A DNA stretch of 64,000 bases from positions 62,001-126,000 of the IMG/VR virus record IMGVR_UViG_3300037502_003770, one strand, 5' to 3'. This document shows, one piece after another, positions 1 to 64,000 of this stretch. A program made the translations under genes and the position numbers. Under the pieces are notes generated by a model. The model worked only from the letters and a program-made list of their open reading frames with translations. It did not search any database and was not told the origin of the DNA. Positions within the stretch are counted from its first letter, which is position 1; the number at the start of each line of letters is the position of its first letter.

Positions 1-1
1 A

Positions 2-355
2 ACCGTTTTTAATCTTTTATTAAGAATTATTTATTCAAATAAAAAATATTTAAAATCAGATAATTTTAATAATTATTATTTTATTTTGGCTAATAAACTT
101 TCTCTTGATAGTGATACAGTATGTTTATTATTAAAAAATAAAATTATTAGGTTTAATGAGACTTCAGTACATAATCGTAGAAGTTTGCTTGTTTGTAAAA
201 CTGCACTAGAATATGATTTTAACAATTTTAAATATATTCCAAATGAATTACAAAAAAATACTGAAATTTTAGCTTTATATAAATCTGAATTTTTCAGACA
301 ATCAATAAAAAAATTTAATATAAAAAATTCTAATTTTTATGAAAATAATAATTAA
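2..355 (+). CDS. 5'-truncated DUF4116-like repeat protein (paralog of 2153-4327 cluster)
   Basis: Frame is open from base 2; 'KYIPNELQKNTEILALY' matches the C-termini of the neighbouring paralogs. Confidence 0.6.
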   Translation, partial: TVFNLLLRIIYSNKKYLKSDNFNNYYFILANKLSLDSDTVCLLLKNKIIRFNETSVHNRRSLLVCKTALEYDFNNFKYIPNELQKNTEILALYKSEFFRQSIKKFNIKNSNFYENNN

Positions 356-679
356 ATTTAAATAAACTTAACAATATGAATAACATATATATTTCTAATG
401 ACTTTTTTATTTATATAGATTATGACTTGGGTTATAATTTATTTTTAATAAATTTTAAAGAAACAAATATTTTTAGCGAATATAGTCTTTATTACAAGCG
501 ACAACTTATCAAACATAAAACCAAAGATGTTTATTTTTTTTAATATTATTGAAATTATTGAAAATATAGATATTTCAGAAAAATTTTTAATTAATATAAT
601 AGAATTTTTCTATAGTAATGAATATAGTATTCATCTTGGTATTAATAATATTAAATATTTACCTAAAAAATATGTAACC

Positions 680-2052
680 GTTTATGAAAATATTATTAAA
701 TATTTCCACTTTAAACCTTTAAGAATTTAACCTCTTAACTGTCTCGGTATTACGGATAATACCTCTATCTCCTCATGTAAACAATCGGAGATTGCATTTG
801 AATACTTCTTCATTATATTATAACTACCATTTACATCAGCATTTATAACTATCCCTTTTGAAGATTTAAATAATTTTGTTGTAATCCTACTACCCAAATA
901 ACTATCTTTCTTACATAAAGACTCATTATCTAAAAAAGAACACTTACTTGTATAAGATTCCTCTTGTCTTACAAGTTTGATTCCCTTTTCAAATAACTTG
1001 TACTCTAACATAGAAAATAATTTATAATAAGGTATCATTACAAAATTTTGATTATTTTTCTTTCCATTATTAATGTCTTGTTTCCATTCTTTATTTCTAC
1101 CTACTACTAAAGTATGATAGTTTTTTGAAACTAAATGATTCACTAATAATTTACTTATTTTATGTAAATAATCTTCTATTTTGTTATTTCTTCTTAAATT
1201 TAATTTTTCTATCCTTTTAGAAGTATAAACTCCTTTATCTAACTTACTTCTAAACTCAGCTAACTTCTTATTATAATATTGATTTATATTCTTTAATGGT
1301 TTACCATTTATTATTAAAGGTTGTTTATTATCAGAAAAAGTTAATGTTAATAAATTATTAACACCTACATCCGCTGAACACACCCTTTCTTTAGAAGATG
1401 GTTTAACAAAAAGAGATGTATCTATTTTTTTAGAATAAACAACTTCTATTACATAATATCCATATTTAGGAACAATTCTTACTTGTTTAATATTAGTTTT
1501 ATTCACTATCTTACTTTCTAATAAAATAGAAGTCATACTTAACTTAATCAACCCTTTAGAAAGAAATTTCTTATCTTTAGAAATAGCACCTTTTTCATAG
1601 GTTGTGATGTATTTTCTATTTTTATCTAAATATTTAGGAATATTAACCTTTTCATTATATTTTCCTTTTAATTTAAGTTTTAATAAAGAAAAGAAAGATT
1701 TAAAGTTTTTATCTACTAATTTTAAAGTTTGTTTAGATACTTTATCAGGTAACTCTCTATAATCAAAAGAATCTCTTACTTTATAATAGAGTTGTAAATA
1801 AGAAAGATATTTTTTTGTTTCAAAGAAATGTTGTCTTACAATAAAGAGGGCATAGTTATAGAGATTTCTACTTTTAGTACAAAGAGTTTCACATTCAGAA
1901 AAGAATTTATGATTAGGAGTTATTGTATATTTTTGTACTCTATTAACTAACATTTAAAATAAGTATATTTATATATAAATAGTAAAAATAAATTATTTTT
2001 ATTAACAGAAAGGTGTATAAAATATAATATAAAAATATTAACATTTTCAAAG
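680..2052 (-). mobile_element. Non-autonomous IS200/IS605-type (tnpB-only) element
   Basis: Boundaries inferred from restoring the host reading frame. Similar GAAAAT-containing imperfect hairpins at both ends; no tnpA. Confidence 0.7.
727..1953 (-). CDS. tnpB: RNA-guided endonuclease TnpB (IS200/IS605 OrfB, IS1341-like)
   Basis: N-terminal 'SRNLYNYALF'; RuvC motifs 'ADVGVNNL', 'QEESYTSKCS', 'INADVNGSYNI'. Confidence 0.93.
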   Translation of the reverse strand: MLVNRVQKYTITPNHKFFSECETLCTKSRNLYNYALFIVRQHFFETKKYLSYLQLYYKVRDSFDYRELPDKVSKQTLKLVDKNFKSFFSLLKLKLKGKYNEKVNIPKYLDKNRKYITTYEKGAISKDKKFLSKGLIKLSMTSILLESKIVNKTNIKQVRIVPKYGYYVIEVVYSKKIDTSLFVKPSSKERVCSADVGVNNLLTLTFSDNKQPLIINGKPLKNINQYYNKKLAEFRSKLDKGVYTSKRIEKLNLRRNNKIEDYLHKISKLLVNHLVSKNYHTLVVGRNKEWKQDINNGKKNNQNFVMIPYYKLFSMLEYKLFEKGIKLVRQEESYTSKCSFLDNESLCKKDSYLGSRITTKLFKSSKGIVINADVNGSYNIMKKYSNAISDCLHEEIEVLSVIPRQLRG

Positions 2053-2152
2053 TCTGAAATTTTAACAACATATATTAAAGGATTTTTGAATTCTTCAGAA
2101 AAAAAGTATTCTTTAAATAAAAAAGACTTATTAAAAATAAAAATTGATTTTT

Positions 2153-2704
2153 ATGAAAATAACGATTTATAATAATAACTTTCTTTATATAGAGTGTTTA
2201 ACTACAGCAGTATGTTATAATTTACATATAGATAATTTTTTTGATTCATTTAGGTATAATTACATAAATTATTTTAGTCAAAATAAATACCCTATTAGTT
2301 ATGATTTTTTGTTAAGTCTTGAAAATTATAAACAATACATTTTACCTGAAAATATTTATATCTTTCTTATAAAGAAATATAAAGATAACATCAGATATAC
2401 ATCTTCTGAATTATTTAATAAATTTGGAATAATTTATTCGTCTATTACATATAATATATGTTTAGAATTAATTAAAAATTATAGTGATTTTAAATTGAGT
2501 AAAATACCATCTAAATTTAGGGACATTAATTTATGTAAAGAAGCTTTAAAAAATAATTACTTATATTTAAGTTCAGTACCTAAAAAATTAAGAAATAATA
2601 AGGAAATACTTAATGTATATTTAGAATCTTTTATTAAATATACTAAAGAAAAATACGGTATTTCTGAAGAAAATATAGCTAAATTAAAAAACTTTTCTCT
2701 TTAA
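2153..2704 (+). CDS. YxE-leader protein with DUF4116-like repeats
   Basis: MKITIYNNNFLYIE leader; IPSKFRDINLCKEAL / VPKKLRNNKEI repeats. Confidence 0.65.
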   Translation: MKITIYNNNFLYIECLTTAVCYNLHIDNFFDSFRYNYINYFSQNKYPISYDFLLSLENYKQYILPENIYIFLIKKYKDNIRYTSSELFNKFGIIYSSITYNICLELIKNYSDFKLSKIPSKFRDINLCKEALKNNYLYLSSVPKKLRNNKEILNVYLESFIKYTKEKYGISEENIAKLKNFSL

Positions 2705-2705
2705 A

Positions 2706-3275
2706 ATGGAAATAATACTTACAAATAATATTAATTTTCTTTATATAGAAAAAGATGGTTTCCCAAATATAAGTATTTATAGTTTATATTTTGGAAATAA
2801 TCTTTCTTTTTTAGAATCTTATGCTGAAAAAAATGAATTTCGTTATTTAACTAATATTACTGCTGGTTATTTTTGGGATGTTGTAAGATATCTTACAGAT
2901 ATTAAATATATTAATAAATTAGCTGAATTTTATTCTTCTATTAATGATAGTAATAATATTTCTTTTATTCATTTAAATAGAACTTTTATAAATAAAGTTA
3001 ATAAAAAATATTTAAGTACTGAATTGTTTGAAATTATTACATCTAATAAATATTATGGTAACTCACTGAGTGATATTCCTAGTGAATTTAGGTCTTTAAA
3101 AGTATGTTTAAAATTTATTAAATCTGAACCTGAACAAATATATCATGTACCAAAACATTTAAAGAATAATAAAGAAATTATTAATACTTATATATTTCAT
3201 ACAATGGAAAATGCTTGTAGAAAATATAAGTTCTCAAAAGAAATATCAGAACAATTAAAAAACCTTTCTATATAA
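2706..3275 (+). CDS. YxE-leader protein with DUF4116-like repeats
   Basis: MEIILTNNINFLYIE; IPSEFRSLKVC; C-terminal LKNLSI shared with neighbours. Confidence 0.65.
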   Translation: MEIILTNNINFLYIEKDGFPNISIYSLYFGNNLSFLESYAEKNEFRYLTNITAGYFWDVVRYLTDIKYINKLAEFYSSINDSNNISFIHLNRTFINKVNKKYLSTELFEIITSNKYYGNSLSDIPSEFRSLKVCLKFIKSEPEQIYHVPKHLKNNKEIINTYIFHTMENACRKYKFSKEISEQLKNLSI

Positions 3276-3276
3276 A

Positions 3277-3840
3277 ATGAATCAAATAATAATATATACT
3301 GAAACTAATTTTTATGTTGAAACATATAAAACTTTATTCTTAAATAAAAAAACAAACTTACATATATGGTTTCTTTGTAATATAAATAATTTTTCTGATA
3401 ATATAATTATTAGAGATAAAAAAACTGATAAAAGATATATTAATTTAGAAATTAAAAGAAGAATATACGATAGTATTGAAAATATATTCCCATTTAAACA
3501 TGAAAAAATAAGTTTATTAATAGTAAAAAACTTTTTTGATGTAATAAAACATATCAAAGCTTTTAAATCTGTGAAAAATGTTACTTATGAAATAAGTAAA
3601 TATTTTATTGAAAATAATAAATATCAAAGATTACCAAGCATAAAAAAGAAATATAGAACGCTTGAAATTTGTAAGTTAACAATAAAAAATAATTCTACTT
3701 ATATAAGTGATGTACCTGAAGAATTATTAAATAACGAAGAAATCATAAATACATATCTACAAACTTTAATTAATGAAAATATTAAACGTGCTAAATTTTC
3801 TGAAGAAACTATAACTAAATTAAAAAACCTTTCTATATAA
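3277..3840 (+). CDS. YxE-leader protein with DUF4116-like repeats
   Basis: MNQIIIYTETNFYVE; KKYRTLEICKL, VPEELLNNEEI. Confidence 0.65.
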   Translation: MNQIIIYTETNFYVETYKTLFLNKKTNLHIWFLCNINNFSDNIIIRDKKTDKRYINLEIKRRIYDSIENIFPFKHEKISLLIVKNFFDVIKHIKAFKSVKNVTYEISKYFIENNKYQRLPSIKKKYRTLEICKLTIKNNSTYISDVPEELLNNEEIINTYLQTLINENIKRAKFSEETITKLKNLSI

Positions 3841-3841
3841 A

Positions 3842-4327
3842 ATGAAAATTTATTTGAATTTTTATAATTATTTCTATTTTGAATCTTCTGTAAAAACGTA
3901 CTCTCTTTTGAAAAATACAGTTTATTTTCAATTAGCACTGGAGATTTTTTTCGATAGAAATTTTTATAATAAGATTTTTTCGCCACTTACTAAAAACTAT
4001 TATGATTATTCTATTCGTTATAATAAGAAATTTTCAGAAAAACTTAGTATTATGATTAGTAAGTACATGATAAAAGATAATTATGAAATATATCGTGATT
4101 TTTCTTATGAATTACAAACTTTAGAAAATACCTTACTTTATTTAGGTATTATAATTGAAAAGTACAATCACGTAAGTCATTATAATTTATCTGTTATTCC
4201 TAGTAAATTATTAAAAACTAAAGAAATTACACAAAAAATAGCAATGGTACGTATTAAATCTTTATCTTTTGAAGAAGAATTTAACCAAGAATATATTGAA
4301 TCAGTTTTAAAAATTTTAACATTATAA
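3842..4327 (+). CDS. YxE-leader protein (divergent paralog)
   Basis: MKIYLNFYNYFYFE; VIPSKLLKTKEI. Confidence 0.6.
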   Translation: MKIYLNFYNYFYFESSVKTYSLLKNTVYFQLALEIFFDRNFYNKIFSPLTKNYYDYSIRYNKKFSEKLSIMISKYMIKDNYEIYRDFSYELQTLENTLLYLGIIIEKYNHVSHYNLSVIPSKLLKTKEITQKIAMVRIKSLSFEEEFNQEYIESVLKILTL

Positions 4328-4345
4328 AATAAATTAAGTATTATA
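4316..4345 (+). promoter_or_regulatory. Phage-type promoter TTAACA-N16-GTATTATA
   Basis: Motif recurs about 25 times upstream of genes with a 16(17)-bp spacer. Confidence 0.7.
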
Positions 4346-4376
4346 TTTAACATTAAACAAAAACAATCAAACAATT

Positions 4377-6161
4377 ATGTTCAACAAACTAACAACAACA
4401 GGGAAAGCGTTAATTGCCCTACTTATTATTGGTTTACTTATTTGTGGTAAGTTCTTTATTTTCGATAGATTACCTCAAGAAGTTCAAGAATCTCAACATT
4501 TTGGTAAAGTAAGTTTACCAGATTCACCTGAAGCATCTTTAACAGGAAATGCTGCTATTAAATTAGAATTTCCTAAAGAAACAGATGCAAATAATGGTGG
4601 TACAAAAATCATTTGGAAAATGATGGCGTGGCAAAGTCAAAATGGAATTGTTTATTCAAATGGAGGTTCTACCACTAAAGAAAATAGTCTATTTGATAAA
4701 GCTAAATTAGATGTAACACTAGAAAGACAAGATGATTGTTTTAAAAGTTGTGCAGATTTAGTAGCTTTCACTAAACAATACAAAGAAAACCCTGAAACAC
4801 CAGCTGTTTTTATTACATTTATGGGTTCTGGAATTCCAGCCTATATTTCAGGAATTTCTAAACAAGTGGAAGATTTAGGACCTGAATATCAACCAGTAGC
4901 TTTTCTAACAACTGGAAAATCTTATGGTGAAGACCAAATTATAGGTGATAAAAAATATAAAGATAATAAACAAAATCTAAAAGGTGCTACGGTTGTAGGT
5001 GTACGAATGGATGGTGATTTAGATTTAGCTTTAAAACTTTGTGGTGATAATGGAATAAAAGTAAATGTAGATGATAAAGTTTACGACCCTGAAGCTTTAA
5101 ACTTTATGTATTCAGGAACTTTCATGGATGCAGTTGTTATGTATAATAATAATTATTCTGAAACTCGAAAAATCGCTATTAATGGTAAAACAATTGGTAG
5201 AGATACAACAATTAGTGCTGATTTAGTTGCAACATGGACACCAGGCGATGTTAAAGCAAAACAAGGTAGAGGTGGTGTAACAATTATTTCCACTAAACAA
5301 TATGCGAGTATTATGCCAAATATCACAATTACTTGTAAGAAATGGCTAAACGACCACCGAATACAAGCTCAAGAAATTACAAAAGCATGTGCTATCGCAG
5401 GAGACCAAATCAGGACATTTGACGATGTTAAGAAATATGTATCTCGTTTAAATACTGATTTTTATAATGAAAAAGATGCTTCACCTGAATATTGGTACAA
5501 ATATTATAATGGTGAACAAATTGATGAAGATACGAGGTTAGGTGGTTCAATGGTATTTAACTTAGGTGATATGGCAAATATGTTAGGTATCTTCATTGAA
5601 GGACAAACAGACCATACAGATATTTATAAATCAGTTTATAATACCTTTGGTACGCTTCAAAGCAAATATTACCCTAATGATTTACCTAAATACTTAGAAT
5701 ATACTAAGGCTTTTGATAAAACAGTTTTACAAACAGTAATTAATGAAAATCCTGAATTACTCACAGGTAAAATCAATTTAATTGATTATAGTAAAACAGA
5801 AAAAGGCGACCAAATTGGTAATAAATCTTATAATATTGAATTTGCATCAGGTTCATCAGAACTTACCGAAAGTGGCAAACGAGAATTAGATGAAATTTAT
5901 ACTAATATTGTTTCAGCTGACGGTACAAAAGTAGAATTGATTGGTCATACTGATAATCAAGGTATTTCCTCTGAAAACTTATCTCTTTCTGAAAGAAGAG
6001 CCAAATCAGCACTAGAATATCTAAAACAAAAAGGTGTGGAATCTCAAAGATTAGTATCTAAAGGTAGAGGTGATAGTGAACCAGTTGCAGATAATTCCAC
6101 AAGTGCAGGTAGAGCTAAAAATAGAAGGGTAAATATTTCACTCTTTGCTATTAAAGAATAA
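4377..6161 (+). CDS. ABC-type (NitT/TauT-like) substrate-binding protein fused to C-terminal OmpA peptidoglycan-binding domain
   Basis: N-terminal TM anchor; OmpA_C motifs 'IEFASGSSEL','GHTDNQG','NLSLSERRA','GRAKNRRV'. Confidence 0.85.
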   Translation: MFNKLTTTGKALIALLIIGLLICGKFFIFDRLPQEVQESQHFGKVSLPDSPEASLTGNAAIKLEFPKETDANNGGTKIIWKMMAWQSQNGIVYSNGGSTTKENSLFDKAKLDVTLERQDDCFKSCADLVAFTKQYKENPETPAVFITFMGSGIPAYISGISKQVEDLGPEYQPVAFLTTGKSYGEDQIIGDKKYKDNKQNLKGATVVGVRMDGDLDLALKLCGDNGIKVNVDDKVYDPEALNFMYSGTFMDAVVMYNNNYSETRKIAINGKTIGRDTTISADLVATWTPGDVKAKQGRGGVTIISTKQYASIMPNITITCKKWLNDHRIQAQEITKACAIAGDQIRTFDDVKKYVSRLNTDFYNEKDASPEYWYKYYNGEQIDEDTRLGGSMVFNLGDMANMLGIFIEGQTDHTDIYKSVYNTFGTLQSKYYPNDLPKYLEYTKAFDKTVLQTVINENPELLTGKINLIDYSKTEKGDQIGNKSYNIEFASGSSELTESGKRELDEIYTNIVSADGTKVELIGHTDNQGISSENLSLSERRAKSALEYLKQKGVESQRLVSKGRGDSEPVADNSTSAGRAKNRRVNISLFAIKE

Positions 6162-6183
6162 AATATAACCTTATTTAAAATAA

Positions 6184-6227
6184 AAAAACTCTCAATTTTA
6201 ACGATTGGGGGTTTTTTTTGTAATATA
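6184..6227 (+). terminator. Intrinsic terminator hairpin overlapping promoter TTAACG-N16-GTAATATA
   Basis: aaaactctcaat...attgggggtttt followed by a T-run; TTAACG lies in the loop. Confidence 0.65.
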
Positions 6228-6249
6228 AATAAACATAAACAACATTATA

Positions 6250-6855
6250 ATGAAACTAACTTATTCTATTTCAGAAAATAATTATATTGGAATTAGCAAT
6301 CAAATTTTCTTTTATGAGTTACTATTTGGTTTATCTATATTAAAAAATAATACAGTTTATTTTAGCATACCTTCTTCTTATAGTGAAAGGTTATCTGAAT
6401 CATTAAAAATAATTACAGGAAATATTGAATCTTTAATAAAAGTTGATAATAAAATTAAATATGTTGATGTTATATTTTCAAGTTCTATTGAGAAAGCTGA
6501 AATATCATTTTCTTCTCATCATAAATTTAGTTTAGATATAAATGATAAATTAAATATATCTTACTTAATTGAGAGAATACAAAAATTTTCTAATTTAAAA
6601 GCATTAGAAAATATCAATGTTACTGACGAAACAATGGAACTTTCAGAAGGCTCCGTTGCTTTATTAAAAACAGCTTTAGAAAAATTAGAACCTTCTATTC
6701 AAGAAGCTATTTTATTAAATGATATACCTACTTTATTGAAAATTGCTTTAGTAAATAAACTATATAGATTAGTTGATACTAATTTAGAATTTGATAATAT
6801 TCTAAAAGTAGAAGATATTGCAACAGCTTTACAATTTTTACCTAGATTAAATTAA
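6250..6855 (+). CDS. Hypothetical protein
   Basis: 201-aa ORF downstream of a promoter. Confidence 0.6.
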   Translation: MKLTYSISENNYIGISNQIFFYELLFGLSILKNNTVYFSIPSSYSERLSESLKIITGNIESLIKVDNKIKYVDVIFSSSIEKAEISFSSHHKFSLDINDKLNISYLIERIQKFSNLKALENINVTDETMELSEGSVALLKTALEKLEPSIQEAILLNDIPTLLKIALVNKLYRLVDTNLEFDNILKVEDIATALQFLPRLN

Positions 6856-6856
6856 T

Positions 6857-7791
6857 ATGAAGGATGATATTTTTTTACAAATTGATATAAATACTGGTCA
6901 CACAAAATACTTTGAACGTGACAGTAAATTTAATTTAAAACTTTCTTTAATTATTATTTATTTTACAGAAGAGACTTTTTTGAATAAAAATGGTTTGTAT
7001 CTTTTACTTATAATGAAAGATGGTAAAACCATTTTCTTTAAAGATTTTAGACATCAAAAAATAATTTATTATGTTGGAAATTAGTATATATTATAATTAT
7101 ACAACTTACAATGAAATTTTTGATATTAGCGTATTGAAATCATGTCTTAATATACAGATAAAAGAATATATAGTTTTCCATGAATATATACAATCTTTTT
7201 CTAAGTTAATTTCATATTATAATAAAAATCTTCGTAACTTAAAATATTATGTTAATAAAAATTAAACTCTCAGAACATTGTTTTTATATTGAGGATTCTT
7301 TATACTCAAGACCTTTTACAAGAAGGAACTTTGCTTTTGATTTAATTTTAAATAATTTTAATGAAATAACATATTTTTTCAATAATAATTTTTATTTAAC
7401 ATGTAATATAAATAAAAATAATATTGAATATTTTGATATTTCACTAATGACTGGTATTAAAAATTTTCTTAATTTAACGCATTATATACCAACATAAATG
7501 TTAGACATTATTTTATATATAGATTGCTTTCAATATATTGAGGCAACAATAGTGGATATCGGTTCACCAAAAAAAATCTTATTTAGATTAGATTTAAATA
7601 ATAAAAATAGAATTTTTATTGAAATAAATAGATTTTCTTTAAAGAAAGGTTATTTTTCATTAATTAACTTTATAAAAGAACGCAAAATTTTATTTAATGA
7701 TTTAGATTATATAAATATTTTAGATTTAAAATATTATTTTAAAATATCAAATTCTATCAAAGAGAAAGATTCTCACCTTGCTTTTCTCTGA
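6857..7791 (+). repeat. Four tandem small YxE-leader / LKYY-type paralogous ORFs (6857, 7071, 7249, 7498)
   Basis: Shared Y-x-E leader and YY-containing ends; overlapping or abutting start/stop. Confidence 0.7.
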
Positions 7792-9072
7792 ATTTAACTG
7801 AAAAACTTTATAAGAATGTAAACATTCTTCAATAGAAACTCTATATCTCATTTTAGAGTTTTTTATTTTAAGGTAAACTTCCTTCCAATCCTTACAATTA
7901 ATAAAAGTTTCCTTCCATTGGTCTTTTATTAACAGATTTGGATAAAAATTTCCCTTATTTCTTTTAATTATACATTCTATTCCCCTGCGTAAAATTTCTA
8001 TTGAGGCATTAACAGCATCGCTGTAATCATATTGCAAATTGCCTATAATAGATGAATACGCAGGATTTATTCTGTATAATTTAATATCTTCAATAAATAA
8101 CCTTTTTGAAAGATTTTCTATAAAAAGATTTCTTTTCCAAAGGTTATTATTTTTTCTATTATATTTTCTTCCTTGACCAGCATTTTTACTTTTAAAAGAT
8201 AAGTCTTCAATAAAAACCGCTTTACAATTATAATACTTTGCAACTAAAGAAATCTTCTTAGAGATTTCAATTACTTCATGTTTAATTTTATTCTGAAAGT
8301 ACTTTGCTTCTTGAGAATCAGTTGATAATTTTAAGGAAATAAATTTATCAGTTAGTTCTTTTAAAGAAAACTCTTGGCAATGAATAAGTTTATCATCTTC
8401 CATAATAGAAATACCTATATTATTAGGATTCATATCTATCCCTAAATATCTTTCTTTTGAAGGGAGAAATTTCTTTTCTTGAGATTTAAATTCTTCAAAA
8501 GAAATATAAATGTATTTTAAATCAAGTTTTACAGAAAATTTATAACCATTCTCAAAACAATCAATATCATTTAATTCCTCAAGTTTAAATAATTCCTTTT
8601 TAATATTTCTTCTTAAAGAAGGGAGGTATAAAGGAATATGTAAATTTCTATTTACTTTAAAAGTGATTTTATTGTTATCAATAATATCTAATTCAAAATA
8701 AGTATTTCCTTTATTAGATGTTGTTCCTTGACAAGTAATAGGTGATAATTTATTTATTTTAAATTCATCATTACTTATCTTACCTTTACATCTTTCATAA
8801 AAGTTATTCTTTCCACCAAAAATAACTTTTTGATTTTGAAATCTTGTATGAACATCTTTTCCTTCTAAAATAGCGTATTCTATTTGTTTAGAATTAAGCT
8901 TTCCAATATTATTTAAACCTTTAAGTAAAGATTTCATTTCTTTAATATCTGTTATCCCTTCAAAATATCTATTATATGAAAACCTTATTACAGAAGAGAA
9001 TTGTTTCATTAAAGAATGGATTTCTTTTAATGAATTTACATCAGTAGTATAAGGCATTTTAATAGTTTTCAA
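7747..9072 (-). CDS. tnpB: TnpB-related RNA-guided nuclease, Zn-finger-less type, copy A (TTG start)
   Basis: RuvC-I YLGIDMN, RuvC-II FIEDL, INPAYSSIIG, RuvC-III SDAVNASIEI. Confidence 0.85.
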   Translation of the reverse strand: MKTIKMPYTTDVNSLKEIHSLMKQFSSVIRFSYNRYFEGITDIKEMKSLLKGLNNIGKLNSKQIEYAILEGKDVHTRFQNQKVIFGGKNNFYERCKGKISNDEFKINKLSPITCQGTTSNKGNTYFELDIIDNNKITFKVNRNLHIPLYLPSLRRNIKKELFKLEELNDIDCFENGYKFSVKLDLKYIYISFEEFKSQEKKFLPSKERYLGIDMNPNNIGISIMEDDKLIHCQEFSLKELTDKFISLKLSTDSQEAKYFQNKIKHEVIEISKKISLVAKYYNCKAVFIEDLSFKSKNAGQGRKYNRKNNNLWKRNLFIENLSKRLFIEDIKLYRINPAYSSIIGNLQYDYSDAVNASIEILRRGIECIIKRNKGNFYPNLLIKDQWKETFINCKDWKEVYLKIKNSKMRYRVSIEECLHSYKVFQLNSEKSKVRIFLFDRI

Positions 9073-9176
9073 AAGTCTTTAATGTTTATTATAAATAGTA
9101 AAAATAAATTATTTAGTATATAATTTTATAACGAATTTAATATATAAATGTATTTATAAAATAAACTTTTCAAAAA

Positions 9177-9398
9177 ATGAAAATATTTATAGGAAATTGG
9201 TTGTTCACTTATGAAGAAATTAATTTAAAAGGTAAAATTGAAGTTTACTTTTGTATTCATTCTTTATATAACAGTCTTTTTATTTATCAACAAAAATCAA
9301 AAAAATTAACTATTTTAACTATAAATGATAATATAAAAAGAATAAGTTTTAGTCGTTATACTCTTAATGTTCATAATTTAAACTATTATATAAACTAA
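9177..9398 (+). CDS. Small YxE-leader/LKYY family protein
   Basis: MKIFIGNWLFTYEE ... NLNYYIN. Confidence 0.6.
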   Translation: MKIFIGNWLFTYEEINLKGKIEVYFCIHSLYNSLFIYQQKSKKLTILTINDNIKRISFSRYTLNVHNLNYYIN

Positions 9399-10210
9399 TG
9401 AAAAAATTATTATTACCATCTTTTATAGAAAAACCTTCTTTTAAAATAATACTTATCTCAAGTATTATTCAGTTTGTTTTAGCTATTTTATTTCTTGAAT
9501 ATAATGGTAATGAGGTATTACCTAAACCAAGTAAAGTTTTACATTCTTTGTATAGTATAGTTATTAGTAAAGATTTTATCTTTGATTTTGTTGCAACATT
9601 ATCTATGATATTTAAGAGTATGTCGATAGCTATTTTAATATCATTATTCTTTATATATTTAAGTTTAATACCTATATTTAGAAATATGGCACAATTCATT
9701 TCTAAATTAAGGTTTTTAACTTACACAGGTTTAGTATTTGTATTTACTGTTATTTTTCATAATGGTTCAGACATTAAACTATCTCTATTCTTATTTGCTA
9801 TTATTCCTTATTTTGTAACATCTTTACTTTCTTATGTAAAAGATATACCACAAAAAGAATATGAGTTAGCTTATACTTTAAAATTTAATGAATTTAAAAC
9901 ATTATATGAAGTAGTAATAAAAGGTCAATTACATACAGTATTTGAAGTAATAAGACAAAACTTTGCAATAGCATGGATGATGATTACAAGCGTTGAAGCA
10001 TACTCTATGAGTGAAGGAGGTTTAGGAACCATGATGATTAAATCAAATAAATATTTAGATATGAATAGTGTTTTTGCTGTATTAATAATAATTTTAATAC
10101 TTGGAATATTCTTTGATTATTTATTTGATGTTTTAAAAGTGTTCTTCTTTCCATATACAAATATAAAAAGGTATGAAAATTTTTGGATAAATAAACTTTT
10201 TAAGAAATGA
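9398..10210 (+). CDS. ABC transporter permease (NitT/TauT/SsuC-like)
   Basis: Multiple TM segments, 'LPKPSKV', EAA-like region, 'AWMMITSVE...GGLG'. Confidence 0.85.
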   Translation: MKKLLLPSFIEKPSFKIILISSIIQFVLAILFLEYNGNEVLPKPSKVLHSLYSIVISKDFIFDFVATLSMIFKSMSIAILISLFFIYLSLIPIFRNMAQFISKLRFLTYTGLVFVFTVIFHNGSDIKLSLFLFAIIPYFVTSLLSYVKDIPQKEYELAYTLKFNEFKTLYEVVIKGQLHTVFEVIRQNFAIAWMMITSVEAYSMSEGGLGTMMIKSNKYLDMNSVFAVLIIILILGIFFDYLFDVLKVFFFPYTNIKRYENFWINKLFKK

Positions 10211-11352
10211 TAAATATCTTTACAGAAAACTTCTTTTATTTAGAAGGTGGTGTCGAAAACCCAATACTTCATATAAGAAAATATACTACTTTCTTATATT
10301 TTAATATAAATATTGTAGATTATTTTATAGAAAAACTACGTAATTTTAAAGTTGTTTTATATCATTTTGGTGAATATAATTTCTTTAATTTAAAATATGA
10401 TGCTCAAGTAAACATATTATATTATTTACAAATTAGTATAAAAAAATCTATTCTTAATAAACTTTCTTTTCCTTTAGCTAAGTTTATCTATGATTCTGCA
10501 CAAATAGGTGGTAAACTTAGTGGTAAAATAAAAGCTAGTCATGTACCAAATAAATACCTTTTTCCAAAATGATACAAATATTTAATGAAAACTTCTTTTA
10601 TTTAGAAGGTGGTTTACAAGATAATGTATATGATAGAATACTAAGTTGTTTTATCTACTTTAATTCTTTCATTCACGATTATTTTATTAGTAAATTTGAT
10701 AAAAATAAAGTAGAACTAAATTTATATCATTTTGAGATATATAATAAGATAGAACTAAATAGAAGTTATAAAAAAATTCCTTATGAAATAACATTTACTT
10801 TAAATAAATTTTTTGTAAAAAAAGCTTCTTTTTCTTTAGTAACAAATATTTACAAATATGCAATATCTTGTGGAAATATTAAGAAAACTAACTTACCAAA
10901 GAAATTTCAAAATTTATGTTAATAAAAATAGAATTTTCAAACAACAATAATTATTTTGAAACGGAAGTAGGAAGGTTTTATTTTCATTTTACTATAACCT
11001 TTTATTATGAATGTGTTCATATTCTTGAAAGTACATTAAATTATATTTATATTAAATATAATAATGAATATTTATATAAAAATTTTCAAAATATTAATAA
11101 ACTTAATTTAAAATATTATTAGTAATTATGTATACTTATATTATAATAATAGAATTATCAAACGATATTAATTATTATGAAAGAGAGCAATTTGCGAGTT
11201 TTTATTTTCATTTTGTAATATCTTGTATTTATTATGAATGTATGCGCTTTAATGAGAGTTTAATATTAATTTATATTGAACATAACGATAAAGATTTATA
11301 TAATTATTATAAAAATATTAACAAACTTAATTTAAAATATTACTTGTTTTAA
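10207..11352 (+). repeat. Four YxE-leader ORFs (10207/10569 pair; 10916/11128 LKYY pair) between permease and ATPase
   Basis: FxENFFYLEGG shared by the first pair; NINKLNLKYY shared by the second pair. Confidence 0.7.
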
Positions 11353-11370
11353 AAAAACCATTTTCAAAAA

Positions 11371-12162
11371 ATGATTACTTACAAAAAAGAAGAACTTATT
11401 TTATCAGTAAATGACCTTTCTGTAAAGTATGGTGATAAACAAATATTAAAAGATATTTCTTTTGATATTCATAATATTACAAGACCAAATCTTACTCAAG
11501 GACAAATCATATCTATTTGTGGTAGAAGTGGTTGTGGTAAAACATCTTTATTTAAAACTATATCAGGTTTTTTAAAACCAACAACAGGAACTATAAAAAT
11601 AGGTGTTGAACAAAAAGATGTAATTATGGGTGAGGTTGGTGTTATTCAACAAGATTATCCTTTATTTAATCATAGAACTGTTTATGAAAATCTTTCTCTT
11701 AGTTTAAAAAACGTTAAGACAGATAACGAAAAGAAAGAAAAAATACATCATTATTGCGATTTATTTAATCTTTTGGAACATTTAAATAAATACCCTTCAC
11801 AACTATCAGGTGGTCAAAGACAAAGAGTATCTATATTACAACAGGTATTAACTGAAAATAAGTTTATTCTTATGGATGAACCATTTTCAGGATTAGATGT
11901 TTTAATGAAAGATAAAGTTATTGAACTTATGTTAAAGGTTTCAAATCTTGATGAAATGAATACTTTAATAATAGTTTCTCATGATATTGAATCATCTTGC
12001 GCTATTTCTGATACTGTACATATTTTAGCAAATAAAGATAATACAGGCTCTACAGTTGTTAAATCATATGACTTTCTAAAAGAAAATCTTGCTTATAGAA
12101 AAGATATTAAAGATGATTATAATTTCAAAAGAATTATTAATGAAATAAAAAGTTTAATCTAA
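11371..12162 (+). CDS. ABC transporter ATP-binding protein (NitT/TauT-like)
   Basis: Walker A GRSGCGKT, signature LSGGQRQR, Walker B ILMDEPF, H-loop SHD. Confidence 0.95.
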   Translation: MITYKKEELILSVNDLSVKYGDKQILKDISFDIHNITRPNLTQGQIISICGRSGCGKTSLFKTISGFLKPTTGTIKIGVEQKDVIMGEVGVIQQDYPLFNHRTVYENLSLSLKNVKTDNEKKEKIHHYCDLFNLLEHLNKYPSQLSGGQRQRVSILQQVLTENKFILMDEPFSGLDVLMKDKVIELMLKVSNLDEMNTLIIVSHDIESSCAISDTVHILANKDNTGSTVVKSYDFLKENLAYRKDIKDDYNFKRIINEIKSLI

Positions 12163-14254
12163 TGCAGATACTTATTTATTTAGAAAGGCATTCAAAATAT
12201 TTTGAATATTATTATGATAATTCTTTTGAAGAAAGTTTAGTATTTGAAATTAGAACATCTTTTTCGTTTGAATTTGTTAAAAATTTTATAATAGAAATAT
12301 GGGAAAAAAATAATGATTCTTGGTATTATTATAATAAATTAAAATATTACGTATGTTAAATATAGGTATTATTATTTTAAATAATGATTTTCGTTATTAT
12401 GAATATTTTATTGGTATATTTGTTTTTGAAATTGATAATTTTGTTTTTTCTGAAACTTTTGAAATTGGTTATCATATTAGACTAGAAAGTTTAAGAAAAA
12501 ACGGTAAGCGTTATTTTATTGCAAATGTTTTTAATTTAAAATATTACTTATGATAAGAATAAATTTTAATAATGGTCTTTATGAAGAATGGTTACATAAT
12601 TGTAATATATATACTTTTGTTACTTTAGTGTATTATTTTGAATGTGTAAGCTTTTTAAATTCAAGTTTTCAAATTAATGAATTAAAATTTAAAGGGAATT
12701 ATTTTTATTATAAAAATATTAATCTTCTTAATTTAAAATATTACTTATGATTCATATTTTTTCTCTTAATAAAAACATTTTTTATTCAGAAAAATTTATA
12801 TTTAATGCTGATGTATTTCTTGTTCGTTTAAATATTAATAATTATGTTGAAAGTATTATGTTTGATTATAATTTTATTCTATTAGAAATGGAATATTCGA
12901 TGTTTATAGAAATTAATAAACTTCTTAAATTAAAATATTATTTAAGTTATTACTTATGGCTGTAAATATATATTTAACAAATTCTTCTTATAGGGAAAGA
13001 CAACATGAATATTATATTAGTAATATATTTCATAATGAAAATACTATTTTCAGTTCGATATATTCTTTACAATTAGCATCTTTAATAAAAAATAAAATCT
13101 TTTATTATTCAATAGTACAAAAATATAATACTGTTTTAAAATTAAAATATTATTTATGGGAATAAAAATTTGTTTTAACAATACTACATGGAATTTTTAT
13201 ATTGAATTTTTTTCTTATAAAGAGTGTATTTTCACTATTAAAATTTTATCTAATTTAATAACATCTACATTAATTGGAAATAAATTACAAGATGTTGTTT
13301 TAAAAATAAAAAATAATACACTATTAACAACTGATTCCATTAAAAACGTTACCACTAATGTTCTTAATTTAAAATTTTATATATGATAATAAGTATTAAA
13401 ATTTCTAATAATAATTTTTCTTATGACGAAAATATTTCCAGTATTTATGATAATACTATAATAACTAACTTATGGATTTTTAAATGTTTTGAAGATAGAA
13501 TTTTTATTAACACAATAAATCAAATAATAGAAATGATTTACTATATTACAATTAATAATTTCACAGTATACAGTAATAATAAATATTATAAAACTTAAAG
13601 AACTAAAATGAGAATAAATATTAAAATAAAAACATATTTCTTTAAATATGAAGAATTTAATTTAGTAGATGAAAATATGATAACTCATCTAGACCTTTCA
13701 AATATCTTTTATTTTGAAAGAAGTTATTTTTCTTTAAATGTAGATAATTATAAAATATATGCAATTTATAAAAATAGATTTCTTTATTTTGAAAATCGTG
13801 ATGTTAATTTACTTAAATTAAAATATTATCTATGAGATTACAAATTGTTTTTAATTTTGGAGGTTATTATAGTGAACTTGATAAATATGTAATTGTTTAC
13901 ATTTATCCAAAATATTATGATATTTATTTTAATGATGTATTTTATTATATTGATTCAAATATAAAATTAATAGAAGTAAGGCATTTAAACAGCAAAAAAT
14001 ATTCTCGTGAATATAAAGATTTCATTTTAAAATACTATACATAATGAAGATAGAAATTAAATCAACATATTTTACGTATTATGAAAGACTTGGTTATGAT
14101 GTTCAAAATTATTTTTCTTTAAATTTAGATTGGATTTTTTTTAGAAGATATAGATTTATATAAAAATGAATTTATTATGAATTTTGTAGGTTTTGGTCAA
14201 AAATGTTTTTATTCAAAAAATAGTAATTTACTTAAATTAAAATATTATATATAA
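12162..14254 (+). repeat. Tandem array of ten ~65-76 aa YxE-leader/LKYY paralogs (last one frameshifted)
   Basis: ORFs at 12162,12353,12550,12747,12956,13156,13383,13608,13832,14044; period about 200-230 bp. Confidence 0.8.
14044..14254 (+). pseudogene. LKYY-family ORF with +1 frameshift in T8 tract (14135-14142)
   Basis: Removing one T gives MKIEIKSTYFTYYE...NLLKLKYYI*. Confidence 0.7.
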
Positions 14255-14258
14255 AATA

Positions 14259-15581
14259 TTAAATTCTTTCAAAGACAAAAGTTTTCACCTTGCTTTTCTC
14301 TGAACTTAACTGAAAAACTTTATAAGAATGCAAACATTCTTCAATAGAAACTCTATATTTCAATTTAGAGTTTTTTATTTTAAGAGAAATTTCTTTCCAA
14401 TCTGTACATTTAATAAAAGTTTCCTTCCAACGGTCTTTTATTAACAAATTGGGATAAAAATTTCCCTTATTTCTTTTAATTATACATTCAATTCCTCTGC
14501 GTACAATTTCTATTGAGGCATTAATAGCATCAGTATAATCATGTTGCAAATTGCCTATAATAGACGAATACGCAGGATTAATTCTGTATAATTTAATATC
14601 TTCTATGAATAACCTTTTACTTAAATTTTCAAAAAACAGATTCCTTTTCCAAAGGTCATTATTTTTTCTGTTATATGTTTTTCCCTTACCAGCGTCTTTT
14701 TGTTTAAATGATAAATCTTCAATAAAAACTGCTTTACACTTATAATATTTTGCAAGTAATGAAATCTTTTTTGAAATTTCAATTACTTCATGTTTAATTT
14801 TATTCTGAAAGTACTTTGCTTTTTCAGAATCAGTAGATAGTTTTAAAGAAATAAATTTATCAGTTAATTCCTTTAAAGAAAACTCTTGACAATGAATAAT
14901 TTTATCATCTTCCATTATAGATATACCTATATTATTGGGATTCATATCTATTCCTAGATACCTTTCTTTTGAAGGAAATTTCTTTTCTTCATATTTAAAT
15001 TCTTCAAAAGATATATAAATATATTTTAAGTCAAGTTTTACACAAAATTTATATCCTTTCTCACCAAACTTTATATCATTTAATTCTTGAAGTTTAAATA
15101 ATTCTTTTTTAATATTCTTTCTTAAAGAAGGAAGGTATAAAGGTATATGCACATATTTATTTACTTTAAATATAATTTGATTATTATCAATTATATCTAA
15201 ATTAAAATAAGAATTTCCTTTATTATTAGTTATTCCTTGACACGTAATAGGTGAAAGTTTATTTATTTTAAATTCATCTTTACTTATTTTAGCTTTACAC
15301 CTTTCATAAAAATTATTCTTTCCTCCGAAAATAACCTTTTCATTTTGAAATCTTGTATAAACATCTTTTCCTTCTAAAATAGCATACTCTATTAGTTTAG
15401 AATTAAGTTTATTTATATTATTTAAATTAGAAAGTAAAAATTTTATTTTCTTAATATCAGATATCCCTTCAAAATATCTATTATAGGAGTACCTTACTAC
15501 AGAGGAGAATTGTTTCATCAAAGAATGAATTTCTTTTAATGAAGTATCATCTGTAGTGTAAGGCATTTTAATAGTTTTCAA
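14259..15581 (-). CDS. tnpB: TnpB-related RNA-guided nuclease, copy B
   Basis: Close paralog of 7747-9072; D/E/D RuvC residues present. Confidence 0.85.
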   Translation of the reverse strand: MKTIKMPYTTDDTSLKEIHSLMKQFSSVVRYSYNRYFEGISDIKKIKFLLSNLNNINKLNSKLIEYAILEGKDVYTRFQNEKVIFGGKNNFYERCKAKISKDEFKINKLSPITCQGITNNKGNSYFNLDIIDNNQIIFKVNKYVHIPLYLPSLRKNIKKELFKLQELNDIKFGEKGYKFCVKLDLKYIYISFEEFKYEEKKFPSKERYLGIDMNPNNIGISIMEDDKIIHCQEFSLKELTDKFISLKLSTDSEKAKYFQNKIKHEVIEISKKISLLAKYYKCKAVFIEDLSFKQKDAGKGKTYNRKNNDLWKRNLFFENLSKRLFIEDIKLYRINPAYSSIIGNLQHDYTDAINASIEIVRRGIECIIKRNKGNFYPNLLIKDRWKETFIKCTDWKEISLKIKNSKLKYRVSIEECLHSYKVFQLSSEKSKVKTFVFERI

Positions 15582-15627
15582 AAGTCTTTAATGTTTATTA
15601 TAAATAGTAAAAATAAATATAATTTTT

Positions 15628-15657
15628 TTAACAAATCATTTTAAATCAAGTATTATA
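15628..15657 (+). promoter_or_regulatory. Phage-type promoter upstream of the tRNA
   Basis: TTAACA-aatcattttaaatcaa(16)-GTATTATA. Confidence 0.7.
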
Positions 15658-15671
15658 TAAACAAACACAAT

Positions 15672-15745
15672 GGACCTATAGCGCAACTGGTCAGAGCAGC
15701 TGACTCATAATCAGCAGGTTTCAGGTTCAAATCCTGATAGGTCCA
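15672..15745 (+). tRNA. tRNA with CAT anticodon, most likely tRNA-Ile2 (lysidine, reads AUA); CCA not encoded
   Basis: Cloverleaf GGACCTA/TAGGTCC, GCTGA-CTCATAA-TCAGC, TCAGG-TTCAAAT-CCTGA. G1-C72 excludes initiator; C4-G69/C5-G68 as in Ile2. Confidence 0.9.
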
Positions 15746-15763
15746 CTTTAAAATTTTATAAAA

Positions 15764-16369
15764 ATGGTGTTAATATCAAGTAAAGTTATTTCTGTAACAG
15801 AAAGTAATTGGCAAGAACTAAAACCAAAATTAGTTTTAGAATTAAAAAATATTATAACTACTTGGGAAATCAAGAGATTAATACAAGCAGACAGTTTTAA
15901 CAAATTTTTTGATGTTTTATATAGTAATTATGTACCATTAAAATTTGAATATGCAAGTATTATTGAAATTGAAAATATGAAACAATCTAAATATAAAGAA
16001 TCAGAATTTATTATTTGGTTGTTAGAAACTTATTGTTTAAAAATTGAAAATTATAGTTTATCTAAATTAAGTAGTAATAATGAACTTACTGAACAAGTAA
16101 TTAAATTACATAAAGATTTAATAGCAGGTAAATTTGATGAATTTAAATGGAAATCTCTTCGTAATAGTACTGGTTTTTGTAAAAAACCAATAAATATTGT
16201 TGAATATATTTGTTATTGCTCACTTAATACTGATGATTTTTATTTTATTAGTATAAACCATGTTATACGTCTTTTTTTCCATTATTTAGATGAAGACCGT
16301 AGTATTGGTGATAGTATTGCAGACACAATTGCACAAGAAATTACTAACAAACTAATAACCTTTTTATAA
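15764..16369 (+). CDS. Hypothetical protein
   Basis: 201-aa ORF. Confidence 0.55.
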   Translation: MVLISSKVISVTESNWQELKPKLVLELKNIITTWEIKRLIQADSFNKFFDVLYSNYVPLKFEYASIIEIENMKQSKYKESEFIIWLLETYCLKIENYSLSKLSSNNELTEQVIKLHKDLIAGKFDEFKWKSLRNSTGFCKKPINIVEYICYCSLNTDDFYFISINHVIRLFFHYLDEDRSIGDSIADTIAQEITNKLITFL

Positions 16370-16621
16370 AAAAATGAACTCTATTTTAATAAAAGGAATT
16401 TATACTGAGTATGATGATATTTTTTTAATAGAATATCATTTTAAAAAATTTAAAGTTTCATTAAAAAATGATAGTTTTCATCTAACTTTAAAACTAGGTT
16501 CATTCACTAAACTTTATATTGAAGATAGTTTTAAACAAGTACATAGATTTTTTAAATTAACAGAAAAAGAATTACGAGAACTAGTTAAAACAATAACATT
16601 AACATCTTTTAAACAAAAATA

Positions 16622-17761
16622 ATGGAAAATAGAAATCAAAAATGGGTCATTGATGATAATCAAGCTATGTGCTTTAATGGTTCTATCGTTAAGGATAGTT
16701 TACCTAAAGCGGTATATCTTTTAAAATATGAAAAGATGATAGGTATGTTTTTAGAAAAAGTATCTGATAATTTTATATTTAACCATGAATTATATAATAG
16801 TGGTTCTGATAGAATTATTAAAAGATGCGTTAATTCTTGGAATAAATCAGAAACAAACTTAGGTATTCTTTTTAATGGTCTTAAAGGTTCAGGTAAAAGC
16901 GTTACTGCAAAACTTATTTGTAATGAAATTAATTTACCTGTTATATTAATAAATAAAAATATAGGTGATATTTCTGAATATATCAATAATATACAGCAAG
17001 ATATTATTATTTTTATAGATGAATTTGAAAAGATATTTCCTTATCAAATGCACAGTAGAAATAATGAAGATGATAAAGCTAATAAAGATAGTAATATGTT
17101 ACTTTCTTTAATGGATGGTGCATTTACTTCTGAATATAAAAGATTATTTATTGCAACAACTAACACTCTTATAATAAACCCTTTTCTTTTAGAAAGACCT
17201 TCTCGTTTTAGATATACTTTTAATTTTACAAATGTTGATAATACAACATTAAATGAATTAATAGATAAATTATTAGTTAATAAAGAATTTGAAACGGATT
17301 TAATTGAAACAATTAATACATTAGAAAATTATTCAGTTGATACTGTAATTTCTATTATTAAAGAAATGAATTTATATAATGAAAAAGCTAGTGATTTTAT
17401 AGATTTCTTTAATGTTAAAAGAAAAGATAGTGAAACTTATGATATATATGAAATGAATGATGATGGTACTTATGAGTTAGCTATTAATCATACAACATCA
17501 CTTGATTATTTTTCAAAATCAAGAAACGATAATAAAAGAAAAGATATTATTTATGAAACTACTAAATTTGGTGGTTGGCTTTATGAAATTATTCATTACG
17601 AAAATGGTAATATAAAAGCTTATAAATATGAATACGATGAAGATGATAATAATAACAGAATTAAAGATAATGATGGTAAAGATATTATCTTTAAGTTAAA
17701 AGCTGTTAAAAAATCAAATTACACTCGTTATAGTGGTGATAGTAGTACAGTAGCTTTTTAA
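16622..17761 (+). CDS. AAA+ ATPase
   Basis: Walker A GLKGSGKS, Walker B IIFIDEFEK, 'LLSLMDG', sensor TTN, R-finger RPSRF. Confidence 0.9.
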   Translation: MENRNQKWVIDDNQAMCFNGSIVKDSLPKAVYLLKYEKMIGMFLEKVSDNFIFNHELYNSGSDRIIKRCVNSWNKSETNLGILFNGLKGSGKSVTAKLICNEINLPVILINKNIGDISEYINNIQQDIIIFIDEFEKIFPYQMHSRNNEDDKANKDSNMLLSLMDGAFTSEYKRLFIATTNTLIINPFLLERPSRFRYTFNFTNVDNTTLNELIDKLLVNKEFETDLIETINTLENYSVDTVISIIKEMNLYNEKASDFIDFFNVKRKDSETYDIYEMNDDGTYELAINHTTSLDYFSKSRNDNKRKDIIYETTKFGGWLYEIIHYENGNIKAYKYEYDEDDNNNRIKDNDGKDIIFKLKAVKKSNYTRYSGDSSTVAF

Positions 17762-17778
17762 ACAAAACAATTAATAAT

Positions 17779-18048
17779 ATGTTCGCAGAAGCAGGTAAAG
17801 GAAAAACTCACGATTTAGTTGAAAGTATAAATAAACTTTCTAATAAAAAAGATAAGGAATTTTTAAAAGATAATATCCTTAAAAAAGGACTTCCTTTAAA
17901 AGTAAATTATTTTTCTATTAGTTTAGAAACTATTGAAGAACTTAAAGCTTCAAAAATGAAAATTGATTCTAAACAAGAATTAGTAACTGAATGGGATGGA
18001 AAAAAACCAGTTAAAGGATTTTTAACTTATCTTATTATAAGTAAGTAA
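17779..18048 (+). CDS. Hypothetical protein
   Basis: 89-aa ORF followed by hairpin at ~18055-18086. Confidence 0.55.
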   Translation: MFAEAGKGKTHDLVESINKLSNKKDKEFLKDNILKKGLPLKVNYFSISLETIEELKASKMKIDSKQELVTEWDGKKPVKGFLTYLIISK

Positions 18049-18150
18049 AATTATAACCATAAGAATTAATTTTCTTATGGGTTTTTATTTTAACAATATA
18101 TCAAATATAATAGTATTATAATTGTTCTTAAACTTTAACATCTATAAAAA

Positions 18151-19299
18151 ATGGTTCTTTCTGAAATAACAACTTCTTTAATTAAAGAAAATTCTCTAAT
18201 TGAGAATCCTGTTTCTGTTAATAAAATTGATTTATCAAAACATAAATCAAAACAATATGAATTATATGATTCACTATTAAGTTCATTAATTGAAAATGAT
18301 ATAATCAACTTCAATATAATTGAACCAAAAAAAGGTTTATCATATTTTAATTTATTTAAAAAGACCTTAAATAAATTAAGGGAAGAAAATAGATTAAACG
18401 CTTGTATTCCAAATTTAAAGATACAATTTAAATTTCTTTCTTGCAACGTAAATGATTTATATAATCTTTTAATAGAATTTGCTGATACAAATCTTTTGGT
18501 ATCTCATCCAACATTATTAAAAGATTTCACACCTGAATTACTAAAAAAATATATTACATATTGCTTAGATAATTCTATCGTACATTCTATTGTTAGGATA
18601 TTATATGTCTTTGACAATAAATTATCTCTTGATAAAGATTATTATGAAGATGTTATTGTTAAACTTTTGGAAAGTAATTCCTTAATAAACAATTCTTCTC
18701 TTAGAGAAATACATCCTTTCTTATTAAAAAATAAATCTACATATACTAAACTATGTTATTTATTTTTAAATCAAGATAAAAATAATATTAAATATGTAAT
18801 ACCTCAATTAATATCTTCTAAAGAAGATTATCAATCATTAGTGGATAAATCTATTGAAGGAAGTTTTACTAAGTTTAATTTATCTTATGCTGATAAAAGA
18901 TTCCTTTTAAAAGAAATAGATGTTACTTTAAGTAAGAATTATTACTTTAATATAACTGTTCTAATAAATGATAAAAGGTATGTGGATAATTCATTTAATA
19001 ATGATACAGGTTTAATACCTCATTTTGATAATAAAGTAAATAAACTAATGCTTTATCTTCATGATGTAAAAGAAAATAAAGTAATTAGTTCAGTAGATAT
19101 TTTTAATACAGATGAACTCAAATCTGGGTATGACTGGTTTAAATACTTGGATGCTTCAACCTTTGTTAAATTTGATAAAGCTCAAAATGAACTTGACCAA
19201 ATGAAAAATAGAGCTTTAAAAGATAAAGAGAAAACCAAAGGGGGTATTCATGGTATTAAACGTGGTTCTAACGTTACCAAATCTAAAAAACGTAAATAA
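18151..19299 (+). CDS. Hypothetical protein with basic C-terminal tail
   Basis: 382-aa ORF with its own promoter (18090-18120) and terminator (~19315-19349). Confidence 0.6.
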   Translation: MVLSEITTSLIKENSLIENPVSVNKIDLSKHKSKQYELYDSLLSSLIENDIINFNIIEPKKGLSYFNLFKKTLNKLREENRLNACIPNLKIQFKFLSCNVNDLYNLLIEFADTNLLVSHPTLLKDFTPELLKKYITYCLDNSIVHSIVRILYVFDNKLSLDKDYYEDVIVKLLESNSLINNSSLREIHPFLLKNKSTYTKLCYLFLNQDKNNIKYVIPQLISSKEDYQSLVDKSIEGSFTKFNLSYADKRFLLKEIDVTLSKNYYFNITVLINDKRYVDNSFNNDTGLIPHFDNKVNKLMLYLHDVKENKVISSVDIFNTDELKSGYDWFKYLDASTFVKFDKAQNELDQMKNRALKDKEKTKGGIHGIKRGSNVTKSKKRK

Positions 19300-19363
19300 C
19301 TATTAACAACCTTCAAAACCGTTTTAACTTTGATTAGAACGGTTTTTTTAAAATAAAAACTTT

Positions 19364-19993
19364 ATGGTAAACAATTTTAAACAAGTTAAAAACATATTAT
19401 CTTTTGAAGATAAAAATGATTTCTATTTAGTAGAAATTATTAAAAGAAAGAAAGATAATTCTCATGATTCTTCTTTTAAAAAGAATGAAAAACATATAAA
19501 AAGGTTTTATATTAATAATTTAGAAGATTTTGATGAGAAACAAAACTCAATAATAGAAACTTGTATTAGAAATAATGCAAGGGCGTATATCAAACTTAAT
19601 AAACGCAATCATAAACATATAGCAAAAGTTATGAATGTAAAACTCGCTGAAATTTTACTTCATGATAATAACGATGAATATAAAAGACTCGAAACTTTAT
19701 ATTCAAAAGTAACAGGAAAATATTTTGTAAATAATGATAAAAAGTTTATTATAGATTTAGATGAAAAAGACCTTCATTTAAAAGAAGAAATACTTACATA
19801 TTTAAAAACTCATAATGACTTTAAATTTTCTTTACATAAAGAGGATTTAGTAATAGATACATTCCCATCAAATACTGGTCTTCATATTGTTACTAAAAAA
19901 TTTAATTTAAATATATTTAAAAAGAAATATCCAAATATCGATGTACATTCTGATAATATGGTCTTACTTTTCTTTAATAATCAACCTTTATAA
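19364..19993 (+). CDS. Conserved Bacteroidota-phage protein, possible AEP/primase-like fold
   Basis: 'DFYLVEIIKRKKDN','RAYI','IIDLD','SNTGLH' resemble the DxD / GxH motifs of AEP-like proteins. Confidence 0.45.
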   Translation: MVNNFKQVKNILSFEDKNDFYLVEIIKRKKDNSHDSSFKKNEKHIKRFYINNLEDFDEKQNSIIETCIRNNARAYIKLNKRNHKHIAKVMNVKLAEILLHDNNDEYKRLETLYSKVTGKYFVNNDKKFIIDLDEKDLHLKEEILTYLKTHNDFKFSLHKEDLVIDTFPSNTGLHIVTKKFNLNIFKKKYPNIDVHSDNMVLLFFNNQPL

Positions 19994-20068
19994 GAGATAA
20001 TTTTTTAACAAAAAAGAATCTTTCTTGTAATATAAATCAATTCAATGTTCAACTAAACAAAAAAAACA

Positions 20069-20665
20069 ATGAAAAACTTTCTAATTCTTTTAATGCTTGT
20101 ATTTACTTTCAGCATTACAACTTTTGCACAAACTCAAACTACCACAACACCTGATTATGGTTTTGCTAAAGGTCAAATTACTATTGGTGGTAATCTAATG
20201 GGTTACGCTGTTAAAACTAGTAGTCCCTCAATTACTGAATCAGCTTTTGGTGGTGGCTTAAATTTAGGTTATATGTTATCAGCTAAACATAATATTGCTT
20301 TAATGACAGATTATGTGAGTACATCTGATAATTCAAGACAAAATACTTTTGGTTTAAGTTATACTTTTTATCCACTAAATCAAAGAGTCGCACCATATTT
20401 ACAAGTTAACGCAGTAAGATTTAATAGAACAGAAAATAGTGGTCTTGTTAGTTCTATTACTTCAGAAACGGAAACCACAGTTAGAGGTTATTCAGCTTAT
20501 CTAAGTGCTGGAGTTTGTTACAGGGTACATACAGACTTTTGGATTTCAACTCAGTTTAACTTCTTACAATACCAAAGATATGATGATAGTGATTATACTG
20601 TAACTGAATTTGGTACATTACAAGCACCATTTACTTTAGGAGTACAATATTTCTTGAGTAGATAA
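20069..20665 (+). CDS. Outer-membrane beta-barrel protein (8-stranded OmpA/PorT-like)
   Basis: Signal peptide (TFA|Q), alternating beta pattern, terminal LGVQYF. Confidence 0.75.
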   Translation: MKNFLILLMLVFTFSITTFAQTQTTTTPDYGFAKGQITIGGNLMGYAVKTSSPSITESAFGGGLNLGYMLSAKHNIALMTDYVSTSDNSRQNTFGLSYTFYPLNQRVAPYLQVNAVRFNRTENSGLVSSITSETETTVRGYSAYLSAGVCYRVHTDFWISTQFNFLQYQRYDDSDYTVTEFGTLQAPFTLGVQYFLSR

Positions 20666-20742
20666 TACTTAAAAAACAATAACTTACTTAATAAAAAGTC
20701 TATTTTAAAAGAATAGGCTTTTTATTTTTAAATAAATATTTT

Positions 20743-22365
20743 ATGAAAATAGAAAACAGAATAGAAAAAGCTATTTCTTTATACGGAAATAATTCAACTG
20801 AAAATTTAAATGATTTTAATTTTTTTAATTGTAGTAGAGAAGAATTAATTTCATCAAAAAAACACTACGAATATATAAGTGGTCGTGATAATTCAATTCC
20901 AGAAAATGAAGTTGAATTATATATAAAAATATTGGGAAAAGAAAAAATAAAATCTTATATTTTAGAAGATTTAAAAAATATAGATAATTTAAATTATTAT
21001 TTCAGAAGGAATTTAGAAAATTTAGATTTTACTATTTCAGATTTAATAAACAATAGACAGTATTTACCAGAATTGTTAGATTATGATAATTCATATAGAT
21101 TTTATAGTTTATTATCTAATAGTTTAAAAGAAAATAATTTTGATGAGGTTGTTTTATTTTTATTAGAATATATATTTATTAATAATGATTATTGGCAAAC
21201 ATATTATACTTTTTATGATACTTTTTTATCTAAAAATCCAGATTTATTTAAAAGAAATAAAGATATTCTTTTAGAAAATCTAATACAATCAATAAATAGT
21301 CAAAATATTTTAAATATTTTTTCTTTAATTATATGTAATATTGAATTAGATTTATCTACTGTAAAAGAAATTTATAACTTAATAAATTTATACGATTTAA
21401 GTTTACCAAAATTTATTTACGATTCATTTGATAACTCACGTTCTTTAGAATATGATAAAAGAAATAATAACCCATTAAAAAATAACTTAACTTTATTTTA
21501 TGATTATTATCTATCATTAGATAGAGATAAAAATATTATAAAATATTCTGACCATATTTTTTATGACAATCATATTGTAAATCAAATTTTTATCGAAAAA
21601 TTAAAAGAAATTTACACAAAAGAGTATATTATTGAAAATCCTAATTCTTTAAAAAATAATAAGATTCTAAATATGTTAATTAATAATAAAATATTAAATA
21701 CTGATATTTATAATCTTTTATTAGAAAACAATATTGAAAATGTGTTTACTGTTGGATATAGTTATCGTTTTCATGATAATTATAAATTTATAAAAATAAA
21801 AATTTATGAAGTATTAGATATTTATGTCAATAATAAATATTATATAAATTCATTTAAAAGTGAAACTATGTATAGTATTTTAAATAATACATTAAATAAA
21901 TTTTCTAAAATTGAATTAGTTTCTATTTTAGAAAAATATTTTATACCAATATTTGATTATTTTACTGAGATTGAAAAGAAAGAAAGAGAAAATAGGGTTT
22001 ATTCTGATGAGCTTTTATATGATGATAGAGTTGATGTTGAGGAATATAAAAATGATTTTTACAATTCAAAAAATGATTTTATTTTTTTAGTTGAATGTTT
22101 CATAATCAATATATTGAATATTAAACAACAATATGAATTAATAACCAAATATGATTATAAATTAATTGATGTTATAAAAAAACCAAAAACAAGTTTATTT
22201 TTAAAACTTGCTTCCTTTGATAATAATTATTTTATGAGATATTTATTTCTTTTAAAACTTAACAATTATGAGAATATTTCGTATTATAGAAAGGAACAAA
22301 GAAAAACTAAAAGTAAAAGTTTAAAACATTCAGGTGATGCCATGTTGGTAGCAAAATCTTGTTAA
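20743..22365 (+). CDS. Hypothetical low-complexity (N/I/Y/K-rich) protein
   Basis: 540-aa ORF. Confidence 0.55.
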   Translation: MKIENRIEKAISLYGNNSTENLNDFNFFNCSREELISSKKHYEYISGRDNSIPENEVELYIKILGKEKIKSYILEDLKNIDNLNYYFRRNLENLDFTISDLINNRQYLPELLDYDNSYRFYSLLSNSLKENNFDEVVLFLLEYIFINNDYWQTYYTFYDTFLSKNPDLFKRNKDILLENLIQSINSQNILNIFSLIICNIELDLSTVKEIYNLINLYDLSLPKFIYDSFDNSRSLEYDKRNNNPLKNNLTLFYDYYLSLDRDKNIIKYSDHIFYDNHIVNQIFIEKLKEIYTKEYIIENPNSLKNNKILNMLINNKILNTDIYNLLLENNIENVFTVGYSYRFHDNYKFIKIKIYEVLDIYVNNKYYINSFKSETMYSILNNTLNKFSKIELVSILEKYFIPIFDYFTEIEKKERENRVYSDELLYDDRVDVEEYKNDFYNSKNDFIFLVECFIINILNIKQQYELITKYDYKLIDVIKKPKTSLFLKLASFDNNYFMRYLFLLKLNNYENISYYRKEQRKTKSKSLKHSGDAMLVAKSC

Positions 22366-22381
22366 CAATAAAAATCTTTTT

Positions 22382-22654
22382 ATGGAAAAAATAGAACTGC
22401 AAGAAGTGGAAATTATGGATGAAGATACTATTTCTTCAAAACAAATAGTCCTTTATAATGACGATTTCAATACATTTGATAATGTTATTAAATGTTTAAT
22501 GGTTTATTGTAAACATGTGTATGAACAAGCACTACAATTTGCTATGCAAGTGCATGAAAAAGGTAGATGTTCCGTTAAAGAGGGTTCATATAAAGAATTA
22601 AAACCTATTTGCGAGGCTTTACTTGAGAAAGGTTTATCAGCTCAAATAGAATAA
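22382..22654 (+). CDS. clpS: ATP-dependent Clp protease adaptor ClpS
   Basis: LYNDDFNTFDNV ... EQALQFAMQVHEKGRC; Bacteroidota-type short form. Confidence 0.92.
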   Translation: MEKIELQEVEIMDEDTISSKQIVLYNDDFNTFDNVIKCLMVYCKHVYEQALQFAMQVHEKGRCSVKEGSYKELKPICEALLEKGLSAQIE

Positions 22655-23261
22655 AAGATATATGAAACATAACATACAACAAGAAAAATTTTCTTTATTT
22701 ATTGAAAAAAATTTCATAATAGAATATGAAAAAAATACCACATCATATAGAATAGATGTTTATAATGATGTAAAAAAATATGATAAATATCTTATTGACA
22801 AATATATTAAAACGGATGATACTTTTCGAGTACTAAACTTATTTCAAAATTTAAAATTAGAATATTATAATGGTTTATTATCATTAAATTTTGAAAGAAA
22901 AGAACATATTTATATAAATTATAGTTCTCTTGAATATGGTACTCAACATAATAAAGAAAAATTCCTAAACGAAGTAATTAAATATTTACCGCAAACAGAT
23001 TTAACTAAAAAAATAGATTTTTCTAAAAGAAATATTTTTGGTAGTACAAATCATGTATTTATTAAAGACATACCTTTTTTTAATGAAAAATTTATTCCAT
23101 TAAATGTAGAACCTTATGTAAAAAATGCTATTACTAATAATAATTTTTTAATAAATTATATATAGTAAGGATATTATTCACCGTTTTAACAAAAAACATT
23201 ATTTCTTGTAGTATAAATCAGTTCAAACAAAACAACAATTAAACAAAAACAATTTTCTCTT

Positions 23262-24071
23262 ATGAAAAGATTCCTTTTCCTCTTATGTACAATCATTACT
23301 TTAGTATCGATGCAATCATGCGAAATGATTGAATCTGGATATGTTGGTATCAAAGTTAATAAAACTGGTGATAATCAAGGTGTTCAAAACATAGTAGAAG
23401 TTACTGGGTGGTGTTTCTATAATCCAATTACAAGTAGTATTTACGAGTTTCCAACACACGTTCAACACGTAGATTATGAAGCTTTTGAAGTAGGTGCTAA
23501 AGATGCTGCATTATTTACTATTAAACCATCATTAAATTATATGGTTTCACCAAGTAAAGTACCATTTATCTTTGTTAAATATAGAAAACCTTTAAATGAA
23601 ATTGAACAACAATTTATCAGAACTACATTATTTGAAGCTTATAAAATTTCAGCAAACAGGTATAGTTCAGATAGTTTACTTAAATCAAGACAAATCTTCG
23701 AGGATAATGTAAGAAAAATCTTGGTTGATTCTTTAGGAAAAGATGGTTTTATTTTAAATCAACTAACTTGTAATATCTCAATTCCAAAAAGTTTGCAAGA
23801 ATCTATTGAAAGAAAAAATAATAGCGTTCAGGCATCAATGCAAGCAGAGAATGAAGTTAAAACAGCTGAGGCTAATGCCAGAATTGCAATTGCCCAAGCC
23901 AATGGAGAAGCACAGGCTGCATTAATCGCAGCGAAAGCTGAGGCTGAAGTAAATAGACTACGTCAACAAAGTTTAACACCTTTGCTTATTCAACAGCAGT
24001 ATATTCAAAAATGGAATGGTGTTTTACCTCAATATGGACAAGTTCCTTCTTTAATGAAACAAGTTCAATAA
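23262..24071 (+). CDS. SPFH/band-7 (prohibitin-like) lipoprotein
   Basis: Lipobox MQSC, 'IESGYVGIKV', AEA-rich coiled coil, 'QYIQKWNGVLP'. Confidence 0.9.
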   Translation: MKRFLFLLCTIITLVSMQSCEMIESGYVGIKVNKTGDNQGVQNIVEVTGWCFYNPITSSIYEFPTHVQHVDYEAFEVGAKDAALFTIKPSLNYMVSPSKVPFIFVKYRKPLNEIEQQFIRTTLFEAYKISANRYSSDSLLKSRQIFEDNVRKILVDSLGKDGFILNQLTCNISIPKSLQESIERKNNSVQASMQAENEVKTAEANARIAIAQANGEAQAALIAAKAEAEVNRLRQQSLTPLLIQQQYIQKWNGVLPQYGQVPSLMKQVQ

Positions 24072-24090
24072 GAAGAAATAAAATTATATT

Positions 24091-24125
24091 AAAAGACTTC
24101 TATTTTAAAAGATAGAAGTCTTTTT
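24091..24125 (+). terminator. Intrinsic terminator
   Basis: aaaagacttctat...atagaagtcttttt. Confidence 0.75.
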
Positions 24126-24139
24126 AAATAAAGATAAAT

Positions 24140-24935
24140 ATGTTTATAAAAATAATTATAACAACAAATACATTTTTCTATTCTGAATGTATTACTAGTA
24201 TATATGGGAATGGTAGTAGTTTATTATATTGTGAATATATCAATAGTCAATACTGTTTTAATTTTGAAAAAGCTACTGAATGGAATGCTTATTTCAAAAT
24301 TAATGAAAATTTATGGATTACTTTTCAATTACCTATGTCAGATTTTCATTTAAATGATGTGTATTTATTTTTAGACTTTCGTGATAAACATTCATATAAT
24401 AATTTATCTAATTTTTTTAAAAAATTTAAACCAAATGAATATAAATATTAATACAGAACATTGTTTTTATCAAGAAATTAATTATTATTTAGAATATAAT
24501 ATTAAACCAATTTTTATTTTAATAAATAAGTTTTTTTCTGAGGAATGGTTTCTTCCTTTAATTGGTATAACTTATTTTTATAATAATTTATTTCATAATA
24601 AAACAGTTAAATCTTTAAGAAAAACTCATCTTTATGAATATATATTATTAAGTTTTTTACGTATTAGGATGAAACTTGATAAATTAAATAAAACCACAAT
24701 AAAACAAAGTGTTGATAATTTTATTCATCATACACATATAACATATTATACAGAAAATATTTGTAAAGAATTAATAAAATATTATGGTATTGAAATTATT
24801 AAATTTTTACCAAATAAATTCTTTACTAAAAAACTGTATATTTTTATGTATGATTTATTAGGCAATGAATTGCTTTCTTTACATAAAATATCAAATTCTT
24901 TCAAAGACAAAGGTTTTCACCTTGCTTTTCCTTGA
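24140..24935 (+). repeat. Two YxE-leader ORFs (24140; 24435, whose 3' end runs into tnpB copy C)
   Basis: MFIKIIITTNTFFYSE; MNININTEHCFYQE. Confidence 0.6.
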
Positions 24936-26219
24936 ATTTAACTCAAAAACTTTATAAGAATGTAAACATTCCTCAATAGAAACTCTATATTTCAATCCAG
25001 AGTTTTTTATTTTAAGGGAAACTTCCTTCCAATCCTTACATTTAATAAAAGTTTCCTTCCAACGGTCTTTTATTAATAGATTTGGATAAAAATTTCCCTT
25101 ATTTCTTTTAATTATACATTGAATTCCTCTGCGTACAATTTCTATCGAGGCATTAACAGTATCAGTATAATCATGTTGCAAATTGCCTATGATAGATGAA
25201 TACGCAGGATTTATTCTGTATAATTTAATATCTTCAATAAATAATCTCTTTGAAAGGTTCTCTACAAACAAATTTCTTTTCCAAAGGTTATTATTTTTCC
25301 TGTTATATGTTGTTCCTTTACCAGCATTTTTATCTTTAAAAGATAAATCTTCAATAAAAACAGCTTTACAATTATAATATTTTGCAATCAAAGAAATCTT
25401 TTTTGAAATTTCGATTGTTTCAAATTGTATTTTATTTTGAAAGTACTTTGCTTTATCAGAAGAAGAATCTAATTTTAAAGAAATAAATTTATCTATTAAC
25501 TCTTTTAAAGAAAATTCTTGACAATAAATAAGTTTATCATCTTCCATAATAGAAATACCTATATTATTAGGATTCATATCTATTCCTAGATATCTTTCTT
25601 TTGAAGGGAGAAATTTCTTTTCTTCATTTTTAAATTCTTCAAAAGAAATATAAATATATTTTAAATCAAGTTTAATAGAAAATTTATAACCTTTTTCAAA
25701 ATTAGGTTTTACATCATTTAATTCTTGAAGTTTATACAAATCTTTTTTAATATTTTTCCTTAAAGAAGGTAAATATAAAGGTATATGTAATTTTTTATTT
25801 ACTTTAAAAATGATTTGATTATTATCAATTATATCTAATTCAAAATAAGAATTTCCTCTATTATTGGTAACACCTTGACACGTAATAGGTGAAAGTTTAT
25901 TTATTTTAAATTCATCTTTACTTATATTTCCTTTACATCTTTCATAAAAATTATTCTTTCCACCAAAAATAACCTTTTGATTTTTAAATCTTGTGTGAAC
26001 ATCTTTTCCTTCTAAAATAGCGTATTCTATTAATTTAGAATTTAAATCTTGAATATTATTTAAACCTTTAAGTAAAGACTTTATTTTTTTAATATCAGTT
26101 ATTCCTTCAAAATACCTATTATAAGAAAACCTTACTACAGAAGAGAATTGTTTCATTAAAGAATGAATTTCTTTTAATGAATTTACATCAGTTGTATAAG
26201 GCATTTTAATAGTTTTCAA
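24891..26219 (-). CDS. tnpB: TnpB-related RNA-guided nuclease, copy C
   Basis: Close paralog of copies A and B; GIDMN / FIEDL / TDTVNAS. Confidence 0.85.
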   Translation of the reverse strand: MKTIKMPYTTDVNSLKEIHSLMKQFSSVVRFSYNRYFEGITDIKKIKSLLKGLNNIQDLNSKLIEYAILEGKDVHTRFKNQKVIFGGKNNFYERCKGNISKDEFKINKLSPITCQGVTNNRGNSYFELDIIDNNQIIFKVNKKLHIPLYLPSLRKNIKKDLYKLQELNDVKPNFEKGYKFSIKLDLKYIYISFEEFKNEEKKFLPSKERYLGIDMNPNNIGISIMEDDKLIYCQEFSLKELIDKFISLKLDSSSDKAKYFQNKIQFETIEISKKISLIAKYYNCKAVFIEDLSFKDKNAGKGTTYNRKNNNLWKRNLFVENLSKRLFIEDIKLYRINPAYSSIIGNLQHDYTDTVNASIEIVRRGIQCIIKRNKGNFYPNLLIKDRWKETFIKCKDWKEVSLKIKNSGLKYRVSIEECLHSYKVFELNSRKSKVKTFVFERI

Positions 26220-26316
26220 AAGTATTTAATGTTTATTATAAATAGTAAAAATAAATTATTCTTTTAACAAATAGAAGTCTTTTCTGTATTATAAAATAAT
26301 AAACATTTATAAAAAA

Positions 26317-27108
26317 ATGATATACTTTACATCAGACCTTCATTTCCACCACAAAAACATTATTAAATCCTTAACTAAATGGGATAAGAATACTCCTTGT
26401 TTAAGGAATTTTTCCTCTATTGAGGAAATGAATCTTACTTTAATAAATAATATTAATCAAACAATTAAAAATCCCCAAGAAGATATACTTTTTATATTAG
26501 GTGATTTTTCATTCTCTCGAAAAGAAAAAGATTTAATTGAAATAAGGAATCAAATTCTTTGTAAAAATATTTATTTTGTTGTAGGAAATCACGATTGGCA
26601 GTTTGAATCTCCTGTTATTAGGGAATTATTCACAAAGGTTTCTACCTTTAATCAATTAATTCTTTATAAAGATTATACTTTTGATTTGTATGATATACCT
26701 TGCTATTTGAAAAAACATACACAAAAGGAAGTACTTTCAAAAATAGAATTATTTCATTACCCAATAAACGTGGATATTTATAGTGAATATAAATATTTAC
26801 ATTTACATGGACACCTTCATACCACACTTTCTTTACAAGAACAACTTAATTCTAAATATAATAATGTATTGGATATTGGTGTAGATTCTCATCCTGAGTT
26901 AAAACCTTATACTATAGATGAAATCCTTTTAACTAAAAAGGAAAATTTCTATAATATGTATAAAGCAGGTAAATGTAGTATTGATGATTCTGATGATTAT
27001 GTTGATAAATGGCACAATTCAAAAGAAATTGGTATTCCATTAAATAAATTCTTAGGATTTCCTACAAATAAAGAATACGAACTTTACCTTAAAGGATTAG
27101 ATTTTTAA
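26317..27108 (+). CDS. Calcineurin-like metallophosphoesterase
   Basis: SDLHFHH, LGDFS, GNHD, HYP, HGHLH, DIGVD. Confidence 0.92.
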   Translation: MIYFTSDLHFHHKNIIKSLTKWDKNTPCLRNFSSIEEMNLTLINNINQTIKNPQEDILFILGDFSFSRKEKDLIEIRNQILCKNIYFVVGNHDWQFESPVIRELFTKVSTFNQLILYKDYTFDLYDIPCYLKKHTQKEVLSKIELFHYPINVDIYSEYKYLHLHGHLHTTLSLQEQLNSKYNNVLDIGVDSHPELKPYTIDEILLTKKENFYNMYKAGKCSIDDSDDYVDKWHNSKEIGIPLNKFLGFPTNKEYELYLKGLDF

Positions 27109-27119
27109 ATTATCTTGTT

Positions 27120-28789
27120 ATGACCATTTACATCTTTAATAATAATCTTTTTTATTTAGAGATACATAAAGTATTTACTCTTATAAATTCTAAATTCTAT
27201 GAATTTGATAAGGGTATTATACCTGCATTAAAAAGATTACTTGATATGACAGCTAATGATAGCAAGTTAAAAAATTTTAAGATGTATAAATACTTCTGTA
27301 ATTTTTTATACGAAGTATGTTTTGAGAAATCTAGGATATTAAATACTATCAAAGATAATGAAGTTTTAGTTTATATTATTGAAAAAAATAATCTAACTGA
27401 TGATTTAGAAACTTTAGAAAAATTATATTTTTCAAATAACGCACTTTCAGATGAAAAAATATTTAAACAAGTTTTAGATACTTTTAAACCGAAGTTTCAA
27501 TATTATAATTTTAATAATTTAAATAAAAAATTATTTGAATCAAAGACTGTTCGTAATTATATAGTTGATATATTTAAAAGAACATTACAGGCATCAAGTA
27601 TACCATTATTATCCATACCAAAACCTACCGAATATAATATATTAACTGAATCTGAATATATTGATATTGTTTCATATGGTTTTAAGAAATATCAAAATTC
27701 TGGTGTTTTTGAAACTGATAAATCTCGGTATTTTACACCAACAATACAACAGTTTATTGATTTCATTAATAAAGAAAGTAAAAATATTAAATCTTATCAT
27801 TCTTCTGATAGTGAGAATACAGTAATATCATATAAAAAATTATTTGAAATGAGACATAATCAAACCCATTTCTTTACTCAAGAACAAATTAATACTTTAA
27901 TTGACTTACATAAAGAATAAATGTTAAATATAATTTTAAGTTCAAATAAATTTGTTTATCAGGAAATAGGTCAGGAAGACTATGGATATACTGGTTATCT
28001 TAAATATAATCAATATATACCTGAAGCAGAATTTTTCGTAAGTTATCTTTATTGCAATAGTAATATTTTTCTACATGAGTATCAGGAATATGGTTTAAAA
28101 TATTCTTTTAAAGAAAAAATAGAAGATATTGAAATAGCAAAACGTTCAATTGGTACTAATAATAAATTTATAAACCATAAAACTCCTTTCTATATAGGTG
28201 GAAATTATTCATTAAATAACGACGTTAATTATTTTGTTACCTTATTACCTTTAAGAAAAATCTCTACTAGAAAAGAAAGGTATACTTTTAATAATGATTC
28301 TGAATATCATAAAATTACAACTTACAAAATAGATTTTTCATTACGAGAAAAACCATCTTTAATTAAAAAAATAAAAACATTTTTAAAGAAAGTATTATGT
28401 TAAATATTAATATTTCTTGTTTTCACAGTATTTACTTTGAAAGAAGTTTTCTACCTAATTTATTTAGTTTAAGTTTTGATTTTATTATTAGTTTTGCTTT
28501 AATTAATACAATTTTTAATGAATCTAATAATAAAAGAATATTTTGTACATTTTTAAATTTATCAAATGGTCTACCTCAAAAGATATTAAGAAAATATCCA
28601 CATTTTAGTAAACAAATTTATCATCTAATAATAGAACATAATATTAATCATATATCAAAAATTAATTTAAAAGATAGAACGTATGAAATGTATAAAATGG
28701 TTTATATTAGAAAATCACATGATACTTTTATAAAATACTTTCCAAAAGAAATCTTAGAACAAATAAAAAATGAAATTAAAAATAATTAA
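27120..28789 (+). repeat. Three YxE-leader ORFs with unrelated bodies (27120, 27921, 28397)
   Basis: MTIYIFNNNLFYLE; MLNIILSSNKFVYQE; MLNINISCFHSIYFE. Confidence 0.65.
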
Positions 28790-29107
28790 CTAATTAAAAA
28801 AATAATTATATTCTTATGAAAGAAGCCATAAAAATAAGTGAACTTAAAACAAACCTTGAGACAAATGTTAACCTTAACTATGACGAACATATTGAAAAGA
28901 TTAATAACCTTCTTTTAGAAGATTCACAATCACATGGACCAAGACAAACTATAACTTATGAAATTAATTATAAAGATGAATATATTTGTGATAGTGTAAC
29001 AAATTTTTTATCTGAATATTATGAAAAAGAAGGTTATTCAATAGAAATAGAATACAATTCTAAATATAGATTAGGTAATAAACTACATATTTCTTACAGT
29101 TAAAATT

Positions 29108-29242
29108 ATGAAAAAAGATAAACAAAATGTAGAATTAAAAGCTGTTAAAGGTGCGGGTTTTATGTCTTTGGTTAAAGAGTTAGATAAACAAATAGTTTGG
29201 ACCAAGGAGTTAACTAAAAAAGTTTTAAATAAAAAAAAATAA
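29108..29242 (+). CDS. 44-aa peptide similar to the N-terminal repeat of the next ORF
   Basis: KAVKGAGFMSLVKELDKQIVWTK vs KPKEGAGYKGLFNQIEKNLVWKK in 29247. Confidence 0.55.
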   Translation: MKKDKQNVELKAVKGAGFMSLVKELDKQIVWTKELTKKVLNKKK

Positions 29243-29738
29243 TACTATGAATAAACAAGAAGAGAAAGATTCACCAGGTTATAAAGCATTAGAAAGGGAT
29301 TTAGAAGCTCAATTACTAAGGTCACATATAAAACCAAAAGAAGGTGCTGGTTACAAAGGATTATTTAACCAAATAGAGAAAAATTTAGTATGGAAAAAGA
29401 ATAAAACTTTTCACATAATAAAATTTACTCAAAATAAAGTGAGTTTTGAAGTATTGGAAGATACTTTTGCTGATTACCATTCAGCATTAAAATACTTAGA
29501 TAAGTATGAAGTACTTAATTCTGAAAATGAGAATAATCTTTATTTAGTTACAGATTCATTAGGTTATTTTTTATCTACAGGTTTTTATGATAAAGAAAAA
29601 CTTATTTCTTTAAGAAAAATTACTGTACAAAAGAAAGTAACTTTTACAATAGAATGTGTACATGAAGATTTCTTACTTGAAAAAATACAATCTTTCTGTA
29701 AAGAAAATAATATCACTTATAAACTAAACTAACATTTT

Positions 29739-30506
29739 ATGAAATTAGAACTTACAAAAGAACAAATTGAAAATATAAATAACGAATTATCAAATAAATA
29801 TTATATATGGAGGGAACAAGGTATTGCGATACAACCTCAAGGTGTACCTTTACATGTAACTGAACCTGTTCTATATAATAGTTATATTACACATGGAGTA
29901 AGTGGTGGAAATTGTTGGAATAATAATAAATATCGGTTTGATAATGGTAAGGACGATAGGAAAGAATTTATTACTATAAGGTTAGTTCTTTCTGAATTAA
30001 GAATTCACCATTCAATAATTGAACAAACTTATAGGGATATTGATAGACTTTTAATTGAGAATGATGATTATTGTGATACTCATTATTATGGAAATTATGA
30101 TAATTATACAGTTGAATATATACCACTTTCAAAATTACTTAACTATTTACAAGGTTTTAGATTAGAAAATGATACTATTTCTTTTAATAAAAATAAAATT
30201 GATAATATTCTTACTGATTTAAGTATATTAAAAAAATCTTGTGTTAATATATTAAAAATATTTAATATTGAAACTAATGTGGATTTTATTAATCTAAATT
30301 TAGAACCTAATTTTACAAGTTATAATATTTATATTAATATATTAGATGATAATGGTAATGTAGAAGCTGATGATATTATTAATATTACAGATGAACAAGG
30401 TTTTTTAAGAGTATATGATACAAGTGAACAAGAGAGTCATATGATTCCAATAAGGTTTTTCTCAATGAATGAGAATGAAATAAAAAAAGAATTAAATCTT
30501 TTGTAA
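29739..30506 (+). CDS. Phage protein (GVSGGNCW domain) with C-terminal domain shared with 31490 and 31899
   Basis: C-terminal IPIRFFSMNENEIKKE matches IPFNFLTSTDEEI and IPLRFIYETDENIQKE. Confidence 0.55.
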   Translation: MKLELTKEQIENINNELSNKYYIWREQGIAIQPQGVPLHVTEPVLYNSYITHGVSGGNCWNNNKYRFDNGKDDRKEFITIRLVLSELRIHHSIIEQTYRDIDRLLIENDDYCDTHYYGNYDNYTVEYIPLSKLLNYLQGFRLENDTISFNKNKIDNILTDLSILKKSCVNILKIFNIETNVDFINLNLEPNFTSYNIYINILDDNGNVEADDIINITDEQGFLRVYDTSEQESHMIPIRFFSMNENEIKKELNLL

Positions 30507-30742
30507 TGGAAATATTAATTATCAGAGATTGTATTTTTTATTATGAAGTTAGTAAGTTCTGTTATGTATTTATACTATCAAGTGGTAATTATCTTTATAA
30601 TAAAATTGTACAAACAGCTGATATGAAATTCATAATAAATTATCCTCATGGGAATACTTTTTTCATTATAGATAAAAAATATTCACATTTTAACATAATA
30701 AATATAATCACTTTGTGCAACTACATAATCGTATGGAATTAA

Positions 30743-31483
30743 ATGAATATAGAATATAATAAAATATATAATCAAAGCTGTCTGGAAATATTAAAAGATA
30801 TTCCTGACCAAGAAATAGATTTAGTAGTAACATCACCACCTTATAATATGAATCTTCGTATTAGAGGTAATAAATATGTTAAAAGAAGTTATAAAGAAAA
30901 AGGCTTCTCTACAAAGTATGATGGTTTTAAAGATGATTTACCTATTGATGAATTTTATAATTTACATAAATCTATATTAACTGAATTATTAAGAACAAGT
31001 AAAATTATATTTTATAATATACAAATAGTTACAGGTTCTAAAAAAGCTTTTTTTAAATTAATAGGTGATTTTTCTGAACAATTAAAAGATATTATTGTTT
31101 GGGATAAAGGACATGGTCAACCGTCTATGTTGCCAGCTGTTTTGAATAGACAAAGTGAATTAATTTTAATATTTGATTCTACCAATGCAATAAGTAGACA
31201 ATTTGATAAAGTTAACTTTAAAAGAGGAGAATTATCAGATACTTGGAAAATTAATAGAGGAAAGAAAATTCTTAAAGAACATTCAGCCGTTTTTCCAGAA
31301 GAATTAGTTGAAAAAATAATATTAAATTTTAGTAATGAAAATGATTTAATATATGACCCATTCTCAGGTACAGGAACTACTTGTTATGTTGCAAAAAAAT
31401 TAAACAGAAGATTTTTAGGTACTGAAATAGTTAAAAAATATTTTGACTTCTCAAATGAAAGAATAAACCAACTTAATAAATAA
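30743..31483 (+). CDS. Orphan amino-DNA methyltransferase, beta class (N4-C/N6-A)
   Basis: DLVVTSPPY precedes HSAVFP and DPFSGTGTT; no restriction gene adjacent. Confidence 0.92.
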   Translation: MNIEYNKIYNQSCLEILKDIPDQEIDLVVTSPPYNMNLRIRGNKYVKRSYKEKGFSTKYDGFKDDLPIDEFYNLHKSILTELLRTSKIIFYNIQIVTGSKKAFFKLIGDFSEQLKDIIVWDKGHGQPSMLPAVLNRQSELILIFDSTNAISRQFDKVNFKRGELSDTWKINRGKKILKEHSAVFPEELVEKIILNFSNENDLIYDPFSGTGTTCYVAKKLNRRFLGTEIVKKYFDFSNERINQLNK

Positions 31484-32946
31484 ATAATTATGCAAGACTT
31501 AATAACAACCATACAAAATTATAATTCTTTAAGAGAAAGAATTATTCATATAAGTAAAAATCTTTTTAAAATACACAATATTAATTTAGAATATATCACA
31601 AATATTGAACATAGAAAAAGAGAGAATGATTTAGAATTACAACCTTATTCAATATCAATTTATAAATTTAATACTTCAGAATATATTCATGTTACTTTTT
31701 TAGAAGATGAATATTATGGTGAAGGTAAAACCGAATCATATTTAAATATACCATTTAATTTTCTCACCTCTACTGATGAAGAAATTCTTTCTTTTATAGA
31801 AGAGGCTAAAGAAAAAGAAAGACAAAAGGAAGAAGAATATAGAAGTAAATTTCTAAAAGAAAACGAAATTAAACATAAAGAATATATTAAATCTGAATAT
31901 GAAAAATACTTTAACAAACAATAAACTTTCTTTACAAGAAATTAAATCTTCTTTTGAAAATATATCTTTTTTAAAGAAAAGATGTTCTGAAATATTTAAA
32001 ATTTTTGGTATAGATATTAATTATAATGATTTTAATTTAAATATTGTTAATCAAGCTTCTAATGTTAAAGTAGATTTTTCATATCATTTTCGCAAAAGAA
32101 AATATTCTTTCTTTGATAAAGATGGTTTTATTGAAGCCGAATATTATGTGGATTATGAAGAATTTAATATAATTAATATTCCTTTACGATTTATATATGA
32201 AACTGATGAGAATATACAAAAAGAAATAGAATTATTTAACAAAAAATAAATCTTTTTATATTATAAGCATGTTCAATCCAAAAAAAACGTTTCAAAATGT
32301 TAAAACCTAGAAGACCAAATAATTTATCGAAATTAAATAATAGTAATCAATCTAATGGTAAATATTTTAAACCTGAATCTAAAGGGAAACGTATAAATAA
32401 CAAGTCCATACTTGATACACATCCTTTTATTCCGTTAAGAAAAGCTATATCAATATCTTTTTTTGATGTATCAACCAATTTAGGTCGTAATAATGGTATT
32501 GATGAAACTTTTGAAATTAAATCTATTAAACAAATAAAGAAAGATTATAAGGAAACTATATTAAAGTTTGTTAATATATTTCCTGAAACAAAAAATTTAC
32601 CTAAAATAGAAGATTTAGAAAAAGAAATAGATATTTGGATTTCCCAAGTAACAAAACATTCAAAAGTAACAAAAGAAACTGATAGAATGTTTATTTCTTT
32701 TCTAAAAGAAGAAATTTTAAATGAAAAATCTTTTTCTTTTGATGAGAAAGATTGTATTAAAATAATTGGTCCAGCTTATCTTATTCTAACAGAAATATTT
32801 AATCAAACATATGATTCTTTAAAAAATTTATATGCTATTAAATATTTTGAATCTATAAAAGGTTCGATTCAAAACTTTAAAGACTTACGTTAAAAAATCA
32901 TTTTCTCTTTAAAAAGAAATTATTTTAAAGGGAAGATTTAACCTTT

Positions 32947-33684
32947 ATGAAACATTTTGAATCTTATTATAATTTTGGTAAATATCATCCCAATGTCGAT
33001 GATAAACTTAATATAATCGAAAATAATTTAAATAAATGTCTTTACCATAGAGAACTATTATTTAAAGATAGTAGTATCATTTTTAATTTAAAATATGTTT
33101 TAAAAAGATATTACTGTAACCCAAATAGATATTATCATAATTTAAATCATATTATATTTATGACTTCAATGTTTTTTGATTTAAAAGAATATAAAAAAAT
33201 CAATGATAATGAAAAATATTCTATTTTACTATCTATTTTGTTTCATGATATTGTATATGATATTAAATCAAGTACAAACGAAGAAGATTCTGTTGAAATC
33301 TTTTTATTATATTATAATTCATTAAGTACTATCGTACAAAAACAAATAGATAAAGATTTAATAATAAATTTAATTTTAGTAACAAAAAATAGAACTTTAA
33401 AAAAAGGTGTTTCTTTACCTTATAAAATTATACATCGTTTAGATAATGCCATAATTAGAGAAAATAAAAATACAGATATTCTTTTAGAATATGAAACAAA
33501 TATTAAAGAAGAATATCTTCAATATTATTCTTTTGATGAATATTATTTAGGTAGAAAGAAATTCTTACTCAAAGAAATAGAAATCTCTGGAAATCAATCT
33601 CTTAATGTAATATTAGAAAATTTAAATATAAATTATATTAATGAATTAAGTCATCAAATAATTACTAAAAATTTTAAAAGTTAA
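32947..33684 (+). CDS. HD-superfamily phosphohydrolase (COG4339-like)
   Basis: RYYHNLNHI, LFHDIVYD, NEEDS, EEY...GRKKFL. Confidence 0.8.
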   Translation: MKHFESYYNFGKYHPNVDDKLNIIENNLNKCLYHRELLFKDSSIIFNLKYVLKRYYCNPNRYYHNLNHIIFMTSMFFDLKEYKKINDNEKYSILLSILFHDIVYDIKSSTNEEDSVEIFLLYYNSLSTIVQKQIDKDLIINLILVTKNRTLKKGVSLPYKIIHRLDNAIIRENKNTDILLEYETNIKEEYLQYYSFDEYYLGRKKFLLKEIEISGNQSLNVILENLNINYINELSHQIITKNFKS

Positions 33685-33890
33685 AATTATGTACGTACAA
33701 GGATGGAAGCAACCTGTTTATTCAGTTATAAATAAAAAATTAATTTGGACTAAAGACAAACGTAGAACCTATGAAAATTGGGAACGTGAGTTTTATATAA
33801 ATCAAAGATATTTAATACAACTTATTAGATTATAATTTCTTTTAACAAAAAAGAATTATTTCCTTAATATAATAAAACCCTTCTAAAAAT

Positions 33891-34943
33891 ATGAGTACTT
33901 TTAAAGTATCAAAAGAAATAATTGAAATTTTCCCACATCCAAATGCTGATAGTTTAGAAATTGGTAAAGTAGGAACTAGACAAGTGGTAGTTCAAAAAGG
34001 TTTATACCAAACAGGTAATGAGGTTATATTTGCACCAAGCAAATCAGTTTTACCTGAAGGGAGAATTAAAACTGAATTTAAAGATTATCTTGTTGGTGAT
34101 AATAAAGATAGAGTATCATCTATTCATTTAAGAAATGAACTTTCTGACGGAATTATTATCCCAAAAGAATTAATTGATTTTGATTTAGATACTGTTTCTA
34201 TTGGTGAAGATATTTCTCAGAGATTAGGAATATATAAATATGAAAAAAAGATTCCCGAAGAGCTTCTTCCTTTTGTAAAAAATATTGATTTTCCAAATTA
34301 TTACAAACACGATTGTGAACAATTTAGAATTTATTCATCTCAATTAGCAGACGATGAACAAATTTCAATAGAAGAAAAAATACATGGTACACAAGTTACA
34401 GCTTTTTATGACTTTGATGTAGAAGATGGGTTTGTTTCAAGTAAAGGTTTACTTGATGATGGATTCTGTTTTATTAAGTCTGAAGGTTTTCAATTTGATT
34501 ATATTAAGGCTGTTAATAATACTGGGATATTTGAATTAATTAAAAAACATTTTTCTACAGGACAAGTTCAAGTCTTTGGAGAAGGTATTCCAGTATTTAG
34601 TGGTTTTAATTATGGTTTAAATTCTGATACTAAAAGAGTTTTACTGTTTGATGTTTTTCATAATGGAAAAAGAATTCCTTATAATGATTTACATCAAGAT
34701 TTTAAAGATATTTGGGTTCCTGTTTTCTACATTGGAAAAATTAAATTTGATGAGGAAAGAAATCTTTCCAAAGAATTAGTAGATTTTCGTTCAGGAAAAG
34801 AAACAGTTTCAGGAAAATCTTTACATATTAAAGAAGGTATTGTGATTAGAACAATCGAATACAAAAGAGCTTTCGATAACACAAAACTTATTCTTAAATT
34901 AATAAATCCAAAGTATAAAGAAAGCGGAGAAGAAACTAACTAA
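33891..34943 (+). CDS. ATP-dependent RNA ligase (DRB0094/Rnl2-like)
   Basis: N-terminal PHPNADSLE; motif I EKIHGT, FGE, LFDV, EGIVIR, LKLINPKY. Confidence 0.9.
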   Translation: MSTFKVSKEIIEIFPHPNADSLEIGKVGTRQVVVQKGLYQTGNEVIFAPSKSVLPEGRIKTEFKDYLVGDNKDRVSSIHLRNELSDGIIIPKELIDFDLDTVSIGEDISQRLGIYKYEKKIPEELLPFVKNIDFPNYYKHDCEQFRIYSSQLADDEQISIEEKIHGTQVTAFYDFDVEDGFVSSKGLLDDGFCFIKSEGFQFDYIKAVNNTGIFELIKKHFSTGQVQVFGEGIPVFSGFNYGLNSDTKRVLLFDVFHNGKRIPYNDLHQDFKDIWVPVFYIGKIKFDEERNLSKELVDFRSGKETVSGKSLHIKEGIVIRTIEYKRAFDNTKLILKLINPKYKESGEETN

Positions 34944-34981
34944 AAAAATATTAGAAAATTTAAGCGTGAAAACTGATTTTT

Positions 34982-35044
34982 AAAACCTATTTTCTTTGAG
35001 GATAGGTTTTTCTTTTAACAAAAGTTTACTTTTAAAGTAATATT
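34982..35044 (+). promoter_or_regulatory. Terminator hairpin followed by phage promoter
   Basis: aaaacctat...ataggtttt, then TTAACA-N16-GTAATATT. Confidence 0.65.
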
Positions 35045-35069
35045 AATACAAACTAATTTTATTTCCTTT

Positions 35070-36035
35070 ATGAAAAACCCTTTCTTAGATAAACTTTCTT
35101 CTGAAAAAAATTCTTTTATATTAGATAATTTAAAATCTAAATTAAAAGAATTAAATATTTCTCATAAGGAGTTGGCTACTAGAATGGGTTACGAAAATCC
35201 TAAAAATTTATACCCTAAACTTAGAGGTGAGACTTTATTAAATGTAAAAGATATAACAGCTTTTAATATGGTTTTACCTAAAAAAGATAAACTTCTTTTA
35301 AATGAAGGTTATTCTTTAGAAAATGATTCTTTTTTTCATAATATTGAAAAGAATATATGTAAAGAAATTCAAAGATTTTTTATTTCACAGTTAAATAATC
35401 AAAATGAAATAAGTTTTTATTTTGTAAATTATCTTGATTTAAGACATTGGGATTCCACCGAAGGACCGCAACCTAATATTAAATTTATATTTAAAAATCC
35501 TAAAAATAATAAACTTTATTATATTAAAGAAAGTTATCGTGATTATAAAGATGAACCTATTCAGGTAGATGAATTTACAATTGGTTTAATTGAAAAGAAT
35601 TACGATATATTCTTTAAATATTGTAAAGATAATACAAATAAAGAAAGGTCAGCTCACTATTGGAATAGTAAAGGTGAACCAGTAGAAAAGAAATATGAAG
35701 ATAAATCAGTTGTTTCAGAATATTGTTTTGAATATTTTAAAGACAATATTGATAAAACAAGAAAGATAAATCTTTTAATAGAAGGAAATTCTTCGTATGA
35801 TTTTGAATTTTATCAGCACATACTCTTCAATACAGAAGAAGGTGAAGATTATTTTGAATCTCGAAAAAAACATGGTTATTCAACAGACTATGATGAACTA
35901 TTAAGTTGTTATTTAATTGCAAAAGATTTTGTTGATGAATTTAACCCAAGAGCAAAGAATAAAAATCTTTTCTTAAAAGAGTATGAATTTTACACAGTAA
36001 AAAACATTCTTAAAAAAGAAAAAACTTTAGAATAA
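35070..36035 (+). CDS. XRE/Cro-type HTH domain protein
   Basis: LKELNISHKELATRMGY...LYPKLRG. Confidence 0.65.
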   Translation: MKNPFLDKLSSEKNSFILDNLKSKLKELNISHKELATRMGYENPKNLYPKLRGETLLNVKDITAFNMVLPKKDKLLLNEGYSLENDSFFHNIEKNICKEIQRFFISQLNNQNEISFYFVNYLDLRHWDSTEGPQPNIKFIFKNPKNNKLYYIKESYRDYKDEPIQVDEFTIGLIEKNYDIFFKYCKDNTNKERSAHYWNSKGEPVEKKYEDKSVVSEYCFEYFKDNIDKTRKINLLIEGNSSYDFEFYQHILFNTEEGEDYFESRKKHGYSTDYDELLSCYLIAKDFVDEFNPRAKNKNLFLKEYEFYTVKNILKKEKTLE

Positions 36036-36110
36036 AAAGAATTTTTAACAAAATATATTTCTTTTAGTATTATAACCACAATTAATGTTCAACTTAAATT
36101 TCTAATAAAA

Positions 36111-36794
36111 ATGTTTCAACCTAAAACAACATCATTCCAAAAAAATTCTAATCCTTCAAAAGAAAGAATTTATTCAGTACCAGTTTCTTACCTTAAAGAA
36201 GGTAGCAACATCATTTTAAAACCTTATATGTTTGAAAGAGGTTGCGATGGTAATAATGTTACAATTGTTTGTGATGGTAATGGTAATCAAAAACCTTTGA
36301 TTCCATCAAATATTTCACCTACTGTAGAAAATGGTTTTATCAGAGCCAAAGTAGGTGTAAGACAAGGTGATTTAGTTATCAATGCTGTAATAACAGAAGA
36401 TAATGAGACTAAAATATTTATTACTAGAATTACTGATATTAATATTAGTACATTAGATTCACAACCTAAAGCTAATATTAAAACAAAATTATTAGCTAAA
36501 TGGTCTAAGAATTTTGAAACAAATAAATATTCTTGGTTTTGTTCAAAAAGAACAATTGACCCTCAATTTGCAAATGCTATTATTGCAGCAGTAGCAGCCC
36601 TAGAAGCTAACCAACTTAACGTGCCTATATTCGTTATAGATAACCAAGGTTTGATGCTCACACCATGCTCACAAGGTGTTATTACAAAAGAAACAGAAGA
36701 TAATCTATATAATAGATATATTCAACCATTTCTTTCAAAAGAAGAAGATTTTATTGAAGAAGATACAAATTCTTCAGTAATTAAAAACTATTAA
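36111..36794 (+). CDS. Hypothetical protein
   Basis: 227-aa ORF with its own promoter (36045-36074). Confidence 0.6.
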   Translation: MFQPKTTSFQKNSNPSKERIYSVPVSYLKEGSNIILKPYMFERGCDGNNVTIVCDGNGNQKPLIPSNISPTVENGFIRAKVGVRQGDLVINAVITEDNETKIFITRITDINISTLDSQPKANIKTKLLAKWSKNFETNKYSWFCSKRTIDPQFANAIIAAVAALEANQLNVPIFVIDNQGLMLTPCSQGVITKETEDNLYNRYIQPFLSKEEDFIEEDTNSSVIKNY

Positions 36795-36904
36795 TAATTA
36801 ACTTTCCTTCACAGACAAATCCCCTTTCTAAAAGAATAGTACCCTTTTTAGGGTGTTGAAATTTTCTAAAAGAATATTTATTTTTAAGGAAAGGGAATTT
36901 TTTT

Positions 36905-36946
36905 AAGACTTCTTTTTTAACAGAAAGAAGTCTTTTTTGTATTATA
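36905..36946 (+). promoter_or_regulatory. Hairpin-promoter cassette (copy 1)
   Basis: AAGACTTCTTT-TTAACA-GAAAGAAGTCTT...GTATTATA. Confidence 0.75.
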
Positions 36947-36977
36947 ATTAAACCTTTAAAAAAATCTTTTCTTTAAT

Positions 36978-37373
36978 ATGTCAGCATTTGAAATATTCTC
37001 AATCTTTACATCTATTATAATAACAAGTTGCTTTTTAGTTACTTGGAATATTATTAATTATTGTAAGAATTTTGTTGATAAATATAATAAAGATTACAAT
37101 AATCTTGTAGATGATTATAATTCTTTACTTAAAGAACATAAACAAAATATTGAAGACTATAATTTTCTTTTAAATGATGTAAATGAAAACCATATATTTA
37201 AATATAATATGATGGTTGATAAATATAATGATTTATTACTTGAAACAAAACTTCTTAAAGAAGAACCTAAAGAAGTACATTTAAATTTTTTACTTGAGAA
37301 AGTTTCTTTATTAGGAGAAGAATCTTTAACTGAAAAACAAAAATTATATTTAAAAAAGTTTTCTTTAAAATGA
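36978..37373 (+). CDS. Membrane-anchored coiled-coil protein with DUF6576-like C-terminus
   Basis: N-terminal TM; YN-x-LL heptads; LLEKVSLLGEESLTEKQKLYL. Confidence 0.5.
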   Translation: MSAFEIFSIFTSIIITSCFLVTWNIINYCKNFVDKYNKDYNNLVDDYNSLLKEHKQNIEDYNFLLNDVNENHIFKYNMMVDKYNDLLLETKLLKEEPKEVHLNFLLEKVSLLGEESLTEKQKLYLKKFSLK

Positions 37374-38741
37374 TACAAATTTTTAATAATAATTTTATTT
37401 ACTATGAAAGTAGTAATTTTAAAAAATGTTTAAATTTTTATTTAGGTAATCTTATTTTTATAGATACAGGATTATTATATAATAAAAGTTTTATTTATGA
37501 AGTATATAAACTTTTAGATTTAAAATATATATTAAAAGATTTAAACTATAAACATAAAAGTAGAATTAAGACATTTACTCAATATTGTTATAATTTTAAT
37601 AACGATAATAAACCTTATTTATGAGAATAAAAATATTTAATAATAATCTTTTTTATTTTGAATTAAATTCTAATAATAAAGATTACTACTATTCAAATAT
37701 AAAAATTATTGATATTGGTTTTCTTTTAAATAAAGAATTTTTATTTGAACTTTATCAAGTTATAAGAAGCGATTCTTCTATTCAATTAACAACTTTTAAT
37801 ATTCATTATTTATATGATAAATGTAGATTTTTTATTGATTTTAATTTAGAATATAATTTAAATGATAACCCATACCTTTATTTATGAAAATTTTTATCTT
37901 TAAAGAAAACTTGTTTTATTGTGAGTGTTATACCCCTTTTAGATTTGGTAGTCATATTATATTTTTATATATAAATTCTTATTTTATTGAAACAAATGAT
38001 TTAAATATAGTGTATCATTTTGATAATACTTTTGAATATTCAATACGTTTTAATTTAAAACCTTTTGACAAAACAAATGATAATATAAATCAGTTATTTC
38101 TTATTTTAAAATATGCTTCTAAAAGTAGAAGTGTAATTTTTTCAAAAAAAGAATCTTATTATTACAAAACGAAATGAGAATATTAATCTTTAATAACTAT
38201 ATGTATTATTTTGAATTTTTTCATACGCACAGTACATATTACAAAAATCCATTATATTTATATATAAATTCTTATTTTCTTGAGACAAGTAATATTGATA
38301 TTTATTATTATCTAGTAAAATATTTTGAATATAGTATTGTATTTTTTAGATATAAAAAATCACTTGAAAATATAAAAGATTTATTTTTAAAATTAAAATT
38401 TGAATATAATACTTTTGAATCCATACCTTTCTTTTATAAAAAACGAAATGAAAATATTAATCTTTAATAACAATTTGTTTTATTTAGAAAATGATTTTCA
38501 ATTCTATGAAACATTCTTATTGATAAATTCTAAAATAATTGAAACTAACAAGCTTATAACAATATTTTTATTTGTTAAACGAGATAATAAGAATTTACAA
38601 ACAGTATATAATTTTTGTAATATATCTTTAAATGTATTGTATGAAGTTGCAATGGAATATTACAAAATTAATGTTTTAAATAAACCTTTAACTTCAAGTG
38701 GTATAGCTTATAAACCTTTCTTTTATAAAAAACGAACATGA
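37370..38741 (+). repeat. Five tandem YxE-leader ORFs (37370,37621,37884,38174,38448)
   Basis: MxIxIFNNNxxYxE leaders; ATGA-type overlaps. Confidence 0.75.
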
Positions 38742-39277
38742 ACACTAACAAATACTTAATAGTTGGGTTGGGCAATCCTGAAGATAAACATAGATTCAAT
38801 AGACATAATATTGGATATAGAGTTGCTGATAAGTTTGCAAAACATTATCAAGGAAAAGAATTTAAACATTACAGTAAAAACTCTTTACTTTCAAAAGTAA
38901 ATTTTTCTGATAAGGAAATATATGTTTTAAAACCATTAACTTATATGAACTTATCAGGTCTTGCAGTAAAAGAAATTATTAAAGATTTTGATATTCCTTT
39001 AGAAAATGTTTTAATTATAACAGATGATATTTCTTTAGATTTTGGTAAACTAAGATTAAGAAATAAAGGAAGTGCTGGTGGTCACAATGGTTTAAAAAAC
39101 ATTGAAAAAGAATTACAAACTGATGAGTATTCTCGTCTTAAAATAGGTATTGGTTCAGACTTTAAAAAAGGTGAACTAATTGATTTTGTACTAGGTAATT
39201 TTACAATGGAAGAAGAACTTGGTTTATCTTTAATTCATCTTGAATCTTTTAAAATAATTGAAAACTTTATTAACTAA
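38738..39277 (+). CDS. pth: Peptidyl-tRNA hydrolase
   Basis: LIVGLGNP, RHNIG, KPLTYMNLSG, GSAGGHNGLK, RLKIGIG. Confidence 0.96.
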   Translation: MNTNKYLIVGLGNPEDKHRFNRHNIGYRVADKFAKHYQGKEFKHYSKNSLLSKVNFSDKEIYVLKPLTYMNLSGLAVKEIIKDFDIPLENVLIITDDISLDFGKLRLRNKGSAGGHNGLKNIEKELQTDEYSRLKIGIGSDFKKGELIDFVLGNFTMEEELGLSLIHLESFKIIENFIN

Positions 39278-40004
39278 AAATATGTATATAATCACTTCTT
39301 ATTACTTTTCAATATTATTAGTTCTATTCATAATAGTAACTGTTTTATTTAAACCTTCTTTATTTAAAAGGTTTATTATATTGTACTTTAAATTGTTTGG
39401 TATTGATTATTATGATAATTATTATGATTTTGAAAAATTTTTTATATGGATAGCTTTAGTACTTTTCATATTATTACCTTTTATTGCAATACCATTAATA
39501 TTACTTATTTTATTTATTGGAAGAATAATTAAAATATTAAAAAATTAACTTTCTTTAAGAAAAAATATATTATTAAAAGAAACTAAACTTTAAAAGAAAT
39601 GGAAAACGCTTTAAACGCTATAATTCTTGATAAACTATTAGCGAAAACAGCAAACAATGTTAGTATTAATAATAGTGTTGAAACTTTTCTTTTTAAAAGA
39701 AAGGAGTTTTTAAATAAATATCCATTAGACTGGAAAATATCTAATACAAAAGAAGAAATCGTAATGGTATCTACCTGTCCTTTTAGTAATAAAATTTTTA
39801 AAATTGAAGGTTATCGACATAAACTCGAATACATATTAAAATTATTTTTAAACGGTCAAGAAATACATAAAGATAGTAAATATATTGAATTTAAAAACAC
39901 TCGTGATAAAATAGATTTACTAAATGAATTTAATGAACAATATGAAAAAAGTAAAACTGATATACTTTCTTTAGCCGAATCTTTAAGATAAAAAATAACC
40001 TTTT

Positions 40005-42457
40005 ATGCAAATAGAAATTTTTCTTGATTATGGTTTTTATTTGGAAAAAAATTATTCTTTTCCCAAACTTAAAAAACTTTTAATTAATATAATCAATCTA
40101 AGAGATAATGAAGAAAATTTTAAATCATTAAAAGAACCTGTAGATTATTTTCTTTGTAATAGCAATTTTCAAAGAGTTGAAAGAAATTATGATGGTGAAC
40201 CAATATTTACACATGTCGTTAGATATGAGTATTTACTTAGAAATTATGATTTTCAAAAGACAAAATTTTATATACCATTTGTTTCTAAATTACTTGAAAA
40301 ACAAAGTTATTTAATTGAATATATACCAACTCATTTAATAAGTTTTCCTTTTCAAGAAAAAGCTATTTCAGTAGACCCTTTTTTAATAAGATTAATTAAA
40401 ACTAATAATGAAAACTATTATTCTTTAGTAAAAACCGCTTATTTAAAAGATAAAAATATTATTAGGTTATTACAGATTCCAAAAGAATATAAAGAACAAT
40501 TAAAAAAAGATTTTCCTAATGAAAATTAACTCTTTAAAAAAGAATCTATAATATAAAAAAAAAATAAGTTAATTCTATGATGCCTTTAGAAGAAAGAAAA
40601 GCTGCTTTAGAAAAGTGGAAAGCACATTTAGATACTTTATCTACTGAAGAAGTTGATAATTTAATGAAACCAATTTTTGATAGAGTAGAAGAATTAAAAA
40701 TGCTTGATTTTATTTTTAAAATAGCTACTTTCTTAAATGAAAATAAATTTCTTTGTTTAAAATTTGAAATTATTGATGGTAAAATTGATAATCATTTAAA
40801 TTTTAATGATAGTGAGTATATCGTTCAATATCATGATAATTATTTATTAGGTGACGATAATATTGAAATTCATGATAATATACTTTCAAAAGAAAGGGAA
40901 ATATTATTAAGACAATTTTCTCTTGAATTATTTATGTCTTTTAAAGATGAAATCAAATTATTATCGCAAAATAGTAAACATTGTATTGTCTATGTTACTG
41001 ATGATATTGACTACTTAAATTATTATGTTTATAAATCTGAAACAAAAGAATCTTTTATTGAAAAAGTTGTTTCTTTTTTAAATAAATATGATTTAAAACA
41101 AATTCAGTTTGATTTATTAGTTTATTCACCATATAGAGAATATAAAAATATTTTCTTTACAAGAAATGATGGTTATATTTTTAAAGATGATTTTTCAATG
41201 CCGAAAGAATTAAAAGAAAATGAAGACTTTATTGAATTTTTAGAATACTTTTGTTCAGATATAACTCATGAGTTTATAAATGGTATTTTTAACATGAATT
41301 TACTCGTAACAATTGATAATCAAGGTAATATAAGTGAAAGTGATTTACCAGATAATTATGAGTTAGAACCTTTAAAAAGAGCTTATAAATTTGATAATAA
41401 ATATTTTTTTAATGAGAATAGAAATTCTAACTGATTATTTTGTTTATTTGGAATCACAAAAACCAATATTTAATTTTGGTTTTGGAACAGAAATTTATAT
41501 CGACACTTTTTATTGTAATCAATATACCTACAAATTTAAGTTTAATAAAAATATTGATTATTATAGTATAGCAATGCACTTATTAAAATATAGTGTCTAT
41601 CAAAATAAAAAGTTTTATAATATGTTATGTTTATCATGTATTATGTCTAATAGATTTAATGCTTTATCATATGTACCTAAACCTTTAAGAAGTTATGAAT
41701 TATGTTTAGAATCCATTAAAATGAATCCTTTTACTATTGAATTTGTACCAATTATAACAAAAAATTATTATTCTTTAGTAAAGTACGCTTTTGAAGGGAT
41801 GAAAAAATATGTAGATAATCCGTTATTTAGATTAAAACAATATGGGGTACCAGATGAGTATGTTCATAAAATAAAAATAGATTTTTTATTATGAGAATAG
41901 GTATTTATAACAATGAATTCATTTATTTTGAAAGTTCTCAATATCATATATTTGAATCTTTTCTTTTTAATAGAAATAATAACAATTTATTAAATATTGA
42001 TAGTGAAGCAATTTTATATTACTTTAAAATCTTTAGTGAATATGAAGATTTTTATTTAACAGATTTATATTATTTTTTTACAAAAAAAGTCTTTTCTTTA
42101 AAATTTGATATGTATTTTGAAGATTTTAAAGTTGGATTTTTATTTGATTATGTAAATAAAAATATTTTAAATAAAGAATTATTGTCAGTTTTAATAAATA
42201 ATTACCCAAAACTAGTTTTTAAAATAAAATATAATCAAGTTTATAGTTATTATTCTTTATTGAAAGAAGCTTTTATTAAAGATAATACTATTATAAAACA
42301 TTATAGATTTAAAAATTTACCAAAAAAATATAAAATTCGTTTATATAAAGAATTTAAAAATATTTTAGATAATAAAGAATTTAAAGATTTTTTATATGAT
42401 AGATATTGGTTTAATATAAAGACAACATACAATTTTAAACAAATCATTCTAACATAA
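40005..42457 (+). repeat. YxE-leader DUF4116-like ORFs at 40005, 41412, 41891 (unrelated ORF 40577 between)
   Basis: Leaders plus shared NYYSLVKxA / YYSLLKEA. Confidence 0.6.
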
Positions 42458-43235
42458 AACAACTTTATTCATATATAGATAAAGAACTTGAAAATATAGA
42501 GTTTTTATAAAACCTTAAAAAATAATGAAAACAATTAAAGAATTAGAACAGGAAAGAGAAAAAATGCTAAATGAAAAAAATAGTTTCATTTTTTGTCTCA
42601 CTTTGTAAAAAAATACCAAATACGCAAAGAATCACCTTACAAAGAGATATTCTTAAACCAAATGATAAAAAATGATTGATACTATCACAGAAAAACTCTT
42701 TACTCAATTAAGTAAAGAAGATAAAATAAACTTTATATCAGAAAAAAATAAGTTTATTCAAAATTGTGGTCTTATCGGAAAAAGACATTATTTTGAATAT
42801 ATTAAAAATCTTTATAATAAATATAAAGTATTAATCTAATATGAACAATACACCACTAACTGATGCTTTAAAAAAACATAGGAAAGAAATAGGTGAAGAA
42901 GCTTTTACTAAAGAAATAAATTCTTTCTTTGGAAATAAAGAAACTTCACAAGAACAAATGAAAGTATCTGAACTGATAGATAGTTTTAAGAATCAACCTA
43001 ATGAACACATCTCAACTAATTAAATAAGTTTATGGAAAGTTTAGAAGATTACAGGAGAAGATTAACTCCAGAACAACAATTAAGTTTTGATTTACAAAGA
43101 AGTGCTTTTATGCAAGGTCATAGAGTTTCTGTTGAACGCAAAAAGCAAAAAATGATGAGAAACATGTTAGAGTATATTAATTCTAATCAAGATATCATTT
43201 TACCTTTCGATAAAAACAATAAAAAATAATTTTTT

Positions 43236-43409
43236 ATGAAACAAGAATCCGTTCAAGAAATATTATTATTTCTTTTAGTAATATTTGTTTTTCTTGTGTT
43301 TCTTTTCTGTAAGTTATTTATGGCAACAGAAATACAAAACTGGTCTTGGTGGGGTGTAACTTCTCCATTATGGATTTACTTTCTTATTAAAGGTATAAGC
43401 ATTGACTAA
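43236..43409 (+). CDS. 57-aa membrane protein (WSWWxVxSPLW motif, Tmemb_185A-like phage family)
   Basis: Not in ORF track; FVFLVFLFCKL...NWSWWGVTSPLW. Confidence 0.6.
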   Translation: MKQESVQEILLFLLVIFVFLVFLFCKLFMATEIQNWSWWGVTSPLWIYFLIKGISID

Positions 43410-46219
43410 TGAAAACAATAGAACAGTTATTTCAAGAAAGAATAAATTCTTTTATTGAAAATAAGGTTTTAAGAAGATATGAAATTCAAGCGATAAAAAA
43501 TGAGTATTTTTCTATTTATTTACCTATTTTACCAAAATTCAATATTATTAAAACGTATTTTCTACCCTTTAGAATATCAAATTATAATATTCGTTGCGTA
43601 AGTGAAGAATATCATGAATTTAATATAGATATTCCTTTCAGAAATAAGATTTATAAAATAAAATTACCAAGTTAACAAAAAAAGAAATTATGTCAAACAA
43701 AATAAGACAATATACTTCAGAAGAAGTTCAATATATGATGAACCCTTTTGTTGAATTTATAATAAAAGGTAATTTGTTATATATGATAACTAAACAGTTA
43801 GATTATAGTAGTATTTATATATATGAGGCACGTGACCAAGATATTTTAGATGAAATAAAAGATGATATAACAAATGATATTGACTATTTAGTATCTTATA
43901 TTCCTGATATAGTTGGTACACATTTAAATGAATTAAATTGTGAATTAATCTTTAACAAAGATAGTCTAACTGGAGACCCATTTACTGAATTAAAAAACAA
44001 ATATTCACTTTAAAATATGTCTCTTCCCAAAGAAATAATTCTTTCTAAAATAAAAAGTTCTTTTTTAAAAGCACGTAATAATGGTGCTTTTATATTTTAT
44101 TATACAGCTTTACTTGGTTACAGACTAGAGTTTTATTCTAAAAAAGATATTCAATATTATTTTCTACCTTTTAAAATAACCTTTCATCATTCATTTTATA
44201 ATGATGATAATGAGGTAACAATTTATTTTAAAGGTGTGGAATACACATTTAATGTTATTACAAAAAAATTAACTATATATGAAAAAAAATAATTCTTTTC
44301 TTGAAGAAAAGTTTTTGTTAAGATTTACAAATTATATTAATGAAATTGAAACTGATGGTTTAAATATAATAGAAGAAATAGAATATAATTCTTTTAGATA
44401 TTTTTTACCATTTAAAATACAATCTGAAGTTGTTTGCTTATTTGGTAATTTTTATTTTGATATTACATTTTCAAATAAGACATATAGATACGATTTTCAA
44501 ACAAGAGAAATAGAAGTTTTTGATGAATAAAACTAAAACAATAATTATTTCTAAAAAAATAAGTTATTCTTTCTTTAAAGAAAGACTGAATAAATTGGTG
44601 AATATTGATAAAAAATTTACTTCAGATGATTTTATTTATTATACTAATAAAATTTATGGTATTCAACGTCATCATATCAATATAATAAAATATTATTTAT
44701 TACCGTTTAATATATATATTTCTACTATATCAGAAGAAAATCGATTAATAGTATTTTCTTTTAGAGGTATCAAGTATACATATAATATGGAAACAAATCA
44801 CCTTAAAAAATAAACATATGGTTTATACATTAGATATTTAGATGATGAATAAAACTAAAACAATTATTATTTCTAAAAAAATAACTTATTCTTTCTTTAA
44901 GGAAAGACTGAATAAATTGGTGAATATTGATAAAAAATTTACTTTAGATGATTTAGTTTGGTTAAGTTCAAGAACAGGTGGTCATACTATCCATTCTATT
45001 CCATATCGACATATTAAAATGATAGAATATTATTTATTACCATTTAAAATATATTTATTATATATATCTGAAAATTATTTAATACAATTTTATTTTAGAG
45101 GTGTTAAATATACTTATAATATGAAAACAAATCATCTTAAAAGAAATCCTTATGTTTTATAAAAAATATTCTTTTGAAAAAGAAATCTTACTTAAATTTA
45201 ATAAATTAATTGATGAATTAAAATTTACTGGTGAGATAAATCATGTTTTTGGGTTTGATAATTTTCATTATGTTTATTATTTAAAAGATGAAGTAGTAAA
45301 AAAATTAAGAAAAGAATTATTACCATTTAAAATAAAAATTCCATTAGGTTTTAGATATACAGATTCAATATATTTTCATTTTAGAAAGAAAATATATAAA
45401 TATAATATTAAAGAAAATATTTTTAATACTTTAGATATTTAAATAATGAATAAAACGATAGAACAACTTTTTCAAAAGAAAGTAGATTCTTTTAAAGAAA
45501 AAAATGTTTTAGAAAGTACGGATGATTGGTGTAAAGAAAATCTTATTCATTTAATAATTTTACTTGATATTAAAAAAATTAAAAATTATTTTCTACCTTT
45601 TAAAATTGAAGTACTAGACTTTACAGCATATACTGACCAAGTTATAATTATTTTTAATAATAAAAGATATACTATTAAAATAAATGATGAATAAAATAGA
45701 ACAACTCTTTCAGAATAAAGTAGATTCTTTTAATAAACTTTCATTTTCTGAAAGAAGTAGTTACTTTAATAAATATTCTTTTTTTGGTGGTTATAAACGT
45801 GATTATATTATAGCTGTTAATACAGTAAATAAATTACAAAGATATTTCTTACCTTTTAAAGTAAATATAATTACAAAATATAGGTCAAGATGTAACATTA
45901 TATTATATTTTAATAATAAAGAATATAAATTAAAAACACCTAAATAATGAATAAAACAATAGAACAGTTATTTGAAGAAAGATTTTATTATTTTATTGAA
46001 AATAAAATACTCACAAATCAAGATATAAATATTTGTTTACCAGATAAAGAATATTACTTTTGTTTACCTTGCATATCTAAAATTCATATAATTGAAGAAT
46101 ATTTCATACCTTTCAGAACAACATATTTAATTAACTGTTTAGATAGAGAAAAGCATCTTTTTCGGTTAATGATTTATTTTAGAGGTACGCTTTATAGTGG
46201 AAATCTTCTTTCAGAATAA
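43409..46219 (+). repeat. Nine tandem 'YFLPF' paralogs (43409,44017,44279,44520,44842,45152,45446,45684,45947)
   Basis: Conserved (Y)(F/L)(L/I)PF(K/R/N)x and F-x-x-x-x-Y; several begin M(N)KTIEQLF. Confidence 0.8.
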
Positions 46220-46230
46220 ACATATCTTTT

Positions 46231-46294
46231 TTAACAGAAAGAATTCTTTTTTGTAATATAAATCAAACTAAACAAAAAAATTAAATTCCTTATG
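46231..46294 (+). promoter_or_regulatory. Promoter/leader direct repeat, near-identical to 46652-46715
   Basis: ttaacagaaagaa(t/g)tctttttt(t)gtaatataaatcaaactaaacaaaaaaa...ttccttATG brackets ORF 46292-46627. Confidence 0.8.
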
Positions 46295-46636
46295 TTATTG
46301 ATAACAGTTTTGCTTTTATTTGTAATAAGTTTCATTATCACTAAAAAGTTTAAATATAAAAAGGAATCATTAATATTTACAGTACTAACTGAGAATGAAG
46401 AATTATCACTAATTAATAATATTGTAAATAATTTAACACCTGAAGAATGTAGAAATGAAGATGTATTTCATTATACTGTTCGTGGAAAACTTTTTAAGAG
46501 TAGAGGTGGTGCGATAAAATACTTTCAAAGTAGTTGTATCACATCTGATAAACTGTCAAGTATATTAAAAAATTTATACGAATCACCAAAAATTCAACAA
46601 AGAGCTAAATACTCTTTATATAAATAAATACATTTT

Positions 46637-46682
46637 AAAAAGACTTCTTTTTTAACAGAAAGAAGTCTTTTTTTGTAATATA
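46637..46682 (+). promoter_or_regulatory. Hairpin-promoter cassette
   Basis: AAAAAGACTTCTTT-TTAACA-GAAAGAAGTCTTTTT-GTAATATA. Confidence 0.8.
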
Positions 46683-46712
46683 AATCAAACTAAACAAAAA
46701 AATAAATTCCTT

Positions 46713-47459
46713 ATGAAAGAAAATCCATTCCTTTTAACATTTTCATCAGATAAATTAAATTCTGATTTTAAGACAATCTTATTTAAAAGTTATAAACTTT
46801 TGAGTGTTTGTTTTATCTTTTTAGGTTTAACAATCTTTGGTTTAAATACTTTAGTACCAGAGTTAGTGCTTAGTATGTCAAATAATCTATTTGTTATTTT
46901 AGGTTTATTCATACTTCAATTACTACTTATTAAATTTATATCTTACAAACGTAATGATATTGGTGGTGAAGGTATTCTAATAAAAAACCATATTAGTAAT
47001 AAATATAAACTTTTATCATTAGGTTTATTTTGTTTAATAGATGCTTTCTTATTTGCACCTATTATATTAAAAACTTCTGCTGCTGTTTTAATTAGCACAC
47101 TAGTTTATACAATATTAACTGTAGTTATTGTAAATGTTTACGCTATATTTACAAAAAAAGATACTAGAAATTGGGTATATTTTATACTACCAGTACTATT
47201 ATTGATAATTGTTTCTATGCTTATTAATATTTTCTTTATAGAATCAACTATTTTTGGTATTTTAATTAATGTAGGTATTATCATTGTAATGAGTTTATCT
47301 TCAGTAAATACTATTAATATGATAAAACATGATTTGGAAGATGGTTATCTCTCAGTTGAAAAACCTAATGGTTATCATATTGATGTTACATTATCATTGT
47401 TTCTTGAAATTATTAATATATTTTTGAGTTATTTAAGTATAAATGAATCAAAAAAATAA
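46713..47459 (+). CDS. Bax inhibitor-1/YccA family membrane protein
   Basis: About 7 TM segments, 'YAIFTKKD', C-terminal 'LSLFLEIINIFLSYL'. Confidence 0.75.
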   Translation: MKENPFLLTFSSDKLNSDFKTILFKSYKLLSVCFIFLGLTIFGLNTLVPELVLSMSNNLFVILGLFILQLLLIKFISYKRNDIGGEGILIKNHISNKYKLLSLGLFCLIDAFLFAPIILKTSAAVLISTLVYTILTVVIVNVYAIFTKKDTRNWVYFILPVLLLIIVSMLINIFFIESTIFGILINVGIIIVMSLSSVNTINMIKHDLEDGYLSVEKPNGYHIDVTLSLFLEIINIFLSYLSINESKK

Positions 47460-47476
47460 TAAAATCATTTCCTTTC

Positions 47477-47521
47477 AAAAAGACTTCTTTTTTAACAGAA
47501 AGAAGTCTTTTTTGTAATATA
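47477..47521 (+). promoter_or_regulatory. Hairpin-promoter cassette
   Basis: Same repeat as 46637. Confidence 0.8.
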
Positions 47522-47549
47522 GATAATTCTAAATAAACAAAAACACTTT

Positions 47550-48161
47550 ATGAAAAAACTCTTATCATTAATATTATTTTCTATACTAAGTATTTCTTTT
47601 TATTCTTGCGATGACAAAGAAGATATTAAACCTCTTGTAGAAGATAAATTATTAAAAGTTTCTAATATTATTACTCTAAAACGTACCGCACCAGTTGGTC
47701 AATTTTTCAGTACTTTGAATTTTGGTGTGTATGATTATGAAACAACAAAAAAATATAACTGGGATTATGGTTTAATTTCTAATATTATTGATTTTGGCTA
47801 TTTTTATAGTTCATCATCATACCACTGTTTAGCTTCACCATCATCCTCTATATATTATAATTATATTAAAAATAAGCGAGAAACGATTTTTAAATATACA
47901 ATACAATCAACCGATAATTTATCATATTTTAATAATATAAATAAAAATAGTCAGCTTGATAGTAGTTTTATTAATCCACCTATAATTCTTAATGGTTTTA
48001 TTGATTATTCAGGTGAAGTTATTAGAAATTTAAAAAGTGGGCAAATAATTTTATTGGAAACTTCTAATAATAAAAAATCTATAATATATATTGATTCTGT
48101 TAATCATACTAACAATAGCGATAATACTTTTATTAAATTTAAAATAAAAACACAAGAATAG
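47550..48161 (+). CDS. Bacteroidota-type lipoprotein
   Basis: Lipobox FYSC followed by acidic DDKED; signal peptide similar to 50003. Confidence 0.7.
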   Translation: MKKLLSLILFSILSISFYSCDDKEDIKPLVEDKLLKVSNIITLKRTAPVGQFFSTLNFGVYDYETTKKYNWDYGLISNIIDFGYFYSSSSYHCLASPSSSIYYNYIKNKRETIFKYTIQSTDNLSYFNNINKNSQLDSSFINPPIILNGFIDYSGEVIRNLKSGQIILLETSNNKKSIIYIDSVNHTNNSDNTFIKFKIKTQE

Positions 48162-48305
48162 TTTTAAAACCGAACTTGTATATATAATAAATAAAGATTA
48201 TGAAAAATAAAAGTCCTCCTTTCTAAAGAAAGATAATAAATTATAAGAATAGGTTTTCTTATAATAAAAAATAATTTAATATAAATAAACAAAAAATAAA
48301 TTTAA

Positions 48306-48584
48306 ATGGAATATCATATTAAAAGAAAAAATAAAAATAATACAAAAACAAGTGCATTAACTGATATGTACGAAGTTTATTTAATGGAGAATATTTACCC
48401 TGAAAAGATACTATATCAATCAACAAAAGAAATTATTGAAAATTTGAAATCAGGTCATAAATATTATGTACCTAAAAATAAATTAGATAGAATTGAAGTA
48501 ATTCATGCTAATGGTGAACATATCAAAACTAAAGCCGACACAGAAACAATAAATAATTTATACAATTTAGAAAATTATAATTAA
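48306..48584 (+). CDS. DUF3892-like protein
   Basis: IIENLKSGHKYYV...IKTKADTETINNLYNL. Confidence 0.6.
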   Translation: MEYHIKRKNKNNTKTSALTDMYEVYLMENIYPEKILYQSTKEIIENLKSGHKYYVPKNKLDRIEVIHANGEHIKTKADTETINNLYNLENYN

Positions 48585-48585
48585 A

Positions 48586-48867
48586 ATGAATCAATATAAA
48601 ATAACACATCGAGATAAAAATAATCCAAACACAAACCCTTTAGATGATAAATATAAAGTAGAATATAAAAATCCCTTTAAAAATCCAACAATTATTACAA
48701 CAAAACAAATTATTGAAAATATTGAAAAAGGTGATGAATATTATATTGTTATTGATAATAACAAAACAATTGTAAAAGTTGTAAAGAAAACAACAGGTGA
48801 AAAATATATTACTACAATGTCTGATGACACTATAGATAATAACTTATTAAATTTACCTCCATATTAA
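48586..48867 (+). CDS. DUF3892-like protein
   Basis: IIENIEKGDEYYI...YITTMSDDTIDNNLLNLP. Confidence 0.65.
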   Translation: MNQYKITHRDKNNPNTNPLDDKYKVEYKNPFKNPTIITTKQIIENIEKGDEYYIVIDNNKTIVKVVKKTTGEKYITTMSDDTIDNNLLNLPPY

Positions 48868-49195
48868 AATGCAAAAATTAGTTGATACAAAAAAACTTGT
48901 TAATGTAAGAATTTTAAGTAAATCTAATTTAAATGATGGTTTTTATTTTGGTACTGCTCATCATATTACAGATGGAACTATTGGTGATATTATTATAACT
49001 TATGAGGAAATAGTTTATTTAGTGAGAAATTCTTATCCGATTTATATAAATTCCACAAATGAACGTTTAAAATATCAAAATTTTAACTTGTATTCATATG
49101 ATATTACAACATCAAGTCAAACAAATAGTTTTGAAAATTTAAGGTACGCATCTTATTATGAGGAATTATATATTAATGAATTTTTAAAATAATTA

Positions 49196-49549
49196 ATGAA
49201 TATGAAAACAGAAGTTAATGAATGGAAAGATGGTAGGTTTGCTATTTTTGATTCCGAAACAAAAAAGATTCTTGATGATGCACAAGGTTATGGTTATAAA
49301 ACCAAACAAAATGCTTTAAAAGCTATGTGGTATAAATTTAAAGGTGGTAAAGAAAAGAAAGATGAAGAAAAGGAATTATTTAATAAATGGATAAAAGAAA
49401 ATAAAAAAGTTTATAATACAATAAATGATTATTTTGAATCAGCTTTTAAAGAAATAGCAAGAGGTGAAACAACTATTAAAGAAATTTATCAAGAAATAGA
49501 AGAAGAATTTAATATTAAAATACCTGATTATGTAATTAAAAATATGTAA
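49196..49549 (+). CDS. Conserved hypothetical protein (LDDAQGYGYK motif)
   Basis: Distinctive motif; function unknown. Confidence 0.55.
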   Translation: MNMKTEVNEWKDGRFAIFDSETKKILDDAQGYGYKTKQNALKAMWYKFKGGKEKKDEEKELFNKWIKENKKVYNTINDYFESAFKEIARGETTIKEIYQEIEEEFNIKIPDYVIKNM

Positions 49550-49555
49550 CCTTTT

Positions 49556-49951
49556 ATGAATAAAATAACTATTTTTAATGAAAATTTTATTTATTTAGAA
49601 ATGATTATTTCTAATATGGAATATTTAAATATAACAAATTTATATATAAATAAATACACTTTAAAATCAATGGATAAAGAAGATGAAAATGTTGTCTCAT
49701 TTATAGCATCTATTTTATTAGATAGATTAAATTTATTTAAAGATTGGTATTTTTATTTCTATAAAATAACAGTAGAAAGTGAATTTAGATATATAAGTTT
49801 TGTATATAATACAATAATGAATCAACAAGAATATTATGATATTATATATAAGATATATTTAAAAGATAAATCTATTATTGAAAAATATAGAGAAATTTTA
49901 ACACCTAAAGTTGTCAGAAATCTTTTAGAAAATAATAAAATTATTTCTTAA
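49556..49951 (+). CDS. YxE-leader protein
   Basis: MNKITIFNENFIYLE. Confidence 0.6.
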   Translation: MNKITIFNENFIYLEMIISNMEYLNITNLYINKYTLKSMDKEDENVVSFIASILLDRLNLFKDWYFYFYKITVESEFRYISFVYNTIMNQQEYYDIIYKIYLKDKSIIEKYREILTPKVVRNLLENNKIIS

Positions 49952-50002
49952 CTAAAAAGATATATTTCTGTAATATAAATCAAACTAAACAAAAACGGCA
50001 AT

Positions 50003-50320
50003 ATGAAAAAAATCTTATTCTTAATATTATTTTCTATAATAAGTGTTTCTTTTTACTCATGTGGTAAACAAAGGAAAAGTAACACAAAAAATTATACTTT
50101 AATTTATGAAGCACCTTGTTTACCTGAGTATATTATTTTTTATGATGAAACATTAAAAGAAACGGTAACATATTCTTCACATAAAGCAAAAAATGATAAT
50201 ATAACTGAATTTACTTGTCAGTATGTTAAAATTTCATTAAAACAAAAATATTCTGAAATAATAATCAAAGATACTATTGGTTATCAAAAAATGTTTTACA
50301 CTCGTGATTTACAATATTAA
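50003..50320 (+). CDS. Lipoprotein
   Basis: Lipobox FYSC; own promoter at 49948-49977. Confidence 0.65.
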   Translation: MKKILFLILFSIISVSFYSCGKQRKSNTKNYTLIYEAPCLPEYIIFYDETLKETVTYSSHKAKNDNITEFTCQYVKISLKQKYSEIIIKDTIGYQKMFYTRDLQY

Positions 50321-50321
50321 T

Positions 50322-50421
50322 AATATGTAAGCGTAGTAAAGCTCCGTTAATGATAGGTTAAACTAAGGGTTTGGCTCTATGTGCGAGAAACCCTGAAAGA
50401 CCCGAAAAACGCTTACATATT
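50322..50421 (+). ncRNA. Candidate structured RNA, family unassigned
   Basis: Perfect 13-bp terminal stem AATATGTAAGCGT/ACGCTTACATATT, inner AGGGTTT/AAACCCT stem, GC well above background. Confidence 0.55.
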
Positions 50422-50470
50422 TTTATTTTAAATAAAATTCTTTACTTAAAAAAACTTTAAGAATATTATC

Positions 50471-51466
50471 ATGAAACTAACAAAAAAAGTAGAAGAAAAA
50501 ATAATAGCGGTTTATACTGAAAAAAATGGTTTCACCAAAGTAATGAAGGATGGAAAAATGAATCTTCTAAATAAAGAAGGTGTATTAATTTCAGATACTT
50601 GGTATGATAATATTTTTTATAATGGACTAAATAATTTTTTGATTGTAGAAGTTGAAGACAAATATAATTTTTTAAATGATGATTTTAAATTAATTTCAGA
50701 TACTTGGTATGATAATATTTCAGGTTTTAATAATAATTATTGTTTTGTTTATTCTGATACGATAGATAAACAAAATCTTATTAATAAAGAAGGTAAAATT
50801 TTATTAGATACTTGGTGTGATTATATTGAAAATCTTAGTTACCTTAACGATAAAGATTTCTTTATAAAAGTACATATTGATGGTAAAACTAATATCTTTA
50901 ATGAAAATTTAAATTTACTGTCAAATGTTTGGTATGATTCAATATATATTGTAAATGATTATAACATTAGAAAAAGTAGAAAAAATACAACACATACTAT
51001 ATTAGTAGAGCGTGATAAAAAATATAATTTTATTAATAGAGATGGTAAATTATTATCTGACACTTGGTTTGATAATGCTTTCAATTTTACATTTGAGTTT
51101 GCTAGTGTAACTCTTAATGATAAAGTTAATTTTATTAATAGAGATGGTAAATTATTATCTGACACTTGGTTTGATAATGCTTCTAATTTTCACTATAATA
51201 ATTATACTTTATCTGAAGTTGTATTAAATAATAAAGTTAATTTTATTAATAGAGACGGTAAACTAGTATCTGACACTTGGTTTGATTATGTTAACCTTCA
51301 TCCTGATAGTGAGTATGGTATTGTAAGAATTAATGATAAATTTGGTTTAATAAATAAAAAATGTTTATTGGAAACAGAAGTAATCTATGATGAAATAAAA
51401 CGAATTAGTATGTCTGATAAGTTTGAATTTCATTTAAATGGTGAAGTTTATGTTCAAGAAGAATAA
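50471..51466 (+). CDS. WG/KWG-like repeat protein
   Basis: Repeated K(Y/V)NFINRDGKLLSDTWFD units, some near-identical at DNA level. Confidence 0.75.
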   Translation: MKLTKKVEEKIIAVYTEKNGFTKVMKDGKMNLLNKEGVLISDTWYDNIFYNGLNNFLIVEVEDKYNFLNDDFKLISDTWYDNISGFNNNYCFVYSDTIDKQNLINKEGKILLDTWCDYIENLSYLNDKDFFIKVHIDGKTNIFNENLNLLSNVWYDSIYIVNDYNIRKSRKNTTHTILVERDKKYNFINRDGKLLSDTWFDNAFNFTFEFASVTLNDKVNFINRDGKLLSDTWFDNASNFHYNNYTLSEVVLNNKVNFINRDGKLVSDTWFDYVNLHPDSEYGIVRINDKFGLINKKCLLETEVIYDEIKRISMSDKFEFHLNGEVYVQEE

Positions 51467-51472
51467 AAATTC

Positions 51473-51518
51473 AAAAAGACTTCTTTTTTAACAGAAAGAG
51501 GTCTTTTTCTGTAATATA
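51473..51518 (+). promoter_or_regulatory. Hairpin-promoter cassette
   Basis: AAAAAGACTTCTTT-TTAACA-GAAAGAGGTCTTTTT. Confidence 0.75.
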
Positions 51519-51548
51519 GATAATTTTAACCTTTAAATAAATCAGTAA

Positions 51549-52163
51549 ATGACAAAATATAATGAAGTAAAGAAGTTTTTCAATAATGAAATATTTTCTC
51601 AATTACCTTCTCATCATTTTACAAGTATTGTGGGTAGAACCACTAAATTTGCTAAAGTTATAGCAAACCTTAACCCTACTTTGGTTATACCTGGAGAACA
51701 TATTGATAAATTAAAAACTTTTATTTCATATATAGTATGGTTAGACTCTTCACCAACTAAATATGACCGATTTGGTGGTATTCTTACTGTGGAATATTTA
51801 GAAGAAATAATGAGAGTTATTGTTTATGAAATAATATTTTGTAAACAAATGAAACTTGACAATTCTTTTAGGAAACCTGAAAATAATACTTACTATAGAT
51901 TTGAGATTGATAGTAATGAATCTTTAAATACAGAAGATTATATATCTATCTTAGATAGTTTACCTGATTTGGAAGCTATAAAATCTGAAGAAAATGAAAA
52001 TGTAATATTTGAAAAAATATTTTTACTATCACAAGAATTATATAACCCTCAGCATCCAATAAGAAGATTTTTATATTCTAAATTTTCTTTATATGAGATA
52101 CAAACAGTTATATCTGATATCATACTAACTAATGATTATGAGAAAATTCAATATAAATTATAA
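51549..52163 (+). CDS. Protein resembling the C-terminal region of type IIG R-M/methyltransferase enzymes
   Basis: EEIMRVIVYEIIF ... ELYNPQHPIR; recalled similarity only. Confidence 0.35.
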   Translation: MTKYNEVKKFFNNEIFSQLPSHHFTSIVGRTTKFAKVIANLNPTLVIPGEHIDKLKTFISYIVWLDSSPTKYDRFGGILTVEYLEEIMRVIVYEIIFCKQMKLDNSFRKPENNTYYRFEIDSNESLNTEDYISILDSLPDLEAIKSEENENVIFEKIFLLSQELYNPQHPIRRFLYSKFSLYEIQTVISDIILTNDYEKIQYKL

Positions 52164-53065
52164 TAATTATGACTTTAGATAACTGTTTACCTGATGGCTA
52201 CGTTCCAATTTCAAATGTATCTTTTTCTGAAAGAATGAAGATTATTAATAATATATTTATCCCAACAGAAGAAATTTATATTAGAAAAGAAACTTCTTGG
52301 GAAAGAATAACTTTTTATAAACAAGTTGTCTTTGAATATGAAATAGCTATTTCAGGTAGAGATTTTTTTGAAGTAAACAAACTTAAATAATTATCACCTT
52401 TAAAACATTTATTATGCAAAAAGTTAAACTAACATTATTTGACAATGAATTTAGATTTGGTGAACCTACTAAATTTTATGAAGTCAAAAAAGAATATTAT
52501 TTCCTATCAAATAGGAGTTCTACTGAGATAAAAGAAATTTTTGCAAAATCAAATGAATTAACAGGACTTGATTTTGAAAAACTCTTTTTAAGAAGAAATG
52601 AATATAATAGACGATATACTTTAAATAAAGATGAAATTTCAATTCTTGAAGAAAACGGTATTGATTTTTCAAAAGTTCTTAGTACTTTTTTTTATTCTCA
52701 CATGATATTTTTAGATTTAAGTCGTGATGGTGAAGGTGGTTATGTTTTTAAAGAATATGATTCAATAAAATTATTTGTTGAATATGTAAAATTATCAGAC
52801 CCCGAAATAATTTTAGAACTAGTTGATGGGTATGATAAATTATTTAAAGACAGTAATAATCAGAAAATATGGGATGAATATTCAAAATTATCCGATTCTG
52901 AAACAATAATTAGATTGATTGAACCATACTCAAATGAGTATGAAAATATTGATGTTTCTTTTATATTATGGTTAGCTAGTATTTATAATTATTCATAATT
53001 AGTACTAAATTAAAGATAAACAATATTTTATAAACAAAATTAAATAAAAATTCTTTTCTTTCAAT

Positions 53066-53107
53066 AATACTTCTTTTTTAACAGAAAGAAGTATTTTTTG
53101 TAATATA
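53066..53107 (+). promoter_or_regulatory. Hairpin-promoter cassette (AATAC/GTATT variant)
   Basis: Compensatory arm change relative to AAGAC/GTCTT copies. Confidence 0.8.
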
Positions 53108-53558
53108 GATAATCTTAAACTTTAAATCATTTATGAAAAACATACTTCTTAAAATAAGTATATTCTTAATGAATATAAATTTCTTGAAAGGAAAAATATC
53201 TTTTTCATTAAAAAGTGATATACTAAAGAAATATTTTGCACCTTATGTTTCTCGTTCTTTTGAAAAACAATCTTTTAACCCTATAATTATTTTTAAAGAA
53301 TATGATAACGCAATCATTGAATATGGTAAAATATTTAATGATGATTATAGTTCTCCTGATTTATGGTCTAGGTATAAAGGTTATCAAAAAGGTAGATATA
53401 ATTATAATAAATCCGAATATAAAGGAAATTTTATACAAAATATTTGTTTAAGAATTATTATTTTTAATGTGAAAATACCTATTTTAAGGAAAAGATTTGT
53501 ATATAAAAGTTAAACAGTTTAATAGTACTGAAATACGTCTGATAAAATTATTAATCTC

Positions 53559-53601
53559 AAAAATACTTCTTTTAACAGAAAGAAGTATATTTTGTAATAT
53601 A
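53559..53601 (+). promoter_or_regulatory. Hairpin-promoter cassette
   Basis: ATACTTCTTT-TAACA-GAAAGAAGTAT...GTAATATA. Confidence 0.75.
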
Positions 53602-53944
53602 GATAATCTTAACCTTTATCAAAATGAATAGAAAAACAGAACTTCATGAAGAATTAAAATCTTTATTTGAAAATAAACTTAAAGAAGATAGGGATTTTAA
53701 ACTATCTTTTGACGAACAAGAAGTACCATTCACATTAGAAGTAAAATATACGGGTAGTAATGAAGTAACACAATTTAAAACATATATAAAATCATTTAGT
53801 TGGTATGGATTTTTAATGTGTGATTTTTATACTTTACCTGAAGATGAAAATTTTAAAGATGGTTTTTGTCAGATAATTGTTGATTACACAGAAGAACAAT
53901 TAGAATATTTTATAAGCAAACTTAAATAAAATTCTTTTCCTTTC

Positions 53945-53989
53945 AAAAATACTTCTTTTTTAACAGAAAGAAGTATTTTTTGTAATATA
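53945..53989 (+). promoter_or_regulatory. Hairpin-promoter cassette
   Basis: AAAAATACTTCTTT-TTAACA-GAAAGAAGTATTTTT-GTAATATA. Confidence 0.8.
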
Positions 53990-55989
53990 GATAATCTTAA
54001 CCTTTAGAACATTTATGAAAAAAGATTCATTTGAAGTAATAATTACTGGTACTAATAAAGAAGGTAATAAGCAAACTTTTAATTATCATAATATTAGTAT
54101 ATCAGGTTATGGTAATTATGTTGAAAATAACTTTTCTTTTTGGAAAAAGATAATTCATTTATTATCATCTCTTTTTTTAGGGAAAATGTATTTTATTAAT
54201 TCTGATTTTAAGTTTAAATTACTGGCTCATCTAATGATGTTGGATAATGCTATTAAATTAAAAGAGTTAAGAAATATGAGTTTAAAGTTAATACCAACTG
54301 TATCAGATTTTCTTGATATAAATTTTTATTATCAAGAAATACTTGAAACTAAAGGTATAACTTATGGTGAAGTCTTTTGGATTAAAAATAAAAATAACTT
54401 TGATACATTAGCTTTATGGTTTAATTCAACTGTATCTAAAAATCTCTCAAAATAAAAATCTTTATGCAAAGAATATATCATTTTAGTTTAGTAAAATCTT
54501 TAGATGAAAGTAAAAAACCTTTCAAAAAAATAACTAGACAGTACGCAAGTATTCCTTTGTCTGATAATGATTTATTATCAAAGTTATTATCATCTTCATT
54601 TAAAAATGATAGTGAAATAAAAATTGATTCAATAAAATCATTTATTTCTTTGTTAAAGAAAGAATTAAATATAAAAGATGTTATTGAGTTTTTTGAAACT
54701 ACCGTAGAATTATTATCTTCTTCAGAAAAACTATCTCTTGAAATAAACTATTAAAAAAATGGAAAACATAAAAAGTTATAAGAATAGTTTATTACTATCT
54801 ATTTTAGATAGTTTTAATTATTTAGCTACACTTAATAGTAATTCTATTAATAGTGTATATATTTCTAATAATAAGATTTCATTACCTTGTGATTATAATA
54901 CAATTACATTATATTTAGATGATACTCAAGAAGGTAGTTTATTAGATAAGTTATATTTTTATACAAATTCATCTCTTCAAGGAAATCTTTTAGATTTACA
55001 AGTTGAAACTATTCATCAATTTAAAGATGTTTTATCTGATATGGTTTTACATAAAAAAGATTTAATCCGTAGTATTGAAATTCTTTTTAATGGTAAATCT
55101 AAAAAACTTAATACTATTCAAGAAATAGGAATTAAAGAAAATGATTTACTAATAGATTTTGATTGGGATGGTAACGTTTATCATTGTAATCGCATTATTA
55201 GTTATGGTCAATATGAAAAGAATATTTATATTGAAATATATATTGTTGATAATGGAAATAGTTATAGAGTACCATTATCAATAAGTAATTTATCGATTGA
55301 TACTTTAATTAAAGTATATCATTACTTAAACAATTTAAACATTTCCTTATAATAATCCTTTCCTTATGAAAAAACTTATTTTTACAATACTAATTTTATT
55401 CTTAGGAATAAATCTTTATGCTCAAAAAACTCATATTATAAAAGAAGATACTGCTTTTATATATGTGGATTCTAAAGCAACGTTAGCTGAACTACAAGAA
55501 GAAAATAAATCTTTAAAAGTAAATATTGTTATTTTAAATAATAATATTAAAGATTTACAAAATGAAATAAAAGAGAAAGAAAATGAACTTTATAGTATTA
55601 TAACAACAATGTTATTGATTATTATTTTAATTTTCTTTCATAAATATATTATTCAAATAATTACGCAAATCATTAATAAAATTATTTGGCATTTACCACT
55701 ATAAAATTAAACAAAACATTTCTCTAAAAAACAAAACTTAAATGAAAATAAATAAGATTTTATTAATAATACTACTTCTAATAGTAAGTATATTTCTTAT
55801 AGTAAAAGTATTTTCTTTACTATTATACATTATTTCAAGTATATTTCTTATTGCAATGTTAATTTTTATCTATGAAACAATAACAGATTTTTTTAAAGAA
55901 AAATAATCTTCTTTAACAAAAGACATTCTTTTCTGTAATATAAATCAATTATTAAAGTAAAATCATTCTTTCAAACAAAACTAATTCTT

Positions 55990-56136
55990 ATGGCTGGAAC
56001 AGTAGTAAAACAATGCAACAATTGCGGTGGAAAACATCATGAACAAGATAAAATCTATGGTAAGGGTAATCGTTTACATAATTTAACAGGCGATGGTAAA
56101 GGTTCAAAATGTACCGTTTGTGGTGCTAAAAAATAG
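55990..56136 (+). CDS. 48-aa zinc-ribbon protein
   Basis: Not in ORF track; CNNC...H...QD..YG.G.R.HN...CTVC; own promoter at 55913 and a downstream terminator. Confidence 0.75.
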   Translation: MAGTVVKQCNNCGGKHHEQDKIYGKGNRLHNLTGDGKGSKCTVCGAKK

Positions 56137-56267
56137 TATTTAGTTTGTTTCCCCTTTTGAAAAAAAAATTAGAATTTTAAAACCTATTCTTTTTAAGAAT
56201 AGGTTTTTTCTTTAACAAAATATATGTTTTTTTGTAATATAAATCAAACCTTAAAAAAAGAATCGTT

Positions 56268-57251
56268 ATGTTAACAGCTACAGAAACTTTAAAAAAAGCA
56301 TCTTTCCTTGATGTACAAAATAGTATTAATGAATCAGTAAATGAAATAAATAATTTTAATGTTTCTGAATCAATAGATTCTTTAAAAGATAGTTTTTATA
56401 AACAAGAATTTTTAGATGCTAAACCCTATATTGATTTATATAATACAAATTATGTAAATTGCAAATTTTTATTACCGCATCAAGTTCAAAAAATTTGTGT
56501 TGAATACGATTTATATCAAAGGTCTGTTACTGATTATATAGGAAAAATACCTAAGAAAAACGCTAAAGATATTAAACAATTTAAAATTAATATAAATGAT
56601 ATTGATGAAGAAATATTACTTAAATCAATAAAATATTGTCCTACGGCTGGGTATAAATTTGGAATATTGAAACATATTATAAATTTTTTTAGTACAAAAT
56701 GTATTTCCGATATTAAAAATATAAAATATTATGATAAACTATATTATGGAAGTGAAAAAGAAATAGAAGAGAGATTAAGATTATTAAATTTTAATCAACC
56801 AGAAATCTTTTCAAATTACTTAGTTAATGATAAACTGAAAACTATTATAGAAGATAGACATAGAATGTATAAATCACTTGCGCTTGGTATTCATATTAAA
56901 AATGATATTAATTTTTATATTAACTCATATTTATCTTTATTAAATAAATATGAGTTAATTCATAAGGGTTTATTATCTTTGAATAATTGGTATCGTATTT
57001 TTCTTTTTGAGTTAACAGAACCTTTATTTACCATATGTGCAACTAAAGATTGTTTCACAAATGATAGTATGATTGACCCAAATAGGTTTTTAAATTATGA
57101 TTCTGAACAAAAGAAAACCAATTTTGTTGGTAGTATTAAATATGTTCTTGATTATGACCCTATTGTACTTTTTAAAGTAAATGGTGGTTATTTAGTTATT
57201 ACAGCTTGGGGTGAAGAAAGTAAATCAGTAATTAACGAAAAATTAAACTAA
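56268..57251 (+). CDS. Phage protein with C-terminal DPIVL...YLxxTAWG domain (copy 1)
   Basis: Paralog of 57424. Confidence 0.7.
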   Translation: MLTATETLKKASFLDVQNSINESVNEINNFNVSESIDSLKDSFYKQEFLDAKPYIDLYNTNYVNCKFLLPHQVQKICVEYDLYQRSVTDYIGKIPKKNAKDIKQFKININDIDEEILLKSIKYCPTAGYKFGILKHIINFFSTKCISDIKNIKYYDKLYYGSEKEIEERLRLLNFNQPEIFSNYLVNDKLKTIIEDRHRMYKSLALGIHIKNDINFYINSYLSLLNKYELIHKGLLSLNNWYRIFLFELTEPLFTICATKDCFTNDSMIDPNRFLNYDSEQKKTNFVGSIKYVLDYDPIVLFKVNGGYLVITAWGEESKSVINEKLN

Positions 57252-57257
57252 ATAATC

Positions 57258-57330
57258 ATGTCCATTTCAGAGCATTACAAAGGCTTTGTTACAACATCAA
57301 AAGCTTTAGATAACGGTAAATTTCTTATTA
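57258..57330 (+). pseudogene. Truncated 5' remnant of a paralog of ORF 58660
   Basis: MSISEHYKGFVTTSKALDNGKFLI vs MITSQHYRGFVTTSKVLENGKFLI. Confidence 0.75.
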
Positions 57331-57423
57331 GTTTAAAACCTATTCTTTTTAAGAGTAGGTTTTTTCTTTAACAAAATATATGTTTTTTTGTAATATAAAT
57401 CAAACCTTAAAAAAAGAATCGTT

Positions 57424-58368
57424 ATGTTAACAGCTACAGAAAATACAAATACAGTAAGAAAAGTTTCTTTTACTGAAGTACATAAATCTATTATGGATTC
57501 AGCTGAACAATTAAGTAAGCTTGAATTTAATGAAAATGAGTTTATTAAGAAAGGTAATTTCTTAGAAAAAATAGGTTTTAAAAATAGTTTAGCAACATAT
57601 TCTTATAAAGAATATTCAGATGCAAAACCTTTTATTGATTTATATTCCACAAGGTATGTAAATAATAAATTCATTTTATCTTTGCAAATTCAAAGAGTTT
57701 GTGAAGACTATGATTTATATGAAAGACCTTTAGAAGATTACGTTTCTGATATTCCTATTAAAAATATTAATGATATTGAAAACTTTAAAGTTCATATCAA
57801 TGATATTGATGAGAAGTTTCTTCATATTAGCGCTAATTATAGTAAAACTTTGCTAAGAAATTTTTGTATATTTAAACATATATTGAATACTCGTTCAAAA
57901 GATTTTCAAAATCCAAATAAAACAAAATCAAATTTTTCTGAGTATGCTTTAAAAGAGTTAGGTGTTAAGTATCTTGAAGGTTCATACTATCATAGTCAAG
58001 AGATTTTTGATGAAATATTTTTAATTATTAGTAAAGATTTATCGATACAAGAGAGAAACGATAAACTAGAATATATCAATCAAGGATATTTAAAATTAGA
58101 AGATTTACCTAAATTAGGTTGGCTAAACGCCCCTTTATTAAAAATCTGTGCTACTAAAAATATGTTTAGTTTTGAAAGTATGCAAGATTCTAGTAGGTTC
58201 TTAAATTATGAAAGAAATAAAGAATCTATTAAAAGGGATGAACAATCTAAGTTTCAAGTTGAAACAGACCCTATAGTACTTTTTAAAGTAAATGGTGGTT
58301 ATTTAATTGTAACAGCTTGGGGTGATGAAGCAAATCACGATTTTGTAGTTAACAATAAATTAAACTAA
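57424..58368 (+). CDS. Phage protein with C-terminal DPIVL...YLxxTAWG domain (copy 2)
   Basis: Upstream ~110 bp near-identical to that of 56268. Confidence 0.7.
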   Translation: MLTATENTNTVRKVSFTEVHKSIMDSAEQLSKLEFNENEFIKKGNFLEKIGFKNSLATYSYKEYSDAKPFIDLYSTRYVNNKFILSLQIQRVCEDYDLYERPLEDYVSDIPIKNINDIENFKVHINDIDEKFLHISANYSKTLLRNFCIFKHILNTRSKDFQNPNKTKSNFSEYALKELGVKYLEGSYYHSQEIFDEIFLIISKDLSIQERNDKLEYINQGYLKLEDLPKLGWLNAPLLKICATKNMFSFESMQDSSRFLNYERNKESIKRDEQSKFQVETDPIVLFKVNGGYLIVTAWGDEANHDFVVNNKLN

Positions 58369-59305
58369 TATGTTTAATATCTCAGAAAATAATTTGTTAA
58401 GTACTGATGTTTTAATAAAAGAAGCATCAGTACTTACAAATTTTACTTTAATAAGTAAAGATGGTATTATTACAATTAAATTTGATAATGATATAGAATT
58501 TAATTTAAATAATTCTATTGATTTAGATAAAATTAAATTGAATCCTTCTCTTGACCTTAATATAAGTAAAATAAAAACAAATCTATTTGAATTGGATAAT
58601 AATTTATTTAATCTGATTTTCTTAGAAAAAAATAGTTTACCTAATAATAATAAATAATCATGATTACTTCACAACACTATAGAGGGTTTGTTACCACATC
58701 AAAAGTTTTAGAGAACGGTAAATTTCTTATTACTGTAATAGCTGTTTCAACAAAAGAACTTATTAAAAACTCTGTTGATTATAATAGTAAATCCGTTCTT
58801 TCAATAGATGAAAATGATAAATGGTTTTCAATTAGTATGAGAAATTTTATATTTAAATCTGATACAAGAATGAGATTTATTTTTGAAAATGATGCACCTT
58901 TTACATTAAAAAGTATTATTGATTTTGAAGAATCAACAAGGTTTAATATCTTGGATAATATCTATTCTATAAAAGGTTATCATAATGAAAACGAACCAAC
59001 TTTAATAAATATAACTTTATGAATGAAGTAGAAAAAAATCTTTATACTATGAAAATAGATGTCATACATGAAGTTTATGAACTTTATTGTTTATGTCCTG
59101 ATTTAAAAGTTTCTTATTTTTGTAATGGAGAAGATTTAGGTGAAGTAAAATTAAAAGAAATTCATCCTTTAGATTTTGGTTTCTTTAATGAAGAAACTCA
59201 ATATATTCTAATAACTGAAAAACATTTTAATATAATAAATGAATATAAGAAAAAACAAGTTTTATTAAAAGAAGAATTTATTAAACAAATGAAAGAATAA
59301 CTTTT

Positions 59306-60637
59306 ATGAAAATAGAAATTTTTAATAATAACTTTCTTTATTTAGAATTAGCTTATTTTGGTGAACAATGTTTATCTAAAGTAAAATTTTTTTATTATAA
59401 TAAAAATGTTTTTGATATAGAAAAAATGTTAAGTCATGGGAAATCTTTTTTTGCTGGCTTTAGAATTCATATTAAATATAGTACAAAACATAAAGAACAA
59501 AGAAAGAAAAATCAAAAGTTTTTTAATGAAATTAATGAAATATTAGATAATTACCATTACAGAAATTCGCTATGAGTATTGAAATTTTTAATGATAACTT
59601 TCTTTATTTGGAAATTGTTGCTTTTAAATTAAATTCTAAAACAAAAATGCAATCTTTTTATTATAATATAAATATTTTTGATATTAAAACAATGTTATCT
59701 GAAACAATGTTTTTCGTTATATTTAGATTTACTATTACAGGTAATTCATCTTATAGTAAAAAAAGATTTTATAATAAACTTATTAAAATACTAGATGATT
59801 ACGAAACTGATAATTTTTTATGAAAATAGAAATTTTTACAGATAGTTTTATTTACTTAGAAGATGAACATTTTAATCCCTTTTATTTTAATATAAATATT
59901 ATTTTTGAATTTCATCATATTACCAATCAAGTATTTTTAAGAATATTATCTAATATTAAATATATTAATTTTAGTTTTTATGATATACTAGTCAATAGAA
60001 TTATATATCTACACCCAAATACAATATTTAATGTGCATGATGACTATCCTAATTTAAAAGGTTTATTAAAAAACGTATTACTATATTCAAAATTAAATAA
60101 AGCAACAAAAAAATATATTTTTAATTACTATCAAAATATATTTGAACAAAAAGCTATAACTTTAGAAAATTTTTCTTTCTTATGAAAATTTTAATTATAA
60201 ATCAAAACTTTATTTATTGTGAAGATAGTGATTATACAAGTAAAGTTTGTTTGTATTGCAATATCTTTAGTAAAGATATTGATTCTGATATAGTTCCTAA
60301 TTATTTATTTAAAAATAATTCTTTATTAGAAAGTAATTTCATAGATAATTTTTTTACTGTTGCAATAAAAACAGACCCTATTAATATTTGTTATATTAAT
60401 ATAGATAATATAAGTATTGAATTAGCTGTTCTTGCTGTAAGTTTAAGACCTGCTAGTTTGGTTTATATATATCCATTACAATTTAATATAAATCTTTATT
60501 ATTTTTTATTTAAAACAGCATATTTAAATGATAACGATGTATTAAATAGAAACTGGTTCAACCTTTGGCAATATCGTGATGCTCCGATGGTTCAGAAATG
60601 TATTAAAGCGTTAAAAGGATACTACAACATTTCTTAA
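59306..60637 (+). repeat. Four tandem YxE-leader ORFs (59306,59572,59820,60182)
   Basis: MKIEIFNNNFLYLE and variants. Confidence 0.75.
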
Positions 60638-61000
60638 CAAAAAAGAATCTTTTCTGTAATATAAATCAAACCTTAAAACAGAAATAAAAATGGAACAAAT
60701 AGTTTTACCTTTAATTATAGGTATATCACTAGTTTTAATATTAATACTATTTCAACTACCTAATCAGTTACATAATTTACATAAAGAAGTTATTTCTTTA
60801 AAAGAAGAGATTATTTCCTTAAAAAAAGAACTATTAAACAAAAAATAATTATGTCTTTATTTAGTCTAATTTGTTTCGGTCTTGGATATATTGGACTTAT
60901 TGTTCAAGTATTCTTTATCGATAGTAATAAAATCTCTTCTCTTGAGAAAAAAGTATCTTCTTTAGAGGAAGAAATTTCTAAACTAAAAAAATAAACCGCT

Positions 61001-61279
61001 ATGAAAAACCTTTCACATGAAACAAAAGTAAATATCATAAAACTAGTTTTTATTATAATTACTTTTCTTATAATAAGCTTCTTTGCTTTTTCGTGTAGTT
61101 CATCTTGTCAAAGTTGTAAAGAATCTTATTATGAAATAAATATTTATAATGAGAGTTCTACTCAACCAATAGAAACTTATCGAGCCGAAAGAATTCAATC
61201 ATCTGATGGATATTTAGTTTTTTGGTGCGAGGGTGTTCAGTATAGAACTAACAGAAAATATCTTATAAGAAAAAAATAA
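61001..61279 (+). CDS. Putative lipoprotein, paralog of 61835-62116
   Basis: FSC lipobox; YYEI...P.E.Y.A...G..Y.TN.K.LI.KK. Confidence 0.6.
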   Translation: MKNLSHETKVNIIKLVFIIITFLIISFFAFSCSSSCQSCKESYYEINIYNESSTQPIETYRAERIQSSDGYLVFWCEGVQYRTNRKYLIRKK

Positions 61280-61834
61280 ACAAACTTATGTTACAGATAA
61301 GACTTGAAGATAATATTATTTCTACAATAAAAAGTAGGAATATTTTTAAATTATATAACTCTTTAGAAAGTATTTATTCTTCAGTAAACATTTTAAATAA
61401 GTGGACTATCAATTATTTAAAAACCGCTGAAAACGAAGATAAATATATCGCATCTAATGATACATATAAAGATTTAAAAATTATTCTTCTTAATAAAAAA
61501 TTAATTCTTCAAATAGAAGATATTGGAATGTTGATAGATTCTGAGGTACAAAAATATTTACTTGAGAATCCTAAATCTTTTAAAATATCATTATTAGTAA
61601 GCGATTATAATAATAATAATGATGATATTGAGTATAAAACATTTTCTTCTTTTAAAAGAATGTTGTTTCAAAGTTTAACAATTTTTAATGAAGAAAATTT
61701 TGAAACCCAATTAATTCATGTTTTAGAAACTGCTTTTGATTTTGAAGAATTTTTTTCTGAAAAAGAAAGAAATAAACTTTACAAAATTCAAGAAAAACTA
61801 GAAAACCAATTAACAAAACTTTTAGGTAAATAAT

Positions 61835-62116
61835 ATGGAACATACTAAACTTGCACCAAAAGGAATAATTTTTCGTTTAATATTAGTTTCTTCAATTGTA
61901 TTTGGTTGTTATAGTTGTGATAATAAAGATAATAATCAAACAGTTCAAAATAATTATTACTATGAGATAAAAGTATTTAATGATAAATTACCTACCGAAA
62001 TATATATTGCAGATGATTTTGAAACATATAATCATGGCAGCCTTTTATATTTTGAATCTAATGGTTTAAAATATTATACCAATCAAAAATTTTTAATTAC
62101 TAAAAAAAGAAAATAA
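61835..62116 (+). CDS. Putative lipoprotein, paralog of 61001-61279
   Basis: CYSC lipobox; same C-terminal pattern. Confidence 0.6.
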   Translation: MEHTKLAPKGIIFRLILVSSIVFGCYSCDNKDNNQTVQNNYYYEIKVFNDKLPTEIYIADDFETYNHGSLLYFESNGLKYYTNQKFLITKKRK

Positions 62117-62449
62117 TAATGAAATACATTTGTTCAGAAACAACTACAGTTTTAGAAAGTCTTCCTTTAATAAAAACAAGGCTTCATATTAATAATGAAA
62201 ATGTTGAACATATTTGGATTAAATATGATAAGGCAACAAATAAAATGTGGTTACAAAATAACGCTATTAATTTATATCCTTTTCATAGTTGGGGAATGGA
62301 GTTAGATTATTCTTCAAGTTTTGATTTAAACGATACTTTAAATCAAACAGAAATTAAAATTCATCCTGAAACTTTTAAATCAATGATTGTTAAAAATATT
62401 ATTGATAATGAAGGAAATCTTATTAAAGAATAAAATGATTAAACCCTTT

Positions 62450-62480
62450 AAAACTTATTTCTTTTAGAAATAAGTTTTTT
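62450..62480 (+). terminator. Intrinsic (possibly bidirectional) terminator ending the gene block
   Basis: aaaacttatttc-tttta-gaaataagttttt. Confidence 0.75.
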
Positions 62481-62850
62481 CTTTTATATAACACCTTTCC
62501 GTTTATAGGTAGGAAACCTAACTAAGTCCGTTTAAGTGGTTGGAGGCTTTGAGGTAGTCCGAAAAAAAGTTCACTTTTTTCAGGTTTTTGAATAGATTAT
62601 TCAATTTTGAAATTTTGAGTATATGAATCTAAGGTAAGGATAGTTTCATATAGAGGCTAGATTTTGGCTACATTATGTTAAGTAGAGGGTTAAAAAACCT
62701 TAAAAACAGGCTCTTTCTTTAAAAGATTAAAAATTTCTTAAAGAAAGAGGGTTTTTATTAACAAAATAGTAGTAGCAAAGGTAGTATCTATATCAATGAA
62801 ACAACGGTAGTACGGAGTTTTTCAGAGAGTAAAAAAAGTTTAAAAAAAGC

Positions 62851-62972
62851 TTGCATACCTCAAAACGATTAACTACCTTTGTAATGTTGAAACAACAAAC
62901 GGCAGACGGTCTGAAATAGCGAAAAAAATTAATAAAAAAACTTGCATACCTCAAAAACAATCACTACCTTTG
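62851..62972 (+). promoter_or_regulatory. Two tandem Bacteroidota housekeeping-sigma promoters (TTG-N20-TACCTTTG)
   Basis: Direct repeat cTTGcatacctcaaaa...acTACCTTTGta at 62851-62881 and 62942-62972; matches the -33 TTG / -7 TAnnTTTG consensus. Confidence 0.85.
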
Positions 62973-63079
62973 TATGGTAGTAATCAAAGTAAGCAAAGCT
63001 TAACCATTAATAATAATAAAGCTATTCTTATTGAAAGCTACAAACAGTATTAACCTTTATAACATTTTAAACAAGTCTT

Positions 63080-64000
63080 ATGGGACAAAACACAAACAAC
63101 ACAGTAGCAAAAGCTACAAGTAATGCAGATGAAACTATTGCTGCATTTCAAAATGAATCAACACCTACTCAAGAAGTAGAAACTACCGAAACTCAAGAGG
63201 TAGAGGAAACTGAAACCAACAGGGATGAGGTTTTAAATGAATTAAAATCTAAGGCAGTTTCTATGCAATCGCACTTAGGTATCAATGCAGAAGAGCAAGA
63301 AATTGTTTCTAACATCATTAACGAAGCTTTCCCTGACCCAACTCAATATGGTTTAAAACAATACCAAGGTGGTAGCGAAGCAGCCAAAAAAGGTGATAAA
63401 GTTGGTTCAATCGCTCTTAGAATGTTAAAAACCACAGGTGAAAATCCTAGGTTTGGTACAAAAGATGCTTATGATGTTGAAACGTTGGCAGAACAAATTT
63501 TAACAATGAAAAGGTTAACCTCACCTATTCATGTTATTGAAAACAATCCAGAAATCACTGGGATTCAAAATCCTGGTTCAAAAGCAATTTATTATATTGT
63601 ACTAGATGGTCACCGCAGAATTAGTGCAATAGAATTATTATTAGCACAAGGTAAAATTGATGCTACTAGTAGTTTAGTAATGAATGTTCCAATTGTTAAA
63701 GTTCCGTTATCGTGGACTAAAGAAAATTGGAGAGAGCGTGTAACTGAATATATGTTAAAACAAAGTGGTTCAGTAAAACCTTTACATTTTGTAGAATTTA
63801 CTAACGCTCTTTTAAAGGTCACAAGATTAGCCAATAAAACAGCTGGCGAATGGTCTAAAACTTTATTAGTACCTATTACCAAAATGAAACAATACTTAGA
63901 TTTAGTTAAGTTTGTTGATTTTACTGGCGATTCTCAAGAAGAAGCACTAGAAATTGAAAAAACTAGAAGTGCATTATTCTTAATCATTCAAGAAAAAGAA
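63080..64000 (+). CDS. ParB/Srx N-terminal domain protein with acidic N-terminal tail (3'-truncated)
   Basis: Not in ORF track; ATG at 63080; NPRF, LAEQI...PIHV, YIVLDGHRRISAI. Confidence 0.8.
   Translation, partial: MGQNTNNTVAKATSNADETIAAFQNESTPTQEVETTETQEVEETETNRDEVLNELKSKAVSMQSHLGINAEEQEIVSNIINEAFPDPTQYGLKQYQGGSEAAKKGDKVGSIALRMLKTTGENPRFGTKDAYDVETLAEQILTMKRLTSPIHVIENNPEITGIQNPGSKAIYYIVLDGHRRISAIELLLAQGKIDATSSLVMNVPIVKVPLSWTKENWRERVTEYMLKQSGSVKPLHFVEFTNALLKVTRLANKTAGEWSKTLLVPITKMKQYLDLVKFVDFTGDSQEEALEIEKTRSALFLIIQEKE

Follow-up and report, generated by a model that had tools for sequence, protein, structure and literature searches.

The stretch of DNA analysed here (the window) comprises 64,000 nucleotides, bases 62001-126000 of a 312,694-bp IMG/VR virus record from a subsurface metagenome, IMGVR_UViG_3300037502_003770, which is 96% complete by CheckV and has 22% G+C. 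The proteins of this 312.7-kb jumbo phage include a DNA polymerase and a tail sheath; with the polymerase as a query, nothing close was found, the nearest cultured phages being only ~24% identical, and an exact-protein look-up found only the source contig. Between two + strand genes of the window, a 105-aa lipoprotein-like ORF and a WG-repeat ORF, lies a 100-nt element whose parts, named according to the fold inferred below, are as follows.

50003..50320 (+): upstream 105-aa lipoprotein-like ORF, with no family assignment, its stop codon lying 1 nt before P1
50322..50334 (+): 5' arm of the 13-nt closing stem P1
50335..50339 (+): AGUAA, the conserved unpaired AGNNA motif right after P1 (candidate T-loop 1)
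50342..50344 (+): 5' strand of helix h3 (CUC), pairing with GAG at 50385-50387
50353..50357 (+): 5' strand of the pseudoknot hairpin P2 (AUAGG), pairing with UCUAU at 50376-50380
50366..50372 (+): 5' strand of P3 (AGGGUUU), in the loop of P2, pairing with 50388-50394
50376..50380 (+): 3' strand of P2 (UCUAU)
50385..50387 (+): 3' strand of h3 (GAG)
50388..50394 (+): 3' strand of P3 (AAACCCU)
50394..50406 (+): UGAAAGACCCGAA, conserved unpaired block before the P1 3' arm (candidate T-loop 2 plus flank)
50409..50421 (+): 3' arm of P1
50420..50429 (+): T-run (TTTTTATTTT) after P1, a possible transcript end
50471..51466 (+): downstream WG-repeat ORF

The observation that drew attention to this locus, a G+C-enriched structured element closed by a perfect 13-bp inverted repeat and followed by a T-run, is confirmed. 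The element has 39% G+C against 21.8% for the window, and among the non-coding stretches of the whole genome it ranks with the tRNA genes for local G+C. Its terminal repeat is the only perfect 13-bp inverted repeat within 120 nt in the window that has at least 4 G/C per arm, where first-order Markov simulations expect 0.05 per window. Folding yields -27.6 kcal/mol on the + strand (z -2.97) and -29.4 kcal/mol on the - strand (z -4.76). Of the inner stems named in the original prediction, AGGGTTT/AAACCCT (P3) and TAG/CTA (part of P2) are confirmed by family covariation, whereas the GAG at 50385-50387 pairs, by homology, with the CUC at 50342-50344 and not with the CTC inside the loop; the proposed alternative GGGT/ACCC pairing is not supported, as GACCC belongs to a conserved unpaired block.

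What kind of element is this? At gathering score, Rfam models returned only tRNAs in the window and in the whole genome, and in the E-value mode, up to E 10, only chance-level hits at E 2-8 to known riboswitch, ribozyme or other classes of Rfam 15 were obtained; in six relatives nothing was found apart from tRNAs and one weak RNase P hit. The element is not a tRNA or tmRNA, as neither ARAGORN nor Rfam detects a cloverleaf. It is single-copy in the genome, and in relatives its terminal stem covaries as an RNA helix instead of being a conserved repeat, which does not support a miniature inverted-repeat element. A scan for intrinsic terminators, defined as short G+C-rich hairpins with a 3-8 nt loop before a U-run, called none in 49800-50600; a U-run is present, but the stem encloses 74 nt, too large a loop for this rule. 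From the sequence, a retron ncRNA (no reverse transcriptase nearby), an integron attC site (no R'/R'' boxes) and a hammerhead core (CUGAAAGA does not fit CUGANGA) were considered and dropped.

The surroundings of the element are variable. Aligning public contigs to 48500-52500 revealed a ~95% identical phage in an aquatic metagenome (contig L020), which keeps the element but lacks the WG-repeat gene together with its terminator and promoter unit (50441-51525), such that the element there sits directly before the homologue of the next gene. Two further relatives, L018 and L019, have a 97% identical lipoprotein but lack the element entirely, unrelated DNA starting right after the stop codon. The element is therefore part of a variable accessory region. 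In L020 it differs at four positions, 50345, 50352, 50357 and 50362, while the adjacent 318-nt ORF differs at three. None of the four substitutions breaks a helix or a conserved block; G50352C adds a pair to P2 and G50357A turns a G-U into an A-U, the other two falling in unpaired, variable positions. This looks like a maintained structure, though it rests on only four events.

A BLAST search of the element against cultured phages gave only AT-rich flank matches, a pattern scan with the exact P3 hairpin gave no hits, and searches with both flanking proteins for related viral loci returned nothing. Three looser patterns, by contrast, found relatives. GGGTTT, gap, AAACCCTGAAAGACCC found 4 loci in viral contigs; AGGGTT, gap, AACCCTGAAAGACCCG found 40 loci in metagenome contigs and none in 185,579 prokaryote species genomes; and an independent pattern anchored on the 5' half only, AGTGAAGCNGTTAGG, gap, AAGGGTT, found 27 loci in viral contigs. 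In the latter, the 3' block was still conserved, as AACCC[C/U]GA[A/G]A[G/U]ACCCGA, so that its conservation is not only an artefact of the patterns, which fixed parts of the conserved blocks. In total, about 45 distinct relatives were recovered. BLAST searches with family members further located the module, unannotated, in cultured phages: Escherichia phage mogra, between tRNA-Met and tRNA-Arg; the Klebsiella jumbo phages RaK2, K64-1 and Muenster; Klebsiella KP13-26; Erwinia Hena1, between tRNA-Gly and tRNA-Glu; and Pectobacterium PM2. In RaK2, an unannotated tRNA-like 3' half (T-arm and acceptor ending in CCA) lies immediately upstream of the module (L094:1440-1495; JQ513383 ~176965-177020).

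In 38 non-identical members with the same topology as the window element (type A), the order of parts is P1 5' arm, AGNNA, A-G-C-N-N (h3 5' strand), UUAGG, P2 5' strand, an A-rich linker, AGGGUU (P3 5' strand), RUAGUA, P2 3' strand, AAAC, N-N-G (h3 3' strand), N, AACCC (P3 3' strand), (U/C)GAAAGACCCGAA and P1 3' arm. The proposed fold was examined for covariation on a MAFFT alignment of these sequences that was not fitted to the structure: 85.7% of cells are paired, and the covariation score is 0.358, against 0.148 +/- 0.011 in shuffles (0 of 500 reach it) and at most 0.133 when partners are slid; a smaller alignment gave the same picture. P1 has at least 13 different sequences among relatives, and seven of its 8 aligned pairs show changes on both sides. 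The 3-bp helix h3 is paired in all 38 members, its variable pairs being U-A 30 / A-U 8 and G-C 31 / C-G 6 / A-U 1. P2 has at least 12 different complementary pairs; across the family, cognate strands pair at -9.7 kcal/mol on average and non-cognate strands at -6.4, and 0 of 100,000 permutations reach the observed sum. In P3, GGGUU/AACCC is invariant, partly because the search patterns required it, but the sixth pair covaries (U-A 17, A-U 14, C-G 3). AGNNA directly follows P1 in all 25 loci of a first set and in 37 of the 38 members (as AGUGA, AGUAA, AGUUA, AGCGA, AGCAA or AGAAA). The RNA is placed on the window's + strand by G-U pairs in the helices, by flanking tRNAs on the same strand, and by a sigma-70 promoter 25 nt upstream in the relative L021.

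The window copy has all four helices and the conserved unpaired blocks next to P1: the 13-bp P1, AGUAA, h3, P2, a 7-bp P3, and an exact match to the 3' block at 50394-50406. It is, however, the most divergent type-A member. Its P2 is weak (-4.9 kcal/mol); of the blocks GCNGUUAGG, RUAGUA and AAACC found in most members, it has GCUCCGUUAAU for the first, reading GUUAAU where relatives have GUUAGG, lacks RUAGUA, and has GUGCGAG in place of AAACCNG. Hence, a covariance model built from the 38 members scores it at only 51 bits (E 3.9e-10 over the whole phage genome), the lowest score among type-A members, against 70-103 bits for typical members, and even this score is partly by construction, the element having been in the seed alignment. 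A weak second hit of the model at 4723-4811 (+) (17 bits, E 0.28), containing AACCCTGAAACACC, lies inside a 594-aa OmpA-domain ORF (4377-6161) and is most likely chance. With this divergence, the absence of the element from near relatives, its location in a region with gene indels, and the nearest tRNA being about 35 kb away, the most serious rival for this particular copy is that of a decaying or neutral passenger, acquired by recombination and now serving at most as a transcription stop for the lipoprotein gene, P1 being followed by a U-run as at local terminators. We consider this unlikely, as all four helices and the conserved unpaired blocks are intact, the differences from L020 avoid constrained positions, and the ordinary terminators of the phage are simple hairpins, such that a 100-nt pseudoknot is not needed to stop transcription.

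The local terminators belong to a repeated intergenic unit with at least 15 sites in the window (e.g. 46200-46278, 47461-47539, 49917-49995, 53047-53125, 53929-54007), consisting of a terminator-like hairpin (GACTTCTTT...AAAGAAGTC), a T-run and then TGTAATATAAATCAAAC about 15-25 nt before start codons; it is probably the phage's own promoter with an upstream terminator. One such promoter-like motif, at 49947-49995, precedes the lipoprotein gene, so the element is probably transcribed with it, whereas sigma-70-type promoter matches near the element are at chance level (11 found against 6.8 +/- 2.9 in shuffles). Transcription is inferred from sequence alone, none of the listed sequencing runs holding this DNA being on record as RNA. 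Elsewhere in the genome, three paralogous ~435-aa ORFs without a Pfam match (7747-9057, 14259-15566 and 24891-26204, all on the - strand of the window) lie within ~1.3-kb DNA repeats, most segments of which are 86-92% identical while one copy drops to 66% in one segment; one of the ORFs lies next to the tRNA-Met gene at 15672-15746. Outside the window, a 1,375-nt stretch without ORFs (G000:C1:155462-156836) holds a 60-nt peak of 75% G+C, the highest in the genome, without an Rfam match at gathering score.

A clue to the role of the module comes from nine lineages in which its P1 is a 5-6-bp stem inside a ~290-320-nt RNA on the following phage contigs.

L028:116-434 (-): RNase P-like RNA
L045:3790-4110 (+): RNase P-like RNA
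L046:534-846 (+): RNase P-like RNA
L047:992-1307 (-): RNase P-like RNA
L034:929-1217 (-): RNase P-like RNA
L064:19-318 (-): RNase P-like RNA
L066:588-895 (+): RNase P-like RNA
L041:1787-2082 (-): RNase P-like RNA
L036:7606-7940 (-): RNase P-like RNA

These RNAs have a terminal stem, a hairpin in the P3 position, GAGGAACUUCAG, resembling CR-I, then GGUGCAAG, and UAGAUAAAUGA...ACA(G/A)AAUUCUGGGUA, resembling CR-IV and CR-V. Rfam's archaeal RNase P model (RNaseP_arch) aligns exactly these blocks and leaves the module in the specificity-domain insert, albeit at 17.3 bits, far below the gathering score of 84. An HMM of the nine RNAs aligns to E. coli rnpB at CR-IV/V (E 0.03 in 12 kb), its next-best match, at E 17 and so not significant, falling at CR-I. 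Helices P1, P4 (long-range), P5 and P7 are 95.1% paired, 12 of 25 pairs show changes on both sides, and the covariation score is 0.336, against 0.123 in shuffles (0 of 500 reach it). We take these to be phage-encoded RNase P-like RNAs, possibly minimal RNase P ribozymes, in which the module lies between the P7 strands, where the specificity domain belongs; the window copy, by contrast, has only its own P1. None of these RNAs was found in the 185,579 prokaryote genomes by the module pattern. Homology to canonical specificity domains is not demonstrated, as the family model does not detect that of E. coli rnpB.

Could the free-standing module be one half of a split RNase P? As far as detection allows, this was rejected. 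No match to RNase P RNA (RF00010, RF00011, RF00373) and no catalytic domain with P4 formed by CR-I and CR-V was found at E up to 10 anywhere in the 312.7-kb genome; the HMM of the phage RNase P-like RNAs hits only 50386-50407, and ORFs flank the element on both sides. Likewise, none was detected in the complete genomes of mogra, RaK2 and Hena1, while the L028 record, serving as a positive control, was found.

Most free-standing copies instead occupy a slot in tRNA arrays on the same strand, the next tRNA starting 15-20 nt after GACCCG and the previous one often ending just before P1. Two lineages carry the module in a tRNA-Leu-like scaffold with acceptor, D and T arms, in place of the anticodon arm (L030:1379-1504(+), equal to L038, and L050:370-465(-)), both fusions reading GCUCAUAAG where others have GCNGUUAGG. 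Just downstream of the type-A module of another contig, a second tRNA-Leu-like scaffold (L033:433-593(+)) is called by ARAGORN as tRNA-Leu(taa) with a 78-nt insert, too short for a group I intron. There are also circularly permuted forms, some with P1 capped by a loop and the linker opened (L021, L022, L037), others closed by a new stem at the linker (L029, L049, L059). As circular permutation is typical of small ribozymes, and as the location between genes and tRNAs and the conserved unpaired nucleotides would also fit, a self-cleaving or processing module that cuts polycistronic transcripts could be envisaged, but this appears very improbable: there is no match to a ribozyme family in Rfam, even at E up to 10, other than at chance level, and a self-cleaving insert would destroy the RNase P-like RNAs that carry it as an internal domain. 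Similarly doubtful is a T-box-like or riboswitch-like cis-regulatory sensor, in which binding of tRNA or another ligand would stabilise P1 and, together with the U-run, terminate transcription before the downstream gene or tRNA. While P1 is followed by a U-run here and in several relatives, and the permuted form of L021 lies in a 5' leader after a sigma-70 promoter, many copies have no U-run and sit 5-10 nt from the next tRNA, and the module also works as an internal domain of a larger RNA, exists in permuted forms and has no common downstream gene.

The one established job of the RNase P specificity domain is to recognise the T-loop/D-loop elbow of pre-tRNA, through the J11/12-J12/13 module of two interlocked T-loops with the signature AGNNA...UGNNA (PMC3664808; PMC11143913; PMC7191817). 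The tRNA-elbow docking module is characterised by an interdigitated three-dimensional fold with a stacking platform for G19:C56. The phage module has AGNNA and UGAAA on opposite strands beside P1, the window copy reading AGUAA and UGAAA; however, the second motif starts with C in 12 of 38 members, with CGAAA instead of UGAAA, rendering a strict double T-loop reading shaky. Together with its position in the RNase P-like RNAs and its habit of sitting among tRNA genes, this leads us to infer that the module docks on tRNA or pre-tRNA, probably at the elbow. Alternatively, its partner might be a protein, such as an RNase P protein, a nuclease or a modification enzyme, or a small ligand, with its genomic contexts reflecting shared processing or regulation. 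Long invariant unpaired stretches such as GAAAGACCCGAA are typical of ligand or protein contacts, a C at the first position fits a canonical T-loop poorly, and the E. coli specificity domain is not detected by the model. We regard this as the less likely alternative, given that no protein-coding neighbour is conserved across lineages and that the module replaces the whole specificity domain in the RNase P-like RNAs.

How does the module compare with known systems? Unlike the RNase P specificity domain, it is only ~90 nt long, has no P8, P9, P13 or P14, carries the P2/P3 pseudoknot in place of P12, and is usually free-standing with no catalytic domain detected in the same genome. The small stable RNAs rnaC and rnaD (species 1 and 2) of phage T4, of unknown function, occupy the same kind of slot in a tRNA cluster (L096:1909-2172; NC_000866 70908-71171), analogous to that of the module in the T4-like phage mogra, and rnaC ends in a tRNA-like T-arm and acceptor; yet they contain none of the conserved blocks and are not hit by the model, and homology was rejected. 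The T-box Stem I distal region and the ribosomal L1 stalk share the AGNNA...UGNNA signature and bind the tRNA elbow by stacking (PMC3664808), but T-box elements are cis-acting leaders with a specifier loop and an antiterminator, the L1 stalk is part of 23S rRNA, neither has the P2/P3 pseudoknot, and neither was matched by Rfam here. Minimal RNase P RNAs (type T of Thermoproteaceae) show that the catalytic and specificity domains can be separated in nature (PMC7191817); type T keeps the catalytic domain and loses the specificity domain, while here the opposite part is found alone. Rfam 15 has no such family, and our literature searches found no description of a phage-encoded RNase P RNA or of a free-standing specificity-domain-like RNA, although absence from the literature searched is no proof that the family is undescribed.

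The interpretation in the original prediction, which offered a small RNA, a riboswitch or ribozyme, a decoy RNA or a miniature inserted element and could name no family, is thus supported in part: a structured small RNA gene on the + strand is borne out and a tRNA-binding, decoy-like role is a reasonable inference, but the element matches no known riboswitch or ribozyme class, is not a repeated inserted element, and can in fact be assigned to a family, one absent from Rfam and not visible without searches. In our best explanation, held with moderate confidence, it encodes a ~90-100-nt RNA, probably made as the 3' end of the lipoprotein transcript and ending at P1 plus the U-run, that folds into a compact pseudoknot in which P1 closes the molecule, h3 and P2 stack inside it, AGGGUU in the P2 loop pairs with AACCC downstream, and the unpaired strands AGNNA and UGAAAGACCCGAA face each other next to P1; in this phage it would act in trans as a tRNA-binding RNA. 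Our analysis establishes the family membership, the fold, the strand, the single copy and the absence of a detectable catalytic domain, while transcription, the binding of tRNA and the benefit to the phage are inferred; for the latter, altered tRNA processing, protection of tRNAs, or competition with host factors that read the elbow are candidates.

More tentatively, phages may carry a free-standing, miniaturised version of the specificity domain as a trans-acting or leader-borne RNA that clamps the tRNA elbow, which would be a new class of RNA binding tRNA by shape. It might be used to steer tRNA processing, to shield tRNAs from host anticodon nucleases, or to compete with host RNase P, T-box leaders or the ribosomal L1 stalk, and some phages would encode their own minimal RNase P ribozyme built on this module, with an unusually small specificity domain. 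The presence of the family, unannotated, in culturable phages of E. coli K-12, Klebsiella and Erwinia makes the idea testable at the bench. If the inference holds, the tRNA-recognition half of one of life's oldest ribozymes has been cut loose and spread through phages as an independent small RNA, which would add an RNA-only tRNA binder to the phage toolkit, alongside phage tRNAs and tRNA repair enzymes, and give a concrete candidate function for the old puzzle of unexplained small stable RNAs in phage tRNA clusters.
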